Below, piece after piece: positions 1 through 64,000 of a stretch of 64,000 bases of DNA. Source of the DNA: Anaerolineae bacterium (lineage in GTDB: Bacteria > Chloroflexota > Anaerolineae > DUEN01); NCBI GenBank assembly GCA_025060615.1, contig JANXBS010000002.1, positions 130,860 to 194,859 on the forward strand, read 5' to 3'. Position 1 is the first letter of the stretch. Each line of letters begins with the position of its first letter. A program made the position numbers and the translations under genes. A model generated the notes under the pieces. That model worked only from the letters and a program-made list of their open reading frames with translations, was not told where the DNA came from and made no database searches.

Positions 1-397
1 GAAGCCGAGGCTGTAACCACAAGAAGTGGGTCGTCATCAGCCACGCTGCCGGCCAGGCCCGCAGCGTATAGGGCAGGATTCCTAGATGGAAGACCATCGC
101 CGACTCCACCAGGACGAGCCAGAGCAAGGGGGTAAGGGCAAACAGGATGGCATGCCAAGCCCAGGGAGGCAAGGGGGCAAGCCGGCTTAGCCAGCCCAGG
201 GCTTCCTCCAGCGGATGACCTAACGGGACGGGAGCTATCTGTCTGGTTTGCTGTAACAGAGTATGAAGCGCCGCCCACTCCGCCGCGCAGCGGGAACAGG
301 CGGCCAGGTGTCGTACCACCCGGTGCCGCTCCCACGGGGCCAAGTGGCCCTCCACCGCTGCGGCAATCATCACCTCTGAGAGATGCTCCTGGGGCAC
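1..397 (-). CDS. Anti-sigma factor, zinc-finger (ZAS) type, 5' part only (runs off the window edge)
   Basis: Minus-strand frame opens with GTG at 397, preceded by GGGAGG. Translation VPQEHLSEVMIAAAVEGHLAPWERHRVVRHLAACSRCAAEW carries the HxxxCxxC zinc anti-sigma motif, followed by a hydrophobic segment. It lies directly downstream of the ECF sigma gene. Absent from the ORF track because no stop falls inside the window. Confidence 0.6.
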   Translation of the reverse strand, partial: MPQEHLSEVMIAAAVEGHLAPWERHRVVRHLAACSRCAAEWAALHTLLQQTRQIAPVPLGHPLEEALGWLSRLAPLPPWAWHAILFALTPLLWLVLVESAMVFHLGILPYTLRAWPAAWLMTTHFLWLQPRL

Positions 398-552
398 TAG
401 ACCTCCCTCAATCCCTAAAGCTCATCGCAATGTCCAGCGTATCTTGCGGGCTCCTTGGCGTGCTTCTCCACTGTTTGATCCCTCTATATTGTTAGTGGCA
501 ATTGCGAGCTGAAATGTGACACTCAAAGGAACGAATCTTGCAAATTCGTTCC

Positions 553-1098
553 CTATTCGACTATGACTCGCCGTAACCGCTGGAGCGCTCGAGCCTTGCG
601 CTGTCGCACCCTTGTCGCAGTCCACGGATGTCTAAACAGACGGCTCAATAAGCTTGCGATCTCCTCTGCAGTATAGCCACTGGCATCCAGACGCAAAATG
701 AGCTGCTCAACAGGAGATAGCGTTTGCCAAATTACAGCCCGCATCTCGGCCATCGTGAACTGCTGCTCAATCCTATCAGAAAGCTCCTCAGGCAACTCAG
801 GGGGATCAGGCACCTCAAATCCCCATCTCCGCTGTTGGCGCCCAGCAACCCGGATCACGATGGCTCCTAGATAGGTGATCAAACGGCTGCGGCCGCTAAA
901 CTGGCGTAGGGCACGGCACTGATTGCGTAATAGCTCCACCAGCACCTCCTGAGCCAGCTCCTCCCGATCGGCAGGGATAAACCATCGCGTGGCGGCCAAC
1001 CCGCCAATCAGCCGTTGAACCAGATTTAGGAGGTGAGACCAGGCTCCCTCATCCCCCCGAAGGCAGCGATCCACCAGCTCGCAATCCATACCGGCCAT
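553..1098 (-). CDS. RNA polymerase ECF-type sigma-70 family sigma factor
   Basis: 181 aa with sigma region 2 (LVELLRNQCRALRQFSG) and region 4 (LSPVEQLILRLDASGYTAEEIASLL). Paired with the downstream ZAS anti-sigma. Confidence 0.85.
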   Translation of the reverse strand: MAGMDCELVDRCLRGDEGAWSHLLNLVQRLIGGLAATRWFIPADREELAQEVLVELLRNQCRALRQFSGRSRLITYLGAIVIRVAGRQQRRWGFEVPDPPELPEELSDRIEQQFTMAEMRAVIWQTLSPVEQLILRLDASGYTAEEIASLLSRLFRHPWTATRVRQRKARALQRLRRVIVE

Positions 1099-1576
1099 GC
1101 CCGCGCCCAGCCAAAATGATCTTTGTGCTCGTCCTCTCTTGCATCCCGAGGCTGCGGGCAGGTCACTCGGCTAGAGAGAAGGGAGCTAACGCGAGGGAAG
1201 AGGCCTTTGTAGGGAGCGACACGGACAGCAGCTAATCACGGGATGAAGACAACGACGAGAAGCGCTATCCTCTTCGATTGGAAAAGGGGCATGCTGGGAT
1301 GAACACGATGAGATTGCAAAGGTCCCGCAATTTCCCGCAACGGTCTTTGCCTTTTTGTAAATTATATGGAACGATGTGAGGCCTTGTCAATACCCTGTTT
1401 TGCAGAAATGATGGGATCGTGCTTGAGAGGATGTTTGAAAAACTTGGATCAGTTCCTGTTATTTCAGTTTCGTGGACGTAAAAGGGCAGTACACCTCACC
1501 GGGGATGCTTTCGGCTTCGTCTGAGTCGGTTTCCTCCCTATTCGGACGGGTTTTCGTGACCTTCTCTGACCAGGTA

Positions 1577-3112
1577 TCACTCCAAAGCGTGTAACTGCTC
1601 ATAGACGGGGCAGAGCGCGGTATAAGCGGCCTGGAACACCGGGAACAGCCGCTGGTACACCGCCTCCGTTGTCGGATCAGGCTCATGGCGATCCACGATC
1701 TCGATGAATCGATCCACCACGTCGAAATCAGGGAACAGCCCCACCCCGACGCCCCCGGCGATGGCTGCTCCTAGCGAGGTCGCTTCTTCCAACAGACGTG
1801 GGCGCAACACGGGCAAACGATAGATATCAGCCATGAGCTGACGCCAGAACCGCCCTCTAGCCCCGCCGCCGATGACGCGCATTTCTCGGATCTCGGCACC
1901 CGCCTCCAGGAATACCTCCAGGATCATCTTTAGGTTCATCGTGATCCCTTCCAGCGTCGCCCGGATCAGGTCTTCGCGCGTGTGCTTAAGGGTTAACCCG
2001 ATAAAGGCCCCGCGCGCCTTAGGGTTCCAGTAAGGCGTGCGCTCACCCAACAGGTAGGGGAGGAAGATCAAGTGATTCGCCCCTGGCGGTGACTGCTCCG
2101 CCTTGAGGTTCATGATCTCGTACACATCTACGTCCGCCTGCTCAGCTGCCAGCGCCTCTGAAGTGCAGATCTGGCGGCGCAGCCACTGGTACGATCCGCC
2201 GGCCGCCTGCATCGTACCACAAGGAATGAACTTGCCAGGGATCATATGAGCGTAGTTAAAGATCTTCATGCCTGGGTCCACCAGTGGCTGCGAGGTCGTG
2301 AGGGCGATCCACGACGAGGAGCCCACGTAGTTGTAGGCCAGGCCCTCGCGTACGGCACCGGCGCCGACCGTAGCACTGGCTCCATCCCCCCCGCCGATGA
2401 CGACGGGGATGCCTGCGCGCAGCCCCAGCTCAGCAGCCGCCTCACGGGTGACCTCGCCTACCACGTCCGTGGAATCGTGGATCTCCGGCAATAGCTCGGC
2501 GTCCAACCCTGCCGCATCCAGGATCTCGGCCGACCACGTCCCTTGCGCCAGGTCATACAGGTTCATCCCCGACGCATCAGAGCGATCGGTTACAAAACAG
2601 CCGGTAAGGCGATAGACGATATAATCCTTCACATGCAGGAATTTATGCGCCTGAGCGAATACTTCTGGCTCGTGGTCACGCACCCACATGATCTTGGCGC
2701 CCGAGAGCGTGGGGGTGATGCGGTGGCCGGTGATGCGATACACCTTGGCCATCCCCAGTTTGGCCTCCAACGCGGCAGCCTGTTCGACCGAGCGCTGATC
2801 AGCCCAGATGATGCAACGGCGCAGAGGTCGCCCCTGCCGATCCACCGGAAGACAGGCCTGCATCTGTCCGCTAAACGAGATACAGGCCACATCCTCGGGC
2901 CCCACTGAGGCATTGGCGAAAAGCCGCTGTGTGCACGCGCAGACGGCCTTCCACCAATCAGCGGGGTCTTGCTCCGCCCAGTTGCTGCGGGGATGGTATG
3001 TCTCATAACTGTAGAAAGTGCGGGCTACAACTTGTCCATCGGGGCCATAAAGGGTTGCCTTATCACCTGTGGTGCCCAGATCATGAGCGAGGATATGTTG
3101 GGGTTGAGACAT
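1577..3112 (-). CDS. FGGY-family carbohydrate kinase (xylulokinase-like)
   Basis: 511 aa. Shows the FGGY N-terminal motif (HILAHDLGTTGDKATLYGPDGQVV) and FGGY C-terminal region. Last gene of the sugar ABC operon. Confidence 0.8.
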   Translation of the reverse strand: MSQPQHILAHDLGTTGDKATLYGPDGQVVARTFYSYETYHPRSNWAEQDPADWWKAVCACTQRLFANASVGPEDVACISFSGQMQACLPVDRQGRPLRRCIIWADQRSVEQAAALEAKLGMAKVYRITGHRITPTLSGAKIMWVRDHEPEVFAQAHKFLHVKDYIVYRLTGCFVTDRSDASGMNLYDLAQGTWSAEILDAAGLDAELLPEIHDSTDVVGEVTREAAAELGLRAGIPVVIGGGDGASATVGAGAVREGLAYNYVGSSSWIALTTSQPLVDPGMKIFNYAHMIPGKFIPCGTMQAAGGSYQWLRRQICTSEALAAEQADVDVYEIMNLKAEQSPPGANHLIFLPYLLGERTPYWNPKARGAFIGLTLKHTREDLIRATLEGITMNLKMILEVFLEAGAEIREMRVIGGGARGRFWRQLMADIYRLPVLRPRLLEEATSLGAAIAGGVGVGLFPDFDVVDRFIEIVDRHEPDPTTEAVYQRLFPVFQAAYTALCPVYEQLHALE

Positions 3113-3193
3113 AGTTCTGCTCTCGATCGCAAGGCCAGGGTAACGAACAGCAAGGTTAAAGCGCTGAAGCGACTATTCTCCGTAGATGTTGAA

Positions 3194-4225
3194 TCAACCC
3201 TTGATAGCTCCCACCAGCAAGCCGCGGGCAATGTATCTTTCCAATGCAATCGCCATCGCGATGACCGGGAGGATCATGATTAGGATTAATACGGACATAT
3301 ACCACCATTGCGGCCCGCGCGTGGCATTTTGCGCGGCAACCGTCAGCGGCAATGTCTGCGCTCTTGCGCTGGTGAGAAAGAGGGCCAACAGGTATTCGTT
3401 CCAGGCGAACACCAGCACGAAGAGGAAAGTGGCCACAAGGCCAGGAGTGGAAAGGGGCAAAACGATAGACCAGAAGATGCGATAGCGAGAGGCCCCATCA
3501 ATCGCTGCGCACTCCTCCAGTTCCACAGGGATGGTCTGGAAGTAATCGCGCATCAGCCAGACCACGATAGGCAGATTGGTAGCCACGTACGTGGTGATCA
3601 GCGCAATCCTGGTGTCGAGCAGGCCCAGCCGCTGGTATAGGATGTAAATCGGCAGGACCACCGCCACTGGCGGCAAAATCCGCTGTGAGATCATCCAGAA
3701 GGCGATGTCGTTATTGCTCAGCGAACGGCGGAAGCGCCGGCCGATGGTCTGGGCCAGCAAAAGGAAGACGGCGATGCAGGAGACCACCGTCACCTGCCAG
3801 GGCGCCCCCAGCGTGATCGCCACAATGGCCAGCGCCACACATCCGATGAACAGCCCGATTGTGCCCAGGCGTGGCCGATATTGAAAGCGGGTCAGCGCAT
3901 AGGAGGCGGCCGTACCCAGTGCCAACGTGAGCACCGTACTGGTCAATCCCACGACGACCGTGTTCATATAAGGGCGCAGGGTGTCATTGCGCAGATCTAC
4001 GAAGATATAACGCCAGGCATGACCTGAGGGCTGAAAATCCACAAACGGCAGATATACTGGGCCATCGTTCACGTGGATCGGCAGCTTCACCGAGGTGACG
4101 ACCAGCCAATACAACGGAAACAACACGATGAAAGCCCAAAACCCCAGGATGAGGTAAGATACCACCATCCCTGCTGGAGAGGGCACAAACGGAGACAACG
4201 CGATACGACGACTACGGCCCAACAT
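3194..4225 (-). CDS. Carbohydrate ABC transporter permease (MalG-like)
   Basis: 343 aa, multi-TM. Has the EAA loop region (AAIDGASRYRIFWSIVLPLSTPGL). Confidence 0.85.
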   Translation of the reverse strand: MLGRSRRIALSPFVPSPAGMVVSYLILGFWAFIVLFPLYWLVVTSVKLPIHVNDGPVYLPFVDFQPSGHAWRYIFVDLRNDTLRPYMNTVVVGLTSTVLTLALGTAASYALTRFQYRPRLGTIGLFIGCVALAIVAITLGAPWQVTVVSCIAVFLLLAQTIGRRFRRSLSNNDIAFWMISQRILPPVAVVLPIYILYQRLGLLDTRIALITTYVATNLPIVVWLMRDYFQTIPVELEECAAIDGASRYRIFWSIVLPLSTPGLVATFLFVLVFAWNEYLLALFLTSARAQTLPLTVAAQNATRGPQWWYMSVLILIMILPVIAMAIALERYIARGLLVGAIKG

Positions 4226-4246
4226 CCTCTAGTCCCTCAACTCACA

Positions 4247-5422
4247 TCATAGCGCTTCCACGAACCGACGGCGGATCAGGTTCACCGCAACCATCGCCAC
4301 GAACGTGACGACGAGCAGTAAAATGTAGGCCACTGCTGCCGATCCCCCTACGTCCAACGTGCGCCAAGTCATGAACGCGTGAAGGGTGAGCGACTCGGTG
4401 GCCGTCCCCGGGCCACCGTTGGTGAGCACGTTCGGCAAATCCACGATCTTAAAGGCCTCAATCAATCGGATCAGGATCAACGTGGAACTCACCGGCAGGA
4501 TCTGCGGCAACGTGATCTCCCAGAAGATCTGCCAGCGGGTTGCGCCATCTACCACCGCCGCCTCGATGGGCTCGGTGGGCTGGCTCTCCAGCACGGCCAG
4601 GAGCACGATGAACATGAACGGCGTCCACTGCCAGATATCGCCGATCATTACCGCCGCCCGCGCGCCCCAAGGGTCGTTCACCCATGACCAGGCCCCCAGA
4701 CCCAGGGCCATCCAGATCGGGGCAAAGGGCCCTTTGGTCATGTCGGTTAACATGCGGAAAGTGTAGGCGATGCCCACCGGCGTGATCATCATCGGCAACA
4801 GGAAGACCACTCGGAAGAAGCGCCGGCCGGGGATCTGTTGGACGCAGAGCAAGGCCAGCAAGAGCCCTAACAAGTATTGGATCGCCACACCTACGAACAC
4901 GTAAATGAGGGTGACCACCAAGGTGCCCGGGCGGCCATGCGGACTGACCGTGTGCACCACCAGCCAAACGCCAGCCCCGGTGATCACGGCGGCCACACAG
5001 CGCCAGAAAAACCCGCGCGGAGAGAAGTTCTCACTGCGAGCGTAGCGCCACAGGGCCAGAGCCAAGCCGAGCACGCTCGCGCCGAAGATCAGCCAGCCCA
5101 GGGGCGATGGGTTCGATAAGACGCCGAGAAAGTGTTCTCGCTCGCTTCCCAAGAACAGCTTACGATAGTTGGCCAGCCCGACGAAGGAGATCTTGAAGCC
5201 CCCCTTCACAAACTGTAGCCGCGCCAAGGACAGGTATAACGACACGATGAGAGGGAAGATGGAGAGGAACAAGATCACCAGGACGGAAGGCAGCAAGAAG
5301 GCACTGCTGGCCAAGCCTTCCAACCGCAAGGCCAGCTTCGTCATCGGGCTGATCACGGTAACCGTCGGCTCCAGGCCCGGCTCAACCGGGGCCGGACCTG
5401 GAGCAGGCTTTGTGACTGCCAT
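4247..5422 (-). CDS. Carbohydrate ABC transporter permease (MalF-like)
   Basis: 391 aa, multi-TM. Has the EAA motif (EAAVVDGATRWQIFWEITLPQILPV). Confidence 0.85.
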   Translation of the reverse strand: MAVTKPAPGPAPVEPGLEPTVTVISPMTKLALRLEGLASSAFLLPSVLVILFLSIFPLIVSLYLSLARLQFVKGGFKISFVGLANYRKLFLGSEREHFLGVLSNPSPLGWLIFGASVLGLALALWRYARSENFSPRGFFWRCVAAVITGAGVWLVVHTVSPHGRPGTLVVTLIYVFVGVAIQYLLGLLLALLCVQQIPGRRFFRVVFLLPMMITPVGIAYTFRMLTDMTKGPFAPIWMALGLGAWSWVNDPWGARAAVMIGDIWQWTPFMFIVLLAVLESQPTEPIEAAVVDGATRWQIFWEITLPQILPVSSTLILIRLIEAFKIVDLPNVLTNGGPGTATESLTLHAFMTWRTLDVGGSAAVAYILLLVVTFVAMVAVNLIRRRFVEAL

Positions 5423-5427
5423 AACCT

Positions 5428-6957
5428 CTATTCCTTAGGAATGCCAAGGGTCGCCTTATAGGCCGCGAGCTGCGACTCCCGGCCCAGCTCTTCCGTGATC
5501 TCCTCCCAGCCGTCGTAAATCTGCTTCATCGCCTCATCGCGGGTGATCTCGCCGGCCAGGAACTGGGAGACTGCCTTGTCCAACACGATCTGCTGGTAGC
5601 GCTGATTCTGTGGGATCCGTAGATCCAGCACCATGTTGGGGCTTTCCAGGCTAGCCTTGATCGCCCCCAGGTAGTCCTTGGCAGCGGCCTCGCTCATGCC
5701 GGCCTTTACCCACAGGTCGATGTTCTCAAACTGCGAGATGCGGTACGGGTTGAAGCCCGTCCGGCCGATGGTCACGTCTACGTTGGCCTGCGCCGGCTGA
5801 GACATGTAGGAGAGGAAGGCATACGCCGCATCCTTGACCTTGGGATCCACAGCCGCGTTGATGGCGCCAGACCAGCCGCCAAAGGCAGCATAGGGAGCGT
5901 GGTTCACGCCGTTAATCGCATAGGGGCAGGTCTTCTCGTCGCAGTCCACCAGCTTGCCAGTGGCCCGATCGAGCACCTTGCGGGAACCGGGTAGGATGAC
6001 CGAGCCTACTTTATCAATCACCTTAGAAGTCTCCGGATCAATCGCCAAGGTGCCGATGTCGCCCCAGTCGATGGAGAGCGCACAGCGGCCGGAGGTGAAG
6101 AGGCCGCGCGTATCGCCTACATCCAAGTTTAGCTCATCTGGTGGGCCGTACTTGGTCGTCTCGTTGTAGACGTCCAGCGCCGCCGCAAAGGCCTCGTTGT
6201 TAACCAGGGGCTTGAAGGTTTCAAGATCGAAGAACGAGCCCTGCGCGGTGCCCTGGCTCTGCAAGAAGCCGGCAGCTACCGACCACACCATCCAGTAGGC
6301 TTGCGCGTTGCGCTTCTTGGAAATGCACGAGCCATAATCCGGGGTGCCATCGCCATTGAGGTCTCTGCCGTGGAAGGTCTTGGCGATGTTCAGATAGTCC
6401 TCCCACGTCTCAGGTGGCTTGAGCCCCTCTTGCTCCAGCAAGTCCTTGCGGTAATAGGCCATCTGGAAGTCGCCATCCAGCGGGATGGTGTAAATGCGGC
6501 CCTCGTAAGTGGAGCTGAAGTTGCGGAAGAAGGGTGCGATATCCTCCCATTGAAGGTCCTTGTCCGCCTTCACCCGATCGGTCAGATCCTCCAGATAGCC
6601 GGGGACGATGTAGTCCACCATCCACTGGGGGGCGAACACGAAGGCCTGATACGCGTTGGTACCCGTCGCCAGATCAGTCAGGATCTTTTGATAAAGATCG
6701 CTGAAGGGGACGACGACCACGTTGATCTTGGCACCGGTGAGCTTCTGGAAGTCGGGGGCTCGCCGCTGCAGTGGCTCAGCGATCTGTGGGCCGGTGAAGG
6801 TCAGGACATTTACCTCGATGCCCTCGAACGGCAAGGCCGCCTTGGGTGTTTCCGCTGGCGCCACCGCGACCGGAGTTGCCGGCGGCACGCAACCAATGAC
6901 CAAGAGGAGCAGGATACCGAAGAAGGACAGCAATGCCAGATGGGTACGCCGAAACAT
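5428..6957 (-). CDS. Extracellular solute-binding lipoprotein of a CUT1 sugar ABC transporter
   Basis: 509 aa. Signal peptide with lipobox (LLVIGC). SBP family 1 architecture. First gene of the SBP-permease-permease-kinase operon. Confidence 0.8.
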   Translation of the reverse strand: MFRRTHLALLSFFGILLLLVIGCVPPATPVAVAPAETPKAALPFEGIEVNVLTFTGPQIAEPLQRRAPDFQKLTGAKINVVVVPFSDLYQKILTDLATGTNAYQAFVFAPQWMVDYIVPGYLEDLTDRVKADKDLQWEDIAPFFRNFSSTYEGRIYTIPLDGDFQMAYYRKDLLEQEGLKPPETWEDYLNIAKTFHGRDLNGDGTPDYGSCISKKRNAQAYWMVWSVAAGFLQSQGTAQGSFFDLETFKPLVNNEAFAAALDVYNETTKYGPPDELNLDVGDTRGLFTSGRCALSIDWGDIGTLAIDPETSKVIDKVGSVILPGSRKVLDRATGKLVDCDEKTCPYAINGVNHAPYAAFGGWSGAINAAVDPKVKDAAYAFLSYMSQPAQANVDVTIGRTGFNPYRISQFENIDLWVKAGMSEAAAKDYLGAIKASLESPNMVLDLRIPQNQRYQQIVLDKAVSQFLAGEITRDEAMKQIYDGWEEITEELGRESQLAAYKATLGIPKE

Positions 6958-7095
6958 AGAGCACCTCCTGACATTCTATGGGGCCCGAGAAGGGGAAGAA
7001 ACCTCAGGCCTGGCTGAACCTCCTCTATGTAAAGTGTATAGCGATTACATCCACCTGTCAAGTCGCTCAAGAAATCTAGCTTTTGCTCAGCCTTC

Positions 7096-7941
7096 CTACG
7101 GCGCGCGGTACCACCCGTACACGTACCCTAACGCGCTTACATACGAGGCGAGCGCCTTCAGCGGCTTAAAACCGGGCTTCCAGCTCGGCGCGGCGAATGA
7201 ATAAGGGAGGAAGATGTTAGGGAGCAGGATCGCAGTGCGAAACAGCACATAGGCGAGCGCGTGCAGAGGGGTCTTCAGTGCCCGGCCGCGCGCCCGGCTG
7301 GGATCTCGCCGCACCTCCTGCGCGTGCCCTAGTCCATATCGCCACTGTTTACGCAGGAGCGCGCTCAACGTGGCCGGGGCGGGATGCCATACCCACGCTT
7401 GGGGAACCAGGATGAAACGATATCCCAGCCGGCGTACCCGCACGAAGAACTCGGTGTCCACCCCTTGCTCTAGCGTCTCGTCGAAGCCACCGGCCCGCTC
7501 GAACACCTCGCGGCGCAGCGCGCAGCAGGTCGTAGTGATCTCGCAATAATAGGACGGCGGATCGGGATTGGTTTCCAGCGGCTGCTGGACCACAGGATGC
7601 TCGATCCGGGGTACTTCCCGGGCTACCCAGCGTTGAAACCAGGTTGAGCTGGGAGGGATAAGCTTGCTCGTGCCGGTCACCCCTACCGAGGGGTCGGCTA
7701 GCGGGGCGATCAGCCGCTCGATCGTGTCGGGCTGAGCGAGCACGGCGTCATCATCAACCAGCACCAACATCTTGGCCGTGGTGCGGGAGATGCCTACGTT
7801 GCGCGCCCGGCCGTTAGGCCGTACCCCTATCACCACCTCCACTTGGGCGATGGGGATTCGCTGAGCGCGAACGCTGGCCAGCGTGGCCTCCGCCGCGCCG
7901 CTCAACGAAGGGATCACAACGGCCACGTCAGACGCAGTCAT
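7096..7941 (-). CDS. Glycosyltransferase family 2
   Basis: N-terminal VAVVIPSL with DDD/DxD (LVLVDDDAVL), the GT-A fold signature. The start overlaps the flippase stop by ATGA. Confidence 0.75.
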   Translation of the reverse strand: MTASDVAVVIPSLSGAAEATLASVRAQRIPIAQVEVVIGVRPNGRARNVGISRTTAKMLVLVDDDAVLAQPDTIERLIAPLADPSVGVTGTSKLIPPSSTWFQRWVAREVPRIEHPVVQQPLETNPDPPSYYCEITTTCCALRREVFERAGGFDETLEQGVDTEFFVRVRRLGYRFILVPQAWVWHPAPATLSALLRKQWRYGLGHAQEVRRDPSRARGRALKTPLHALAYVLFRTAILLPNIFLPYSFAAPSWKPGFKPLKALASYVSALGYVYGWYRAP

Positions 7942-9470
7942 AGGCGTATCCTCGTCAGCCAGATCCCTAGCCGTGGGCTCATCCGGCTCAGGCTTTCCCG
8001 ATCAGCCTCGGAGAGCGGGCGCATCCCCCACCAGCCAGCGCAGAACAACAAGGCGTAGAGGAGCGCGCTGGCCGCCAGGGTGATCGGCGTCCCTCGGTCT
8101 ATAGGCCTGCTCAGTAGCCCGGCTACGCCCATGACCAGCAATAGCTTCAGGGCGTAACGGATGGGGTACGCGCTGCCGCTCAAGCGCATGGTAAAGGCCT
8201 GTTCCAGCAGGCCCATCAAAAAGCCGCTGGTCGCCGTCGCCAGGATGGCCCCCAGCGCTCCCCACCAGGGGATCCACCACACGGCCAGCGCGATGTTGAG
8301 CACTCCGCCGATGGCCCGAAACGTCAAGGGGATGTGCTCTCGACGCAGGGCGTAAAGGGTGGCCGTGTTTAGCCCGCCACCCATGAATCGCATAGCAAAG
8401 CCGTAGGCCAGGTAGGCGGTCAACAACGGGATGGCCGGCTCGTATTCCGGCCCGTACAACCGGATGAGGCTGGGGACGTGGAGCACGGCGAATAGCAGGA
8501 TCGGCTGGCTCAGGGTAGCCGTCACGCGCAGCATGGCCTCGTAAAAGCGACGCAACACCTGGCCTCCCCGCATTGCCGCCTCAACCAGCGCTGTCTGGCT
8601 CACCCCTTCGAACCCCAACAGCAGTCCGGTGGTGGCGATCAAGGTCAAGGTGGCAGCCAAGTTGTAGAAGCCCATCTCGGCCGGATCCCGCAACAACAAA
8701 CCCAGTAACAGGATGTCGGCTTGTTGGCCCAGCACATAGTTGAGGCCGTTGGTAAGGCCCAGGGTCAGGCCGAAACGGTATACCCGGCCCATCGGCATGG
8801 GTTCAGCCGGGCCTGTCAGAAAGCGTCGCGCCTGCCAGAGCAGCACTAGCGCTGCGAGCAGCGTGCTGGCCCCCATGACCCCCAGCAGAGGCTCGCTTCG
8901 CGCGCCGCGGGCCAAAAGGCACCCCCCGACGCCCAGGTTGAGCAACTGGATCCCCACGCGGACACCGGTGACGGTGGTCATCTCCAGCCGGCCCACCAGG
9001 AAATAGCTGATCAGGTTCGTCAGGTTATAGCCTACCACGTATGGGATCACCCAGCGGATGGCGCTGGCCCGCACGCCGCTTCGATCGGCCAGCCAGGCAG
9101 CCTCGGCCCACAGTAAGATCACTGCAGCCAGCAGAATCAGCGCGCGCCAGCGCAGCAGGGTGCGCAGCAGGTAGGCCTGGCGAGCCGGATAGGCGCTCTG
9201 CTCCGGGACGAAATTGTTCAGCGCGTTCTCGAAGCCCAGCCCGAAGATCAAGGTGGCGATAGTGTGCACGCTGATGGCGAAGGAGAAGATGCCGAACTCC
9301 CGCGGGCCGAGCGCGGCGGCAATGAGGCTGAAGAACAGAAAGCGGGCCCCGTATTCGAGGACGCGCCCGCTGTAGTTCCAAAGCAATCCTGCACTAAAGC
9401 GGCGGGCCAGGTTGCTACTTTCTGCGCTGATAGACCGATCAGCCGGAGAGGCTTTCACGTCGCCTTGCTT
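7938..9470 (-). CDS. Polysaccharide/oligosaccharide flippase (MOP/Wzx-like)
   Basis: Polytopic membrane protein. The N-terminal LWNYSGRVLEYGARFLFFSLIAAALGPREFGIFS is typical of MOP flippases. The ORF track extends it to 9692, but the internal start MKQGDV at 9470 avoids a large overlap with GT4. Confidence 0.7.
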   Translation of the reverse strand, partial: KQGDVKASPADRSISAESSNLARRFSAGLLWNYSGRVLEYGARFLFFSLIAAALGPREFGIFSFAISVHTIATLIFGLGFENALNNFVPEQSAYPARQAYLLRTLLRWRALILLAAVILLWAEAAWLADRSGVRASAIRWVIPYVVGYNLTNLISYFLVGRLEMTTVTGVRVGIQLLNLGVGGCLLARGARSEPLLGVMGASTLLAALVLLWQARRFLTGPAEPMPMGRVYRFGLTLGLTNGLNYVLGQQADILLLGLLLRDPAEMGFYNLAATLTLIATTGLLLGFEGVSQTALVEAAMRGGQVLRRFYEAMLRVTATLSQPILLFAVLHVPSLIRLYGPEYEPAIPLLTAYLAYGFAMRFMGGGLNTATLYALRREHIPLTFRAIGGVLNIALAVWWIPWWGALGAILATATSGFLMGLLEQAFTMRLSGSAYPIRYALKLLLVMGVAGLLSRPIDRGTPITLAASALLYALLFCAGWWGMRPLSEADRESLSRMSPRLGIWLTRIRL

Positions 9471-10647
9471 CATGGACGACTCGAAGGAAGACCGCCTCGG
9501 TATCCCTGACCATCCGCTCCAAGCTGAATTGCTCGACGGCTTTAGCGCGGGCGGCCTCGCCCAAGGCGCAGGCCAACCCAGGCTCGTCCAGCAGCCTGCC
9601 GATGTGGCCAGCGAGCTGATCCACGTCGCCGGGTGGGAACAGCAGCCCATTCCGCCCGTGATCCACGGCCGTGGGGATGCCCCCGATATCACTGGCGACG
9701 ATGGGCAGCCCGCAGGCCATCGCCTCCAAGATCACCATCGGGAGGCCTTCAACACATAAAGTAGGCATCACGAAGATGTCGGCTGCGTTTAAGTAGGCCG
9801 GCAGTTCCTCATGGGGTACGAAGCCGGTGAAATGCACTTGGCTGGCTAACCTGTATCGCTGAGCCAGGCGGCGTAACCTCGCCTCATCTCTTCCCTGGCC
9901 GACGATGAGCAGGTGCACACCGGGACGGCGTAATCGTGCGAGGGCCTGCAGGAGCAGATGTAGGCCTTTTTCTACTTGCAATCGCCCTACGCTGATGAGC
10001 ATCTTTGCCGAGGGGGATAAACCCAAGCGTCCCCGAACGACGAAGGACAAGTCGGGCTTCCTGGCGAATTGTATCACATCTACGCCGTTTAGGATCACAA
10101 TGGGGCATGGCAAGCTTCGATAGTAGGCTTGGAGCTGACGCGCTACAATGTGGCTCACGGCGATCAACACGTCGGCCTCTTTCACGTGAGCTTGCCAGCG
10201 CAAATACCGCCCATACATCAGCCCAATCAGAGCCAGATTTCGAAGTGAGAATAGGTTTTGCCAACGAGTCTGAACCTCGCTGATAAACGTGCCGTGCAAG
10301 ATGGTGACCAGTGGAGGCCGCTCTCGCCTTGGGATTCTCGCGATAGCCTCTCCGCCCGCGCTCTGGCTCCAGACGAGATCGAAAGCAGCTTGGGCATTGG
10401 CTCGCTGCCATGCTTGCAGGCTTTCGCGCCACCAAGCGCGGGTATATCTGCTCGATGGGGCGTTCAGGTAGTGGCACTGGACTCCGTTGATTTCCTCATA
10501 TGACAGCCCTTGAGGATGAGCCGTGGTGAAGATTTCTACCTCGTGCCCACGACGCACTAGCTCGCTAGCGAGGATGTGAAGGTGATGTTCCATACCACCG
10601 TGGACGCCATGGGCCATCACAATGCGAGATAGGCAGGCGATTCTCAT
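9439..10647 (-). CDS. Glycosyltransferase family 4 (GT-B)
   Basis: Carries the GT4 C-terminal motif (FVMPTLCVEGLPMVILEAMACGLPIVASDIGG). Start placed at MRIACL, immediately after the methyltransferase stop. Confidence 0.8.
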   Translation of the reverse strand: MRIACLSRIVMAHGVHGGMEHHLHILASELVRRGHEVEIFTTAHPQGLSYEEINGVQCHYLNAPSSRYTRAWWRESLQAWQRANAQAAFDLVWSQSAGGEAIARIPRRERPPLVTILHGTFISEVQTRWQNLFSLRNLALIGLMYGRYLRWQAHVKEADVLIAVSHIVARQLQAYYRSLPCPIVILNGVDVIQFARKPDLSFVVRGRLGLSPSAKMLISVGRLQVEKGLHLLLQALARLRRPGVHLLIVGQGRDEARLRRLAQRYRLASQVHFTGFVPHEELPAYLNAADIFVMPTLCVEGLPMVILEAMACGLPIVASDIGGIPTAVDHGRNGLLFPPGDVDQLAGHIGRLLDEPGLACALGEAARAKAVEQFSLERMVRDTEAVFLRVVHEARRRESLSG

Positions 10648-11423
10648 GCCCGGATGCACTCTAAGATCAGATAGCGGCCCCAGCTTGACAAGCTGGGCCG
10701 ACTTCCCAGCCAGCGGTCAAGGGAAGAGACGATGCGAAGTAAAGGCTCACGGTTGAAGATGGCATTCCAAAATCGCTCGCCACGGTGAGGGTAGTAATAC
10801 ACACCTTGTCGACCGATCACGCGCCATCCAGCCCTCTCCAAAGCACGGACCAGCTCACTCACGAGCACACACCGCTTCATTTGGACAGGAGCGTATTCCC
10901 GCAAATGTTCTATCTCATTAAGGAACCGGACGCGCTTAGTGAGGCGAGCTTCAATCCATCGGGACCAGCCTACGACGGGCACCGTGAGCACTAAACGGCC
11001 ACCTGTTCTGGTGATGCGCCGCCATTCGATGAGAGCGGCGTCAGGATCTGGCAGATGCTCTAACACCTCAGCACATAGGCACAAGTCGAAAGTCTCTGTC
11101 GCAAAGGGTAAGCGGGCTGCGTCGGCACAGCTTACTGTGGAGCCTAGGCGTTTGCGTGCACGTTTTAAGCGGCCTTCAGACAAGTCTACACCTACAAGCT
11201 GAGCCCTCCTATCAGCTTTCATCTGATCCTGCAGGAGAGCCAGCAAAACGCCATCGCCACATCCAATGTCTAACATCCGCTGCGGAGAGGCTTCTAGGCA
11301 GAGCGCAACCGTCTCTTGCAAGCGGCGCAAGGGGGCCAAATATCGGTAGTGAGATGCCCAGCCCTCCGTGGCTGAATTCTCGTACAGGGTCTTAAAACTC
11401 ATGAGCATGTCCCAACTAGGCAC
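10644..11423 (-). CDS. Class I SAM-dependent methyltransferase
   Basis: Motif I LDIGCGDGVL with an acidic loop. 259 aa. Starts 3 nt after the icd stop. Confidence 0.8.
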   Translation of the reverse strand: MPSWDMLMSFKTLYENSATEGWASHYRYLAPLRRLQETVALCLEASPQRMLDIGCGDGVLLALLQDQMKADRRAQLVGVDLSEGRLKRARKRLGSTVSCADAARLPFATETFDLCLCAEVLEHLPDPDAALIEWRRITRTGGRLVLTVPVVGWSRWIEARLTKRVRFLNEIEHLREYAPVQMKRCVLVSELVRALERAGWRVIGRQGVYYYPHRGERFWNAIFNREPLLRIVSSLDRWLGSRPSLSSWGRYLILECIRA

Positions 11424-11426
11424 CGC

Positions 11427-12731
<1,305 letters not shown>

Positions 12732-13018
12732 GATTCCCTCCCTTGTCTATCATCATCCATGGAGGCGGCACCTCATCCCTGCCCCCCCAAGTGCCATCGC
12801 CTCCACAGCAACGGGTATTATATTCGCTTCCGAAGCCGGCGCCAATCCGAACAGGGCTTCGTCTTTTCTCGATTGAGCCGCAAAGGCCGCAGAGATCGCT
12901 CAAATTGCGCGAAATGTGAAGCCCGAGGTCACTGGCGAGGCATAGCGGGTGAGTAGAGCTGTCACAGGAAAGCTTGCCGGGATGTCCCTTGCATGAACGG
13001 CTAAAGCCCTGTCTGCTT

Positions 13019-13612
13019 TTACTCGATCAGGTGTAACCTTTCTCCGATAACGATTAGGACGCTGGCGAGGATGGCGCTGGGACCCAACCAACGCCGACGG
13101 ACACACGGTGAGGTCGGTGAATGCAGGGCGTCTCGGATTACCTCGCGGTACCATGGAAGGAGCCCGATGGGCAATCGGGCGATGGGAAAAAAGCGGGCGG
13201 CCAGCGTTTCCTCTCCTGCGACAAGCATACCGGCAACGGGGGTACATACAAATACAATGCCATCATGGGGACGAAATCCCAACCTCTGGTAGACGCCCAG
13301 TTCGCGCTCGACGCGCACTTGAACCCCTGTCTCCTCGAAGACCTCGCGCACGATGGCCGCCGCTGGCGTCTCCCCCTTTTCGATGCTGCCGCCTGGAAGC
13401 TCCCACACGCGCGGGCTAGCACGCTTGATCAGCAACACCTGATCACCTTGTAATACCACAGCCTGTGCCACGACGCGGCGCGTTCGTTGCTCGGTCAGCG
13501 TGGAGCGGATGTAAAAGTCCCATTGCCAAAGTAGAGCCTTACAGACCTGGCGGGCTCTGTCCTTCAGCTGATCGATGTATAACAGATCGACTGCTCTCCT
13601 AACCTGGGACAT
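13019..13612 (-). CDS. NUDIX hydrolase
   Basis: Nudix box GGSIEKGETPAAAIVREVFEETGV. Confidence 0.75.
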   Translation of the reverse strand: MSQVRRAVDLLYIDQLKDRARQVCKALLWQWDFYIRSTLTEQRTRRVVAQAVVLQGDQVLLIKRASPRVWELPGGSIEKGETPAAAIVREVFEETGVQVRVERELGVYQRLGFRPHDGIVFVCTPVAGMLVAGEETLAARFFPIARLPIGLLPWYREVIRDALHSPTSPCVRRRWLGPSAILASVLIVIGERLHLIE

Positions 13613-13703
13613 GAGTCTGCTAGCGATTCGGCAACTTTCCTAATGGCACGAGTGAGTCGGAACCTGCCTGATGTTTCTGCTGAAGAAGAGCGGCTCCTCA
13701 GAC

Positions 13704-15467
13704 TTAGCCTCTGGCGGCGGACAGGGTGAAGTAGAAGGTGCTTCCCTGTCCTTCAACACTTTCGGCCCAGATACGCCCACCGTGTCCTTGCACAATATGT
13801 TTGGCGATCGCTAAGCCGAGTCCCGTGCCACCACTGGCACGAGCGCGATCCGCTTTGTAGAAGCGCTCGAAGATGCGCGGCAGGTCGCCGGCGGGGATTC
13901 CGATGCCGGTATCGCGCACGCTGATGATTACTTCATCTCCAGATGCTGCCGCTGAGATAAAAACCTGGCCCCCTGATGGGGTGAACTTGATGGCGTTATG
14001 CACCAGATTGGTGACCACTTGCTGAATGCGCTCAGCGTCGGCCAGTACAAACGGGAGTTCAGGGGGAAGCTCGACCTGAATGTTCAGGCCGGCGCGCTCG
14101 GCTTGATGGCGTAGCCGCTCCACCGGTGGCAAGATCACGTCTGCAAGCGAGGTGGGGGCCAAGCGCAGTGGGACTTGGCCTGACTCGATGCGCGAGAGCT
14201 CTAAAAGCTCCTGTACCATCTGCGTCAGGGCATCCACCTCAGTTTCGATCCGGCTCAAAAAACGCCGTGCGGCCGGCGGATCTTCCAGTGCTCCATTCCG
14301 TAGGGTCTCCACCAGCACCTTCAGTGAAGCCAACGGTGTGCGTAGCTCGTGAGAGATATTGCTGATGAAATCACGGCGAACTGTCTCCAGCCGTCGCACC
14401 TGGGTCAAATCCTGAACCACAATGAGACAACCGCCCTGGCTTTCTCTCTGGAGCGGAGTGACCATGACACGCAAGAAAAGCCCTTGGCGCTCGAGCTCCA
14501 CGGTCTCGATCTGCTCGCCTTTGCCTTGCTCGCAGCAGGTACGCCACAATTCAATCAGCCGATGGTGTCGCAGCACCTGGGCGCAGGATCGCCCTAAGGC
14601 CCCTGTCTCCGTGATGTGAAAGAGACGGGCGGCAGCGGGGTTGATCAGTTGGACGCGTCCGCTGGCATCGGTGATGAGAACTCCATCAGCCATGTGGTCC
14701 AACACCACCGCCAGACGGCTTCGTTCTTCTGCCAGCGTCGTGATCTCACGCTGAAGCTGATCTGCCATCTGGTTAAAGGCGCGGGTGAGCTGACCGATTT
14801 CATCTCGAGCGATAGGCAGAAGGCGGGCACTTAGATCACCTTCAGAGAGCCGACGGATCACTTGCATTAAATGAGACATGGGCTGAGTGATCTTCGCGCT
14901 GATGAGCAGTGCTAGAAGCACTGCCGCGAGCACAGTGATCAAGGTGGCAGCGAGGATGATCTGGCGGAATTGCCTGGCCTCAATCTGAAGCGGCTCCAAG
15001 GAGATAGCCACGCGCGCGACCCCCAACACCCTTCCATCATCCCGGATGAGCACGGCCGCGTAGGCCATTGGCATTCCAGCCGTCTGACCGGGGCGCACGC
15101 TGGTCCCCTGACCGGTGGCCAGTGCCTGCTGTACCTCTGGAAGACTCAGCGGGTCGTCTAGTGCCGTTGAACCGAGGTGAGAGTCGCCCAAAACGCGGCC
15201 ATCCGTTCCGATCAGAGTGACTTGGGCGTTTAACAGCGCGGCCCAGCGCTGGATCAAAGCGCTCAGTGTTAGGGCATCATCGCCTCGAGCCAATACAGGA
15301 GCGCTGGCCTCAGCGATCAGGCGCGCTTGAGCGATCAGGTGTCTCTCCAGGTCAGCCAGACGCATCGCATTGACCGTTCGGAACAGGAGAGCACCGAGCA
15401 CGCTCAAACTGATCAGGGTCAGAAGCACATAGGGGATGACAATGCGCCGACGAATCGTGCCCAACAT
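13704..15467 (-). CDS. Sensor histidine kinase (PhoR/SenX3-like; TM-sensor-HAMP-PAS-HisKA-HATPase)
   Basis: 587 aa with an N-terminal TM, an H-box (ISHELRTPLASL), and G1/G2 boxes (DTGIGIP...[11 protein letters not shown]). Confidence 0.85.
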   Translation of the reverse strand: MLGTIRRRIVIPYVLLTLISLSVLGALLFRTVNAMRLADLERHLIAQARLIAEASAPVLARGDDALTLSALIQRWAALLNAQVTLIGTDGRVLGDSHLGSTALDDPLSLPEVQQALATGQGTSVRPGQTAGMPMAYAAVLIRDDGRVLGVARVAISLEPLQIEARQFRQIILAATLITVLAAVLLALLISAKITQPMSHLMQVIRRLSEGDLSARLLPIARDEIGQLTRAFNQMADQLQREITTLAEERSRLAVVLDHMADGVLITDASGRVQLINPAAARLFHITETGALGRSCAQVLRHHRLIELWRTCCEQGKGEQIETVELERQGLFLRVMVTPLQRESQGGCLIVVQDLTQVRRLETVRRDFISNISHELRTPLASLKVLVETLRNGALEDPPAARRFLSRIETEVDALTQMVQELLELSRIESGQVPLRLAPTSLADVILPPVERLRHQAERAGLNIQVELPPELPFVLADAERIQQVVTNLVHNAIKFTPSGGQVFISAAASGDEVIISVRDTGIGIPAGDLPRIFERFYKADRARASGGTGLGLAIAKHIVQGHGGRIWAESVEGQGSTFYFTLSAARG

Positions 15468-15470
15468 CGC

Positions 15471-16178
15471 TTATCCTTCAAACCGGTAGCCGATGCCGCG
15501 CACGGTCACGATGTGAGTAGGGTGGGCAGGGTCGGCTTCGATCTTTTCCCGGAGCCAACGGATGTGCACATCCACGGTACGGCTATCGCCACCGTAATCC
15601 CAGCCCCATACACGCTCCAGGATCAGATCTCGAGAGAGGACGATCCCCGGATGGCGCGCGAGGAAGACTAACAGCTCATACTCCTTCGGCTTAAGGCGCA
15701 AGGGCTGCCCCTTCCAAAACGCCTCTCGTCGCGACAGGTCTATCATCAGTTCGCCTAGTGTCAACTTCTCGGCCGTCCCTGGACTGACACCGGCGGTTGC
15801 CTCTTCTCGCGTTAAACGAACGCGCCGCAGCAGCGCTTTCACCCGAGCTAGCAGCTCGCGCATGCTGAATGGCTTGGTTAAGTAGTCGTCAGCCCCCATT
15901 TCTAGGCCGACCACTTTGTCCACTTCCTCGGTACGGGCAGTAAGCATCAGGATCGGGACGCTCATCTCTTGACGAAGGATGCGGCAGACCTCAAATCCAT
16001 CTAGTTGAGGAAGCATCAGGTCTAGTAAAATCAGGGCAGGACGCTCGCGCCGAGCCATGTCGAGCGCAGTAAGCCCATCCGTCGCTGTGACCACAGTGTA
16101 TCCCTGGCGAGTCAGGTTGTAGGCGAGTGCCTCTACCAGTGCTGGTTCATCTTCTACGATCAAGATCTTGTCGCTCAT
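15471..16178 (-). CDS. OmpR-family DNA-binding response regulator
   Basis: REC domain (ILIVEDE...LLDLMLP, Asp pocket) plus a winged-helix C-terminus ([10 protein letters not shown]). Confidence 0.9.
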
Positions 16179-16205
16179 ATAAGCCGTTTGATCGCTTATA
16201 GGATT

Positions 16206-17210
16206 CTAATAAGCCAACGCGCGCCGTTCTCGATATCGGGTGACCAGCGTATTGGCAACCATAACCAGGATGAGGATAGCACCCCACATCGCAATGGTCA
16301 AGAAAGCACTTACCCGCAGCAGATTTAACCCGCTAGCAACCAACTGAAGGATGATCAGCGCTATCACCAGCCCCGAAACCCGGCCAAATCCGCCTGCGGC
16401 GCTGGTGCCCCCAAGGACCGAAGCCAGCACGGTCAATAGAAGATAAGACTCGCCGTAATCGGCCTTGGCGGAGTTGAAGCGGGCGATCATGATCAATGCG
16501 GCTATGCCTGAGTAGAGGCCAGAGATCAGATAGGTCTTGAGAAGAACGGCGGCGTTGTTGACGCCTGAGAAATAGCAAGCTGTGATGTTAGAGCCAATCA
16601 TGTAAATGCGGACGCCCATGGGCGTGCGATTCAGGATCACTCCCATCACCAGCGCGCATAGCGCGAAGAGGATCATAGGCACCGGGATGCCGGCGATAAC
16701 GCCATTCCCGAGAAATAGCACAGGCGCAGGCAACCCAGATAGCACATATCCCTTCGTCAGCACGATGGCCAACCCTTTGAGGAGGATCATCGTGCCCAAC
16801 GTGGCCAGGATCGGGGAAACTCCCGCCCAGGCAATGAGGCCCCCATTGAGCAGACCGATGGCCGTTGATATGGCGAGCCCAGCCAACATCGCCAGCAAGA
16901 TGATCACCCATAAACCGGGGCCTGTTCCTGCTGGATCTGCGTATCGGATCAGGATCATGGCCGTGACGATGCCTGTCAAATTGGCAGAGGCGATGATGGA
17001 CAGGTTGATGCCTCCGGTGAGCATGGTGATCATCATGGCCAATGAGAGGATCCCCAGCTCGGGTAATTGGAATGCCATAGACTGTAAGTTCCCCACCCCT
17101 AAGAACTGAGGCCCAATGAACAGCGTGAGCAGAAGTGCCACGACAACCATGACCAAGCCCAAGGTCAGAATCTCGGAGTACTTACGAGCTGACATCCCTC
17201 TCCACTCCAC
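16206..17210 (-). CDS. Sugar ABC transporter permease (RbsC/branched type)
   Basis: 334 aa with about 10 TM helices. Belongs to the family of the adjacent permease. Confidence 0.8.
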   Translation of the reverse strand: MEWRGMSARKYSEILTLGLVMVVVALLLTLFIGPQFLGVGNLQSMAFQLPELGILSLAMMITMLTGGINLSIIASANLTGIVTAMILIRYADPAGTGPGLWVIILLAMLAGLAISTAIGLLNGGLIAWAGVSPILATLGTMILLKGLAIVLTKGYVLSGLPAPVLFLGNGVIAGIPVPMILFALCALVMGVILNRTPMGVRIYMIGSNITACYFSGVNNAAVLLKTYLISGLYSGIAALIMIARFNSAKADYGESYLLLTVLASVLGGTSAAGGFGRVSGLVIALIILQLVASGLNLLRVSAFLTIAMWGAILILVMVANTLVTRYRERRALAY

Positions 17211-17211
17211 G

Positions 17212-18210
17212 CTATGCTTCGCCTTCTACAATGATCATACGCCCGATACGCTGTCGTCGGCGCAACGCGCTGATGGTCACACTGAAGAGGATGATAAGGC
17301 CGATAAACACGTCGTACCAGTAGGAGGGCACCCGCATCAGCGTGAGCCCATTGCTCATCACCGCGATCAGGGCAACGCCGAGGAGCGTGCCAAGCAGCGA
17401 TCCAGTGCCTCCGAAGAGGCTAGCGCCCCCCAGGACAACCGCCGCGATCACGTCCAGCTCCTTGCCGACGATCGAGTTGGGTGCCACCGTCTGTACCAGG
17501 AGCACCTGCACTACACCCGCAATCCCTGCCATTAACCCCATTACACCGTACACGAACAACTGCAACCGCAAGATGTTGATGCCGATGCGCTCCGCTGAGC
17601 CCGGGTTCCCCCCAAAGGCGTAGATGCTACGACCCAACACGGTGTAGCGCAGCACGCCCCAAGCAGCCAGCATGATTACAAACCAGATCACAGTGACGAT
17701 GGAGATCCCGTAGGAGACGCCGGCTTCATTGGTCAACGTCAGCACGCGGATATCCGCAAACTCTCGAAACCAGGGCGGTAGCCCATAGATCCATTTGCCG
17801 CCGGAGAATACAGTCAGCAGCCCGTAGTAGATATTCAGAGTTGCGATGGTAGTGATGATAGCAGGGATGTTGAAGTAATAGATGATCAGGGCATTGATCA
17901 ACTCCAGCGCAATCCCAATAGTGGCTGCGATGAGGAAAGCGATCGCGATATTGCCGCCGTAATGGATGATCAAAACGGCCATTACGTACATAGCCACGGT
18001 GGCGACGGCCGTGAACGAGATATCAATGCCGCCAGAGATAAGCACAAACAACACACCGACCGAGAGGATGCCCAGGAAGGCGTAGCTTTTAAGCAAGTCG
18101 AACAGGTTCTCCAGCGTAAGAAAGCTAGGGTTAACTGCAGCAATGACGGCGGAGAACAGCACGATGACGATGAAGACATACGTCTCATGGTAAGAGAGCC
18201 ATCGTTTCAT
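17212..18210 (-). CDS. Sugar ABC transporter permease (RbsC-like)
   Basis: Multi-TM. Start placed at MKRWLSY, which has a GAGGGA RBS and sits 10 nt after the ATPase stop. The ORF track's 18279 would overlap the ATPase by 59 nt. Confidence 0.8.
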   Translation of the reverse strand: MKRWLSYHETYVFIVIVLFSAVIAAVNPSFLTLENLFDLLKSYAFLGILSVGVLFVLISGGIDISFTAVATVAMYVMAVLIIHYGGNIAIAFLIAATIGIALELINALIIYYFNIPAIITTIATLNIYYGLLTVFSGGKWIYGLPPWFREFADIRVLTLTNEAGVSYGISIVTVIWFVIMLAAWGVLRYTVLGRSIYAFGGNPGSAERIGINILRLQLFVYGVMGLMAGIAGVVQVLLVQTVAPNSIVGKELDVIAAVVLGGASLFGGTGSLLGTLLGVALIAVMSNGLTLMRVPSYWYDVFIGLIILFSVTISALRRRQRIGRMIIVEGEA

Positions 18211-18220
18211 GGATGGTCCC

Positions 18221-19723
18221 TCATTGTGCTGCCTCAATGCACCGATAGATGTCAGCTTCTGAGCTGGCGCGGGTGTCAAAGGTGGCGATGAACTGACCTC
18301 GGTGCATAACGATCACACGATGGCAGTTATAGTACACCTCGGGCACCTCGTCGGAGATGATCAGGATGCCCATGCCTTCGGCGGCTAGTTGGCGGATGAT
18401 GGCATGGATAGCGCCCTTCGCTGCCACGTCAATCCCCACCGTAGGCCCGTCCAAGATCAGCACTCGCGGGCCTGTTGCCAGCCACTTCGCCAGCACGACC
18501 CGCTGTTGGTTGCCGCCCGATAGGGTCTGGACCGGCGCGTCCACCGATGGGATGCGGATGGCCAGCTCCTGAATCCACCGTTGCGCCGTCTGCCGAACCC
18601 GCGCCCTCTCCAACAGGCCGAGACGGCCACACAGCCGATCCAAAACCGTCAAGACGATATTTCGTTCGATGGATTGGGGCATGACCAGGCCCTGCACCAG
18701 CCGGTTCTCCGGGAGATAACCGATGCCAAGGCTCATGGCATCCTGGACTGAAGCGATACGTACCGGTCGTCCGTCCATGAGGATCGTCCCCGAGTCAGGG
18801 GAATTGATCCCGAAGAGCGCCAGGGCCAGCTCCGTCCGCCCAGAACCCAACAGCCCGGTGATCCCCAAGATCTCGCCCGGATATAGCTGGAAGCTGACAT
18901 CACGAAATTGCCCGCGCCGGGACAGGTTCCGGACTTCCAACAGCGGCGCAGTGGCCTGCGGCCTGGCCTCTTGCCGGGTGTACGCGACTTCTCGGCCCGT
19001 CATCAGCCGGGTCAGCTCCCGTTCATCCAGGGACTGCGCCGGATATGTGCCCACCTTCTTGCCATCGCGCAATACAGTCACTCGCTCGGCGATCTGCATC
19101 ACCTCGTCCAACTTGTGGCTGACGAACAGGGTAGCGATTCCCTTCGCCTGAAGTTCTTGGACGACCTCGAAAAGCGCAGCCACTTCTTTACGCGTCAAAG
19201 AAGCGGTGGGTTCATCCATGATCAACAAGCGCACGTCACGCGTCAACGCCCGACAGATCGCCACCAGTTGCTGATCGGCGATGGAGATGTCGCCGACCTT
19301 CTCACCCAGGGGCAAGTGAACGCCGATGCGCGCCATGGCCTCTCTGGCAATGGCATGGACCTCTTGCCAGTTGACTGTACGACGACCAACGGCTACCATT
19401 CGAGGCAACGCAATGTTCTCGGCAACGGTCAGGTTGGGGAAGAGGGATAAATCCTGGTAGATCACCTCGACCCCCCTGCGAATCGCGTCCAACGCCCGAT
19501 AATCATGAAAGGTTTGGCCGTTGATCTCAACCACCGCGCCAGGGTCTGGCTGCACAGTACCAGAGATGATCTTAATAAGCGTGGACTTGCCAGAGCCGTT
19601 TTCGCCCACTAGGCAGTGGATCTCGCCACGGTAGATCTCGAAGTCGACGGCGTCAAGCGCTCGAACGCCGACATAGCGCTTGCTCACATTGCGCATCGAG
19701 AGGAAGATCTCTGGCTGTGCCAT
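18221..19723 (-). CDS. Sugar ABC transporter ATP-binding protein with duplicated NBDs (RbsA/MglA-like)
   Basis: Two Walker A motifs (GENGSGKST; GLLGSGRTEL) and two signature motifs (LSGGNQQ...). Confidence 0.9.
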   Translation of the reverse strand: MAQPEIFLSMRNVSKRYVGVRALDAVDFEIYRGEIHCLVGENGSGKSTLIKIISGTVQPDPGAVVEINGQTFHDYRALDAIRRGVEVIYQDLSLFPNLTVAENIALPRMVAVGRRTVNWQEVHAIAREAMARIGVHLPLGEKVGDISIADQQLVAICRALTRDVRLLIMDEPTASLTRKEVAALFEVVQELQAKGIATLFVSHKLDEVMQIAERVTVLRDGKKVGTYPAQSLDERELTRLMTGREVAYTRQEARPQATAPLLEVRNLSRRGQFRDVSFQLYPGEILGITGLLGSGRTELALALFGINSPDSGTILMDGRPVRIASVQDAMSLGIGYLPENRLVQGLVMPQSIERNIVLTVLDRLCGRLGLLERARVRQTAQRWIQELAIRIPSVDAPVQTLSGGNQQRVVLAKWLATGPRVLILDGPTVGIDVAAKGAIHAIIRQLAAEGMGILIISDEVPEVYYNCHRVIVMHRGQFIATFDTRASSEADIYRCIEAAQ

Positions 19724-19810
19724 CCTAGCCTGCCGGCATTAAGGGCGGAAAGCGCGAAGGGCGGGCTGGCACATTTCGATTCGATGATGCCAACCCGCCC
19801 GCGAATCCGA

Positions 19811-20830
19811 CTAGAAGCCGAAGCTGTCCACGTTTTCCGGCGTGATGTCAATCATAGCGTCCACGATCAGGACGTTGCCCTTGAGCTGAACCGCCCCAAT
19901 GGTCGGGATCTCCATTCCATCGGTGACCTGGCCGCCATCGAGGATATGTTTGGCCAGCCAGACCAGCCCGTAGCCGGCGTCCTTCGGATCCCATAGGATG
20001 CCATGATCGAGGCAACCATCTTTGAGATACGGGGCGGCATGGCTAGGGATCACAGTGCCCACGACGGCGATCTTATCGCATAGCCCCTTCTCGCGAACGG
20101 CCTGGGCTGCGCCGGGAGGTCCCAGGCTGCCGAAGCCGATGATCCCCTTCAAGTCAGGGTAGGCCTTGATCAACTCCAACACCTTCTGGCGAGACAGCTC
20201 CTGGTCCTCGGCCGACGGGATGCGCTCCGTTACCAGCTCTAGGTTGGGGTACTTCTCAGCGGCATATTTAAGCCCCTCATCCGCCCACAGATTGTGGAGC
20301 GGCACCGTCAGGGAGCCCACCAGGATGGCGAACTGGCCGGAGTCGCCCATGAACTTAACCAGCATGTCCCAGTGGTGCTGGCCGAACTTGACGTTATCGA
20401 TGAGCTCCAGGTCATAGTCATTGCCCACCTGGTCCGGAGATTCATGGGTTAGGACGAGGATACCCCTCTCTTTAGCCTTGGCGAACACCGGTTCCAGAGA
20501 CTTGGCATCGTTGGGGACGACGGCGATGGCATCCACGCCCTTGCTGACCAGGTCCTCGACCACCTTGACCTGCTGAGCTGGGTCCGCCTCGGCCGGGCCG
20601 ACCAAGTAGGCGTTGACTCCTAACTCTTGAGCGGCCTGCTTGACGCCCTCCTCCATGCGGTTGAACCATGGAATGCCGGCGATCTTCACCACGACGGCGA
20701 TCTCGTAGGGCTCCTTTTCGGCCGCAACCTGCGGAGCTGCCGCTGGCGCGGGTGTGGGAGGCACACAAGCGCTGGCCACCAGGGCAACAAGGAGCATTAA
20801 AGAGAACAGGTAATACCGTAGAGATTTCAT
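19811..20830 (-). CDS. Periplasmic-type sugar-binding lipoprotein (RbsB/LsrB-like)
   Basis: Signal peptide with lipobox (LVASAC). Peripla_BP_4-like layout. Confidence 0.8.
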   Translation of the reverse strand: MKSLRYYLFSLMLLVALVASACVPPTPAPAAAPQVAAEKEPYEIAVVVKIAGIPWFNRMEEGVKQAAQELGVNAYLVGPAEADPAQQVKVVEDLVSKGVDAIAVVPNDAKSLEPVFAKAKERGILVLTHESPDQVGNDYDLELIDNVKFGQHHWDMLVKFMGDSGQFAILVGSLTVPLHNLWADEGLKYAAEKYPNLELVTERIPSAEDQELSRQKVLELIKAYPDLKGIIGFGSLGPPGAAQAVREKGLCDKIAVVGTVIPSHAAPYLKDGCLDHGILWDPKDAGYGLVWLAKHILDGGQVTDGMEIPTIGAVQLKGNVLIVDAMIDITPENVDSFGF

Positions 20831-21126
20831 CTTGGTCTTCCTCCTCTCTAGAAAGATGTCTCGTGGCTAAGCGGTGCTTTTTCGGCAGAAGAATCGGGTG
20901 GTTGGGGGCTGATTTGATAGGTATTATCTGCTTTGTAATCTTACAATAAGGCACCGCTTGTGTCAACCTTAGGAATCCTGAAATCCGGAAACGCCTTTGA
21001 CTGACATAACCGCCTCAGTTATATTTTGATTGTGCCTGCACTTTCTGTTCCTGGTTATGACCCTCGGATGAGAACCAAGCGCTGTTTCGTCTCTACGAAT
21101 CTTGAACGCCCTTGGGAGGGCTTCCG

Positions 21127-23543
21127 TGACGCTGATCCTCCTCACCATCGCCTGGTTAATCGGTATTGCGACCGCGCATCTGCTCTGGCAGAATGGCCTG
21201 ATCAACTCGAGCTGGCCTACTCTGCCCATATGGGCCGGCATCGCCGGGACCCTCTTGGTGGGCACCTGGGCTTTGCGCCGTTGGCCTCCGGGCCGGTTGG
21301 CCACTATCACCCTATTGCTCGCCGTCCTGGGCATATGGCGTTATCAGAGTCACCCGTTACAGCCCAGCGTGACTCCCAACGATCTAGCCTACTTTAACGG
21401 CGACGAGAGGCAGGGCGTTTGGGCGACCATCGAAGGTACAGTAGTTGCCGATCCCGAAGTGCGCGACCGATTCATCAACCTGCGCGTGCAGGCCGAACAA
21501 GTCACCATCCAGGGAGTTACGCATGCCGTACGCGGTCTGGCGCTGGTGCGGGCGCCTCGTTTCGCCGATTATGCTTACGGCGACCGCGTGCGAGCCTCCG
21601 GCCTTTTGCGAATCCCTCCTCGTCTAGGCGATTTTGATTATCGGGCTTATTTAGCCCGCCAGGGTGTCCATTCGGTAATAGATCGCTCACGCGTAGAGCG
21701 GCTGAGCAGAGGCGGCGGGTCACCGGTGCTCCGTGCGCTTTACCACATGCGACGTCAGGCCCAGCTCGCCATTACCCGCCTGATGCCTGAGCCGGCAGCG
21801 GCTCTGCTCAGTGGGATCTTGCTAGGGATCGGGTCTAGCATCCCTTCGGCCTTGTACGACACGTTTAACGCCACGGCCACTAGCCACATCTTGGTCATCT
21901 CCGGCTTTAACATCACCATCGTCGCCGGGGCGCTCACGGCCAGCCTAGGCCGGCTGGTGGGCAGGCGCCGGGCGACGCCGCTGGTGCTGCTGGGGATCAC
22001 CCTCTATGTACTGTTAGTAGGGGCCGATGCGGCTGTGGTGCGCGCCGGGATTATGGGAGGGCTGGGGATTCTCGCCTGGCAGCTCGGCCGACAGTCCACG
22101 GCCCTCGTCTCCCTGGCTGCTTCGGCGCTGGTGATGACAGCGATCAACCCGCTCACCTTGTGGGATTTGGGCTTTCAGTTCTCCGCAATGGCCACTTTGG
22201 GGCTGATCCTGTTTGTGCCACCGCTCCAGACGAAAGCCGAGAGCTGGTTAAGCCAAGCCTTGAGCAACGCGCGGGCAGCTCATGTTGGCGCCTTCCTCAA
22301 CGATGGCCTAATCGTCACCCTGGCCGCTCAGCTCACCACAGCGCCGCTTGTTGCGTACTACTTCGGTCGCCTTTCGCTCATCTCCCTGTTCACCAACTTT
22401 CTCATCCTGCCTGTCCAACCATACATCATGACCTGGGGCGGCGCTGCCACGCTGATAGGACTGATGCCGGGCCTGCAGCCAGCAGCCCAGGCAATCGCCT
22501 ACGTCCCCTGGCTATGCCTGGCCTATACGGTGTGGGTTGTGGAGACAACAGCCCGTCTGCCATTCGCTTCGCTCGAGTTGGGGCGATTTGCGCCCGGCTG
22601 GCTCTGGGGCTACTATGCGGGGTTGGCATTGGTGCTGGCTGGGCGTCGTCATAAAGTGGATTGGGGCGCTTGTGGACGTTCGTTGGCAAGCCGCCTGCCC
22701 GATAAGGCCGCAGCTGGCCTCCTATCTATAGTGGTCATTTTGATCTGGTTGGCCGCCATCCAGGGGCCAGATGGGCTCCTTCACGTCTTCTTCCTGGACG
22801 TGGGTCAGGGTGACGCCATCCTGATTCAGTCGCCAGGCGGCCGGCAAGTACTGATTGACGGAGGGCCCAGCCCATCGCAATTGGCATGGCAGGTAGGCCG
22901 ACATCTCCCGTTCTGGGATCGCTCCTTGGATGTCGTCGTGCTCACCCATCCGGACGGTGACCACATGAACGGGCTGATCCCGTTGATCGAGCGGTACAGC
23001 GTGAGCCTGGTTGTGGACTCTCCGCTGTCTGACATGGCATCAGAAGCACAACCGTGGATAGCGGCGCTGGAACGCCAACGGGCTACACGACAGGTAGCTC
23101 AACGGGGCACAAGAATTCACCTAGGAGATGGGGTATGGCTAGATTTCCTGCACCCGGCGATGCCGTTGCTGGAGGGAACGCGATCGGATGATAACAACAA
23201 CTCAACGGTCATCCGCCTGGGGTATGGCCGTGTGTGCTTTCTGCTGACCGGCGATCTGGAGTCGGAGGGTGAGAAGGGGCTGATGGCCTCCGGTCAGGCG
23301 TTGCGTTGCCCCATTCTCAAAGTCAGCCATCACGGCAGCGAAGGGGCTACTTCTGAGGCGTTTGTGGCCGCCGTGGCGCCGCAGATCGCGGTGATCCAAG
23401 TGGGGGCAGGCAATCGCTATGGCCATCCGGCAGCTGGGACACTGGAACGGCTTTCCGGGGCGCGCCTTTATCGCACGGACCAACATGGCACCATTGAGAT
23501 CATCACGGACGGAGAACGGCTATGGGTACGCACCGAGCGTTAA
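21127..23543 (+). CDS. comEC: DNA internalization competence protein ComEC/Rec2 (DUF4131 + competence + metallo-beta-lactamase domains)
   Basis: N-terminal TM/DUF4131, central polytopic competence domain, C-terminal MBL motif (HPDGDHMNG...KVSHHGSE). GTG start at 21127, 5 nt after GGGAGGG. Confidence 0.85.
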
Positions 23544-23637
23544 GCATGGCCTCAGGGCCACGTCGTCGAGTTGTTTGCTCATTCAGGGCCCTGTGGTAGA
23601 ATCCCCCCGGAGAATGCTGGAGCAGGGAGAACGCGAG

Positions 23638-24147
23638 ATGAAGCTCATGGATTGGCAGTTTCTCCGCCGGATTCGACAGCATCATGCGATCGAGCACGCC
23701 ACCATCAATATCCTGACTCAACGCAACCCGCGCCGGCATCTGGTCGCCCGCAGCGACCAGAACGGGTTTTATGTATATGGCCCGATTGAGACGGACGAGC
23801 TTCAGGAAGCGGTAAACGAGGCGTTACGCCGGCTCCAGGCTGGCGAGCACGACCTGGCTATCCATCCGAACTGTGGCACCAACATCGTGACCGCGGGTGT
23901 GATGGCCGGCCTGACGGGGGTCTTGATCACAGCGGGCCAGCGTCGGCGCTGGTGGGAGCAACTGCCGTTGGTGCTGGCAGCTACTACCTTGGCCCTCTTG
24001 GCCGCTCAACCCATCGGCTATCTGGCCCAGGAGCGGGTGACCACCCTGGCCGATGTCCAGGGGGTGCGCCTGGACCGCGTGGAACGCCGCTCTTGGGGAG
24101 GAACTCATGTCCATCGTGTGGAATTCACGCGGGAGCCGGCACGGTGA
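23638..24147 (+). CDS. Conserved hypothetical protein (HxxEH and HPNCGT motifs, C-terminal hydrophobic helix)
   Basis: 169 aa starting MKLMDWQFLRRIRQHHAIEHATINIL, with a GGGAGA RBS. Its stop overlaps the holA GTG start (GTGA). Confidence 0.5.
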   Translation: MKLMDWQFLRRIRQHHAIEHATINILTQRNPRRHLVARSDQNGFYVYGPIETDELQEAVNEALRRLQAGEHDLAIHPNCGTNIVTAGVMAGLTGVLITAGQRRRWWEQLPLVLAATTLALLAAQPIGYLAQERVTTLADVQGVRLDRVERRSWGGTHVHRVEFTREPAR

Positions 24148-25175
24148 TCCACCTGATCCACGGTGAGGAGGAGTTTCTGCGCTCCCGCCAACTGGCTGCG
24201 ATCCGGCAACAGGCCGGCCCTTCGGAGTTGGTCGAGCTCAACACCATCGAGCTTGCAGGCGATCGCGTGACGCCGAGCGAGCTACGAAACGCAGCCGATG
24301 CGGTCCCCTTCCTTTGTGAACATCGCCTGGTCATCGTCCATAACGGCCTAAGACGATGGGGGGACCAACCCGCCGAGATAGAAAAGCTCCTGAGCTATCT
24401 GGATCGTCTGCCGCAGACTACGGAGCTGATCTTCGTAGAGGAGCAAAAACTCGATCCTCGCCACCCGATCCTGCGTCACCTGCTCGCTTTGGAACAAGCT
24501 GGACAGGCCCGCGTCTATCTCTGCCTAACTCCTTCTCCTCGTGAGTTGCCTCAGTGGGTAAGAGACCACGCCCGCAGTAAAGGAGTGGCCATCTCCCCGG
24601 AGGCGGCAACGGCGTTAGCCGACTCGATCGGCCCAGATCTGCGTCTAATAGACGTAGAACTGGACAAGCTCGTCGCCTATGTGAGCCCGCGCCGGCGCAT
24701 TGAAGAAGCCGATGTCCACGCAGTGGTGCCCTATGCTCAGGCGGGCAACGTCTTCCATCTCGCCGATGCCATCGCAGAGCGGCGAACAGAGCAGGCATTC
24801 GTTTTGCTCCGCCGTCTGCGTGAATCGGGAAGCCCAGCCCCTTATCTGATCACCATGATCCAGCGGCAACTCCGTATCCTCCTGCAAGTGAGCGAGCTCA
24901 CCCGTGCAAGGGTCCCCTTCAACGAGATCATCTCCAGACTGGGCCTGCGTGACTTCATAGTCCGACGGGCCCAGCAACAAGCCCGCCACTGGACGACATC
25001 CGAGCTGATAGATGCGTTCCAGCTCCTCCTATCCGCCGATCTGGCGATCAAGACCGGACAACTGGACGAGGACACCGCGTTGGACCTGTTGCTAGTAGCC
25101 TTGATCTCGCGCGCGAAGCCGGACATACACAAAGAGCCGACTGGGCTGCGGCCTGCCTATCAGCTCTATCGGTAA
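24144..25175 (+). CDS. holA: DNA polymerase III subunit delta
   Basis: About 343 aa. N-terminus IHLIHGEEEFLRSRQLAAI, with C-terminal delta subunit helices. Conserved position after comEC. Confidence 0.8.
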   Translation: MIHLIHGEEEFLRSRQLAAIRQQAGPSELVELNTIELAGDRVTPSELRNAADAVPFLCEHRLVIVHNGLRRWGDQPAEIEKLLSYLDRLPQTTELIFVEEQKLDPRHPILRHLLALEQAGQARVYLCLTPSPRELPQWVRDHARSKGVAISPEAATALADSIGPDLRLIDVELDKLVAYVSPRRRIEEADVHAVVPYAQAGNVFHLADAIAERRTEQAFVLLRRLRESGSPAPYLITMIQRQLRILLQVSELTRARVPFNEIISRLGLRDFIVRRAQQQARHWTTSELIDAFQLLLSADLAIKTGQLDEDTALDLLLVALISRAKPDIHKEPTGLRPAYQLYR

Positions 25176-25555
25176 GTCTCATCCCCTTCTTCCGCCGCCT
25201 CATCTAGCCACCTTAGCGATCCGTCATCACCGATAATACGGAAACGGCGCTCCGCAGGTGGGGTCAAGGGAGGGACGTTCGAAGGTGAGAACGGCCAGTT
25301 TGGCTGCTGCGTCCCAGGGTTCAGCACGATCACGGGCGGCATGTAACGCTCATAGTTAGTTCGATCGGCCATCGTCCGGTCAACGGCGGATCGGCGTGAC
25401 GCTGCGATGATCAAAAGGCTGGTGGGGATTGAGGCGGCGACTCCGAAGATCACGCCGATAACGACTGCCATTGCATCAGTGCTCATACGCTGCCCGATGG
25501 TTACGGCCAAAGTGACTACAAACGCTAGGCATGCCACAGGTATAAGCCGTTTCAT
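25166..25555 (-). CDS. Small membrane protein (2 TM) with Pro-rich cytoplasmic tail
   Basis: MKRLIPVACLAFVVTLAVTIG...VVIGVIFGVAASIPTSLLIIAA. Its ATG overlaps the FtsK-like stop as ATGA at 25552-25555, consistent with translational coupling. Confidence 0.5.
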   Translation of the reverse strand: MKRLIPVACLAFVVTLAVTIGQRMSTDAMAVVIGVIFGVAASIPTSLLIIAASRRSAVDRTMADRTNYERYMPPVIVLNPGTQQPNWPFSPSNVPPLTPPAERRFRIIGDDGSLRWLDEAAEEGDETYR

Positions 25556-26817
25556 CGCTGATATCTCCTGTCCGGTGATGGTGAGCTCCAACCTCCTGTC
25601 AGCAACCCTCGTGCGCGTGCCATCCAGCCCAGCGGCCGTTCGGGTTTTGCTTCTCTAACACTCCAGCGCCGGGAATTGCGAGGGATCTCCCGCAGATGGG
25701 CAACCGCGGCTTCTGCGGTTGCTTCGGAGATGTACGCCGCCTGGAATCGCCACATCTGCCCATGGGTGACCAGCAGGAAATCGCCCTGGCCGAGAAGCTT
25801 CTCAGCCCCCGAACCGGCCAACCCAGTGGCGATCTTAGCCTCTTCCGGCGTCGTCACTGCGCCTACCAGCCGCACAGGGAAATTGGCCTTGGTCAGGGCG
25901 CCTACCGCGGAGGCTGTCGGCTTCTGGGTGGCCGCGATAAGGTGGATGCCTGCCTCCCGCCCACGTTGGGCCAGGCGCCGGATGCCTCTTTCTACCGGCG
26001 CGCCGCCGGCCTCGATCAGATCGGCTAGCTCATCTACGGCCACCACGATGGCCGGCGAATTGCAGCGCTGCCGATCCCGTCGCTCCATCTCCTCGATCAG
26101 CCGCTGAAGCACCATTCCAGCTTGGCCTGGATCAGATACGGGGGGGACAAGCAAATGTGGTAGCTGGAACAGCGGCGCCAGGCCTCGGCCTTTCGGGTCT
26201 AAAAGCACGATCTGTAAGCGACCTTGCGGGTTGTGGAGTGCCAAGCTCAGCAACAACGAGCGCATTAGCGCCGTTTTACCGCTGCCGCTGGTGCCGACGA
26301 TCAAGGCGTGGACAACGTCCGGGCTGGGCAGACGGAGGAGCAACGGCACGCCGGATTCATCGAGCCCCAGCACTGCGGTCATGGGTGGGATGCGCGCCAG
26401 CCTCTGACACAGCGGCAACAGCTCGACCGGCGCAGGCCTCTCCCGTGGGATTTCTACTTGGATGGTTCCGCCGCTACGGTAGATGCGGGCAGACCGAACT
26501 CCCAGAGCCATGGCGATCTCCTCGGCAAGGTTGCTGATTTGGCGGACGCGAGTCCCCATGCCCGTAGTCAGCTCAAAGCGCACCACGCGAGGCAGCACGA
26601 CGCCGCCCCACACCCGCCCCGGTATCCGATGCGAAGCCAGCACGGCTTCGATCTGGGCAGCTTCCATCTGCAATCGGCGACGCATAGGCAACCCTCCGTC
26701 TCTAACCATGACATGCATTGGCGCTCTGAGACAAGACACCAGGAAATAGATCAAATGTTCTAATTCCATTGTAGCAGAACCTTTGATCTGTGTCAAGCTG
26801 TCGTCATCTGTGATCAT
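25552..26817 (-). CDS. FtsK/SpoIIIE-family ATPase, motor domain only (no N-terminal TM, no gamma domain)
   Basis: Walker A (VGTSGSGKT), conserved LDPKG, Walker B (VVAVDELADL), and ATQKPT/KANFPVRLVG with the Arg finger region. 421 aa. Confidence 0.8.
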   Translation of the reverse strand: MITDDDSLTQIKGSATMELEHLIYFLVSCLRAPMHVMVRDGGLPMRRRLQMEAAQIEAVLASHRIPGRVWGGVVLPRVVRFELTTGMGTRVRQISNLAEEIAMALGVRSARIYRSGGTIQVEIPRERPAPVELLPLCQRLARIPPMTAVLGLDESGVPLLLRLPSPDVVHALIVGTSGSGKTALMRSLLLSLALHNPQGRLQIVLLDPKGRGLAPLFQLPHLLVPPVSDPGQAGMVLQRLIEEMERRDRQRCNSPAIVVAVDELADLIEAGGAPVERGIRRLAQRGREAGIHLIAATQKPTASAVGALTKANFPVRLVGAVTTPEEAKIATGLAGSGAEKLLGQGDFLLVTHGQMWRFQAAYISEATAEAAVAHLREIPRNSRRWSVREAKPERPLGWMARARGLLTGGWSSPSPDRRYQR

Positions 26818-27123
26818 CCGCTGACAATATGGTGATTTCTTAGGATTGGATCACTTCGTTGACAGAGCGGCGCGGAAACCACCGTCACCTGCGCCAACGT
26901 GGACCAGGACAACGCCGCCAACGAATTCGAAGAGGGCAATAACGAAGCCTAGCGAGATGTCTCCGCAGGTCTGGCCAGCCCTGCATCCTGGACATCTGAC
27001 TCGATTTGCCGTTTTGGGGAGGGAAAGATTTTGGCTCTATTTGCCGCCCATCATATGGAATTGCTAGGGAAGGCTTTGGAGGAGCGGAGAAGTATGTGCC
27101 TTCGCAAAATGAGCTTGATAGTC

Positions 27124-27630
27124 TTATATGAACGGCTGCCCAAACCGCTCACGATGAGCGATCTCGGACAGCGGCTTGCGCTGTTTCCGGCCTCGGCCAA
27201 CAGCCTGAGCCGGATATCCGAAAGAGACAATAGCCAACACGTCTAGGTGGTCCGGGATGCTCAGGAGCGCCTTGACCTCAGCCATGTTCAGAAAGCCCAC
27301 CCAATTTGAGCCAACCCCTTCCGACCACGCCGTCAGGATCATAGACTGGATCGCGCGGCTGCCATCGGATACTGCGAACCTCGTCTTCTCAACCGCCACG
27401 ACGATCGCCAGAGGTGCCTGTGCAACATATGGCCCGGTTCGCGCAAGCGCGCCGAGCTGCCGCAGCGTCTCCCGATCCTCGATCACAATGAAATGCCAAG
27501 GCTGGCGATTCATGGCGCTTCCCGTGAGTCGTCCGGCCTCGAGGATTCGCCGGATCACCTCCGGCGGCACTGGGGTTTCCCGGTAAGCACGTACAGCGAG
27601 CACCGTACGTACGGCGTCAAAGACCTCCAT
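27124..27630 (-). CDS. Nitroreductase family protein
   Basis: 168 aa with the nitroreductase fold signature (RQPWHFIVI...SNWVG...FGYP). Confidence 0.85.
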   Translation of the reverse strand: MEVFDAVRTVLAVRAYRETPVPPEVIRRILEAGRLTGSAMNRQPWHFIVIEDRETLRQLGALARTGPYVAQAPLAIVVAVEKTRFAVSDGSRAIQSMILTAWSEGVGSNWVGFLNMAEVKALLSIPDHLDVLAIVSFGYPAQAVGRGRKQRKPLSEIAHRERFGQPFI

Positions 27631-27641
27631 CGCCCCACCTC

Positions 27642-27935
27642 CTACTCAATCAGCTCGATCTCGTAATCTACGACTTCCAAATCCATACGCCACGACTCGA
27701 CGGCACGTGCCACTTCTGTCAACAGCCCGTGGACATACTCTGTGCTGGAAGAGACACATGCCACCCCCAGCACAGCGCGCTGCCATGCATCCTGCGCTTC
27801 GATCTCGGAGACAGAGACATTAAACTCGTGGCGAAGCCGAGAGATCAGCGGCTTGAGCACATGGCGTTTGCCCTTCAGCGAGCCATTACCTGGTAAGCGC
27901 AGTTCTAATGTGAGCAGACCGACAACCATAGGCAT
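27642..27935 (-). CDS. DUF503 family protein
   Basis: 97 aa. N-terminus MVVGLLTLELRLPGNGSLKGKRHVL is typical of DUF503/YlxP-like proteins. Confidence 0.7.
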   Translation of the reverse strand: MPMVVGLLTLELRLPGNGSLKGKRHVLKPLISRLRHEFNVSVSEIEAQDAWQRAVLGVACVSSSTEYVHGLLTEVARAVESWRMDLEVVDYEIELIE

Positions 27936-28023
27936 CTACCCGGGTTCCAGATACAACGAAAACTGGCCTACAAGTGAAACGCGACAGAGCCGGTCAAGGC
28001 ATTTCAGATGCTCACTGGGATTC

Positions 28024-28878
28024 CTACTTTCCACCGGCCGACTTCCCCACGCGGCTGATCCATTCGGGATGTGCGTACCTCTGCGCGCGCAACCTAGCGG
28101 CGATCTCCCGCTCAACTGAAGAGAGGCTCCCTGGCTTTAGGTGCAAGTTCAACGCCTGTGCAAATCCCTCAGCCATCGCTTGCGCCGCCTCGGCAAAGGA
28201 AACCGAACGACCTAGGGCCAGTTCTACGGTGAGGGCGCGCTCGCGCAGGGCTTCCCGCAGCCTAGCCCGCGTCGACTCATCAGGCAGGGCCAGACAATCC
28301 ACCACCCGCGTGAGATCGCCCCACAACGGTAGTGTGCCATGCTGCAACACCACGCGTCCAGTCCGATATTGGGCGCTTCCCATCAGCTTATGGCCACTCA
28401 CACAGATTTCATAAGCAGATGGCACCTCAAAGCAGGCGGCTGAAGCGTTTGGCCCTATCCGGTTCGTACCAGGAGCCTCATCTGCGGGAATACCTAGCAG
28501 CCGCAGGCCGGCTACCAGCCCCAGGCTCAGCCGATGATACGCGTCCATGACGCCACCAGCCACCCGCGGATCATCGTCGGGCGCTGCTACCGAATAGGTG
28601 AGCTCGTCTGTATGCAAGATAGCGCGGCCGCCAGTCGGACGGCGAACGACGTCATAGCCTCGCGCCGCACACATGTCGAGGTCAATGTCTGATAGCCTCT
28701 GATGACGTCCCAGCGACACGCAGGGTGGCTCCCACATGTAGAATCGCAGCGTGGGCGGAGCGATCCCCTGCGCCACTGCCTGGGCAATCGCCTCGTCTAT
28801 CGCCATGTTAGTGGGCCCATCGGCCGCGCCGTCTACGATCAGACGCCAGGTCGTCCTCGGAAAAGTCTCACCGTCCAT
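28024..28878 (-). CDS. Lipoate--protein ligase / octanoyltransferase family protein (BPL_LplA_LipB domain)
   Basis: Catalytic lysine region (CVSGHKLMGSAQYR) and LplA-like core. Start taken at MDGETF; the long upstream extension overlapping coaBC is unlikely. Confidence 0.7.
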   Translation of the reverse strand: MDGETFPRTTWRLIVDGAADGPTNMAIDEAIAQAVAQGIAPPTLRFYMWEPPCVSLGRHQRLSDIDLDMCAARGYDVVRRPTGGRAILHTDELTYSVAAPDDDPRVAGGVMDAYHRLSLGLVAGLRLLGIPADEAPGTNRIGPNASAACFEVPSAYEICVSGHKLMGSAQYRTGRVVLQHGTLPLWGDLTRVVDCLALPDESTRARLREALRERALTVELALGRSVSFAEAAQAMAEGFAQALNLHLKPGSLSSVEREIAARLRAQRYAHPEWISRVGKSAGGK

Positions 28879-29053
28879 ACGAGATCGCAGTATAAACATC
28901 GCTCCTCTGTCTGTCAATACGAGCACGCCAGGGATGTCGTCTAGGTACCGCGGCAACGTAGGGCTTAACCCGCCAGAGATCCGCCGCTTGCCGGCCCCTG
29001 TTCGGCATTGTAGAATATGGTCGTGATCGTAGGCTTCTGCCAGCGAGGGGACG

Positions 29054-30319
29054 ATGATCCTAAAGGATAAACGCATTCTCTTGGGCGTTACCGGCTGTAT
29101 CGCTGCGTATAAAGCCGCCCATCTGGCCAGTCGTCTGGCTCAAGCGGGCGCGCACGTGGACGTGATCATGACTCAGGCAGCCACTCGCTTCGTCACCCCC
29201 ATGACCTTTCAGGCGGTCACGCAGCGGCCCGTGCACGTGGACCTGTGGCAGCCCGTCTTAAACGGAGAACACGCTCGCATCTCCCATGTTCATCTAGCTC
29301 AACGAGCTGACCTGTTTATCATCGCACCCTGCACCGCTAACACGCTCGCTCGGTTGGCCTATGGCATGGCTGATGATCTCCTCACTTCGACCGCGCTGAG
29401 CTGCATCGCGCCGTGCCTGATCGCGCCGGCGATGGAATCGCACATGTGGGCCCATCCGGCCACCCAGGCCAGCGTGGAGATGTTGCGCAACCGTGGGGTG
29501 ACGTTTATCGGTCCAGTTGCTGGGCACTTGGCCTCCGGCGCTGAGGGCGTGGGACGCATGGCCGAGCCAGAAGAAATCATGGAAGCAGCGAGAGCACTGT
29601 TGGGACGTAACGGCCCCCTGGCCGGCCGGCGTGTGGTGATCACTGCCGGAGGCACGCGCGAGCCCATTGACCCGGTGCGATACATCGGCAATCGCTCGTC
29701 TGGCAAGATGGGGGTCGCGCTGGCGCGAGCAGCTCGGGACCTGGGCGCACGCGTCATCCTCATCCATGGGCCTCTCCAAGTGCCGGTGCCATGGGGAGTC
29801 GAAGCTCAATACGCTGAGACGGCCCAGGCGATGTATGAGGCCACGTTGGCTGTCCTCCCTGAGACCGACGTCCTGGTAGGAGCTGCCGCTGTAGCCGATT
29901 ATCGCCCAGCTGAGCCGGCTGCCGAAAAGCTGAAGAAAGAGGAAAAGGAGGAGCTCACCATCCGGCTGGTGCGCACGCCGGATATCCTGGCCGAGGTGGG
30001 ACGACGAAGGCGCGAGCTAGGCCGGCCATATGTGGTCGTCGGCTTTGCGGCGGAAACGCACGACCTGCTCGCCCACGCACAGGAGAAGCTGCGATCTAAG
30101 AACCTGGATCTGGTCATCGCCAATGACGTTTCGGCGCCCGATGCCGGCTTCGAAGTGGATACCAATCGGGTGACCTTATTGCGTCGGGATGGTGAGCCCG
30201 AACCATGGCCTTTGCTTTCTAAGGAGGAGGTCGCTGAGCGAGTCATGGCCCAGGTGGTACTTCACTTACATCCTTCTTCCTGCGATCTCGAGCCATGTGG
30301 GAGCTCACCTGCGAGCTGA
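29054..30319 (+). CDS. coaBC: Bifunctional phosphopantothenoylcysteine decarboxylase / phosphopantothenate--cysteine ligase
   Basis: N-terminal flavoprotein domain (ILLGVTGCIAAYKA) plus C-terminal DFP/CoaB domain. 421 aa. Confidence 0.9.
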   Translation: MILKDKRILLGVTGCIAAYKAAHLASRLAQAGAHVDVIMTQAATRFVTPMTFQAVTQRPVHVDLWQPVLNGEHARISHVHLAQRADLFIIAPCTANTLARLAYGMADDLLTSTALSCIAPCLIAPAMESHMWAHPATQASVEMLRNRGVTFIGPVAGHLASGAEGVGRMAEPEEIMEAARALLGRNGPLAGRRVVITAGGTREPIDPVRYIGNRSSGKMGVALARAARDLGARVILIHGPLQVPVPWGVEAQYAETAQAMYEATLAVLPETDVLVGAAAVADYRPAEPAAEKLKKEEKEELTIRLVRTPDILAEVGRRRRELGRPYVVVGFAAETHDLLAHAQEKLRSKNLDLVIANDVSAPDAGFEVDTNRVTLLRRDGEPEPWPLLSKEEVAERVMAQVVLHLHPSSCDLEPCGSSPAS

Positions 30320-30328
30320 AGCTACCCG

Positions 30329-30925
30329 ATGCTCGTAGGAGGTGCTAACATGAGGCCCAAAATGCCCTCTCGATGGCACATCTTTTGTGTACTGGCCTTC
30401 CTGTTGGCCGCCTGTGCCCAAGGTGGTGGGACGCTTACGCTTCAGGAGACGAAGGCCGCGCTGACGATATCACTGACCAGTCCCGCTTTTGTTGAGGGGG
30501 GAACGATTCCCGTCAAGCATACCTGTGACGGCGAGGATCTCTCGCCGCCATTCCAATGGCGTAACGTGCCCCAAGCCACAAAGAGCTTAGCCTTGATCGG
30601 TGACGACCCGGATGCCCCGGGGCATACCTTCGTCCATTGGGTGCTCTACGGCATCCCGCCGACGGCGGAAGGGTTGCCGGAAGGGATCCCTGCTATGGAG
30701 GTTCTCCCAGATGGAGCCCGACAGGGGATGAATGACTTCCAGCGCATCGGCTACGGCGGGCCCTGCCCGCCGGCAGGGAAACCTCATCGCTACGTCTTCA
30801 AGCTCTACGCCCTGGACGTTGAGCTCGCCCTGGCGCCTGGAGCGACAGCACAAGACCTAATGCGAGCGATGGAAGGTCATATCCTGGCCGAAGGGCGATT
30901 GATAGGAACGTACCAGAGAAGGTAG
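30329..30925 (+). CDS. YbhB/YbcL-family PEBP (Raf-kinase-inhibitor-like) lipoprotein
   Basis: Signal peptide with lipobox (LLAACA). PEBP motifs DPDAPG...HWVLYGIP. Confidence 0.8.
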   Translation: MLVGGANMRPKMPSRWHIFCVLAFLLAACAQGGGTLTLQETKAALTISLTSPAFVEGGTIPVKHTCDGEDLSPPFQWRNVPQATKSLALIGDDPDAPGHTFVHWVLYGIPPTAEGLPEGIPAMEVLPDGARQGMNDFQRIGYGGPCPPAGKPHRYVFKLYALDVELALAPGATAQDLMRAMEGHILAEGRLIGTYQRR

Positions 30926-31039
30926 CAGCTCTGCATCTCGTCCTGGAGGATTTGCCATCCTAATCCCGTTCTCCTGGACCTGGGAGTTCAGACGAAGTAA
31001 AATAGAAGTGCCTGGGATGATGGCTTCAAGGAGGAGAAG

Positions 31040-31639
31040 ATGGCCTCTCTTCCAGAGCTGCTTGAAGCCACCGCCGCCCAGCATAAGCATCTTTGCCCAC
31101 GCCAAGTGCTGGGAGTGCGCATGGGGCTGCTCGGAGGCCGCTGGCTGGGCCTGGAAGTGCCACGAGACGATAAACGCCTGATCGCCTTCGTGGAGACGGA
31201 CGGCTGCTTCGCCGACGGCATCACCGCGGCCACCGGCTGTCGGGTGGGCAAGCGCACCTTGCGGGTGGTGGACTTCGGCAAGGTCGCCGTGACCTTCGCC
31301 GATATCTATACCGAACGGGCTGTTCGGATCGCGCCGCATCCGTTGAGCCGCGAGCGAGCCAAGAGTTACGCCCCGGATGCGCCGTCCCGCTGGCATGCCC
31401 AATTGCAGGCTTACCAGATCATGCCGGATGAAGAGCTGATGATCGCCCAGGCGGTGGTCTTAACATTCTCTCTGGAGAAGTTTGTGAGCAAGGCGGGATA
31501 TCGGGTGACCTGTGCCATATGTGGAGAAGAGGTGATCAACGAGCGAGAAGTGCTGAGAGATGGGCTGACGCTATGTCGCGCCTGTGCGGGTGAGCGATAC
31601 TACCAAATCGCCGAGGCACGCGCGCCGCTTTCCCTTTAA
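31040..31639 (+). CDS. FmdE-family protein (formylmethanofuran dehydrogenase subunit E-like) with C-terminal zinc ribbon
   Basis: FmdE-like core (KHLCPRQVLGVRMG...FVETDGCFADGI) and C-terminal CAICGEEV...CRAC. Confidence 0.7.
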   Translation: MASLPELLEATAAQHKHLCPRQVLGVRMGLLGGRWLGLEVPRDDKRLIAFVETDGCFADGITAATGCRVGKRTLRVVDFGKVAVTFADIYTERAVRIAPHPLSRERAKSYAPDAPSRWHAQLQAYQIMPDEELMIAQAVVLTFSLEKFVSKAGYRVTCAICGEEVINEREVLRDGLTLCRACAGERYYQIAEARAPLSL

Positions 31640-31842
31640 AGCGCTAAAACACGAGCCTTTCACTGGTCGCCTAGCCTTGCTACCCAACGGCTTCCATCTG
31701 AAGCCCAAGGAAGGCGGCGGGCAAGCGTCCCTGCAGAGAGACGATATTGAGATCGGCAGATTTTTCCTCCTCCTAAAACTGCTTAGACTACTCATGGGGC
31801 CTTTCAGGAATTGGAGAAAAAGGAGTAGTCCTGGATTGACCG

Positions 31843-31894
31843 GCTCAGACGATCATGATAGACTGCAAATGCTGTGATACAAATCGTCTGAGCG
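31843..31894. promoter_or_regulatory. 11-bp perfect inverted repeat (GCTCAGACGAT ... ATCGTCTGAGC) with 30-nt spacer, upstream of the Cys-rich ORF
   Basis: Arms at 31843-31853 and 31884-31894, about 60 nt upstream of the ATG at 31956. Could be an operator or an RNA hairpin. Confidence 0.4.
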
Positions 31895-31955
31895 GGGCAA
31901 AGCCTGATGTAGCTGATAGAACAGCTCACGGGGGGTCTCCAGGAAAGGAGGCGCG

Positions 31956-32300
31956 ATGAATCCGCTCTTTGAGACCCTTGTCGTCGCCGGGATGTTCCTC
32001 GTGCGGCTGGGTGTGCCGCTGGTGATCACACTAGCTATTGCCCACGCGCTGCGATGGCTGGACATCCGATGGCAGGCTGAAGCCGTGAAAGCCCGGGAAA
32101 CTGCACAAGCTCTGCTGCAAGAGCCTTGCTGGGCGCACAGAGGATGCACCCAGGAGCGCCGCTCCCTTTGCCCGGCCTTCCAACGCCCTGATTTGCCTTG
32201 CTGGGCAGCTCGCCGCTTGAGAGAGGGCCAACTGCCAGCGGAATGTTATAATTGCAGACGGTTCGCCCTAGGACAGATCGTCTACGGCGCCACTGGCTGA
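31956..32300 (+). CDS. Hypothetical membrane-anchored Cys-rich protein (1 TM + 6 Cys)
   Basis: N-terminal TM helix followed by CWAHRGC...C...C...CYNC. Has a GGAGG RBS and a palindrome upstream. No family recognised. Confidence 0.4.
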   Translation: MNPLFETLVVAGMFLVRLGVPLVITLAIAHALRWLDIRWQAEAVKARETAQALLQEPCWAHRGCTQERRSLCPAFQRPDLPCWAARRLREGQLPAECYNCRRFALGQIVYGATG

Positions 32301-32397
32301 GACGGGCAAGGTCAAAGGGCATGCATCAACCTTAGGGGACACGCCAGCCGCCAGTTTCAAAACAGTATCCGGCTCCGCGATGCTATACGCCTACAAA

Positions 32398-35226
32398 CTA
32401 GATCAGCTCATCTAGCGCTCGCTGGATCGATGCTAGACCGGCGGCTACATCTCGTCCCAAATGCAATCGCACAACGCGCCGGCCATGTGCCCGCAATGAT
32501 TGCCAGTCGCCCAACGCCTGCGCCGCGATGAGCGTGCCGAAGCTATATGGCTGACCTGGGATGGGCAGGTCTGTCATTGGATCGGCAGTGAGCTGCACAA
32601 ACACACCATGATCGGGGCCACCCTTGTGCAACTGGCCGGTAGAGTGCAGAAAGCGCGGGCCATATCCCACTGTCGTCGCTACCCGCAGCGCGTTGCGAAC
32701 TCGTGTCCGAATCGCCTGTAAAGCTTCCTCGTATGGGCCGGTCGAATCCAGATAAGCCATCCAGGCGATGTATCCACCTGGCCGTACTCCACGCAGGTGA
32801 GCGCGCAGCGCCTCTTCCCACGAGCGAGCACTTCCTCGTTCGCCGAAGAACGCTACACCATCTGCCTCCCATGCCGGCATTTCCTGAGACAGGCGCCCTT
32901 CAGCTACGTATAGGTTCAGCGCCCGGCGGGTGTTGTCTTTCGATTCCTGAACGTTTGGCTCATCGAACGGGTTGATTCCCAAAATAGCTCCGGCGAGGGC
33001 CGTCGCCATCTCCCAGCGGTAAAACTCGGCCCCGATCCAAGAGATGTCTGGCATCCGCAGCCATACCACAGGATATCCGGCCGCCTCCAGCGCTGCCACA
33101 GCTGCATCCAGGCGATCTTCACCGTCCAGGGTCAAATAAACGAAAAGCCGATCCTGGCCGTATACCTCCGGGCTTCCCACAGGCTCCTGAGCGATGGGCA
33201 CAATGCCTTTCCCTTCCTTGCCGGTGCTTTCGGCGATGAGTTGCTCCGCCCACAGCCCAAAGCTCTCCAGTAGCGGCGGGGCTAGAATGGTCACCTTATC
33301 GCGACCGGCCAGTGCTGCCTCGCCTAGGATCGCGCCCAGCCAGGCCCCTGGATTCTCGCGGATCGGCACCGCAGGTTGACAGGCCTTAGCCATCGCGTCA
33401 CCTTGAGCCAACAGCCGGGCAATGTCTATCCCAGCCAGAGCTGCCGGTACCAACCCAAAAAAGGAAAGGCCTGAATAACGCCCTCCAATGTCTGGCGGAT
33501 TGAGCACCACGCGACGAAAGCCGCGCGCCTCCGCAGAGGCGGCCAGCGGCGTCCCCGGATCAGTGATGGCGATAAACTGCTGTCCAGCCCCGTCTCCTCG
33601 CACTGCCTTCACCCGATCAAAGAAATAGGCAGCAAATGCAACCACCTCCGTTGTTGTACCCGACTTCGAGGCGACGATGAACAGTGTGTGTGAGAGGTCC
33701 ACAGCCTCCTCGAACTTGCGGATCACGTCCGGATGTGTGGTGTCCAGCACCCATAAGGTCGGCGCACCTGGCTGAGAGCCATACACCCGACGGAACACCT
33801 CAACGCACAGGCTGCTGCCCCCCATGCCCAGGAGCATCACATGACGGAAGCCCTCGTCCCATACTTCCTGCGCCAGGGCTTGCAGCTCGGCCACGTGTGG
33901 CTGCATCTCCTCAGTGACACGAAGCCACCCCAGCCGGTTGCGGATCACTGCCTGATGCGCCAAATCTTCCTTCCAGAGCGAGGTGTCCTTCGCCCAAAGG
34001 CGAGCGATCATCCTATCTTGCGCCATCACCTCCAGGCGAGTGTCCACAGCCGCCTGAAGCGCGCCCAGAGAAGCGGCCCAGGGCCGGCGACGGTTGGCCA
34101 ACACTGCCCGTCGTTTCGCCTCGATGGAGTCCATCAGTGCGTGAAACGAGTCGGCGAACGCCTTCACCCCTTCATCCAGCAGGCGTTGCATCACTGCATC
34201 GAGATCAATCCCCAGACGGGCTAACCGCTCAAGCACGATCTCCGCCTCGTCCACCCCTTCGGTGACCGTCTGCCGGACCACACCGTGATCGCTGAAGGCT
34301 TGAATAGTGACCGGCGGCATTGTGTTCACCGTGTCCGGGCCAATCAGCTCCTCCACGTACATCACATCGCGATAGGCCGGGTTTTTCGTGCTGGTGGATG
34401 CCCACAAAGGCCGCTGCACACGAGCGCCCCGCTCCATCAAGGCCTGGAAGCGCGGCGATCGGAACAACTGCTGAAAGCGACGGTAGATGATCTTAGAATT
34501 GGCGATGGCCGCCTTCCCCAGCAGCGCCTGGATCTCAGCTCGCTCTGATGGATCAGCGGTGCGCTGCAGCCTTTCCTCTAGCAGGGCATCTATGGCCGTG
34601 TCAATGCGGCTAACGAAGACGCTGGCCACTGAGGTCACGTTTGCCAGTGGCTGTCCGGCCTGTGCACGCCGTTCCAGGCCGGCGAGATAAGCGTTGACCA
34701 CTTGCTCGTATGCGCTCAGCGCGAAGATGAGGGTGACGTTGATGTTCACCCCGTCGGCAATTAGTTGCTCAATGGCTGGAATGCCAGCTGGCGTAGCGGG
34801 TACCTTGATCATCACGTTGTGCCGTCCGATCGCCGCGCGCAATCGTCGCGCTTCCTCGACCGTTCCTTGTGTATCGTACGCCAGCTCAGGCGATACCTCA
34901 ATGCTGACATAACCGTCCCACCCGTTGGTACGCTCATAAATCGGAGCGAGGAGGTCTGCTACAGCGCGAATGTCTTCAATCGCCAGCGCCTCGTAGATCT
35001 CCTGAGCGGAATGGCCAGCTAGGGCTAGCTCGCGTAAGGCGTCGTCGTAGTCAGTACTGCCGGCGATGGCGCGCTGAAAGATCGTTGGGTTCGACGTCAC
35101 CCCGACGATCCCCATTTCCATGAGCTGTTGTAGCTCGCCCGAGGTGATCAGGCCACGGCGGATGTTGTCGTACCACACGCTCTGCCCAAACGCTTGCAAT
35201 TGTCTTAGCGGATTCTCGGACTTCAT
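32398..35226 (-). CDS. Bifunctional transaldolase / glucose-6-phosphate isomerase
   Basis: 942 aa. N-terminal transaldolase (QSVWYDNIRRGL...GVTSNPTIF) and C-terminal PGI (SIS) domain. Confidence 0.9.
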   Translation of the reverse strand: MKSENPLRQLQAFGQSVWYDNIRRGLITSGELQQLMEMGIVGVTSNPTIFQRAIAGSTDYDDALRELALAGHSAQEIYEALAIEDIRAVADLLAPIYERTNGWDGYVSIEVSPELAYDTQGTVEEARRLRAAIGRHNVMIKVPATPAGIPAIEQLIADGVNINVTLIFALSAYEQVVNAYLAGLERRAQAGQPLANVTSVASVFVSRIDTAIDALLEERLQRTADPSERAEIQALLGKAAIANSKIIYRRFQQLFRSPRFQALMERGARVQRPLWASTSTKNPAYRDVMYVEELIGPDTVNTMPPVTIQAFSDHGVVRQTVTEGVDEAEIVLERLARLGIDLDAVMQRLLDEGVKAFADSFHALMDSIEAKRRAVLANRRRPWAASLGALQAAVDTRLEVMAQDRMIARLWAKDTSLWKEDLAHQAVIRNRLGWLRVTEEMQPHVAELQALAQEVWDEGFRHVMLLGMGGSSLCVEVFRRVYGSQPGAPTLWVLDTTHPDVIRKFEEAVDLSHTLFIVASKSGTTTEVVAFAAYFFDRVKAVRGDGAGQQFIAITDPGTPLAASAEARGFRRVVLNPPDIGGRYSGLSFFGLVPAALAGIDIARLLAQGDAMAKACQPAVPIRENPGAWLGAILGEAALAGRDKVTILAPPLLESFGLWAEQLIAESTGKEGKGIVPIAQEPVGSPEVYGQDRLFVYLTLDGEDRLDAAVAALEAAGYPVVWLRMPDISWIGAEFYRWEMATALAGAILGINPFDEPNVQESKDNTRRALNLYVAEGRLSQEMPAWEADGVAFFGERGSARSWEEALRAHLRGVRPGGYIAWMAYLDSTGPYEEALQAIRTRVRNALRVATTVGYGPRFLHSTGQLHKGGPDHGVFVQLTADPMTDLPIPGQPYSFGTLIAAQALGDWQSLRAHGRRVVRLHLGRDVAAGLASIQRALDELI

Positions 35227-35652
35227 CTCTACATGATCCTCCTTAAAGACTCAACAGCGGATACTGCGGCACGGATATCGCTCAATGATGGCCTGTATCT
35301 TATCACGCTTTAAAGCGACGGTGAAGTACAGCGGTGGCTCTGCCCTCCATCGTGGTCTTGGGGAAAAGGCTCCCTTGCGCTGGATCATTGGAGCAGTGCA
35401 AGGGAACGCTCCATAAAAAGCCTTCTCTCAGCTCTGACCCGTTCCTCCCTAGCTCGGCTGGCGCCCCTAGTGGACTAGGGAAGGCAAGTGAAAGGACAAT
35501 CAACCGTTTCTCCAGAGAGGGTAAGCTCCCTTGGCTTCCGCTCCTCCGATCGCTTAAGCGCAGTGGCATCAGTACAACGCATAACTTGGCGATTTGTCAA
35601 GTTCGCTCAAGCAGGTTATCCTCACCTTACAGAATTCATGGAGGGTAAGCTA

Positions 35653-37524
35653 ATGAGCGATAAGGAAATCCGACCATATGGACTGTGGCCGAGCCCCATC
35701 ACGCCGGCTATGATGGCTCGCCGGCTACGCTTGGACGATGTCCAATGGGACAGTGATGGACGCACGTTGGTTTGGCTGGAGGGGCGATCTGACCAGGGCG
35801 TGCTGGTTTGTCGCCGGGACGAAGGCGCCATTCGCGATTTGACAGATGAGCTTTCGGTGCGCGCCGGCGTCGGCTACGGCGGCGGAGACTTCGCTGTAGG
35901 CCACGGCTTCGTGGTTTTTGCCGAGCGTAACGGCCGGCTCTATCGCCAGCCGTTGGCGCATGGAAGCCCCAGGCCGATCACGCCCGCGTTCGGACACGCT
36001 GCGTCGCCCGTCATCTCTCCGGATGGACGGTGGGTGCTGTTTGTCCACAGCTATGAGCGGGTGGATGTGCTAGGGCTGGTAGACAGCCTGGGGCAGCAAT
36101 GGCCGATCAAGCTGGTGGCCGGTTCCGACTTCTACATGCAGCCGGTTTGGCATCCGGTCGGCGATCGCATTGCGTGGGTCGAATGGGACCACCCTAACAT
36201 GCCGTGGGATGGCACGCGGCTGAAGTTGGCATGGCTGGCCGGAGAGCCGCCGCGCGTCGTGGAGGAAACGCTGATCGCCGGTGGCATAGATGTCCCTGTG
36301 TTTCAACCTGCGTTCTCGCCTGATGGCCGCTGGCTCAGCTTCATCGCCACCGAGGGGGAGTGGGACAGGTTATACCTGCTTGATCTGACAAGCGGGGAAC
36401 GGCGCGTCTTAATCCAGGACGCAGTCCTCGCCCTGCCGGCATGGGTACAGGGGTTGCGTACATATGGTTGGAGCCACGACAGCCGATGCATATTCTACCA
36501 GCGTAACGATCGTGGCTTTGGCTCGTTATGGGCGGTGGGCATAAATGGTGAGGAGCCTAAGCTACTGAACACTACACCCTATACCTGGCACGCGCAGATC
36601 GCTCCTTCACCGAAAGCGGACCGGATCGCCTTCATTGGCTCGGCTTCCACGGTGCCGACACGAGTGGTGGTCTGGGAGGCCGGACAGGCACATGTACAAC
36701 GCCACAGCTTGTCCGAGACAGTTGCTGCCGAGGATCTGCCCACCCCTCGCCCTATCGAATGGAAAGCACCGGACGGGACGACTGTACATGGGTTGTATTA
36801 CCCACCTACCAGCAGCCGCTTTGTTGGAACTGGACTGCCACCAGGAATTGTGAGCGTCCATGGCGGGCCGACGGGTCAGCGAGTAGCCTCGTACTCGGCG
36901 GATGCCGCCTTCTTCACAAGTCGCGGCTATGGATTCCTAGAGGTGAACTACCGCGGCAGCACTGGTTATGGACGCTCATATATGCTGGCCTTGCGCGAAC
37001 ATTGGGGGATGTATGACGTGGAAGACGCCGTGGGAGGCGCTCGCGCGCTGGGCGAACAGGGTCTGGCCGATCCCAGCCGACTGGCGATCATGGGCGGCAG
37101 CGCAGGCGGTTACACCGTGCTCAACGCCCTGATCCGCCATCCGGGCGTGTTCAAAGCCGGCATCTGCCTCTTCGGGGTCACCAATCTATTTACTCTGGCC
37201 ACCGACACTCATAAATTCGAAGAACGGTATCTCGACTCGATGGTCGGCCCCCTGCCCCAGGCGGCCGAGCGCTATCGGAACTGGTCGCCCCTTTTCCACG
37301 CCGACCAAATCCGCGACCCGGTTGCTATCTTTCAGGGCAAGGAGGACAAGGTGGTGCCACCAGATCAAGCAGAGTCCATCGTTCAGGTGCTGCGAGCGCG
37401 TGGCACCCCTCATATCTACCGGCTGTACGAAGGAGAAGGTCATGGCTGGCGCAAGGCTGAAACCATCGTCTCATATTATGCCGATGTAGAGCGCTTCCTA
37501 CGCCAGCATCTTCTGTTCGCATGA
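35653..37524 (+). CDS. S9-family serine peptidase (prolyl oligopeptidase/acylaminoacyl-peptidase-like), beta-propeller + alpha/beta hydrolase
   Basis: GxSxGG nucleophile elbow (IMGGSAGGY) and C-terminal Asp/His. Start at ATG 35653 with a GGAGGG RBS. Confidence 0.85.
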   Translation: MSDKEIRPYGLWPSPITPAMMARRLRLDDVQWDSDGRTLVWLEGRSDQGVLVCRRDEGAIRDLTDELSVRAGVGYGGGDFAVGHGFVVFAERNGRLYRQPLAHGSPRPITPAFGHAASPVISPDGRWVLFVHSYERVDVLGLVDSLGQQWPIKLVAGSDFYMQPVWHPVGDRIAWVEWDHPNMPWDGTRLKLAWLAGEPPRVVEETLIAGGIDVPVFQPAFSPDGRWLSFIATEGEWDRLYLLDLTSGERRVLIQDAVLALPAWVQGLRTYGWSHDSRCIFYQRNDRGFGSLWAVGINGEEPKLLNTTPYTWHAQIAPSPKADRIAFIGSASTVPTRVVVWEAGQAHVQRHSLSETVAAEDLPTPRPIEWKAPDGTTVHGLYYPPTSSRFVGTGLPPGIVSVHGGPTGQRVASYSADAAFFTSRGYGFLEVNYRGSTGYGRSYMLALREHWGMYDVEDAVGGARALGEQGLADPSRLAIMGGSAGGYTVLNALIRHPGVFKAGICLFGVTNLFTLATDTHKFEERYLDSMVGPLPQAAERYRNWSPLFHADQIRDPVAIFQGKEDKVVPPDQAESIVQVLRARGTPHIYRLYEGEGHGWRKAETIVSYYADVERFLRQHLLFA

Positions 37525-37767
37525 AGGGCTGCTTTACCTTCCTACACCTCACGTATTCGCTTCCGAGCGTGGAGAGGAACGGGGAGATAGGGCTGAAAGC
37601 CGACCATGGGCCAGGGAGCGAAGGTGGACGGGGTATAGTACCTGCCTTCTTTGTCTTTTGTCCTTGCCCGATCAGCGATACGAGTTTAGAATAAAAAAGG
37701 GAAGTATGCGAGCGAACGGCCTTCGTCCCTACATCCCTCGGAAAGCGTTCAATTGGAGAAATGCGTC

Positions 37768-39552
37768 ATGCTTAAGTCTCATAGCTGTGGTGAACTGAGG
37801 ACTTGTCACGTCGGGCAGACCGTTATTCTGGCTGGCTGGGTTCATCGCCGGCGCGATCATGGCGGCATCATCTTCCTGGACCTGCGCGATCGCTGGGGGA
37901 TCGTTCAGGTGGTCTGCGACGCAAAGCTTTCTCCTCAAGCCCATAAGGTAGCGGGTGAGGTTCGTAGCGAATATGTGATTCAGGTGACTGGCCAGGTGCG
38001 CGCCCGGCCAGAGGGCTTGATCAATCCCGCACTGCCCACCGGAGAGATCGAGGTGGCTGCCACCGGATTGACAGTGCTTAATCCGGCGCGCACGCCTCCC
38101 TTTTATCCTAACGAGGATCAGCCCGTGGACGAGGCGTTGCGCCTTCGCTACCGCTATCTCGACTTGCGCCGGCCTCGCATGCAGCGCAACCTGATCCTGC
38201 GCGATCGGATCATCACCAAGATTCGGGAGTATCTGCACGCGCGAGACTTCGTGGAAGTGGAGACGCCCATCCTAATCAAGAGCACGCCCGAAGGGGCCCG
38301 CGACTATATCGTGCCCAGCCGCGTGCACCCTGGCAAATTCTATGCGCTGCCTCAATCGCCACAGCAGCTCAAACAATTGTTGATGGTGGCTGGCCTGGAG
38401 CGCTACTTTCAGATCGCTCGTTGCTTCCGAGATGAAGATCTGCGTGCTGATCGCCAGCCGGAGTTCACGCAGCTCGACCTGGAGATGTCCTTCGTAGACC
38501 GGGATGATATCCTCAACGTGATCGAGGGCTTGTTCATCGAGCTGGTGGAAGCTCTCGAGCCGGAAACAGGCAAGCGTTTGAAGTTCAAGCCCTTCCCACG
38601 CCTGTCTTATGACGAGGCAATAGCGCGGTATGGGTCGGACAAGCCCGATTTGCGATTCGGCCTAGAGCTGGTGGATCTGACCGATCTGGTGAGCTGCAGC
38701 CAGTTCCGGGTGTTCTCAGATACAGCAGCCAGTGGCGGACAGATCAAAGGAATACGGGCGCCGGGATGCGCTGGCTACTCGCGGCGCGAGCTGGATGAGC
38801 TGGATGCGTTCGTTCAGCAACACGGGGCCCGGGGGCTGGTATGGCTGGCTCGCACCAGGGAAGGCGTGCGCTCTCCTGCGGCGAAATTCCTCACACCAGA
38901 GGAAGCGGACGGGATAGTCCAGCGGCTAGGATTGGAGCCAGGGGACCTAGGATTGATCGTGGCCGATCAGCCCGTCATCGTCGCTACGGCGCTGGGGCAG
39001 CTTCGGCTGGAGCTTGGGCGCCGGCTGCAGCTAATGGATCCGAATGAGCTGGCGCTGACATGGGTAGTAGACTTCCCCCTCTATGAGTGGGATGAGGCGG
39101 AGGGACGATGGACGGCCATGCACCATCCGTTTACCTCGGCCATGGATGAGGACTGGAGATACCTGCAACCGGGGCCGGACTATGATCCAGGGAAGGCCAA
39201 AGCCAAGGCATATGACATCGTATGTAACGGCTGGGAAGTGGGCGGAGGTAGCATCCGAATCCACCGCCGAGATCAACAGGCGCTGATGTTTGAGGTCTTG
39301 GGGATTACGCCGGAGGAGGCGCAGGCGCAGTTCGGCCATATGTTGGAGGCGTTCGAATACGGTGCGCCGCCACACGGGGGCATTGCGCTGGGGATAGACC
39401 GGCTGACGGCCATTCTGGCCGGCGAGACGAGCATTCGTGAGGTGATCGCGTTTCCTAAGACGGCGCAGGCGATGGACCTGATGACCAACGCGCCATCACC
39501 GGCATCGCCAAGACAATTGGAGGAGTTACACATCTGTGTGAAAATGAGTTAA
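37768..39552 (+). CDS. aspS: Aspartate--tRNA ligase
   Basis: N-terminal OB-fold consensus HSCGELR...[20 protein letters not shown]. Class II motifs ([18 protein letters not shown]; GGGSIRIHR; [14 protein letters not shown]). Confidence 0.9.
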
Positions 39553-39574
39553 CAATCTGCCAGATCCTTTTAAT

Positions 39575-39607
39575 GGGGGCAAAGCATGCTTTGCCCCCAT
39601 CTTTTTT
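39575..39607 (+). terminator. Rho-independent terminator of aspS
   Basis: GGGGGCAAAG-CATG-CTTTGCCCCC hairpin followed by ATCTTTTTTCC. Confidence 0.75.
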
Positions 39608-39985
39608 CCGAAGAGGACTTTACCCTCTCGGCAGTTTCGTGGCGTTTGCGCCGCCGTAAAATCCTCTTGAACCTGCACCTGCTTTAGACATGAGCCGATC
39701 AGGCCTGCCCTCAGGCATCTGGGCGCACGCATGATTTTATCATCAAAGGCCCTCTTGCCAAGGGGAGGCCCGGAAGAGCGAACACCCCTCCAGAGCACCC
39801 TTGCATCAGGCCCTTAGACTGTCTTCTCTCGGCTTCCGCCTTTGCTTCTGAAGTCCAATCAGGCAGGTAAAAATTGAAAATGGTTTTGCAGAGGGGACAC
39901 TTTCTGCACCTCCCGTGCCAGCATCAGCAAGGGCGCTCGGAAGATTTGCTGACAAATCGTATATGGGTACAGGTGCTTGCGCGAG

Positions 39986-40014
39986 TTGACAAATAGCACA
40001 TTTGTTCGTATAAT
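39986..40014 (+). promoter_or_regulatory. Consensus sigma70-type promoter (TTGACA-17-TATAAT) for the radical SAM gene
   Basis: TTGACA at 39986-39991 and TATAAT at 40009-40014 with a 17-nt spacer. ATG at 40032. Confidence 0.6.
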
Positions 40015-40031
40015 GAGAGCAGGAGAAGCGT

Positions 40032-41207
40032 ATGATCACCGACTTGCAGGATCGCGTACGGCTGCTCAGCGAGGCCTCTCAATACGACGTCTGCCTAGAG
40101 GCGGGGCGGCCTATGCCGCTCGCCCAGCCGGAAAGGCATCCCTGTCTTCCTCCCGGCTTTGCGCCTGAGCATCACATCTCCCATGTCAACGCGGGTGGCC
40201 GGCGTATGCCCGTGCTCAAGATCCTTCAGACCAGTGCCTGCGAGAAGGACTGTTTCTATTGCCCATTTCGAGCTGGGCGAGACTTTCGCAGGGCTTCCCT
40301 TTCTCCAGATGACCTGGCCTATGCGTTCGATCAAATGGCGCGGGCCGGATTAGTGGAGGGACTCTTCCTGAGTTCGGGCATTGTGGGCACTGCGCGCACG
40401 ATGGATCGTATGATCGCGACGGCAGAGCTAATACGCCGGAAATACGGCTTCCGCGGATATATCCACCTAAAGCTGCTCCCCGGCGCGGAGCCGGCTCACA
40501 TCGAACGCGCTATTGCGCTGGCAGACCGGGTAAGCGTGAATTTGGAGGCACCAAACCCTCAAAGGTTAGCCAGGCTGGCTCCCCATAAGGAGTTTACTCA
40601 CGCACTGATGGAGACGCTGCGTCATGCGGCGCGGATGATCCGAGAGGCCCAACAGGCAGGCCGTCCGCTTGCTCGCGCAGGCACGGTTACCCAGTTCGTC
40701 GTCGGACCAGCTGGCGAAAGCGATCGAGAGCTTCTCACCACCGTACAATCCCTGTATGATGCCAAAGACTTGACTCGAGCCTACTACAGCGCTTTCTCTC
40801 CGATCCCTGACACTCCTCTAGAAGATGTAGCACCTACCTCTCCCTGGCGGGCACACCGCCTGTATCAGGGCGATTTTCTGCTCCGTCACTACGGTTTTCG
40901 CGCTGAAGAGCTAATTTACGACGAAATGGGCAACCTGCGGCTGGATCAGGATCCCAAGCTGGCGTGGGCGTTAGCCCATCCGGATCGTTTCCCAGTTGAG
41001 GTGAACCGCGCGAGTCGCTTTCAGCTCTTGCGCGTCCCCGGCATTGGTCCTCGTGCTGCTGACCGCATCCTCACTGCGCGCCGACAAGGCAAGATTCGTG
41101 AGCTGGGGCAGCTGCGCCGGCTGGGAGTAGATATCCGACGGGCAGCGCCATTTGTCCTCATTGCCGGGCGTGCTCCGGCCATTCAGCTCCCCCTGTTTCC
41201 TGCCTAG
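40032..41207 (+). CDS. Putative DNA modification/repair radical SAM protein (TIGR03916-like) with C-terminal HhH
   Basis: CxxxCxxC cluster (SACEKDCFYCPF). C-terminal helix-hairpin-helix (LLRVPGIGPRAADRIL). 391 aa. Confidence 0.7.
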   Translation: MITDLQDRVRLLSEASQYDVCLEAGRPMPLAQPERHPCLPPGFAPEHHISHVNAGGRRMPVLKILQTSACEKDCFYCPFRAGRDFRRASLSPDDLAYAFDQMARAGLVEGLFLSSGIVGTARTMDRMIATAELIRRKYGFRGYIHLKLLPGAEPAHIERAIALADRVSVNLEAPNPQRLARLAPHKEFTHALMETLRHAARMIREAQQAGRPLARAGTVTQFVVGPAGESDRELLTTVQSLYDAKDLTRAYYSAFSPIPDTPLEDVAPTSPWRAHRLYQGDFLLRHYGFRAEELIYDEMGNLRLDQDPKLAWALAHPDRFPVEVNRASRFQLLRVPGIGPRAADRILTARRQGKIRELGQLRRLGVDIRRAAPFVLIAGRAPAIQLPLFPA

Positions 41208-41245
41208 AGATCTCCCCGAAAGCCCCATTAAGCCTAAATTCCCCG

Positions 41246-41274
41246 TTGTCAGCTCTTAAAAATTTTGCTATACT
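41246..41274 (+). promoter_or_regulatory. Putative sigma70 promoter (TTGTCA-17-TATACT)
   Basis: Upstream of the L,D-transpeptidase gene; sequence pattern only. Confidence 0.45.
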
Positions 41275-41370
41275 AATTGTACCATGATCCGATTTTCCAA
41301 GCACAGAGATGCCTCTGCTTTTTTCATTGCTCGGCTAAGGATGAGCATCGTTTGGCCAGGAGGAGTCGTC

Positions 41371-42252
41371 ATGTCGATTCGATCGCCTCGTCTCTTTTTG
41401 GGGGCCATTCTGGCCCTGGTATTTATCCTTGCGTTGCCTGCTATCGTGCTGGCTCATCCCCTCAACCGCCCCTCCTCCGGCGAAGTGATTCATCGGGTGC
41501 AACGCGGGGAAACGCTGGCTGCCATCGCTAACCGCTATCGCACTACGGTAGCCCAATTGATGGCCTATAACGGCCTCAGGAATCCTAACTTGATCTACGT
41601 GGGACAGAGGCTCCGCATCCCTACGGTGGCTCCTGCGTCCTCTACGACTTCATCGACAAGCGATTCACCCGCCACTACGGAAGGCCAGGTACATATCGTC
41701 CGACCTGGTGAGTACTTAGCATTGATCGCTAGACGTTACGGAGTCACTGTAGCCGCTTTAATGCGCGAGAATGGGTTGAGAAACAGTAACCTGCTGTATG
41801 CGGGGCAGCGCTTGCGCATCCCTGCTGGTAATTCTTCCACTCCTCCTAGGCCTGCACCCGCTCCGGCCCCTGAGCCGCAGCCAGTCCACGCGCCAGCGGG
41901 TGAGAAGTGGATTGATATCAATGTGACCACGCAGACGCTCAGCGCCTACGAGGGCGACAAATTGGTCTTCACCACCAAGGTGAGCACCGGCACCCGACGA
42001 TATCCTACTGTGCTTGGCAAGTTCCGTATCCGCACCAAGCTGCGCTCGCAGACGATGGCGGGGCCGGGATATTACCTTCCGAACGTGCCATATGTCATGT
42101 ACTTCTACGCTGGATATGCCATTCATGGCACGTATTGGCATAACGACTTCGGCCGCCCCAGAAGCCATGGTTGTGTAAACTTGAGCATTCCAGACGCCAA
42201 GTGGCTCTACGAGTGGGCGCCCATCGGAACATTGGTGATCACCCACCGCTGA
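41371..42252 (+). CDS. L,D-transpeptidase with two LysM domains (YkuD family)
   Basis: Signal peptide. Two LysM repeats (GETLAAIANRY...; GEYLALIARRYGV...). YkuD catalytic motif (HGT...SHGCVNL). Confidence 0.85.
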   Translation: MSIRSPRLFLGAILALVFILALPAIVLAHPLNRPSSGEVIHRVQRGETLAAIANRYRTTVAQLMAYNGLRNPNLIYVGQRLRIPTVAPASSTTSSTSDSPATTEGQVHIVRPGEYLALIARRYGVTVAALMRENGLRNSNLLYAGQRLRIPAGNSSTPPRPAPAPAPEPQPVHAPAGEKWIDINVTTQTLSAYEGDKLVFTTKVSTGTRRYPTVLGKFRIRTKLRSQTMAGPGYYLPNVPYVMYFYAGYAIHGTYWHNDFGRPRSHGCVNLSIPDAKWLYEWAPIGTLVITHR

Positions 42253-42262
42253 GCTTTAAGCT

Positions 42263-42303
42263 AAAGGCAAGGCGCACGACGAATCGTCGTGCGCCTTGCC
42301 TTT
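42263..42303. terminator. Bidirectional terminator hairpin between convergent genes
   Basis: Perfect 19-bp inverted repeat AAAGGCAAGGCGCACGACG-aat-CGTCGTGCGCCTTGCCTTT. Confidence 0.55.
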
Positions 42304-42397
42304 GTTAGCCTCTACCTTTGGGCCTCATGTCATCACGAACTAAAGAAACGTTCCCATGACAACACGAAGATCAACAAACCGGCGCCCGGAGCACATC

Positions 42398-45300
42398 TTA
42401 CCGCTTATGCACGCTGGCCTCTTCCTTTAAAGCCAGTTGCACCCTCCGCCACTCTTGCTCGATCCGGCTGATCTTGTCCTCTACCCTCACAAGTGTCCCC
42501 TCCTTAGCCAACAGCTCCACCTCTCTACAGAGGGTCGCCAGGGTTTCAGCCCCAAACAAGGCTGCATTGGACTTCAGCGTGTGGGCCGCCCGCTGTAGCA
42601 CAGAGGCTTCGCCGGTGGCCAGAGCTTGATGGATCTGCTCCAGCAGCCTGGGAGCCTCGGTGAGGAAGCCGTCAATCAGGTCACCCAGGGCATCGGAGTC
42701 CTCCCCCATCATCTCGTGGAAGCGCTGTAATGCCTCACGGTTGATGGTGGGTTCCGTTGGCCTCTCCACCCGGGCCGGCACCCGTTGCAGCGCATGGGCC
42801 AAGTCCTCCAGCCGAATCGGCTTAGCCAAGTAATCGTCCATCCCCGCCTCCAGGCACCTCTCTCGATCTCCTTGTAAGGCGTTGGCCGTCAGCGCGATGA
42901 TGTACGGCTGTCGCTCCGGAGGAAAGCGTTGACGGATCCAGCGGGTTGTCTCCAGCCCGTCCATCTCCGGCATCTGCACGTCCATCAGGATCACCTCATA
43001 CGGCTGCCGTTGTAACGCCTCCAGTACCTCGAACCCGTTCGCCGCTACGTCCGCACGGTGATGCAGGCGTTCTAAAAGGCGCAAGGTGACCCTTTGGTTG
43101 ATCAGATTGTCCTCCGCCAGCAGAATATAGAGCGGTCTATCGGCGGGCAGGATAGAAGGCGCAGTGGTGGAAACCCGTGGGGATGGAATAGCGCGAGCTA
43201 ACACCGCCTGCAAGGTATCGTAGAGCTGGGAAGGCTTGATGGGCTTAACCAGATAAGCTGCGAACTCCTCGGACAACTCGGCCTGCCCTCGGCTTCCTAA
43301 CGAGGTGAGCATGATCAGCGGCAGAGCCTGTCCGCTCAGCAGTTTCCGGATCTCCCGGGCTAAGGTCACCCCGTCCATCTCCGGCATTTGCATGTCCAGG
43401 ATCGCCAGATCGAATGCAAGCCCTTGCCTCAGGAAGGAGAGGGCCTCCTGGCCAGAGGCGGCCGGGGTGGGGATCATCCCCCATGCTTGCGTCTGCAGCG
43501 TAAGGATGCGCCGGTTGGTGGGGTTGTCGTCCACGATCAACACCCGCTTGCCCCGCAGAGATGGGTCCTGGACACGGTAGCGGCGAAGCTGGGCAGGGGC
43601 GGATTGCACGGCGATGGTGAAGTGGAAGGTAGATCCCTTGCCGGGCTCGCTCTCCACCCAGATCTTCCCGCCCATCATCTCCACCAGTCGTTTGCAGATC
43701 GCCAATCCCAGCCCTGTCCCGCCGTACTTGCGGGTAATGGAAGCGTCTAGCTGGGTGAAGGATTGGAACAGCCGGGCCTGTTGATCCTGTGGGATGCCGA
43801 TGCCGGTGTCGCGAACGGAGAAGTGCAGAGAGACCGGCGAGCCCCCGGCCGCTGTGAGCCTGCTCTGAATGGTTGGCAAGTGCTCCTTGTCGATTGTGAC
43901 CTCGACCACGACCTCGCCGTGATCGGTGAATTTGACGGCGTTGGAGAGGAGGTTGACCAAGACCTGGCGTAGCCGGGCCACGTCGCCAATGAGAGAGATA
44001 GGGGTGCCGTTGTGGACCAGGTAAGCCAGCTCCAACCCCTTAGCCATGGCCTGGGGAGCCACTAGATCGAGTGCTTCCTCGATGCAAAGTTGAAGGTCAA
44101 AGGGAGATGTCTCCAGTTCGAGCTTCCCCGCCTCGATCTTGGAGAAGTCAAGGATGTCGTTGATAAGGGCGAGGAGAGCGTCAGAGGAGGTGCGGATGGT
44201 CTCGGCGAACTCCCGCTGTTGGGCGGAGAGAGGGGTGTCCAAGAGCAGGCTGGTCATGCCGATGATGGCGTTGAGGGGGGTGCGGATCTCGTGGGACATG
44301 TTGGCCAGGAACTCAGACTTGGCGCGCGCCGCTGCTTCTGCCGCCTCCTTGGCTACTCGCAGCTCCTCCTCCATTCGTTTGCGCTCGGTGATGTCCCGTG
44401 AGATGCCAAATGTCCCGATGATTCGCCCCTCCCGGTCGCGCAGGGGCATCTTGCTCGTCAAAACCCATGTCTCCGGCCGATCGGGCCACGTCTCTTTTTC
44501 CTCTATGCCCAGCAAAGGCTGGCCGGTCTGGAGGATCTTCTGTTCGTCCTCGTATGCCTGACGGGCGTGTTCCTCAGTGAAAAAGTCGAAGTCGGTCTTC
44601 CCGATCGCCTGCGCCGGATCGCTTAGGCCAAACCATTGGGCGAGGGACTGGTTGATCTTGATAAAGCGGCTCTCGCGATCTTTGAAGTAAATGTGGTCCG
44701 GGACGTTGTCCATGAGGACCTGTAGGAGATGCTGTTCCCGGGCCAGCGCCTCCTCCATTTGCTTACGCTCGGTGATGTCTTTGTTGATACCCACAATACC
44801 TATGATCTCACCGTGCTCGTCACGGAGCGGGACTTTGGTGACCAGAAGCCACCGTGGATGGTTCCCTGGAGATAGGACGGACTGTCGTTCTCGGTCCACT
44901 AGAGGATGTCCGGAGCGGATGATCTCCTGCTCTTCGGCGTAGAACCGAGCTGCTACCTCTCTAGGCAACAAATCGAAATCGGTCTTCCCGATGAGCTCAT
45001 CCGGCGTGCTTATTCCTATGTATTGCGTCAGCGCGTTGTTGATGAGCACAAACCGGCTTTGGGCGTCTTTGATATAGATGTGATCAGGTAAGTTATCAAT
45101 CAAGGTGCGCAACAGGTTGCGCTCTTTGGCTAGCCGGCGCGCAGTCTCCTGAGCCTCCCGGAGCAGCCGAGCGTTCTCCAGCGCAGCAGCCGCCTGGTCC
45201 ACGAAGGCAGCCAGCGTCTGGATCTCCTCCTCGCTGATCTGCCTTTTCTGCTGCTTGTCGTATCCGACCTCGATGACGCCCAGGACGCGATCGCGTATTT

Positions 45301-46183
45301 TGATCGGCATGAAGATGCGCAACAGCCGTTCGTGCCCGAACTTCTCCCAGATTTCCCGATTGAAGCGATCATCCCACTCGCCGATCACCTCGGTGCGCCC
45401 AGTGCGATAGATGTCGGTCAGGATATCGGGATGATCGAGGGGATAGCGGCTCATCCGGATCCATTCGGGGAAGACGTCGTATTCGCCATGCCAGATGCCA
45501 TGCCGGCTTTCAATGACGCCGGCCTGTTCGTCCACCAGCGACACGATCAGGTGTTCGCATCCCATGGCCTTGTACACGGCTTCGAGGATGGCGCGAATGA
45601 TCGCCTCTTCATCCATCGAGGAGGCGAGGGCTTGGCTTGCCTCGTAGAGGGCCTGCATTTTCCGCGCGGTCTTCTGTGCCTCGGCAAAGAGCCGAATGTT
45701 TTCCATAGCACTGGCGATCCTGTTGGCCAGCACGCTGAACAGCGATTGCTCGGCTAGCGTGAAGGGGCGGTCTTTCAGCCGAGCTGCACAGAGCAACCCT
45801 ATCACTTTACCGCCCTCGCTGATGGGGACGAAGATGGCCGCCTGGATCGCGCAGGGCGCCGGCGCTGGGAATGGTATCTCCACGCCATCCGTACGATGCC
45901 AAAGTAGGAGGCGTCGAGCGGCCAGAGCTTGTGCCAGCTCATCGGCTATGTCGGCCGGCTTCCAGTCGGCGAGCCGGGAGCGATGGATTCCACGAGAAGC
46001 CTGCGGTCGGAACGCGTCGGTTATCGGGTCATATAGGTAGAGGACGGCGAGGTCGTTCCCGAGCAGACGCGTCGCCTTGTCCACCGCCAACTCCGCCACC
46101 TGCTGGAGGTCCCGTAGCCGAGCTGGGATGGCGGAGATCTCGTACAGCAGGGCGAGTTCGGTTACACGGTCAAGCGCTTCCAT
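42398..46183 (-). CDS. Hybrid sensor histidine kinase: GAF-GAF-PAS-PAS-HisKA-HATPase-REC-REC-Hpt
   Basis: 1261 aa with H-box ([12 protein letters not shown]), G-boxes, two receiver domains (VLIVDDNP...DMQMPEMDG; ILLAEDN...DVQMPEMDG) and a C-terminal Hpt ([11 protein letters not shown]). Confidence 0.9.
44330..45100 (-). repeat. Tandem intragenic duplication of a PAS module (~125 aa each) inside the hybrid kinase gene
   Basis: Two consecutive PAS units share long identical strings (L..NLPDHIY.KD..SRF..IN..L; IGKTDFD; DITERK.MEE) and nucleotide identity around 60%. Confidence 0.5.
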
Positions 46184-46210
46184 CCGAACACCTCATCGCA
46201 TCGTGTCAAG

Positions 46211-47374
46211 CTAGGCTAGCACGCAAATCGCCACGGTTTTGTTGTGCAGCACAGTGAGCCCCGAGTCCGGCGGAGGCGCGATCTCGCCGTAACTGAACAT
46301 GCCGATCAGGGGGGTCTCACGTCCGATCACATCTCGGATGTTCTCGATCTCGGTGATGGCCTCCTCGCGCAGATATTGCAGTCGAGAGATGCAATCGAAG
46401 ATCACGGCGGCTACGGGCGGATGTCCCGCTAGGCCATCCATCGCGCGCGCTGCGGCGGCCTGTGCGGCTGCTAGAAGTGCCTCTTTCTCACCACTCATTA
46501 TGTGGGCCACAGAGTGTTCAGGCACCACGGCTGCACACTCAATGGCTCCATTCGGATGCACTAGATACGGGTCACGGATCAGGTACTCACCGCTCGCCTG
46601 AGGCAGTCCGAAGGGATGAGCTGCTGCGAAAGCGGGGAACCGTTCGGGGGTCAGCCCGGGGGCTTCCTGGGCCCATAGTTGCCGATACACCTCAAAGGCA
46701 GGCTGGCCGTCCAGTTCGTAGATGATGTTGCCAACGGAGCGCGTGACGATCAGCGGACGCATACAGGGAGTCCACCCGTGTGCCACACCGATGCCGATGG
46801 GCCTAGACGAGCACAGCAAAGCAGCCACGAGTTCATTGGAGACGAGCTGATCGTTCATAAACCGGAAGTGATGGCCGTCAGCGCCGCCGATCAGCGGACA
46901 CAGAGGTCCTAACACATCCGTTGCGCCTTGGATCACCTCGGCCGTGAGAGGGGAGACGAATTTCTCCAGGACGAGCACGACCGCGTGGGGCCTTTCCGTA
47001 TCATTTACTGGCAGACGTTGGAGCAGGGTCTCGGCCAGCCGCTCGCCGGCGAGCCGTGGAGAGTCCATCGCGCCCTCGGTAGTAGCGAGGGCCACGCGCA
47101 GTGTATCTGAGCGCAACGCCATCAATGCTACAACATCGGTGTGAATGCCCGAAGGCGTGATGATCCCGGTGGCGCAGGAGCCAATCAGGGGGATAGAGCC
47201 CGTGATAGAGCGGACGCCCTGTAACACCGCTAATGGATCATAGCAATCCGAGATGAACAAGATCAGCCCATCGGCTTGACCACCCAGGCTAGACAAGGCC
47301 TCGGTTGCGGCTTCCATGCCCGCCCGCTGCGAGTCCGCTTGGCGGCTTATTCCGACTGCAGCACAGGGGTTCAT
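46211..47374 (-). CDS. FIST-domain sensory protein (FIST_N + FIST_C)
   Basis: About 387 aa. Start taken at MNPCAAVGIS, which has a GGGAG RBS. Lies 27 nt upstream of the hybrid kinase start on the same strand. Confidence 0.7.
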   Translation of the reverse strand: MNPCAAVGISRQADSQRAGMEAATEALSSLGGQADGLILFISDCYDPLAVLQGVRSITGSIPLIGSCATGIITPSGIHTDVVALMALRSDTLRVALATTEGAMDSPRLAGERLAETLLQRLPVNDTERPHAVVLVLEKFVSPLTAEVIQGATDVLGPLCPLIGGADGHHFRFMNDQLVSNELVAALLCSSRPIGIGVAHGWTPCMRPLIVTRSVGNIIYELDGQPAFEVYRQLWAQEAPGLTPERFPAFAAAHPFGLPQASGEYLIRDPYLVHPNGAIECAAVVPEHSVAHIMSGEKEALLAAAQAAAARAMDGLAGHPPVAAVIFDCISRLQYLREEAITEIENIRDVIGRETPLIGMFSYGEIAPPPDSGLTVLHNKTVAICVLA

Positions 47375-47496
47375 AGCACTACTCCCGAGCGTGAAAGATA
47401 CTGTGAAGACGTGGCCCACCGGTTTTCAGCCTTTGATATGGAAATATACCACACATTACGGGGCTGCGGTGTAAGCAAGGAGTAACGGGACCTTAG

Positions 47497-48748
47497 CATC
47501 CGCTGATCTTGCCACAAGGGAATGGTGTGCTGAATATCCTGGACCTGGTGATCCAGGCGGTGGTGGACGATCTGAATCTCTACCGGCAACTGGAGCAGGA
47601 GGCGGCGGCGCGCCGGGATAAGCGGCCCGATATGCCGAAGTCGCCCGCACTGTCCGGGACCGGGAACTCCTGGGATTCCTGGGCTCCCGCAACGTCCTAC
47701 CCAAGTACGGCTTCCCCACCGATGTGGTGGAACTGCGGGTGGCCCACGTGCCGGACCGGAAGGCTATGCGCGTGGAACTTCAGCGGGACCTGCGGATCGC
47801 TATCGCAGAGCACGCCCCTGGCGGCCAGGTTGTGGCGGCCAAGCGCATCTGGACCTGTGCGGGAATCTATCGCCTGCCCGGGCGAAATTGGCAGGTCAAG
47901 GAGTACGCGGTCTGTCCGGAGTGCGGCCGCTACCACAGCGCACCAGAGCGGCTCTCCCAGAAGACCTGCTCCGTCTGCGGAGCCGAGCTCTTCAGCGGCT
48001 GGCCGCGGCTCTACGGCCAGTTCCTCATCCCCGAGTTTGGCTTCCTGGCCGCGCGGGAGACTGCCGAGACCGGCGAAGACCGCCCGGAGCGCTTCTTTGC
48101 CACCCGCCCCTATTTCGCCGAGTACGAACGGGCCCCGGCCCCCTTCCGCCCCATAGATTCCCTCTCCAGTTCCTCCGCGCAGGTGCTGGCCCGCTACTCC
48201 CGCTACGGCAAACTGGCCCTGGTCAACAGCGGCGTGGAAGGCCGGGGCTTTCAGGTCTGCACCGAGTGCGGGTGGGCCGAGCCAGCCCCGCCTTTTGCGA
48301 ACCCGGAGCGCCCTTCCGGCCGCAAGCAGGAACCCGTCCACACCGACCCCCGCACCGGCCGCTCCTGCCGGGGCCGCTGGGCGCGCAGTCCGATCGGAGC
48401 CTCTGGCTCTCCGTTCTCTACACCCTGCTGGAAGGGACCAGCGAGGCTCTGGGCGTGCCGCGTGAAGACCTCAACGGTACCCTCTACCCCTACCCTCAGA
48501 GCCCCAGCCCGGCGCTGGTCCTCTTTGACGACGTCCCCGGCGGCGCCGCGCTGGTCCAGCGAATCCTGGATGACCCTGTGCCCGTCTTCCGGGCCGCCTG
48601 GCGTCGGGTGACCCGCTGCGAGTGCGGCGAGGAGACCAGTTGCTACCAGTGCCTGCGCAACTACTACAACCAGTTCTGCCATGATCAGCTCCGCCGAGGC
48701 CTGGCGCAGGATTTCTTGGCCAATTTATTAACTCAGAATCCACTCTGA
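47497..48748 (+). pseudogene. Degraded C-terminal remnant of a DUF1998 (MrfA/DrmB/DruE-type zinc-ribbon) protein gene; at least 2 frameshifts, N-terminal helicase-encoding part missing
   Basis: Homologous reading continues across three frames: frame 1 (47497-~47619) into frame 3 (~47622-~48380: NVLPKYGFPTDVVELRV...VCPECGRYH...CSVCGAEL...CTECGW) into frame 2 (to 48748: CECGEETSCYQCLRNYYNQFCHDQLRRGLAQDFL, the DUF1998 C-terminal signature). No upstream ORF in the same orientation. Confidence 0.6.
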
Positions 48749-48760
48749 CAAACCGATCGT

Positions 48761-48793
48761 TTACCAATTATTAACTGTCCATTAACTTCTTCT
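48761..48793 (+). promoter_or_regulatory. Putative Pho box (three 11-bp phased direct repeats TTACCAATTAT / TAACTGTCCAT / TAACTTCTTCT) upstream of phoA
   Basis: Direct repeats of the TTAAC core with 11-bp periodicity, about 70 nt upstream of the phoA start. Confidence 0.4.
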
Positions 48794-48865
48794 TGCGTTC
48801 CCCTTAAACGAATGCCGATATCTTTTCCCCGAAAAATCTAGATTTCCAAGCCCATGGAGGTGAAA

Positions 48866-50746
48866 ATGCGCATCAATCATCTTCGCCAACTCGCCCTCTC
48901 TTGCATTACAGCGTTACTGATCTGGTCAACGGCATTGCCGGGTATCGGAGGGATTGCCTTCGCTGCTCAAAGTAGCCCGCCCCCAGTCCTTATCCTCCCT
49001 GTAAACAACGCTCAGTTCTTGCCTGGGACATACTTCGATGTCCGCGTCGAAGTCCACGCCGAGGCCTTACCTCAGGACTTTGCCGTGACCGTCAATGGGG
49101 TGGATGCCAATACCTTCTTCGGCGCCCGGGGTAAGAACGAAAGCTGGCGTTTTGGACCTGAGGACAAACCTGTACCAGTGCAATCTGTCATCTGGCGCAA
49201 GGTCATGTTACGCCAGCCAGGAGAATACAAGATCGAGGTCACCGCTGGCGGCCGGACTACCCGGGTCACTTGGACTGTGCGCCAACCACAGCCAGGCCAT
49301 GCTCGAAATGTGATCCTTTTCATTGCTGACGGCATGTCGGTTCCTATGCTCACCGCAGCCCGGCTAGTCTCTCGTGGCAACACCCAAGGCAAGTACAACG
49401 GCTACTTCGCTCTTGATCAAATGGAGGAGATTGGCCTCATTAACACCTCAGGCCTGGACTCGATCATCACCGATAGCGCGAACAGCGCCAGCGCGTATAA
49501 CACAGGCCATAAAGCCGCTATGAATGCCATGGGCACCTATCCCGATACTTCACCGGACACCTTGGATGACCCGCGTGTGGAGACCTTCGCCGAGATCATC
49601 AAGCGCGTTCGCAACATGGCTGTAGGGATTGTAACCACCGCCGATTGGACCGACGCTACGCCAGCTGCTGTTTTTGCACACACCCGCCGGCGCGATGAGC
49701 GCTCATTCATTGCCGCTGAGCCGCTGGATGAAAAACTGTTCCCCGAGGTGATCCTGGGCGGAGGCGCTCGCTATATGCTGCCCAAGAGCGCCAGCGGTTC
49801 CCGCCGTCAAGACGAGCGGGATCTCTTCGCCGAATATGAAAAGGCCGGCTACACCGTTGTCACCACCGCCACTGAGCTGGCAGAAGCCATGAAGTCGCCC
49901 CCTAAGCGCCTGTTGGGGATCTTCCATCCAGCAGATATGAACGTGTGGCTAGACCGGCATGTGTACACCGATAATCTCAAAGAATTCACCGATCAACCCG
50001 ATCTGCCTGAGATGACCCTAGCGGCCCTGCAAGTGCTGAATCAGAACAAAAACGGCTGGTATCTAATGGTCGAGGCTGCCAGCGTGGATAAACAGATGCA
50101 CGCCTTGGATGCCGAGCGCATGATTGCTGACATCATCGAGTTTGACAACGCCATCGCTGCAGCGCTGGAATGGATCAGCGTCCATGCTCCTGACACATTG
50201 GTCATCGTCACAGCTGACCACGGCCATGGCTACGAGGTATTCGGCACGGTAGATGTGGAGGCCTTCAACGCTGCTAAGGACGACATGGGCCGCCGTAACG
50301 CCATCGGCGTGTATGATGACGCCGGCTTCCCCACCTATGAGGACAAAGATGGTGACTTCTTCCCGGACACCTGGGTGGTCACTCGCACCTTGGCAGGTCT
50401 GGTCAACAACCATCCAGACTATACGGAAGACTTCCAGGTGAGCCCAGTGCCCCGTGTCCCGGCCATTCGACAAGCAGATGGGACCGTTATAGATAACCCA
50501 GATGACGATCCTAACGGCATTTTCCTAAGTGGCACCTTGTCTATGGGCAATACTCTCGGTGTGCATACATTGCAGGATGTGCCGGTCTTCGCCTCAGGCC
50601 CTGGCGCCGCTTACTTCGGCCGCGTGATGGATAACACGGAGGTCTTCTTTGGCATGGCTTATGCTATCGGCCTAGATCCGATGGCTAGCGATGGCAAAGT
50701 GGCCTGCACGGGCATCCGCTTTGGCTCACGTTGCTATCATCGCTGA
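48866..50746 (+). CDS. phoA: Alkaline phosphatase (PhoA family), secreted
   Basis: Signal peptide. Active-site Ser motif (TDSANSASAYNTGHK), D..H metal ligands, and the TADHGH motif. Confidence 0.85.
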   Translation: MRINHLRQLALSCITALLIWSTALPGIGGIAFAAQSSPPPVLILPVNNAQFLPGTYFDVRVEVHAEALPQDFAVTVNGVDANTFFGARGKNESWRFGPEDKPVPVQSVIWRKVMLRQPGEYKIEVTAGGRTTRVTWTVRQPQPGHARNVILFIADGMSVPMLTAARLVSRGNTQGKYNGYFALDQMEEIGLINTSGLDSIITDSANSASAYNTGHKAAMNAMGTYPDTSPDTLDDPRVETFAEIIKRVRNMAVGIVTTADWTDATPAAVFAHTRRRDERSFIAAEPLDEKLFPEVILGGGARYMLPKSASGSRRQDERDLFAEYEKAGYTVVTTATELAEAMKSPPKRLLGIFHPADMNVWLDRHVYTDNLKEFTDQPDLPEMTLAALQVLNQNKNGWYLMVEAASVDKQMHALDAERMIADIIEFDNAIAAALEWISVHAPDTLVIVTADHGHGYEVFGTVDVEAFNAAKDDMGRRNAIGVYDDAGFPTYEDKDGDFFPDTWVVTRTLAGLVNNHPDYTEDFQVSPVPRVPAIRQADGTVIDNPDDDPNGIFLSGTLSMGNTLGVHTLQDVPVFASGPGAAYFGRVMDNTEVFFGMAYAIGLDPMASDGKVACTGIRFGSRCYHR

Positions 50747-50777
50747 TTCCTTGCTGATTCCTTATATCATATCCGAA

Positions 50778-50806
50778 TTGGGTGCGGGCGCGCTGCCCGC
50801 ACCCAA
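50778..50806 (+). terminator. Stable hairpin downstream of phoA (possible terminator, no U-tract)
   Basis: 12-bp perfect stem TTGGGTGCGGGC-gcgct-GCCCGCACCCAA. Confidence 0.35.
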
Positions 50807-50857
50807 GGAAGCTCCATCTTCCCCATACGCCTAAGGGGCAAGATGAGGTGAAGAGCG

Positions 50858-51568
50858 ATGAGGTCTCTTCCCGTAGGAGTATTCGCCTTAATGACAATTG
50901 TTGCGGTCGCCTGTGGCCCGGTGATCAGCGCAAATGAGATTACACCAATCACCCCATTGCCGCGTACCAATATCGCCTCTTTAGTCCAGGCGACAACATC
51001 TGTGCCCGTCAGAGCGATTCCCGATCAGACGACCACTTCCGCTCCGCCTCGGTCAGAGGAAATCGTTACCGTCACACCTACACCCACGCCTTGGTCGTTG
51101 AATCTGCCCGCCGGCAACGCCGCTGCCATTGCGGCTGCTACCGACGTAGCCATGCGGCCCACACCGCGTCATCGGCTCACTTTTCACGATAATAGCCCAG
51201 TGCCCATCAAATTCAGCGAGTTCTACGATGGCTATGACCTCCGCACTGGGCTGATCCTATCCGATAAGCTTGTCTCTCTGGATGGCCGAGAGGTGGTCAT
51301 CGAAGGCTACATGGCGCCGCCGTTGAAACCCGAGCTCGACTTCTTCGTCCTTACTCGCATTCGGCTGGAATTCTGCCCTTTCTGCAGCACGGCCGCTGAC
51401 TGGCCTGATGACATCGCCCTCGTCTACGTATTAGGCGATCCCATACCCGTAACGGAGCGCCCTCTTCGCCTGATAGGACGGCTGGAAGTGGGCCCCTCAG
51501 TGGATCAGGAGACTGGGATGGTTAGCCTGGTGCGAATCTATGCCAGGACAGTGGAGGTATTAAATTGA
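50858..51568 (+). CDS. Secreted DUF3299-family protein
   Basis: Signal peptide. The C-terminal domain carries the conserved CxxC (FCPFCS) typical of DUF3299, which usually sits beside MacB/FtsX-type ABC systems. Confidence 0.6.
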   Translation: MRSLPVGVFALMTIVAVACGPVISANEITPITPLPRTNIASLVQATTSVPVRAIPDQTTTSAPPRSEEIVTVTPTPTPWSLNLPAGNAAAIAAATDVAMRPTPRHRLTFHDNSPVPIKFSEFYDGYDLRTGLILSDKLVSLDGREVVIEGYMAPPLKPELDFFVLTRIRLEFCPFCSTAADWPDDIALVYVLGDPIPVTERPLRLIGRLEVGPSVDQETGMVSLVRIYARTVEVLN

Positions 51569-52323
51569 GTCTGCGAGTAGAGAATCTGAGCCATACTTAT
51601 ACAGGTCCCGGCCTAGAGGCACGCACGATCCTGCGAATAGAGGAGTGGGTACTGGCCCCTGGAGATCAAATCCTGCTGCGTGGAATCAGCGGCAGTGGCA
51701 AAACTACTCTGTTGAATATCCTGGCTGGCTTACTGACTCCTACCACTGGCCAAGTATGGCTAGATGGACATGCCCTCTATGCGATGAGCGAGGCGCAACG
51801 GGATCTCTTCCGGATTCGGCGCATAGGGTATGTCTTCCAAGTGCCTCACCTGTTGCCCAATTTCACTGCCTTAGAGAACGTGATAATGCCCATGGCTTTC
51901 GCTGGAATGGCGCTCCAGTATTGCCGAACGCGAGCGCAGATGCTGTTATCCCAATTAGGATTAGCCGAATTCACCCACTATTATCCTGCTCAACTGAGTG
52001 CCGGACAGCGGCTGCGTGTAGCTGTCGCCCGCGCGCTAGCCAACGGACCTCAACTTTTGCTAGCTGATGAGCCCACAGCAGCTTTAGACTCTGAAGCCAG
52101 TCGGATGGTGATGGATCTGCTCCAGAAGACATGCCGTCAGAATAAAGCTATTCTAATTGTGGCCAGCCACGACCCGGCCTTAACAGAACGCTTTGAGCAA
52201 GTAGTAGACTTGCATGCTGGGCATTTATACTTCAACTCTCCAGCTCCCACATTGACGCGTGTCCTTGCCAGAATCGGCCAAAGGGCCAGCGATACACCTG
52301 TAGGAGGGCCTAATGGGATATGA
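51565..52323 (+). CDS. ABC transporter ATP-binding protein (MacB/LolD-like)
   Basis: Walker A (GISGSGKTT), signature (LSAGQRLRVAVARA), Walker B (LLLADEPT). TTG start after a GGAGGT RBS. Confidence 0.9.
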   Translation: MSLRVENLSHTYTGPGLEARTILRIEEWVLAPGDQILLRGISGSGKTTLLNILAGLLTPTTGQVWLDGHALYAMSEAQRDLFRIRRIGYVFQVPHLLPNFTALENVIMPMAFAGMALQYCRTRAQMLLSQLGLAEFTHYYPAQLSAGQRLRVAVARALANGPQLLLADEPTAALDSEASRMVMDLLQKTCRQNKAILIVASHDPALTERFEQVVDLHAGHLYFNSPAPTLTRVLARIGQRASDTPVGGPNGI

Positions 52324-53593
52324 GCTCAAACTCGCTTGGCGACATATCCGATCTAGGCCTGTGCAAACGGCTATCACCGTAACAGTAATAGCTCTGGCTA
52401 TCGCTTTGCCAATAGCAGTAACGCTGCTGAGCGATGGAGTACAGCGTGGCATTGTGCGGGCCAGCGATCCTTTTGGTGTGTTAGTCGTTGGGGCTAAGGG
52501 TGATGCGCAGCAAATGGTGCTCAGCACTGTGCTCTTGCAAGGTACACCTATCGGCAACATCCCCTACTCTATCTACGAGCAACTCCGAGCTGATCCACGC
52601 GTGGCCTTGGCTGTACCGATCGCAATGGGAGATAACGTGGGTGGTGCCCGCATCATTGGCACTACTTCCGACCTCTTCACACTGCGTCCATCGCTCAACG
52701 AACCACCGGCTTTTCGCCTGTTAGACGGCCGGCTATTTCAGGCCAACTTCGAGGCAGTGCTGGGGTATGAAGCAGCCCTGGCCTTAGGCCTAGGCATCGG
52801 CGACCAATTCTTCCCCTCTCACGGGGTCGAACGAGGCCTGGAGAGCGATGAACACGAGTTACCTCACACGGTTGTCGGCATCCTGGAACCGAGCCATAGC
52901 CCTTATGACCGTGCCGTCTTCGTCACCTTGGAGAGCGTATGGGCAGTCCATGAGGACGAGGAGGAGACAGGCTTTGGTGGAGAGACAGCTATTGCTACGG
53001 ATCCTTCAAGCCCGACGGCACAAGCCAGTGATAATACTGTTTCGGACCACGATCAAATCACAGCTGTACTAGTAAAACCCACCGGATTTATCGAAGCTAA
53101 CGAGCTTTGGAGAGAGTTACGCTTGAACACCATGGCTCAGGCTGCCTTTCCGGGTAAAGAGCTAGGCGGGTTATTTGACCTGCTACGGCAGGGCCAACGT
53201 CTGTTGAACACCGTGGGTTATCTCGCAGCGATTATGGCGGCATTAACGGTGTTATTGGCCATGTATAGCGCCATTCAAGCCCGTGAACAAGCTATTGCCA
53301 TTATGCGCGCCTTAGGCGCTAGCCGTATGCGCATCTTTCGCATCATCCTTTATGAGACGTTGCTTGTTGCCTGGCTAGGAGCAGTCTTCGGACGGTTATT
53401 AGGCTATGGTGCAGCCGTTAGCATCGCACTGGCCTTCGCCCAGCAGTCAGCTATCCCCGTCTCAATTCGCTATCTACCTCAAATAGAACTGCTATTCTGG
53501 GTGCTACCGCTGGGATTGGGTGGATTGGCTGGCCTAGTACCAGCCATCTTGGCTTATCGAGTCAACGTGGTGGCAAAACTCTTTCCAGTTTAA
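52313..53593 (+). CDS. ABC transporter permease, FtsX/MacB type
   Basis: N-terminal TM, a large extracytoplasmic domain, and three C-terminal TMs with the FtsX signature (AIMRALGASRMRI). Confidence 0.85.
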   Translation: MGYELKLAWRHIRSRPVQTAITVTVIALAIALPIAVTLLSDGVQRGIVRASDPFGVLVVGAKGDAQQMVLSTVLLQGTPIGNIPYSIYEQLRADPRVALAVPIAMGDNVGGARIIGTTSDLFTLRPSLNEPPAFRLLDGRLFQANFEAVLGYEAALALGLGIGDQFFPSHGVERGLESDEHELPHTVVGILEPSHSPYDRAVFVTLESVWAVHEDEEETGFGGETAIATDPSSPTAQASDNTVSDHDQITAVLVKPTGFIEANELWRELRLNTMAQAAFPGKELGGLFDLLRQGQRLLNTVGYLAAIMAALTVLLAMYSAIQAREQAIAIMRALGASRMRIFRIILYETLLVAWLGAVFGRLLGYGAAVSIALAFAQQSAIPVSIRYLPQIELLFWVLPLGLGGLAGLVPAILAYRVNVVAKLFPV

Positions 53594-53619
53594 CGCTTAG
53601 CCATCACAGGAGATCAGAG

Positions 53620-53892
53620 ATGGTAACCTCAACGTCTTCAGAAGATCGTGCTGTGAATCCACTTCCCTCCCCATTTGACCATTACGGACGGCTCCTTGAG
53701 CATCTTCAAAACGGATGGGAGATTGATCCTCCAGTGTTCCGAAGGCCTAGATGGCCTGCTTATCCTACTAATGATCAGGTCTACCACTTTGTCCTTAAGA
53801 ACGGTGAACGGCGTCTACTGTTGAGCATTCCCTGTTCGAGCGCTGTAGAACAGTTCATACGCGATCACCATTTACGAGTCGATCAGTTATGA
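53620..53892 (+). CDS. Hypothetical protein (90 aa)
   Basis: AGGAGA RBS; begins 26 nt after the permease stop. No family recognised. Confidence 0.4.
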   Translation: MVTSTSSEDRAVNPLPSPFDHYGRLLEHLQNGWEIDPPVFRRPRWPAYPTNDQVYHFVLKNGERRLLLSIPCSSAVEQFIRDHHLRVDQL

Positions 53893-53911
53893 GATCACGG
53901 AAGTTATAGCT

Positions 53912-54979
53912 ATGGAGGAACATTCATCAACTGTTAGTAGAGTTATTTCCCTGGAGGAATTTAGACGGCTTCGGTTGCGCGCCTTTGTGCAAGAAATGCT
54001 GAGCATTCTTAGTCGGCAACCTCTTGATCTGCTCCCCTTTGAGGAAGTGCGCACTCGTTTACGGCTACGTAACAAGTTCTACCGCGGATTACAGGAGGTG
54101 CCCCTAGATCGGATCGTAGGCAGTCTCGGACGTTACAGGGACTTTACGCGCACGTTTTTGCCACTACATGATGGCATCCAAGAGCGATGGGCTAGGGTAG
54201 ACGAGCTAACACACTCAGGTATAGGCTTCCCTCCTGTCGAACTGTACAAAGTCGGTGAGATCTACTTCGTCAAGGATGGCAACCATCGGATCTCTGTCGC
54301 CCTCGCCCACAGGGCTTCCACTATCCAGGCCCATGTATGGGAATACCAGACGAGGGTATCCTTAGCACCGGACACAAATGTCAACGACTTGGTGATCAAG
54401 CAAGAGTATCTGGACTTTCTGACGCACACTCAACTTGACCTATTACGGCCTGCACAACGGATCGAGTGTACCATCCCGGGAGCGTATCGCGAGCTGGAAG
54501 AACACATTGAGGTCCATCGCTATTTCCTGGGATTAGAACGGAAGGCCGAAGTGCCATACCAAGAGGCGGTACTGAGCTGGTATGATAACATCTACTGGCC
54601 AGCCGTACAGGCGATTCGTCGTCATAAAGTCCTTGACGCCTTCCCTGGTCGCACAGAGGCGGATCTTTACCTGTGGGTGATGCAGCATCTGTACTTTCTA
54701 CGCGAAGCGTACGGCCCAACAGTGGATGTGGAAAGCGCTGCGTTAGACCTGGCCGAACGATATCCTCAAGCGCCCATGCGCCGGGTTGTCCGAACTTTCT
54801 ATCGCTATTTGCCATGGCTGATCAAGCTGAAAACCCTTATCGCCAAACGGCACCAGAATGCAGATCGAATGATGCAACGTGCTTCAAGTGGGCGCCGGCG
54901 ATCTTTAACAGAACGTTCATCTGCAGTTAACAAGTTGTTAACATTTCTTCGCGGCTCCCTTAAATGGCTCGTGATATAA
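53912..54979 (+). CDS. ParB/Srx-like nuclease-domain protein with DUF4032-like C-terminal region
   Basis: ParB/sulfiredoxin-type motif ([14 protein letters not shown]). The remaining ~250 aa is a conserved uncharacterised domain. Start is 19 nt after the preceding stop. Confidence 0.55.
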
Positions 54980-54982
54980 TAG
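54926..54982 (+). promoter_or_regulatory. Putative Pho box + -10 for pstS (GTTAACAAGTT / GTTAACATTTC / ...CTTAAATGGCT, then TATAAT)
   Basis: Two perfect GTTAACA heptamers 11 bp apart plus a degenerate third repeat, then TATAAT at 54977-54982. All of this lies within the last ~18 codons of the upstream CDS. Confidence 0.45.
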
Positions 54983-55032
54983 TTTACGAACCTTGGCAGA
55001 GGTTCCAATCTTACTCAACCAGGAGGATTGTA

Positions 55033-56172
55033 ATGAAGCGTTACACGATGCTTACCGGCTTAATCCTGATGGCCCTGCTGTTGGCTGCGTGTGCTGTCGC
55101 ATCGCCTCCCCCTACACCGACACCAGAGGCCGTCCAGGAAACTGGAGCTCAGGCGGTTTCACCTCAGCAAACTCCTGAACCTACCCCTACGCCCGAACCA
55201 ACGCCGGTGACTGAACCGACACCAGTGGCCGAATTGGCCGGCGATATCCTGATTGACGGCTCCAGCACCGTCTATCCCATTACTGAGGCCATGGCCGAGG
55301 AATTCCAGAAGCAACATCCCAACGTCCGTGTGACCGTAGGCATCTCTGGCACTGGCGGCGGTTTTAAGAAGTTCTGCAACGGAGAGACCGCTATCTCCAA
55401 TGCCTCACGCCCGATTAAATCCTCAGAAGTAGACCTATGCGCACAAAATGGGATCGAGTATATCGAGCTACCCGTAGCTTATGATGGCCTGGCCGTCATG
55501 GTTAACCCACAAAATGACTGGGTGGACTTCATGACCGTCGAAGAGCTGAAGAAGATCTGGGAACCTGAGGCGCAAGGCCAGATCACCCGTTGGAACCAGA
55601 TCCGTCCAGAGTGGCCCGATGAGGAACTCCATCTATATGGCCCCGGCGTAGATTCGGGCACTTACGATTACTTCACCGAAGCGATTGTCGGTAAGGCGGG
55701 AAGCAGCCGCGGTGACTTCCAGGCCAGCGAAGATGACAACGTGCTGGTTCAAGGCATCGCCACCGATCGTCTGGCACTCGGGTTCTTTGGGCTGGCCTAC
55801 TATGAAGCAAATCAGGACAAGCTCAAGTTGGTCGCTATCGACGATGGCAACCCAGATAATGGCGAAGGTCCAATCCTGCCCTCTGCAGAGACCGTGCAGA
55901 ATGGCACCTACCAGCCACTTTCTCGTCCCCTTTTCATCTACGTGAGCAAGGCTGCCGCTGAGCGGCCAGAAGTGCAGGCGTTTGTCCGCTTCTATCTAGA
56001 TCCAGCTAACGCCAACGCGCTGGTACGCGAGGTCGGCTATATCGCATTGCCCGAGCAGGTCTACCAGCTGGCTCTGAAGCGATTTGAGCAGCGCATCACC
56101 GGTTCCGTCTTTGCAGAGGGTCCTCAAGTGGGGGTGACGCTGGAGGAGTTGTTGCAGAAGGAGCAGCAGTGA
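55033..56172 (+). CDS. pstS: Phosphate ABC transporter substrate-binding lipoprotein
   Basis: Lipobox (LLAACA), Pro/Thr-rich linker, PstS motifs (GSSTVYP...SGTGGG). AGGAGG RBS. Confidence 0.9.
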
Positions 56173-57107
56173 CAGGAACCCATCAACTGAATTGGTTTGA
56201 GCCTGAGAGAGGGAGCTTTCATCGTCGGCGAGGCCGCTGGGGGGAGAAAGCCTTACAGGCCCTCTTTGCGGCCTTCGCCTTTTTGTCCATCTTCACCACC
56301 TTGGGCATCCTCGGCGTGCTTACCCTGGAGACCGTACTGTTCTTCCGGCGGGTCTCGCTCCTGGACTTTTTAACCGATACGCAATGGACGCCACTATTCA
56401 CTGAGAAGCGCTTCGGTATCATGGTGTTGGCCAGCGCCACCTTTCTTACTACGATCATTGCGCTATCGGTATCGCTGCCCGTCGGGCTACTAGCAGCCGT
56501 ATACTTGAGTGAATACGCATCGGAGCAAGTACGCCGAGTCCTCAAACCCAGCTTGGAGGTACTTGCTGGCATTCCGACAGTGGTCTACGGCTACTTTGCT
56601 CTGCTATTCGTCACTCCATTGCTCAAGCATCTTATCCCTTCCATTGCCGGTTTCAACGCGCTGAGCGCAGGTTTGGTCATGGGGATCATGATCATTCCCA
56701 CCGTGGCTTCGCTTAGTGAAGATGCCCTCTACGCTGTGCCGCGCTCGCTTCGTGAGGGTGCTTATGCCCTAGGGGCAACGCGCCGCGAGGTAATAACTGG
56801 CGTAGTGATGCCTGCAGCTCTCTCGGGCATCGCCGCTGCATGCATTCTAGCCATATCTCGCGCCGTGGGTGAGACGATGATTGTGGCCATCGCTGCCGGA
56901 CAGAATCCTCGCCTGACGTTGAACCCATTGGTCCCTATAGAGACGATGACTGCCTATATCGTCCAGATCAGCCTGGGCGATACGCCGACGGGAACTTTGG
57001 AGTTTCAGACCATCTTTGCCGTGGGTATGGCGCTGTTTTTGATCACGCTGGGGTTGAACATCCTCAGCCATTGGTTTGTCCGCCGCTATCGGGAGCAGTA
57101 CGAATGA
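56169..57107 (+). CDS. pstC: Phosphate ABC transporter permease
   Basis: EAA loop ([23 protein letters not shown]). GTGA overlap with pstS. Confidence 0.9.
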
Positions 57108-58045
57108 ACGTCGAACCCTCTGTCGCTATCCCTGAGTTAAAACTGGCCTCGCGCCAACCGCCCACATTCCATCGCCCCTTGGGCATCCGCAAGTTCCTAG
57201 ACCGATTGTTTGAATGGTTAACCTTGATTGCCACGTTTCTTGGATTGATTGTGCTAGTTGTGCTCCTGTGGGATGTGCTACAGGACGGCCTGCCGCGCCT
57301 GAACTGGCAGTTCCTCACCAGCTTTCCGTCTCGTAAACCGGAGGAGGCCGGCATCCTTTCCGCGTTGGTAGGCTCGCTATGGTTGTTAGGGCTCACCGCC
57401 TTAATCGCCTTCCCGATAGGCGTAGGGGCCGGCATTTACCTGGAGGAGTATGCACCGGATAACCGGCTCACTCAACTGATTGAGATCAATATCGCCAACT
57501 TGGCCGGCGTACCCTCGATTATCTATGGGCTGTTGGGCTTGGAGATCTTCGTGCGGTTTCTATTCCCGGTCACTGGCGGGCGCAGCGTGCTCTCAGGGGC
57601 ACTCACAATGAGTTTACTCATCCTACCTGTTATCATCATCGCTACTCGCGAGGCCTTGCGAGCCGTGCCAGATACCTTGCGCCAGGCTGGATATGCTCTA
57701 GGCGCCACCCGTTGGCAGGTGATTCGCGATCAGGTATTGCCCTTGGCCTTTCCCGGTATCCTGACAGGGACGATCCTAGCCCTCTCCCGCGCCATCGGCG
57801 AGACAGCTCCCCTCATCACCATCGGTGCGCTGACGTACATCGCCTTTCTGCCTCCGCTGGGCTTGGAAGGGCTGCGCTCCCCCTTCACCGTGTTGCCGAT
57901 TCAGATCTTCAACTGGGTCTCGCGGCCACAAAAGGGATTTCACATCAATGCCGCTGCCGGCATCATCGTCTTGTTGGCCGTGCTGTTGTCCATGAACTCC
58001 ATCGCCATCGTGCTGCGCAACAAGTACCAGAGGAGGCTGGAATGA
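57104..58045 (+). CDS. pstA: Phosphate ABC transporter permease
   Basis: [27 protein letters not shown] overlap with pstC. Confidence 0.9.
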
Positions 58046-58866
58046 CGATCCTAGCCCGCCTACACACCGAGATTCTGAAACGCCCAGAGTCGTTGCACAT
58101 TAGTGATTCCGTTTTCTCAGTCCGCAATCTGAGCGTGCGGTACTACGGCCGCCCTGCGCTGCGCGACATTCACATCGAGATCCCGCGTCACCGGATCACG
58201 GCCATCATTGGCCCATCAGGATGCGGCAAGAGCACCTTCCTCCGCTGTCTCAACCGGATGAACGAGCTCATCCCCGGCAGCCAGGTCCAGGGCCAAGTGT
58301 TGTTGGATGGGCAGGACATCTACGCGCCAGAAATAGATCCCGTCGAGGTGCGGCGACGGGTTGGCATGGTGTTTCAAAAGCCTAATCCATTCCCCAAGTC
58401 GATCTATGAAAACGTTGCCTGGGGAGCTCGCATCAACGGATACCGGGGCAACATGGATGAGCTGGTGGAGTGGGCGCTCCGCAAAGCTGCGCTGTGGGAT
58501 GAAGTGAAGGACAAGCTGCACCAGCCCGGCACAGCTCTCTCCGGCGGCCAGCAACAGCGGCTGTGTATCGCTCGGGCGCTGGCCGTAAAGCCGGAGGTCC
58601 TTTTAATGGACGAGCCAGCCTCGGCTTTGGACCCCATCGCCACCCTCAAGATCGAGGATTTGATGCGCGAGCTGGCCAGAGATTACACCATCGTCATCGT
58701 CACCCACAATATGCAGCAGGCGGCTCGGGTTTCAGATTATACTGCCTTCTTCCTGATGGACGAGGATCGGGCCGGCGTTATGGTAGAATATGGTCCTACC
58801 CGGCAGATCTTCACGAACCCGCGCGACCAGCGCACGGAAGATTACATCACCGGGAGATTCGGATAA
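58042..58866 (+). CDS. pstB: Phosphate ABC transporter ATP-binding protein
   Basis: Walker A (GPSGCGKST), signature ([14 protein letters not shown]). ATGA overlap with pstA. Confidence 0.95.
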
Positions 58867-58898
58867 TCTCACCGCTTTGAAAAAGAGGGGTGAGGGCT

Positions 58899-59453
58899 AT
58901 GCTCTACCATGAGGTTCCCATGCCGGAACGAAAGAGGATCGCCCTAATCGCTCACGATAACAAAAAGCAGGAGCTATTGGAGTGGGCGATGTTTAATCGC
59001 GGCCTCCTGGCCCAGCACGAGCTATACGCTACCGGGACAACGGGAAAGCTGATCGCCGAGACGTGCGGCTTGGCGATCACCGCGCTGCAAAGTGGGCCGC
59101 TGGGCGGAGATCAACAGATCGGAGCGAGGATCGTCGAGGGGGGCATAGATTTTCTGATCTTCTTCTGGGATCCCTTGGAACCTTTACCTCATGACCCGGA
59201 TATCAAGGCATTGCTCCGGATCGCCGTGGTATGGAACATCCCCGTCGCCTGCAACCGCTCCTCAGCTGATTTCATGATCTCGTCTCCCTTGATGAGACAA
59301 GGATATCAGCGGCTGATCCCCGACTACACCGAATGGGGGCGCACGCCCCGGCAAATGAAACTACAGCCATGGGATCTTTCATCCTCTAGCGGAATCGAGG
59401 CAAACAATACCGATCGAGAAGCCCCTTCTAGGACTATCGGAACGGATCGGTGA
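58899..59453 (+). CDS. mgsA: Methylglyoxal synthase
   Basis: MgsA motifs ([11 protein letters not shown]; LYATGTTG; GGDQQIGA; FFWDPL...HDPD). Start choice 58890, 58899 or 58920 is uncertain. Confidence 0.8.
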
Positions 59454-59454
59454 A

Positions 59455-59889
59455 ATGACCACCAAGAGAAAGGTGCTATTTTTATGCACAGGTAACTCAG
59501 CGCGCAGCCAGATGGCAGAGGGGCTGGTCAACTGCTTTCTAGGAGATGGCTGGGAGGCGTTCTCGGCCGGCACGCATCCTGCCGGATATGTCCATCCATT
59601 GGCCATCCAGGTGATGTCCGAGCTGGGCATAGACATCTCGCATCACCGATCGAAGTCAGCCGATGAATTTCGCGAGGCCTCGTTTGACTTGGTGATCACC
59701 GTGTGCGATGATGCGGCCGAACAATGTCCCATTTGGCTCGGCTCAGGCCAGCGGGTGCATCTCGGCTTTCCCGATCCCGCCCGTGTCCCCGGCACGTTGG
59801 AAGAGCAGCTGGCCGCCTTTCGACAGGTACGGGATGCGATCCGGCGAGAAGTGCTGGGATATCTCGAGGGGATCAACGACGATGGATGA
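59455..59889 (+). CDS. arsC: Arsenate reductase, thioredoxin-coupled LMW-PTP family
   Basis: P-loop CTGNSARS and Cys pair VCDDAAEQCP, aligning closely with Bacillus-type ArsC. Starts 1 nt after the mgsA stop. Confidence 0.75.
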   Translation: MTTKRKVLFLCTGNSARSQMAEGLVNCFLGDGWEAFSAGTHPAGYVHPLAIQVMSELGIDISHHRSKSADEFREASFDLVITVCDDAAEQCPIWLGSGQRVHLGFPDPARVPGTLEEQLAAFRQVRDAIRREVLGYLEGINDDG

Positions 59890-59960
59890 CGGACGGCAAA
59901 GGGAGAAGACAAAGGACAGATCGCCGTCCTTGGCCTTCCTCTCATCAAAGGGAAGGTTCC

Positions 59961-60749
59961 ATGGATACCTCTCAGCCCACCTTTCATGTCCCGGCTCAGC
60001 ACAACACAAAGCTACAACAGCTCGTAGAACGGGTCAACGCTGACGCCGAGCTCTTCCAGCTTTGGCGGTGCGCCAACATCAACGCAGTGGATCGCTATGG
60101 GATTAGCGATCACGGTGAGGTACACATCCGCATTGTGGCTAACGCCGCATTGCGGCTGTTACGCTTGCTCATCGATGCCGGCGTCGAACCCAGTGTAGTT
60201 ACTCATCACAAGCTCACTCCGGACGATGCTGAAGTGATCGTGGTGCTGGCCGCCTGCCTGCACGACGTGGGCATCGCTATCCATCGGGATGATCACGAGC
60301 GGTACAGCCTGATCTTGGCCTATCCTAAGGCGCGCCAATTGCTCGATGGCTTGTACATCGAGCCGGCCCTCACCATCATGGTAGCGGAGACGCTCCACGC
60401 AGTCATCGCTCACCGCGCTGACCAGCGTTGCCTGACCCTCGAAGCCGGAGTGCTCAAGGTAGCCGATGCCCTAGATATGACGCATGGGCGCTCACGCATC
60501 CCGTTTGAAGCTGGCCAGGTGAACATCCACTCCGTTTCAGCCCAGGCTGTCGAGGCCGTGAACATCGCCCCGGGAAGTGAACGGCCGGTCCGGGTGGACA
60601 TCACCTTGAGCAACTCGGCTGGCATCTTCCAGGTGGATGAGCTGCTCAAGCGCAAGCTCAAGAACTCGACCCTGGCCCCCTATGTTGAAGTGGTGGCCCA
60701 CATCGAGGGAGAAACCGAACGGCGCCTACTGGAAGTGTACAAGCTGTGA
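59961..60749 (+). CDS. HD-domain metal-dependent phosphohydrolase
   Basis: H...HD (ACLHDVGIAIH) and D motifs. Start at MDTSQP is preferred over the long ORF-track extension, which overlaps arsC. Confidence 0.7.
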   Translation: MDTSQPTFHVPAQHNTKLQQLVERVNADAELFQLWRCANINAVDRYGISDHGEVHIRIVANAALRLLRLLIDAGVEPSVVTHHKLTPDDAEVIVVLAACLHDVGIAIHRDDHERYSLILAYPKARQLLDGLYIEPALTIMVAETLHAVIAHRADQRCLTLEAGVLKVADALDMTHGRSRIPFEAGQVNIHSVSAQAVEAVNIAPGSERPVRVDITLSNSAGIFQVDELLKRKLKNSTLAPYVEVVAHIEGETERRLLEVYKL

Positions 60750-60815
60750 AAAGACGCTCAAGACTCCGGGAGGCCAGCGATGAGCCTATACCTGGCACTC
60801 CTTGTCAACGGGGCC

Positions 60816-62510
60816 TTACGAGCTCCTCACCTTTTCCGGCGGGAACATCGCATAACGATACGTCTCCCAGCCGCCGGTCAGGTTTAAAGGACGGAAGCCA
60901 TGCTGGAAGAGGATGCGACATGCTACATAGGCCCGCAGGCCAGCCTGGCATACAACCACAGGGCGCCGATCACGTGGTAGCTCATGTAGTCGATGGCGCA
61001 GCTCGTCTACTGGGACATGGAGGGAGCCTGGAATATGCCCTGCTTCATACTCGCCTGAAGTGCGCACATCTAGTACATAGTACTGCTCCGGGTCTAACCG
61101 GACGACCTCATCCCATGTGATCAGCGTAACATCGCCGCGCAGGACATTGCTTGCCACAAATCCTACCATGTTTACAGGATCCTTGGCCGATCCGTATGGC
61201 GGCGCGTATGAAAGCTCCAGCCCCTCCAAATCAAACACCGTCATCCCCCCCTGAATGGCTGTAGCAAGCACATCAATGCGCTTGTCCACTCCACCGCGCC
61301 CCACGATCTGCGCGCCTAAGAGCTTCCCCTCGGGTACACTGAAGAGGAGTTTGATAGTTAGCCGCTGGGCGCCTGGATAGTATCCCGCGTGCGAGCTCGC
61401 GTGCACAATACAAGAGTTGAATGCAACCCCGGCAGCCCGGGCTTGACGAGCATTTAGCCCAGTGTACGCTACCGTCAGATCGAACACCTTGACAATAGCT
61501 GTGCCATAGGTGCCACGATAAGACGAAGGCCGGCCGCAGATGTGATCGGCAGCAACGCGGCCCTGCTTGTTGGCCGGCCCTGCTAAAGGTACGAAGGATG
61601 GTTCGCCCGTCAGCGGGTTGATCACTTGTACCGCATCCCCTACGGCGTAAATATCTGGATCGGACGTCTGCATATGTTCGTTGACAACGATAGCATCCCG
61701 TACCCCTAACTTCAGCCCCGCCCCCGCCGCCAGCTCACTCTCTGGCTGTACGCCAACGGCCAAGATCACCAAATCCGCTGGGAACTGACGGCCGCTCTGG
61801 GTGATGACCACTAGGCAGTCGGCCTTCTCCTCGATCCTAGCCAGTCCGTCTCCCAGACATAATTGCACTCCACACTCGGCCAAGTGATGGTGTACCATTG
61901 CAGCCATCTCGAAGTCCAGCGGAGGCAGCACCTGGGGTAGCATCTCCACTAACGTCACTCCCAGGCCACGGTGGTGTAGGTTTTCCGTCATCTCCAGCCC
62001 GATGAAACCGCCGCCCACTACCACTGCGCGGCTGGCCTCCGTGCTTTCGATCCAATGAGCGATCGCATCTACATCCGGAATGCCGCGGACGGTAAATACG
62101 CCAGCTTGGTCTACACCGGGCACAGGTGGCACGAGCGGCTTTGATCCTGGGGATAGGATCAACTGGTCGTAGGATTCCTCATACTCACGCCCCGTCGTCA
62201 CCTCTCGGACACGTACCACCTTGCGCGCCCGGTCAATAGCGATCGCCTCATGTAACGGACGGATGTCCAAATTAAAGCGAGCTTCCAGCTCCTGTTCCGT
62301 CTGCACCAATAAGGTCTCGCGTTGAGGGATCACGCGTCCCACATAATACGGCAAACCGCAATTCGCAAAGGATACATACGGCCCGCGTTCCAACACCACG
62401 ATCTCGGCTTGTTCGTCCAGACGACGCAAGCGAGCGGCTGCGCTCATCCCGCCGGCCACTCCACCTATGATCACGACCTTACGTGAAGGGCCACTTGAAA
62501 TCGACGACAT
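60816..62510 (-). CDS. CoA-disulfide reductase-like FAD/NAD(P) pyridine nucleotide-disulfide oxidoreductase with C-terminal rhodanese domain
   Basis: FAD-binding GxGxxG (VVIIGGVAGG), redox Cys (SFANCGLPYY), and a C-terminal rhodanese with catalytic Cys (VVVCQAGLRA). Confidence 0.8.
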   Translation of the reverse strand: MSSISSGPSRKVVIIGGVAGGMSAAARLRRLDEQAEIVVLERGPYVSFANCGLPYYVGRVIPQRETLLVQTEQELEARFNLDIRPLHEAIAIDRARKVVRVREVTTGREYEESYDQLILSPGSKPLVPPVPGVDQAGVFTVRGIPDVDAIAHWIESTEASRAVVVGGGFIGLEMTENLHHRGLGVTLVEMLPQVLPPLDFEMAAMVHHHLAECGVQLCLGDGLARIEEKADCLVVITQSGRQFPADLVILAVGVQPESELAAGAGLKLGVRDAIVVNEHMQTSDPDIYAVGDAVQVINPLTGEPSFVPLAGPANKQGRVAADHICGRPSSYRGTYGTAIVKVFDLTVAYTGLNARQARAAGVAFNSCIVHASSHAGYYPGAQRLTIKLLFSVPEGKLLGAQIVGRGGVDKRIDVLATAIQGGMTVFDLEGLELSYAPPYGSAKDPVNMVGFVASNVLRGDVTLITWDEVVRLDPEQYYVLDVRTSGEYEAGHIPGSLHVPVDELRHRLHELPRDRRPVVVCQAGLRAYVACRILFQHGFRPLNLTGGWETYRYAMFPPEKVRSS

Positions 62511-62733
62511 ATCTGATCCTCTGGTGCCTCCTGTTCTGAAAACTTTTAGGCGATTACGATATCGCGCGCTGAACACGATCTCGCCATGTCTTCCATCATG
62601 ATGTGACGATCATGACCTCTAGGCGCTTAGATCGAGAGGTTTATGGGTTCCAGTTCAAACTCGGCTTTAAAGTCGAAGATGCCACCAGTGACTCGAGAGT
62701 TACTCCCTCTTAGCTCGGATAGAGAAGGGCGGC

Positions 62734-62763
62734 TTGTCAAAGAGAGGTGATGAAGGGTAGAAT
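62734..62763 (+). promoter_or_regulatory. Putative promoter TTGTCA-18-TAGAAT
   Basis: Upstream of the sugar-phosphate isomerase gene; sequence pattern only. Confidence 0.35.
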
Positions 62764-62822
62764 GTCTTCTGTCAGGTGCTGATGTTTGCCGTCATCCAGT
62801 CCATGGGGAAGGAGAAAGGGCT

Positions 62823-63707
62823 ATGTTCAAAAACCTGAGCACCGGCGCCATCGGCATTCGCACCGACCTGATCGGCGCGCTGAGGCTGGCTAAAGCGTAT
62901 GGCTTTGCTGGCATTGAGTTCAACATCCTCGAGGCGGCTGAGCTCGCAGCCCGACATGGGATAGACCATGTACGACACATGTTTGCAGAAGCTGGAGTTG
63001 TCCCTGGCAACTTCGGGTTTCCGGTGGACTTTCGCAAGGACGAAGATACCTGGCGTGCTGACCTAGAAGCGCTTCCCCGCTTGGCAAGGCTTGCCCGAGA
63101 GCTAGGGGCCACGCGCACGGCTACGTGGATCTTGCCCTTCTCTGATGAGCTGCCGTTCGCCGAAAATTTCCGTTGGCATGTCGAACGACTGCGTCCGGCT
63201 GCGCAGATCCTGGCCGATCACGGCATTCGGTTGGGGCTAGAGTTCGTTGGGCCGGCGACGGCGCGCGTGGGCCATCGTTACGGTTTCTTGCATAGCCTCG
63301 ACGGGATGCTTGCGCTGTGCGCGGCCATCGGCACCGATAACCTTGGGTTACTCCTGGATTCCTACCACTGGCACACCTCTCACGGCAATCTGGACGACTT
63401 GACGAAACTGTCCAATGCCGACGTCGTGGTAGTGCATGTCAACGACGCACTTCCTGGCATCCCAGTGGATGAACTACAAGACCTGACACGGGCCTTGCCC
63501 TGCGAGACCGGTGTAATTAACCTAGCGGGCTTTATACAGGCGCTGGCACGTATAGGGTATGATGGCCCAGTCATCGTGGAGCCGTTCAGCCAGCGTATAC
63601 GCGAAATGCCTCCCGATGAGGCTGTCTGTATCACGGCAGACTCCCTCCGACAATTATGGGCTGCCGCAGGCCTTGAAAGCACTGGAAGAAACCAGGCCAG
63701 ACAGTAA
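62823..63707 (+). CDS. Sugar phosphate isomerase/epimerase (xylose-isomerase-like TIM barrel)
   Basis: AP_endonuc_2-like fold. GGAAGGAG RBS. Confidence 0.8.
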   Translation: MFKNLSTGAIGIRTDLIGALRLAKAYGFAGIEFNILEAAELAARHGIDHVRHMFAEAGVVPGNFGFPVDFRKDEDTWRADLEALPRLARLARELGATRTATWILPFSDELPFAENFRWHVERLRPAAQILADHGIRLGLEFVGPATARVGHRYGFLHSLDGMLALCAAIGTDNLGLLLDSYHWHTSHGNLDDLTKLSNADVVVVHVNDALPGIPVDELQDLTRALPCETGVINLAGFIQALARIGYDGPVIVEPFSQRIREMPPDEAVCITADSLRQLWAAAGLESTGRNQARQ

Positions 63708-63833
63708 CCCTCAAGACACAAAATTGTCGAAGCGCTGTGTATGATGGATTTTGTGGAGATGTCTTCATGGAACCTCTCAGATGGAGCGTTTCTGACGACA
63801 CGCCTTGAACGCCTGAGGTAAGAGGATGGCCCA

Positions 63834-64000
63834 GCCAACGTATGACTTCAACCCTGTTAGCCACATCACCATTGAGACCATTGGGCCCCCAGGGCAGCGC
63901 ACGTTCTTTTTACAGGCCAGCCAGGGGCTCATGGTGCTGACGATGATCATTGAGAAGGAACAGGCAGCGGCATTAGCCCATGCCATTGATCAGTTGTTAG
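63834..64000 (+). CDS. Hypothetical protein, 5' part only (DUF3090-like N-terminus)
   Basis: MAQPTYDFNPVSHITIETIGPPGQRTFFLQA; runs off the window end. Confidence 0.35.

Follow-up and report, generated by a model that had tools for sequence, protein, structure and literature searches.

The window analysed here is a stretch of 64,000 nucleotides (64 kb) from a filamentous Chloroflexota bacterium of the class Anaerolineae, and it carries on its minus strand two adjoining open reading frames, one for an FtsK-type motor and the other for a small membrane protein. The motor lies within a long open reading frame (25552-26817, minus strand) that the preliminary description had read from its first ATG as a protein of 421 amino acids. 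We place the start instead at the ATG at 26685, because the 44 codons removed in this way contain a promoter and two operator boxes that are conserved as DNA in relatives, and because the homologues, all 120 among the matches listed, are only 334-405 amino acids long and the public gene call gives 377 amino acids. The coding sequence, called here ftsK-short, therefore runs over 25552..26685 (minus strand) and encodes 377 amino acids plus a stop. A ribosome-binding site, GGAGGG (26692..26697, minus strand), is found 6 nt before this ATG, and the region 26686..26817 (minus strand) is a non-coding stretch with the promoter, both operators and the 5' leader.

The gene for the small membrane protein follows at 25166..25555 (minus strand; 129 amino acids plus a stop), with its ATG at 25555 and an AGGAG at 25565-25569. 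As read from the sequence, the TGA of the motor gene and the ATG of the small gene overlap in an ATGA at 25552..25555 (minus strand). The genes flanking the pair are holA, one encoding a DUF6391 protein, and comEC, so that the earlier naming of holA and comEC as neighbours was correct. Around the pair we found no integrase, replication or kor genes in the 64-kb window, and the GC content is even across it.

Promoter and putative LexA operators

A sigma-70-type promoter is located at 26768..26796 (minus strand), with TTGACA at 26791-26796, a spacer of 17 nt and TACAAT at 26768-26773. The promoter scan gave 11/12 consensus matches with a TG before the -10, and the promoter is conserved in relatives. 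Two putative LexA boxes accompany it, each with one mismatch to GAAC-N4-GTTC: box 1, GATCAAAGGTTC (26777..26788, minus strand), lies in the spacer between -35 and -10, and box 2, GAACATTTGATC (26749..26760, minus strand), lies just past the -10, 28 nt from box 1. Such a tandem pair of one-mismatch boxes occurs a single time in the 64 kb, where 0.025 would be expected, and the promoter and boxes of the window align with those of four related loci (L008, L010, L009 and L011).

Firmicutes and Actinobacteria use GAAC-N4-GTTC as their LexA motif, and variants of it occur in Chloroflexi (PMC4951493). In 50 loci the motif was about 24-fold enriched upstream of ftsK, with 73 occurrences within 1.5 kb upstream of the gene (74 kb in total) versus 21 in the other 513 kb, and most of these upstream boxes form inverted tandem pairs with a spacing of 27-29 nt. 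The lexA gene itself (PF01726 plus S24) is found directly upstream, heading the operon, in approximately 27 loci; in the window genome it does not adjoin the pair. Judged from these sequence features, the operon looks LexA-controlled, and LexA probably binds the operators of the window, both of which carry one mismatch. Such control of a short-ftsK/2-TM operon would be new. The preliminary description had missed the operators and taken the chromosomal housekeeping context as a guide to the role of the pair. The LexA operators, together with the placement in a lexA operon in many relatives, point to a DNA-damage role rather than to plain housekeeping, conjugation or defence.

The motor, its membrane partner and their linkage

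The 377-amino-acid protein matches both Pfam motor domains, FtsK_alpha (PF17854, E = 1.9e-11, 44.5 bits against a cut-off of 22.9), from residue 3 onwards, and FtsK_SpoIIIE (PF01580, E = 1.2e-30). The alpha domain occupies approximately residues 1-85 and the RecA-like beta domain approximately residues 100-333, followed by a disordered tail (334-377). The Walker A motif GTSGSGKT (26272..26295, minus strand) has G131, G134, S135, G136 and K137 invariant across 60 homologues, as are D218 and E219, the Walker B Asp-Glu within IVVAVDELA (26029..26034, minus strand), and other core residues of the motor; VDELAD, ATQKPT and KANFPVR are all present. No Pfam match to FtsK_gamma (PF09397) or FtsK_4TM (PF13491) was obtained in the motor, and the hydropathy scan found no membrane segment. 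The preliminary description was thus right in reporting a complete alpha/beta core devoid of the 4-TM anchor, the linker and the gamma domain.

Comparisons with known structures lead to the same assignment. In a phmmer search of the PDB the best matches were the FtsK motors 2IUU and 2IUS of P. aeruginosa and E. coli (E approximately 1e-40), with EccC at 1e-14. The AF2 monomer model (pLDDT 88.7) had an FtsK motor as its best Foldseek match (TM 0.65-0.76) and its fold fits 6T8B and 2IUT; the Foldseek identity was 30% to FtsK-dsDNA complexes (6T8B), 17% to TcpA and about 20% to EccC. NCBI labels homologues 'DNA translocase FtsK', and the NCBIfam model of that name (NF007615) scored 124.7 bits versus a cut-off of 1566, with the motor part alone matching. 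The identity to canonical FtsK motors is only about 30-33%, and the beta domain is about 38 residues shorter. The tail (25555..25686, minus strand) occupies the usual position of the gamma domain. It is disordered, with pLDDT below 50 at residues 344-357 and 363-374, and carries an SRRW basic motif and a short predicted helix, ARARGLL, motifs that recur in homologues; the AF2 model contains no folded C-terminal domain or wHTH. The protein is therefore a true FtsK alpha/beta motor without a membrane segment or gamma domain, and it presumably forms hexamers and pumps DNA.

This architecture is shared by the family. At the lengths given above, close relatives show no N-terminal extension that would add TM helices, and the alpha domain begins at about residue 1 in nearly all of the best 150 representatives, the exceptions being a few multi-motor proteins and P0343, in which an N-terminal TM helix and a linker are fused to the motor. 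Probes for the gamma domain were negative by tblastn in the window and in about 70 related loci. The same probes were positive in 16/17 other FtsK loci tested, the exception being L083, a distant variant of the short family. Neither a second FtsK nor a gamma domain was found within the 64-kb window or about 590 kb of related loci.

For the small protein, the open reading frames, hydropathy and AF2 agree with the earlier reading of an ATGA-coupled, 129-amino-acid 2-TM protein with a Pro-rich tail. It has two hydrophobic segments by hydropathy scan, and AF2 places helices at residues 4-23 and 27-70 before the disordered Pro-rich tail. The two-helix membrane hairpin (residues 4-53; 25397..25546, minus strand) emerges from hydropathy, AF2 and alignments A1, A2 and A4, and in these alignments its core, GxRMSTDAMAVVIGVxFGVAASIPTSLL, is invariant. 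Basic residues flanking both ends of the hairpin suggest an N-in/C-in topology. In the tail, which would then be cytoplasmic, the motif PPVIVLNP (25316..25339, minus strand) has P73 invariant and P74, V75 and P80 nearly so. At the C-terminus RRFRIIGDDG (25220..25249, minus strand), followed by an acidic stretch, has R103, F105 and G109 invariant in 57 homologues. This terminal motif is retained in distant partners even though their tails span from about 60 to about 185 amino acids, and from its sequence it is a candidate docking peptide.

The small protein is identical to the NCBI hypothetical protein RML36_03300 and 530 homologues were found, but it belongs to no family in Pfam, NCBIfam, PADLOC or PHROG. 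Its only Pfam match at E <= 1 is DUF4229, at chance level (E = 0.11), and no homology to FtsK_4TM was detected with Pfam. A role as membrane anchor for the motor is plausible. Since its gene lies downstream of the motor gene and it has no FtsK_4TM homology, it would be a recruited partner and not a literal split of an ancestral FtsK.

The phylogenetic co-occurrence of the two genes, a point raised in the preliminary description, was borne out at each level. A scan of the genome collection with alignment A1 of the small protein showed the short ftsK directly upstream of the small gene in 46/48 assessable GTDB species genomes carrying the latter. The pair was also kept in 6/6 relatives at 43-62% identity, despite differing flanking genes, and in 5/5 metagenome loci. 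A stop/start overlap of -4 was found in 13/46 related loci (-4 or -1 in 15/46), and the gap between the two genes is at most 52 nt in about 20 further loci of the 46. There is usually one such locus per species genome, and the pattern is vertical and class-wide. With hundreds of homologues for each protein and invariant catalytic residues, the pair is far beyond chance; it is a module conserved within Chloroflexota, in Anaerolineae and Caldilineae, and our literature searches found no description of such an architecture in this phylum. Two loci depart from the rule. One strain (L032) has lexA, a Cys-rich gene and the 2TM gene without ftsK, so that the small protein may do something independent of the motor. 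The distant variant L083 keeps lexA, ftsK and a third gene while the 2TM partner is absent.

Proposed function and its alternatives

Following these analyses, we propose, at a probability of roughly 0.55 for the model as a whole, that the two genes are a single operon for an FtsK-type machine in two pieces, an SOS-inducible dsDNA translocase to which the small protein supplies membrane or septal targeting in trans. The motor would be a soluble, presumably hexameric alpha/beta translocase with neither a sequence-reading gamma domain nor an anchor of its own. The co-translated small protein would insert as an N-in/C-in helical hairpin and expose a flexible cytoplasmic tail of about 75 amino acids ending in the conserved R-x-F/Y-R-v-v-G-D/E peptide. 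This tail would bring the motor to the membrane or to the septum of the dividing cell, or lead both proteins to a common divisome partner. Two LexA dimers would sit on the strong sigma-70 promoter, so that most of the pump is synthesised once DNA has been damaged, and it would then clear broken, dimeric or unsegregated chromosomes from the closing septa of the multicellular filament. We infer the tether role, as well as the contact with the motor and the action at the septum, from an anatomy that resembles a tether: a hairpin with a disordered tail of variable length and a fixed terminal motif, with P0343 having a fused TM helix instead. A search through 390 retrieved proteins gave no natural fusion of motor and hairpin. 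The target of the terminal motif might be a third party and not the motor (compare the Y/F-K-I/V-S-S ends of long-tailed relatives, below).

A whole bacterial class thus appears to keep the pump alone, to pair it with a separate small membrane protein and to wire both to the DNA-damage repressor. If the tether model is true, the membrane targeting of FtsK motors is modular and can be supplied in trans, and septal DNA clearance is a dedicated SOS function. The absence of a gamma domain also raises the question of how pumping is oriented and chromosome dimers are resolved in these filamentous bacteria. Together with the Cys-rich and ~76-amino-acid proteins, the 2-TM protein is a candidate uncharacterised SOS gene product in the Chloroflexota, a large phylum that has been little studied.

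In its normal form FtsK combines, in a single polypeptide, a membrane domain that binds the divisome, a DNA pump, and a gamma domain that reads sequence and activates Xer. With canonical FtsK/SpoIIIE, its best match in sequence and structure, the motor described here shares the alpha and beta domains and all catalytic motifs, whereas it has no 4-TM domain, long linker or KOPS/XerD-reading gamma domain, and a gene of its own, placed downstream, encodes the membrane element, the two genes often belonging to a lexA operon. Because there is no gamma domain, one would not expect the directional, KOPS-guided clearance or the XerD activation seen in E. coli. The nearest known parallels are SmeA-SffA, SftA and the E. 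coli dinH-ftsK promoter. The smeA gene precedes sffA, the reverse of the gene order here. SmeA is a small membrane protein required to target the weakly FtsK-like SffA to Streptomyces sporulation septa (PMC4255298). The likeness, which is drawn by description, lies in the filamentous host and the two-gene unit of a small membrane protein and an FtsK-family ATPase; SmeA-SffA is, however, confined to streptomycetes and close relatives and is under developmental (Whi) control. In S. venezuelae smeA is a LexA ChIP target, but mitomycin C lowers rather than raises its expression (PMC9380542). SftA of B. subtilis likewise works at the septum as an FtsK-family motor devoid of transmembrane segments (PMC5357621). 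Unlike the motor here, it has a gamma domain and an extended soluble region for targeting at its N-terminus; no membrane partner gene is dedicated to it, and no linkage to lexA has been reported. The SOS response of E. coli induces ftsK from dinH (PMC4080785).

Other explanations have to be weighed against the tethered SOS pump. A small membrane protein within a lexA operon or regulon is the typical genomic signature of division inhibitors such as YneA, ChiZ and SidA, and the small 2-TM protein could be mainly an inhibitor of this kind, co-expressed with a soluble pump without anchoring it, so that division is paused during pumping and repair. We consider this unlikely. In its favour, the small gene persists behind lexA without ftsK in L032, and SftA, a soluble FtsK-like motor, reaches the septum without a membrane anchor (PMC5357621). 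However, the near-obligatory pairing with ftsK (46/48) and the frequent translational coupling fit a stoichiometric partner better, and the conserved terminal cytoplasmic peptide on a variable linker resembles a recruiting motif. The small protein has no LysM or other domain of known inhibitors; with YneA, SosA, ChiZ, DivS, SidA and DidA it shares its small size, its membrane location and adjacency to or control by lexA, but no detectable sequence or domain similarity. No SOS small-membrane division inhibitor is known to be obligatorily paired with an FtsK motor. The roles of inhibitor and anchor are not mutually exclusive. That the pair is simply the sole, ordinary housekeeping FtsK of the lineage in an unusual layout, with the SOS boxes as a secondary input like dinH, seems to us improbable. 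The usual single locus per species genome, with differing chromosomal neighbours, and the NCBI naming of homologues would be in keeping with it, and E. coli ftsK too has an essential SOS promoter. Yet in many lineages the genes are embedded in the lexA operon, a tighter coupling than in E. coli; the motor is only distantly related to canonical motors (~30-33% identity) and is absent from one strain (L032), and without 4TM and gamma domains the defining divisome and Xer/KOPS functions are gone.

Transfer of dsDNA in actinomycete elements relies on FtsK-like motors that work with small membrane partners. The preliminary description had named conjugation, type VII secretion and defence as alternatives, which gain no support from the NCBIfam, PADLOC, PDB, viral-contig or structure comparisons. 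It is very unlikely that the pair is a conjugative module, domesticated or mobile, of the kind formed by Streptomyces TraB and Spd, moving dsDNA between the cells of a filament or between filaments, even though Anaerolineae are multicellular filaments and a distant hairpin homologue lies in an IMG/VR contig (L073) with two other FtsK-like ATPases and a DNA methylase. Mobility genes are missing near the pair and GC is even, only 2 matches were found in 2.9 million viral contigs, and the family follows a vertical, class-wide pattern with about one copy per genome. NCBIfam TraB (NF041214) scores 19.3 bits against a cut-off of 800. The TraB/Spd systems of actinomycete plasmids and AICEs do share with the pair an FtsK-like hexameric pump (the hexamer being presumed here), small membrane proteins and filamentous bacteria, but TraB has a C-terminal clt-binding wHTH and resides in mobile elements, and neither applies here. 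An anti-phage defence ATPase (SspH- or MADS mad8-like) or a type VII-like secretion ATPase is effectively refuted. PADLOC did match the SspH C-terminus (9.5e-35) and mad8 (2.8e-24), and NCBIfam matched EccC and EssC, but these matches reflect the generic FtsK ATPase fold and lie far under the family cut-offs (EccCa 56.5 bits versus 509). The motor has a single ATPase domain and not the multi-ATPase architecture of EccC/EssC, genes for Ssp, Dnd, MADS or Esx partners are missing from the neighbourhood, and sequence and structure place FtsK motors far above EccC and HerA. The defence and secretion identities offered by PADLOC, PHROG and NCBIfam were accordingly rejected as generic ATPase matches whose partner genes are missing.

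A further reading, which we regard as a long shot, is that after LexA de-repression by DNA damage the tethered, sequence-blind pump not only clears septa but also moves chromosomal DNA across them between neighbouring cells of the multicellular Anaerolineae filament. An intact neighbour genome would then serve as template for recombinational repair, and the pair would be a chromosomal, SOS-wired analogue of the intramycelial spread by TraB/Spd, replacing a canonical FtsK lost by the lineage.

Longer relatives of the motor

Long relatives of the motor end in disordered P/Q/Y-rich tails, and some of these long-tailed proteins finish with a Y/F-K-I/V-S-S peptide somewhat similar to the terminal motif of the small protein. 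Four proteins (P0294, P0342, P0373 and P0379) were considered as canonical FtsKs of the same clade and rejected; they are tandem double-motor proteins whose scores are the sum of two halves, each half being only about 30-33% identical. A metagenome scan with the motor alignment, the patterns of which are generic, returned mostly canonical FtsKs and six members of the family. P0399, from another assembly, is a giant Anaerolineae FtsK-domain protein.

The gene pair and its FtsK motor

The pair lies on the minus strand, with nitroreductase and DUF503 genes upstream and the convergent genes holA, DUF6391 and comEC downstream. The preliminary description had given the motor a 421-aa open reading frame (25552-26817), head to tail with the small one, and this is too long: its first 44 codons hold a near-consensus sigma-70 promoter, found by promoter scan on the minus strand (TTGACA at 26791-26796, a 17-nt spacer and TACAAT at 26768-26773), together with two operator-like boxes. 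The DNA of those codons is kept in relatives as promoter and operator, GGAGGG precedes an ATG at 26685, and homologues of the motor are 334-405 aa long among the matches listed. We therefore place the motor gene, ftsK-short, at 25552-26685 (377 aa). The small gene (129 aa) was called at 25166-25555, its ATG lying on the TGA of the motor gene in an ATGA overlap (25552-25555). In an Anaerolineae MAG (GCA_033581235.1, contig JAVQTP010000003.1), the public annotation likewise has genes for 377 aa and 129 aa that overlap by these 4 nt. Start codon excepted, the anatomy described earlier was right, namely an alpha/beta motor lacking TM and gamma parts, a 2-TM protein and the ATGA junction. The small gene and plus-strand holA converge, their 3' ends overlapping by 10 nt (25166-25175), and no intrinsic terminator was found between the two.

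The motor is an intact member of the FtsK clade without the usual membrane and gamma modules. Pfam matched FtsK_alpha and FtsK_SpoIIIE in its open reading frame and neither FtsK_gamma nor FtsK_4TM, while a hydropathy scan showed no membrane segment. The motors of Pseudomonas aeruginosa and Escherichia coli FtsK were the top phmmer matches in the PDB (E about 1e-40), with EccC (1e-14) and TcpA (1e-5) lower. AlphaFold2, given 60 homologues, modelled residues 1-333 with confidence (mean pLDDT 88.7, pTM 0.84); the model is disordered from residue 344 onward and has no winged helix at the gamma position. In a Foldseek search with this model, FtsK-dsDNA complexes ranked first (TM 0.65-0.76, about 30% identity), and TcpA (17%), EccC/EssC and HerA came far below. 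The motor is divergent, with about 30-33% identity to canonical motors and some 38 residues deleted from the beta domain. The family alignment keeps Walker A, Walker B (D218, E219), R237, Q240 to R243, T253, Q254, N268, P270 and R272 invariant, which marks the protein as an FtsK-clade ATPase kept by selection and presumably active.

When 1.84 billion cluster representatives were searched exhaustively with HMMER, 29,347 matched the motor. Among the best 150 (224-372 bits), nearly all have the alpha domain starting at about residue 1 and a length of 230-810 aa, and N-terminal membrane segments are absent. Exceptions are a few multi-motor proteins and P0343, which has a TM helix and linker fused at its N-terminus; the extra length of some relatives is a disordered, P/Q/Y-rich C-terminal tail. 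No gamma or 4TM domain was matched by Pfam in the ten of these that were scanned. Probes for gamma likewise found none in the window and the related loci, which cover a fraction of each genome; as a control, 16 of 17 other FtsK loci gave a positive signal. In close relatives the N-terminus does not extend into TM helices, which the preliminary description had named as one sign of an ordinary FtsK.

Linkage of the small membrane protein to the motor

Searches of Pfam, NCBIfam, PADLOC and PHROGs assigned the small protein to no family. Hydropathy indicates two hydrophobic helices and a Pro-rich tail, and AlphaFold2 places helices at residues 4-23 and 27-70 with a low-confidence tail. Alignments of its homologues (530 detected, about 92-149 aa) show a hairpin with the near-invariant core GxRMSTDAMAVVIGVxFGVAASIPTSLL, a basic stop-transfer, a PPV(I/V)VVNP motif, and a Pro-rich linker of variable length leading to a terminal R-x-F/Y-R-v-v-G-D/E, in which R103, F105 and G109 are invariant and after which acidic residues and Trp are often found. 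Because basic residues stand at both ends of the hairpin, an N-in/C-in topology is predicted, with the tail cytoplasmic, where the motor is.

Co-occurrence of the two genes, which the preliminary description had suggested examining, holds in three sets of loci. Six of six motor relatives at 43-62% identity on large contigs have a downstream hairpin protein with the same anatomy, and their flanking genes are entirely different. When the small-protein alignment was run against GTDB genomes, one for each species, 65 loci were recovered, all from Chloroflexota MAGs (labelled Anaerolineae, Anaerolineales, Caldilineae, Chloroflexia or Chloroflexota). A full short ftsK stands immediately upstream of the small gene in 46 of them; in seven it is cut by the contig end, ten were not assessable, and two lack it. 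From ftsK stop to small-gene start the distance is -4 in 13 of the 46, -1 in two and 4-52 nt in about 20. In metagenomes the pair was found in all five assessable loci. Only 2 of 2.9 million viral contigs carry a relative of the small protein. This two-gene module shows deep conservation and a vertical pattern of distribution, and in it a small membrane protein of tether-like anatomy is near-obligately linked to the motor.

The two loci without ftsK are L059, a decayed orphan copy, and L032, where the Cys-rich gene described below directly precedes the small gene. L032 (519-2097) and L020 (3649-6348) are two contigs of one co-assembled MAG whose LexA proteins are 99% identical; L020 reads lexA, Cys-rich gene, ftsK and 2-TM gene, and L032 the same with ftsK precisely absent. 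L032 looks like a natural deletion variant, which suggests that the motor is dispensable. Many MAG contigs (L016, L018, L027, L029, L034, L035, L038, L040, L063 and L066) have their break inside the small gene or a little upstream of it, and nine MAGs have two loci apiece, both probably reflecting strain mixtures whose co-assemblies break at the conserved ftsK and not true paralogy.

Putative LexA boxes and a possible role in the SOS response

In about 27 related loci, lexA (LexA_DNA_bind and Peptidase_S24 domains) lies directly upstream on the same strand, sometimes as two tandem copies. Three further genes recur: a 137-158-aa Cys-rich protein without a Pfam family, often between lexA and ftsK; a protein of about 76 aa (MxVxWxDDxxxK...FWLG) after the small gene in about 28 loci; and one of about 104 aa, occasionally between ftsK and the small gene. 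Extended operons with the order lexA (often two), Cys-rich gene, ftsK-short, sometimes the ~104-aa gene, 2-TM gene and ~76-aa gene are found at L007 (573-3893) and in region ~2000-6600 of each of L013, L015, L019-L023, L033, L036 and L039.

The LexA motif of Firmicutes and Actinobacteria is GAAC-N4-GTTC, with variants in Chloroflexi (PMC4951493). At 50 loci, the 74 kb reaching up to 1.5 kb upstream of ftsK contain 73 copies of it; the other 513 kb contain 21, many of which precede the leading copy where lexA is duplicated. The usual arrangement is an inverted tandem pair of boxes separated by 27-29 nt, placed before lexA where lexA heads the operon and otherwise 48-270 nt before ftsK. Where no perfect box exists (11 loci), ftsK always has one or more one-mismatch boxes about 170 nt away or closer, and in six of these loci they are paired at the same spacing. 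SOS operators are conserved across these loci, many of which also share an operon with lexA.

In the window, putative LexA box 1 (GATCAAAGGTTC, 26777-26788) fills the -35/-10 spacer and putative box 2 (GAACATTTGATC, 26749-26760) follows the -10, 28 nt from box 1. No other such pair occurs in the 64 kb (0.025 expected), and it aligns with equivalent boxes in L008, L010, L009 and L011. The nearest relative, L008, retains lexA upstream and has the same holA/comEC neighbours downstream. Homologues of LexA and of the Cys-rich, ~76-aa and ~104-aa proteins were not found in the window by tblastn (E <= 1e-4); lexA has been lost or moved at this site. The only perfect GAAC-N4-GTTC of the window (GAACACCGGTTC, 20483-20494), inside a 339-aa open reading frame (19811-20830), is consistent with chance (0.57 expected).

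The most economical reading is an FtsK in two pieces, inducible by DNA damage, that removes DNA from septa as they close in the filament. LexA would repress the operon, the motor would pump dsDNA as a hexamer, and the small protein would bring it to the membrane or septum; the membrane anchor proposed in the preliminary description is plausible. There are precedents: in E. coli, SOS induction of ftsK comes from dinH (PMC4080785); in Streptomyces, the FtsK-like SffA is directed to septa by SmeA (PMC4255298), and smeA is a LexA ChIP target (PMC9380542); and B. subtilis has a soluble FtsK-like translocase, SftA (PMC5357621). In the main rival explanation the small protein would itself inhibit division during the SOS response, as favoured by L032, with its small gene behind lexA and no ftsK, and by the general pattern of lexA-linked small membrane proteins; this role may coexist with anchoring. 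For a role in conjugation, defence or type VII secretion, the diagnostic traits or the partner genes are absent. The two-piece FtsK would belong with FtsK-family translocases having trans-acting small membrane partners. Apparent LexA control and class-wide conservation of the pair are additions to what had been described, and we found no account in the literature of this architecture or its SOS linkage in Chloroflexota.

Motor tails and outlying relatives

In the disordered motor tail (25555-25686) and those of its homologues a basic motif recurs, (R/K)xSRRW, which complements the small protein's acidic end in charge, and many members end in an amphipathic xxRLLGR-like helix (ARARGLL in the window). 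These could be partner-docking or membrane-binding elements. In the long-tailed members P0267, P0276 and P0279 (566-786 aa), a disordered P/Q/Y-rich linker of about 230-450 aa ends in a conserved C-terminal peptide, NGRxLLxxM...Y/F-K-I/V-S-S, a layout reminiscent of the FtsZ linker and C-terminal peptide. At L005 (6001-8358), the locus of P0279 and the one examined of the three, the 2-TM partner is still downstream.

P0294, P0342, P0373 and P0379 were rejected as high-scoring relatives, since each has two complete tandem FtsK motors whose scores add up; all except P0373 have gamma domains. L077 (6001-14541; P0399/P0365, Anaerolineae MAG GCA_033578585.1) encodes a giant protein of 2846 aa, which combines two TM helices at the N-terminus with six or more FtsK/SpoIIIE-like ATPase domains, next to a Ser/Thr kinase and an FHA-domain protein. 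The distant variant L083 (2116-4471, 38% identity) has the order lexA, FtsK-like gene and the third small gene, with a single perfect SOS box ahead of lexA; there is no 2-TM partner, and the FtsK-like protein has D-N in place of D-E in Walker B and an acidic tail. The densely packed IMG/VR contig L073 (5704-11321) encodes a distant 2-TM hairpin homologue (37% identity over residues 1-79), FtsK-like ATPases of 613 and 397 aa and a D12 DNA methyltransferase. It may be a mobile element in which a related hairpin and pump are combined.
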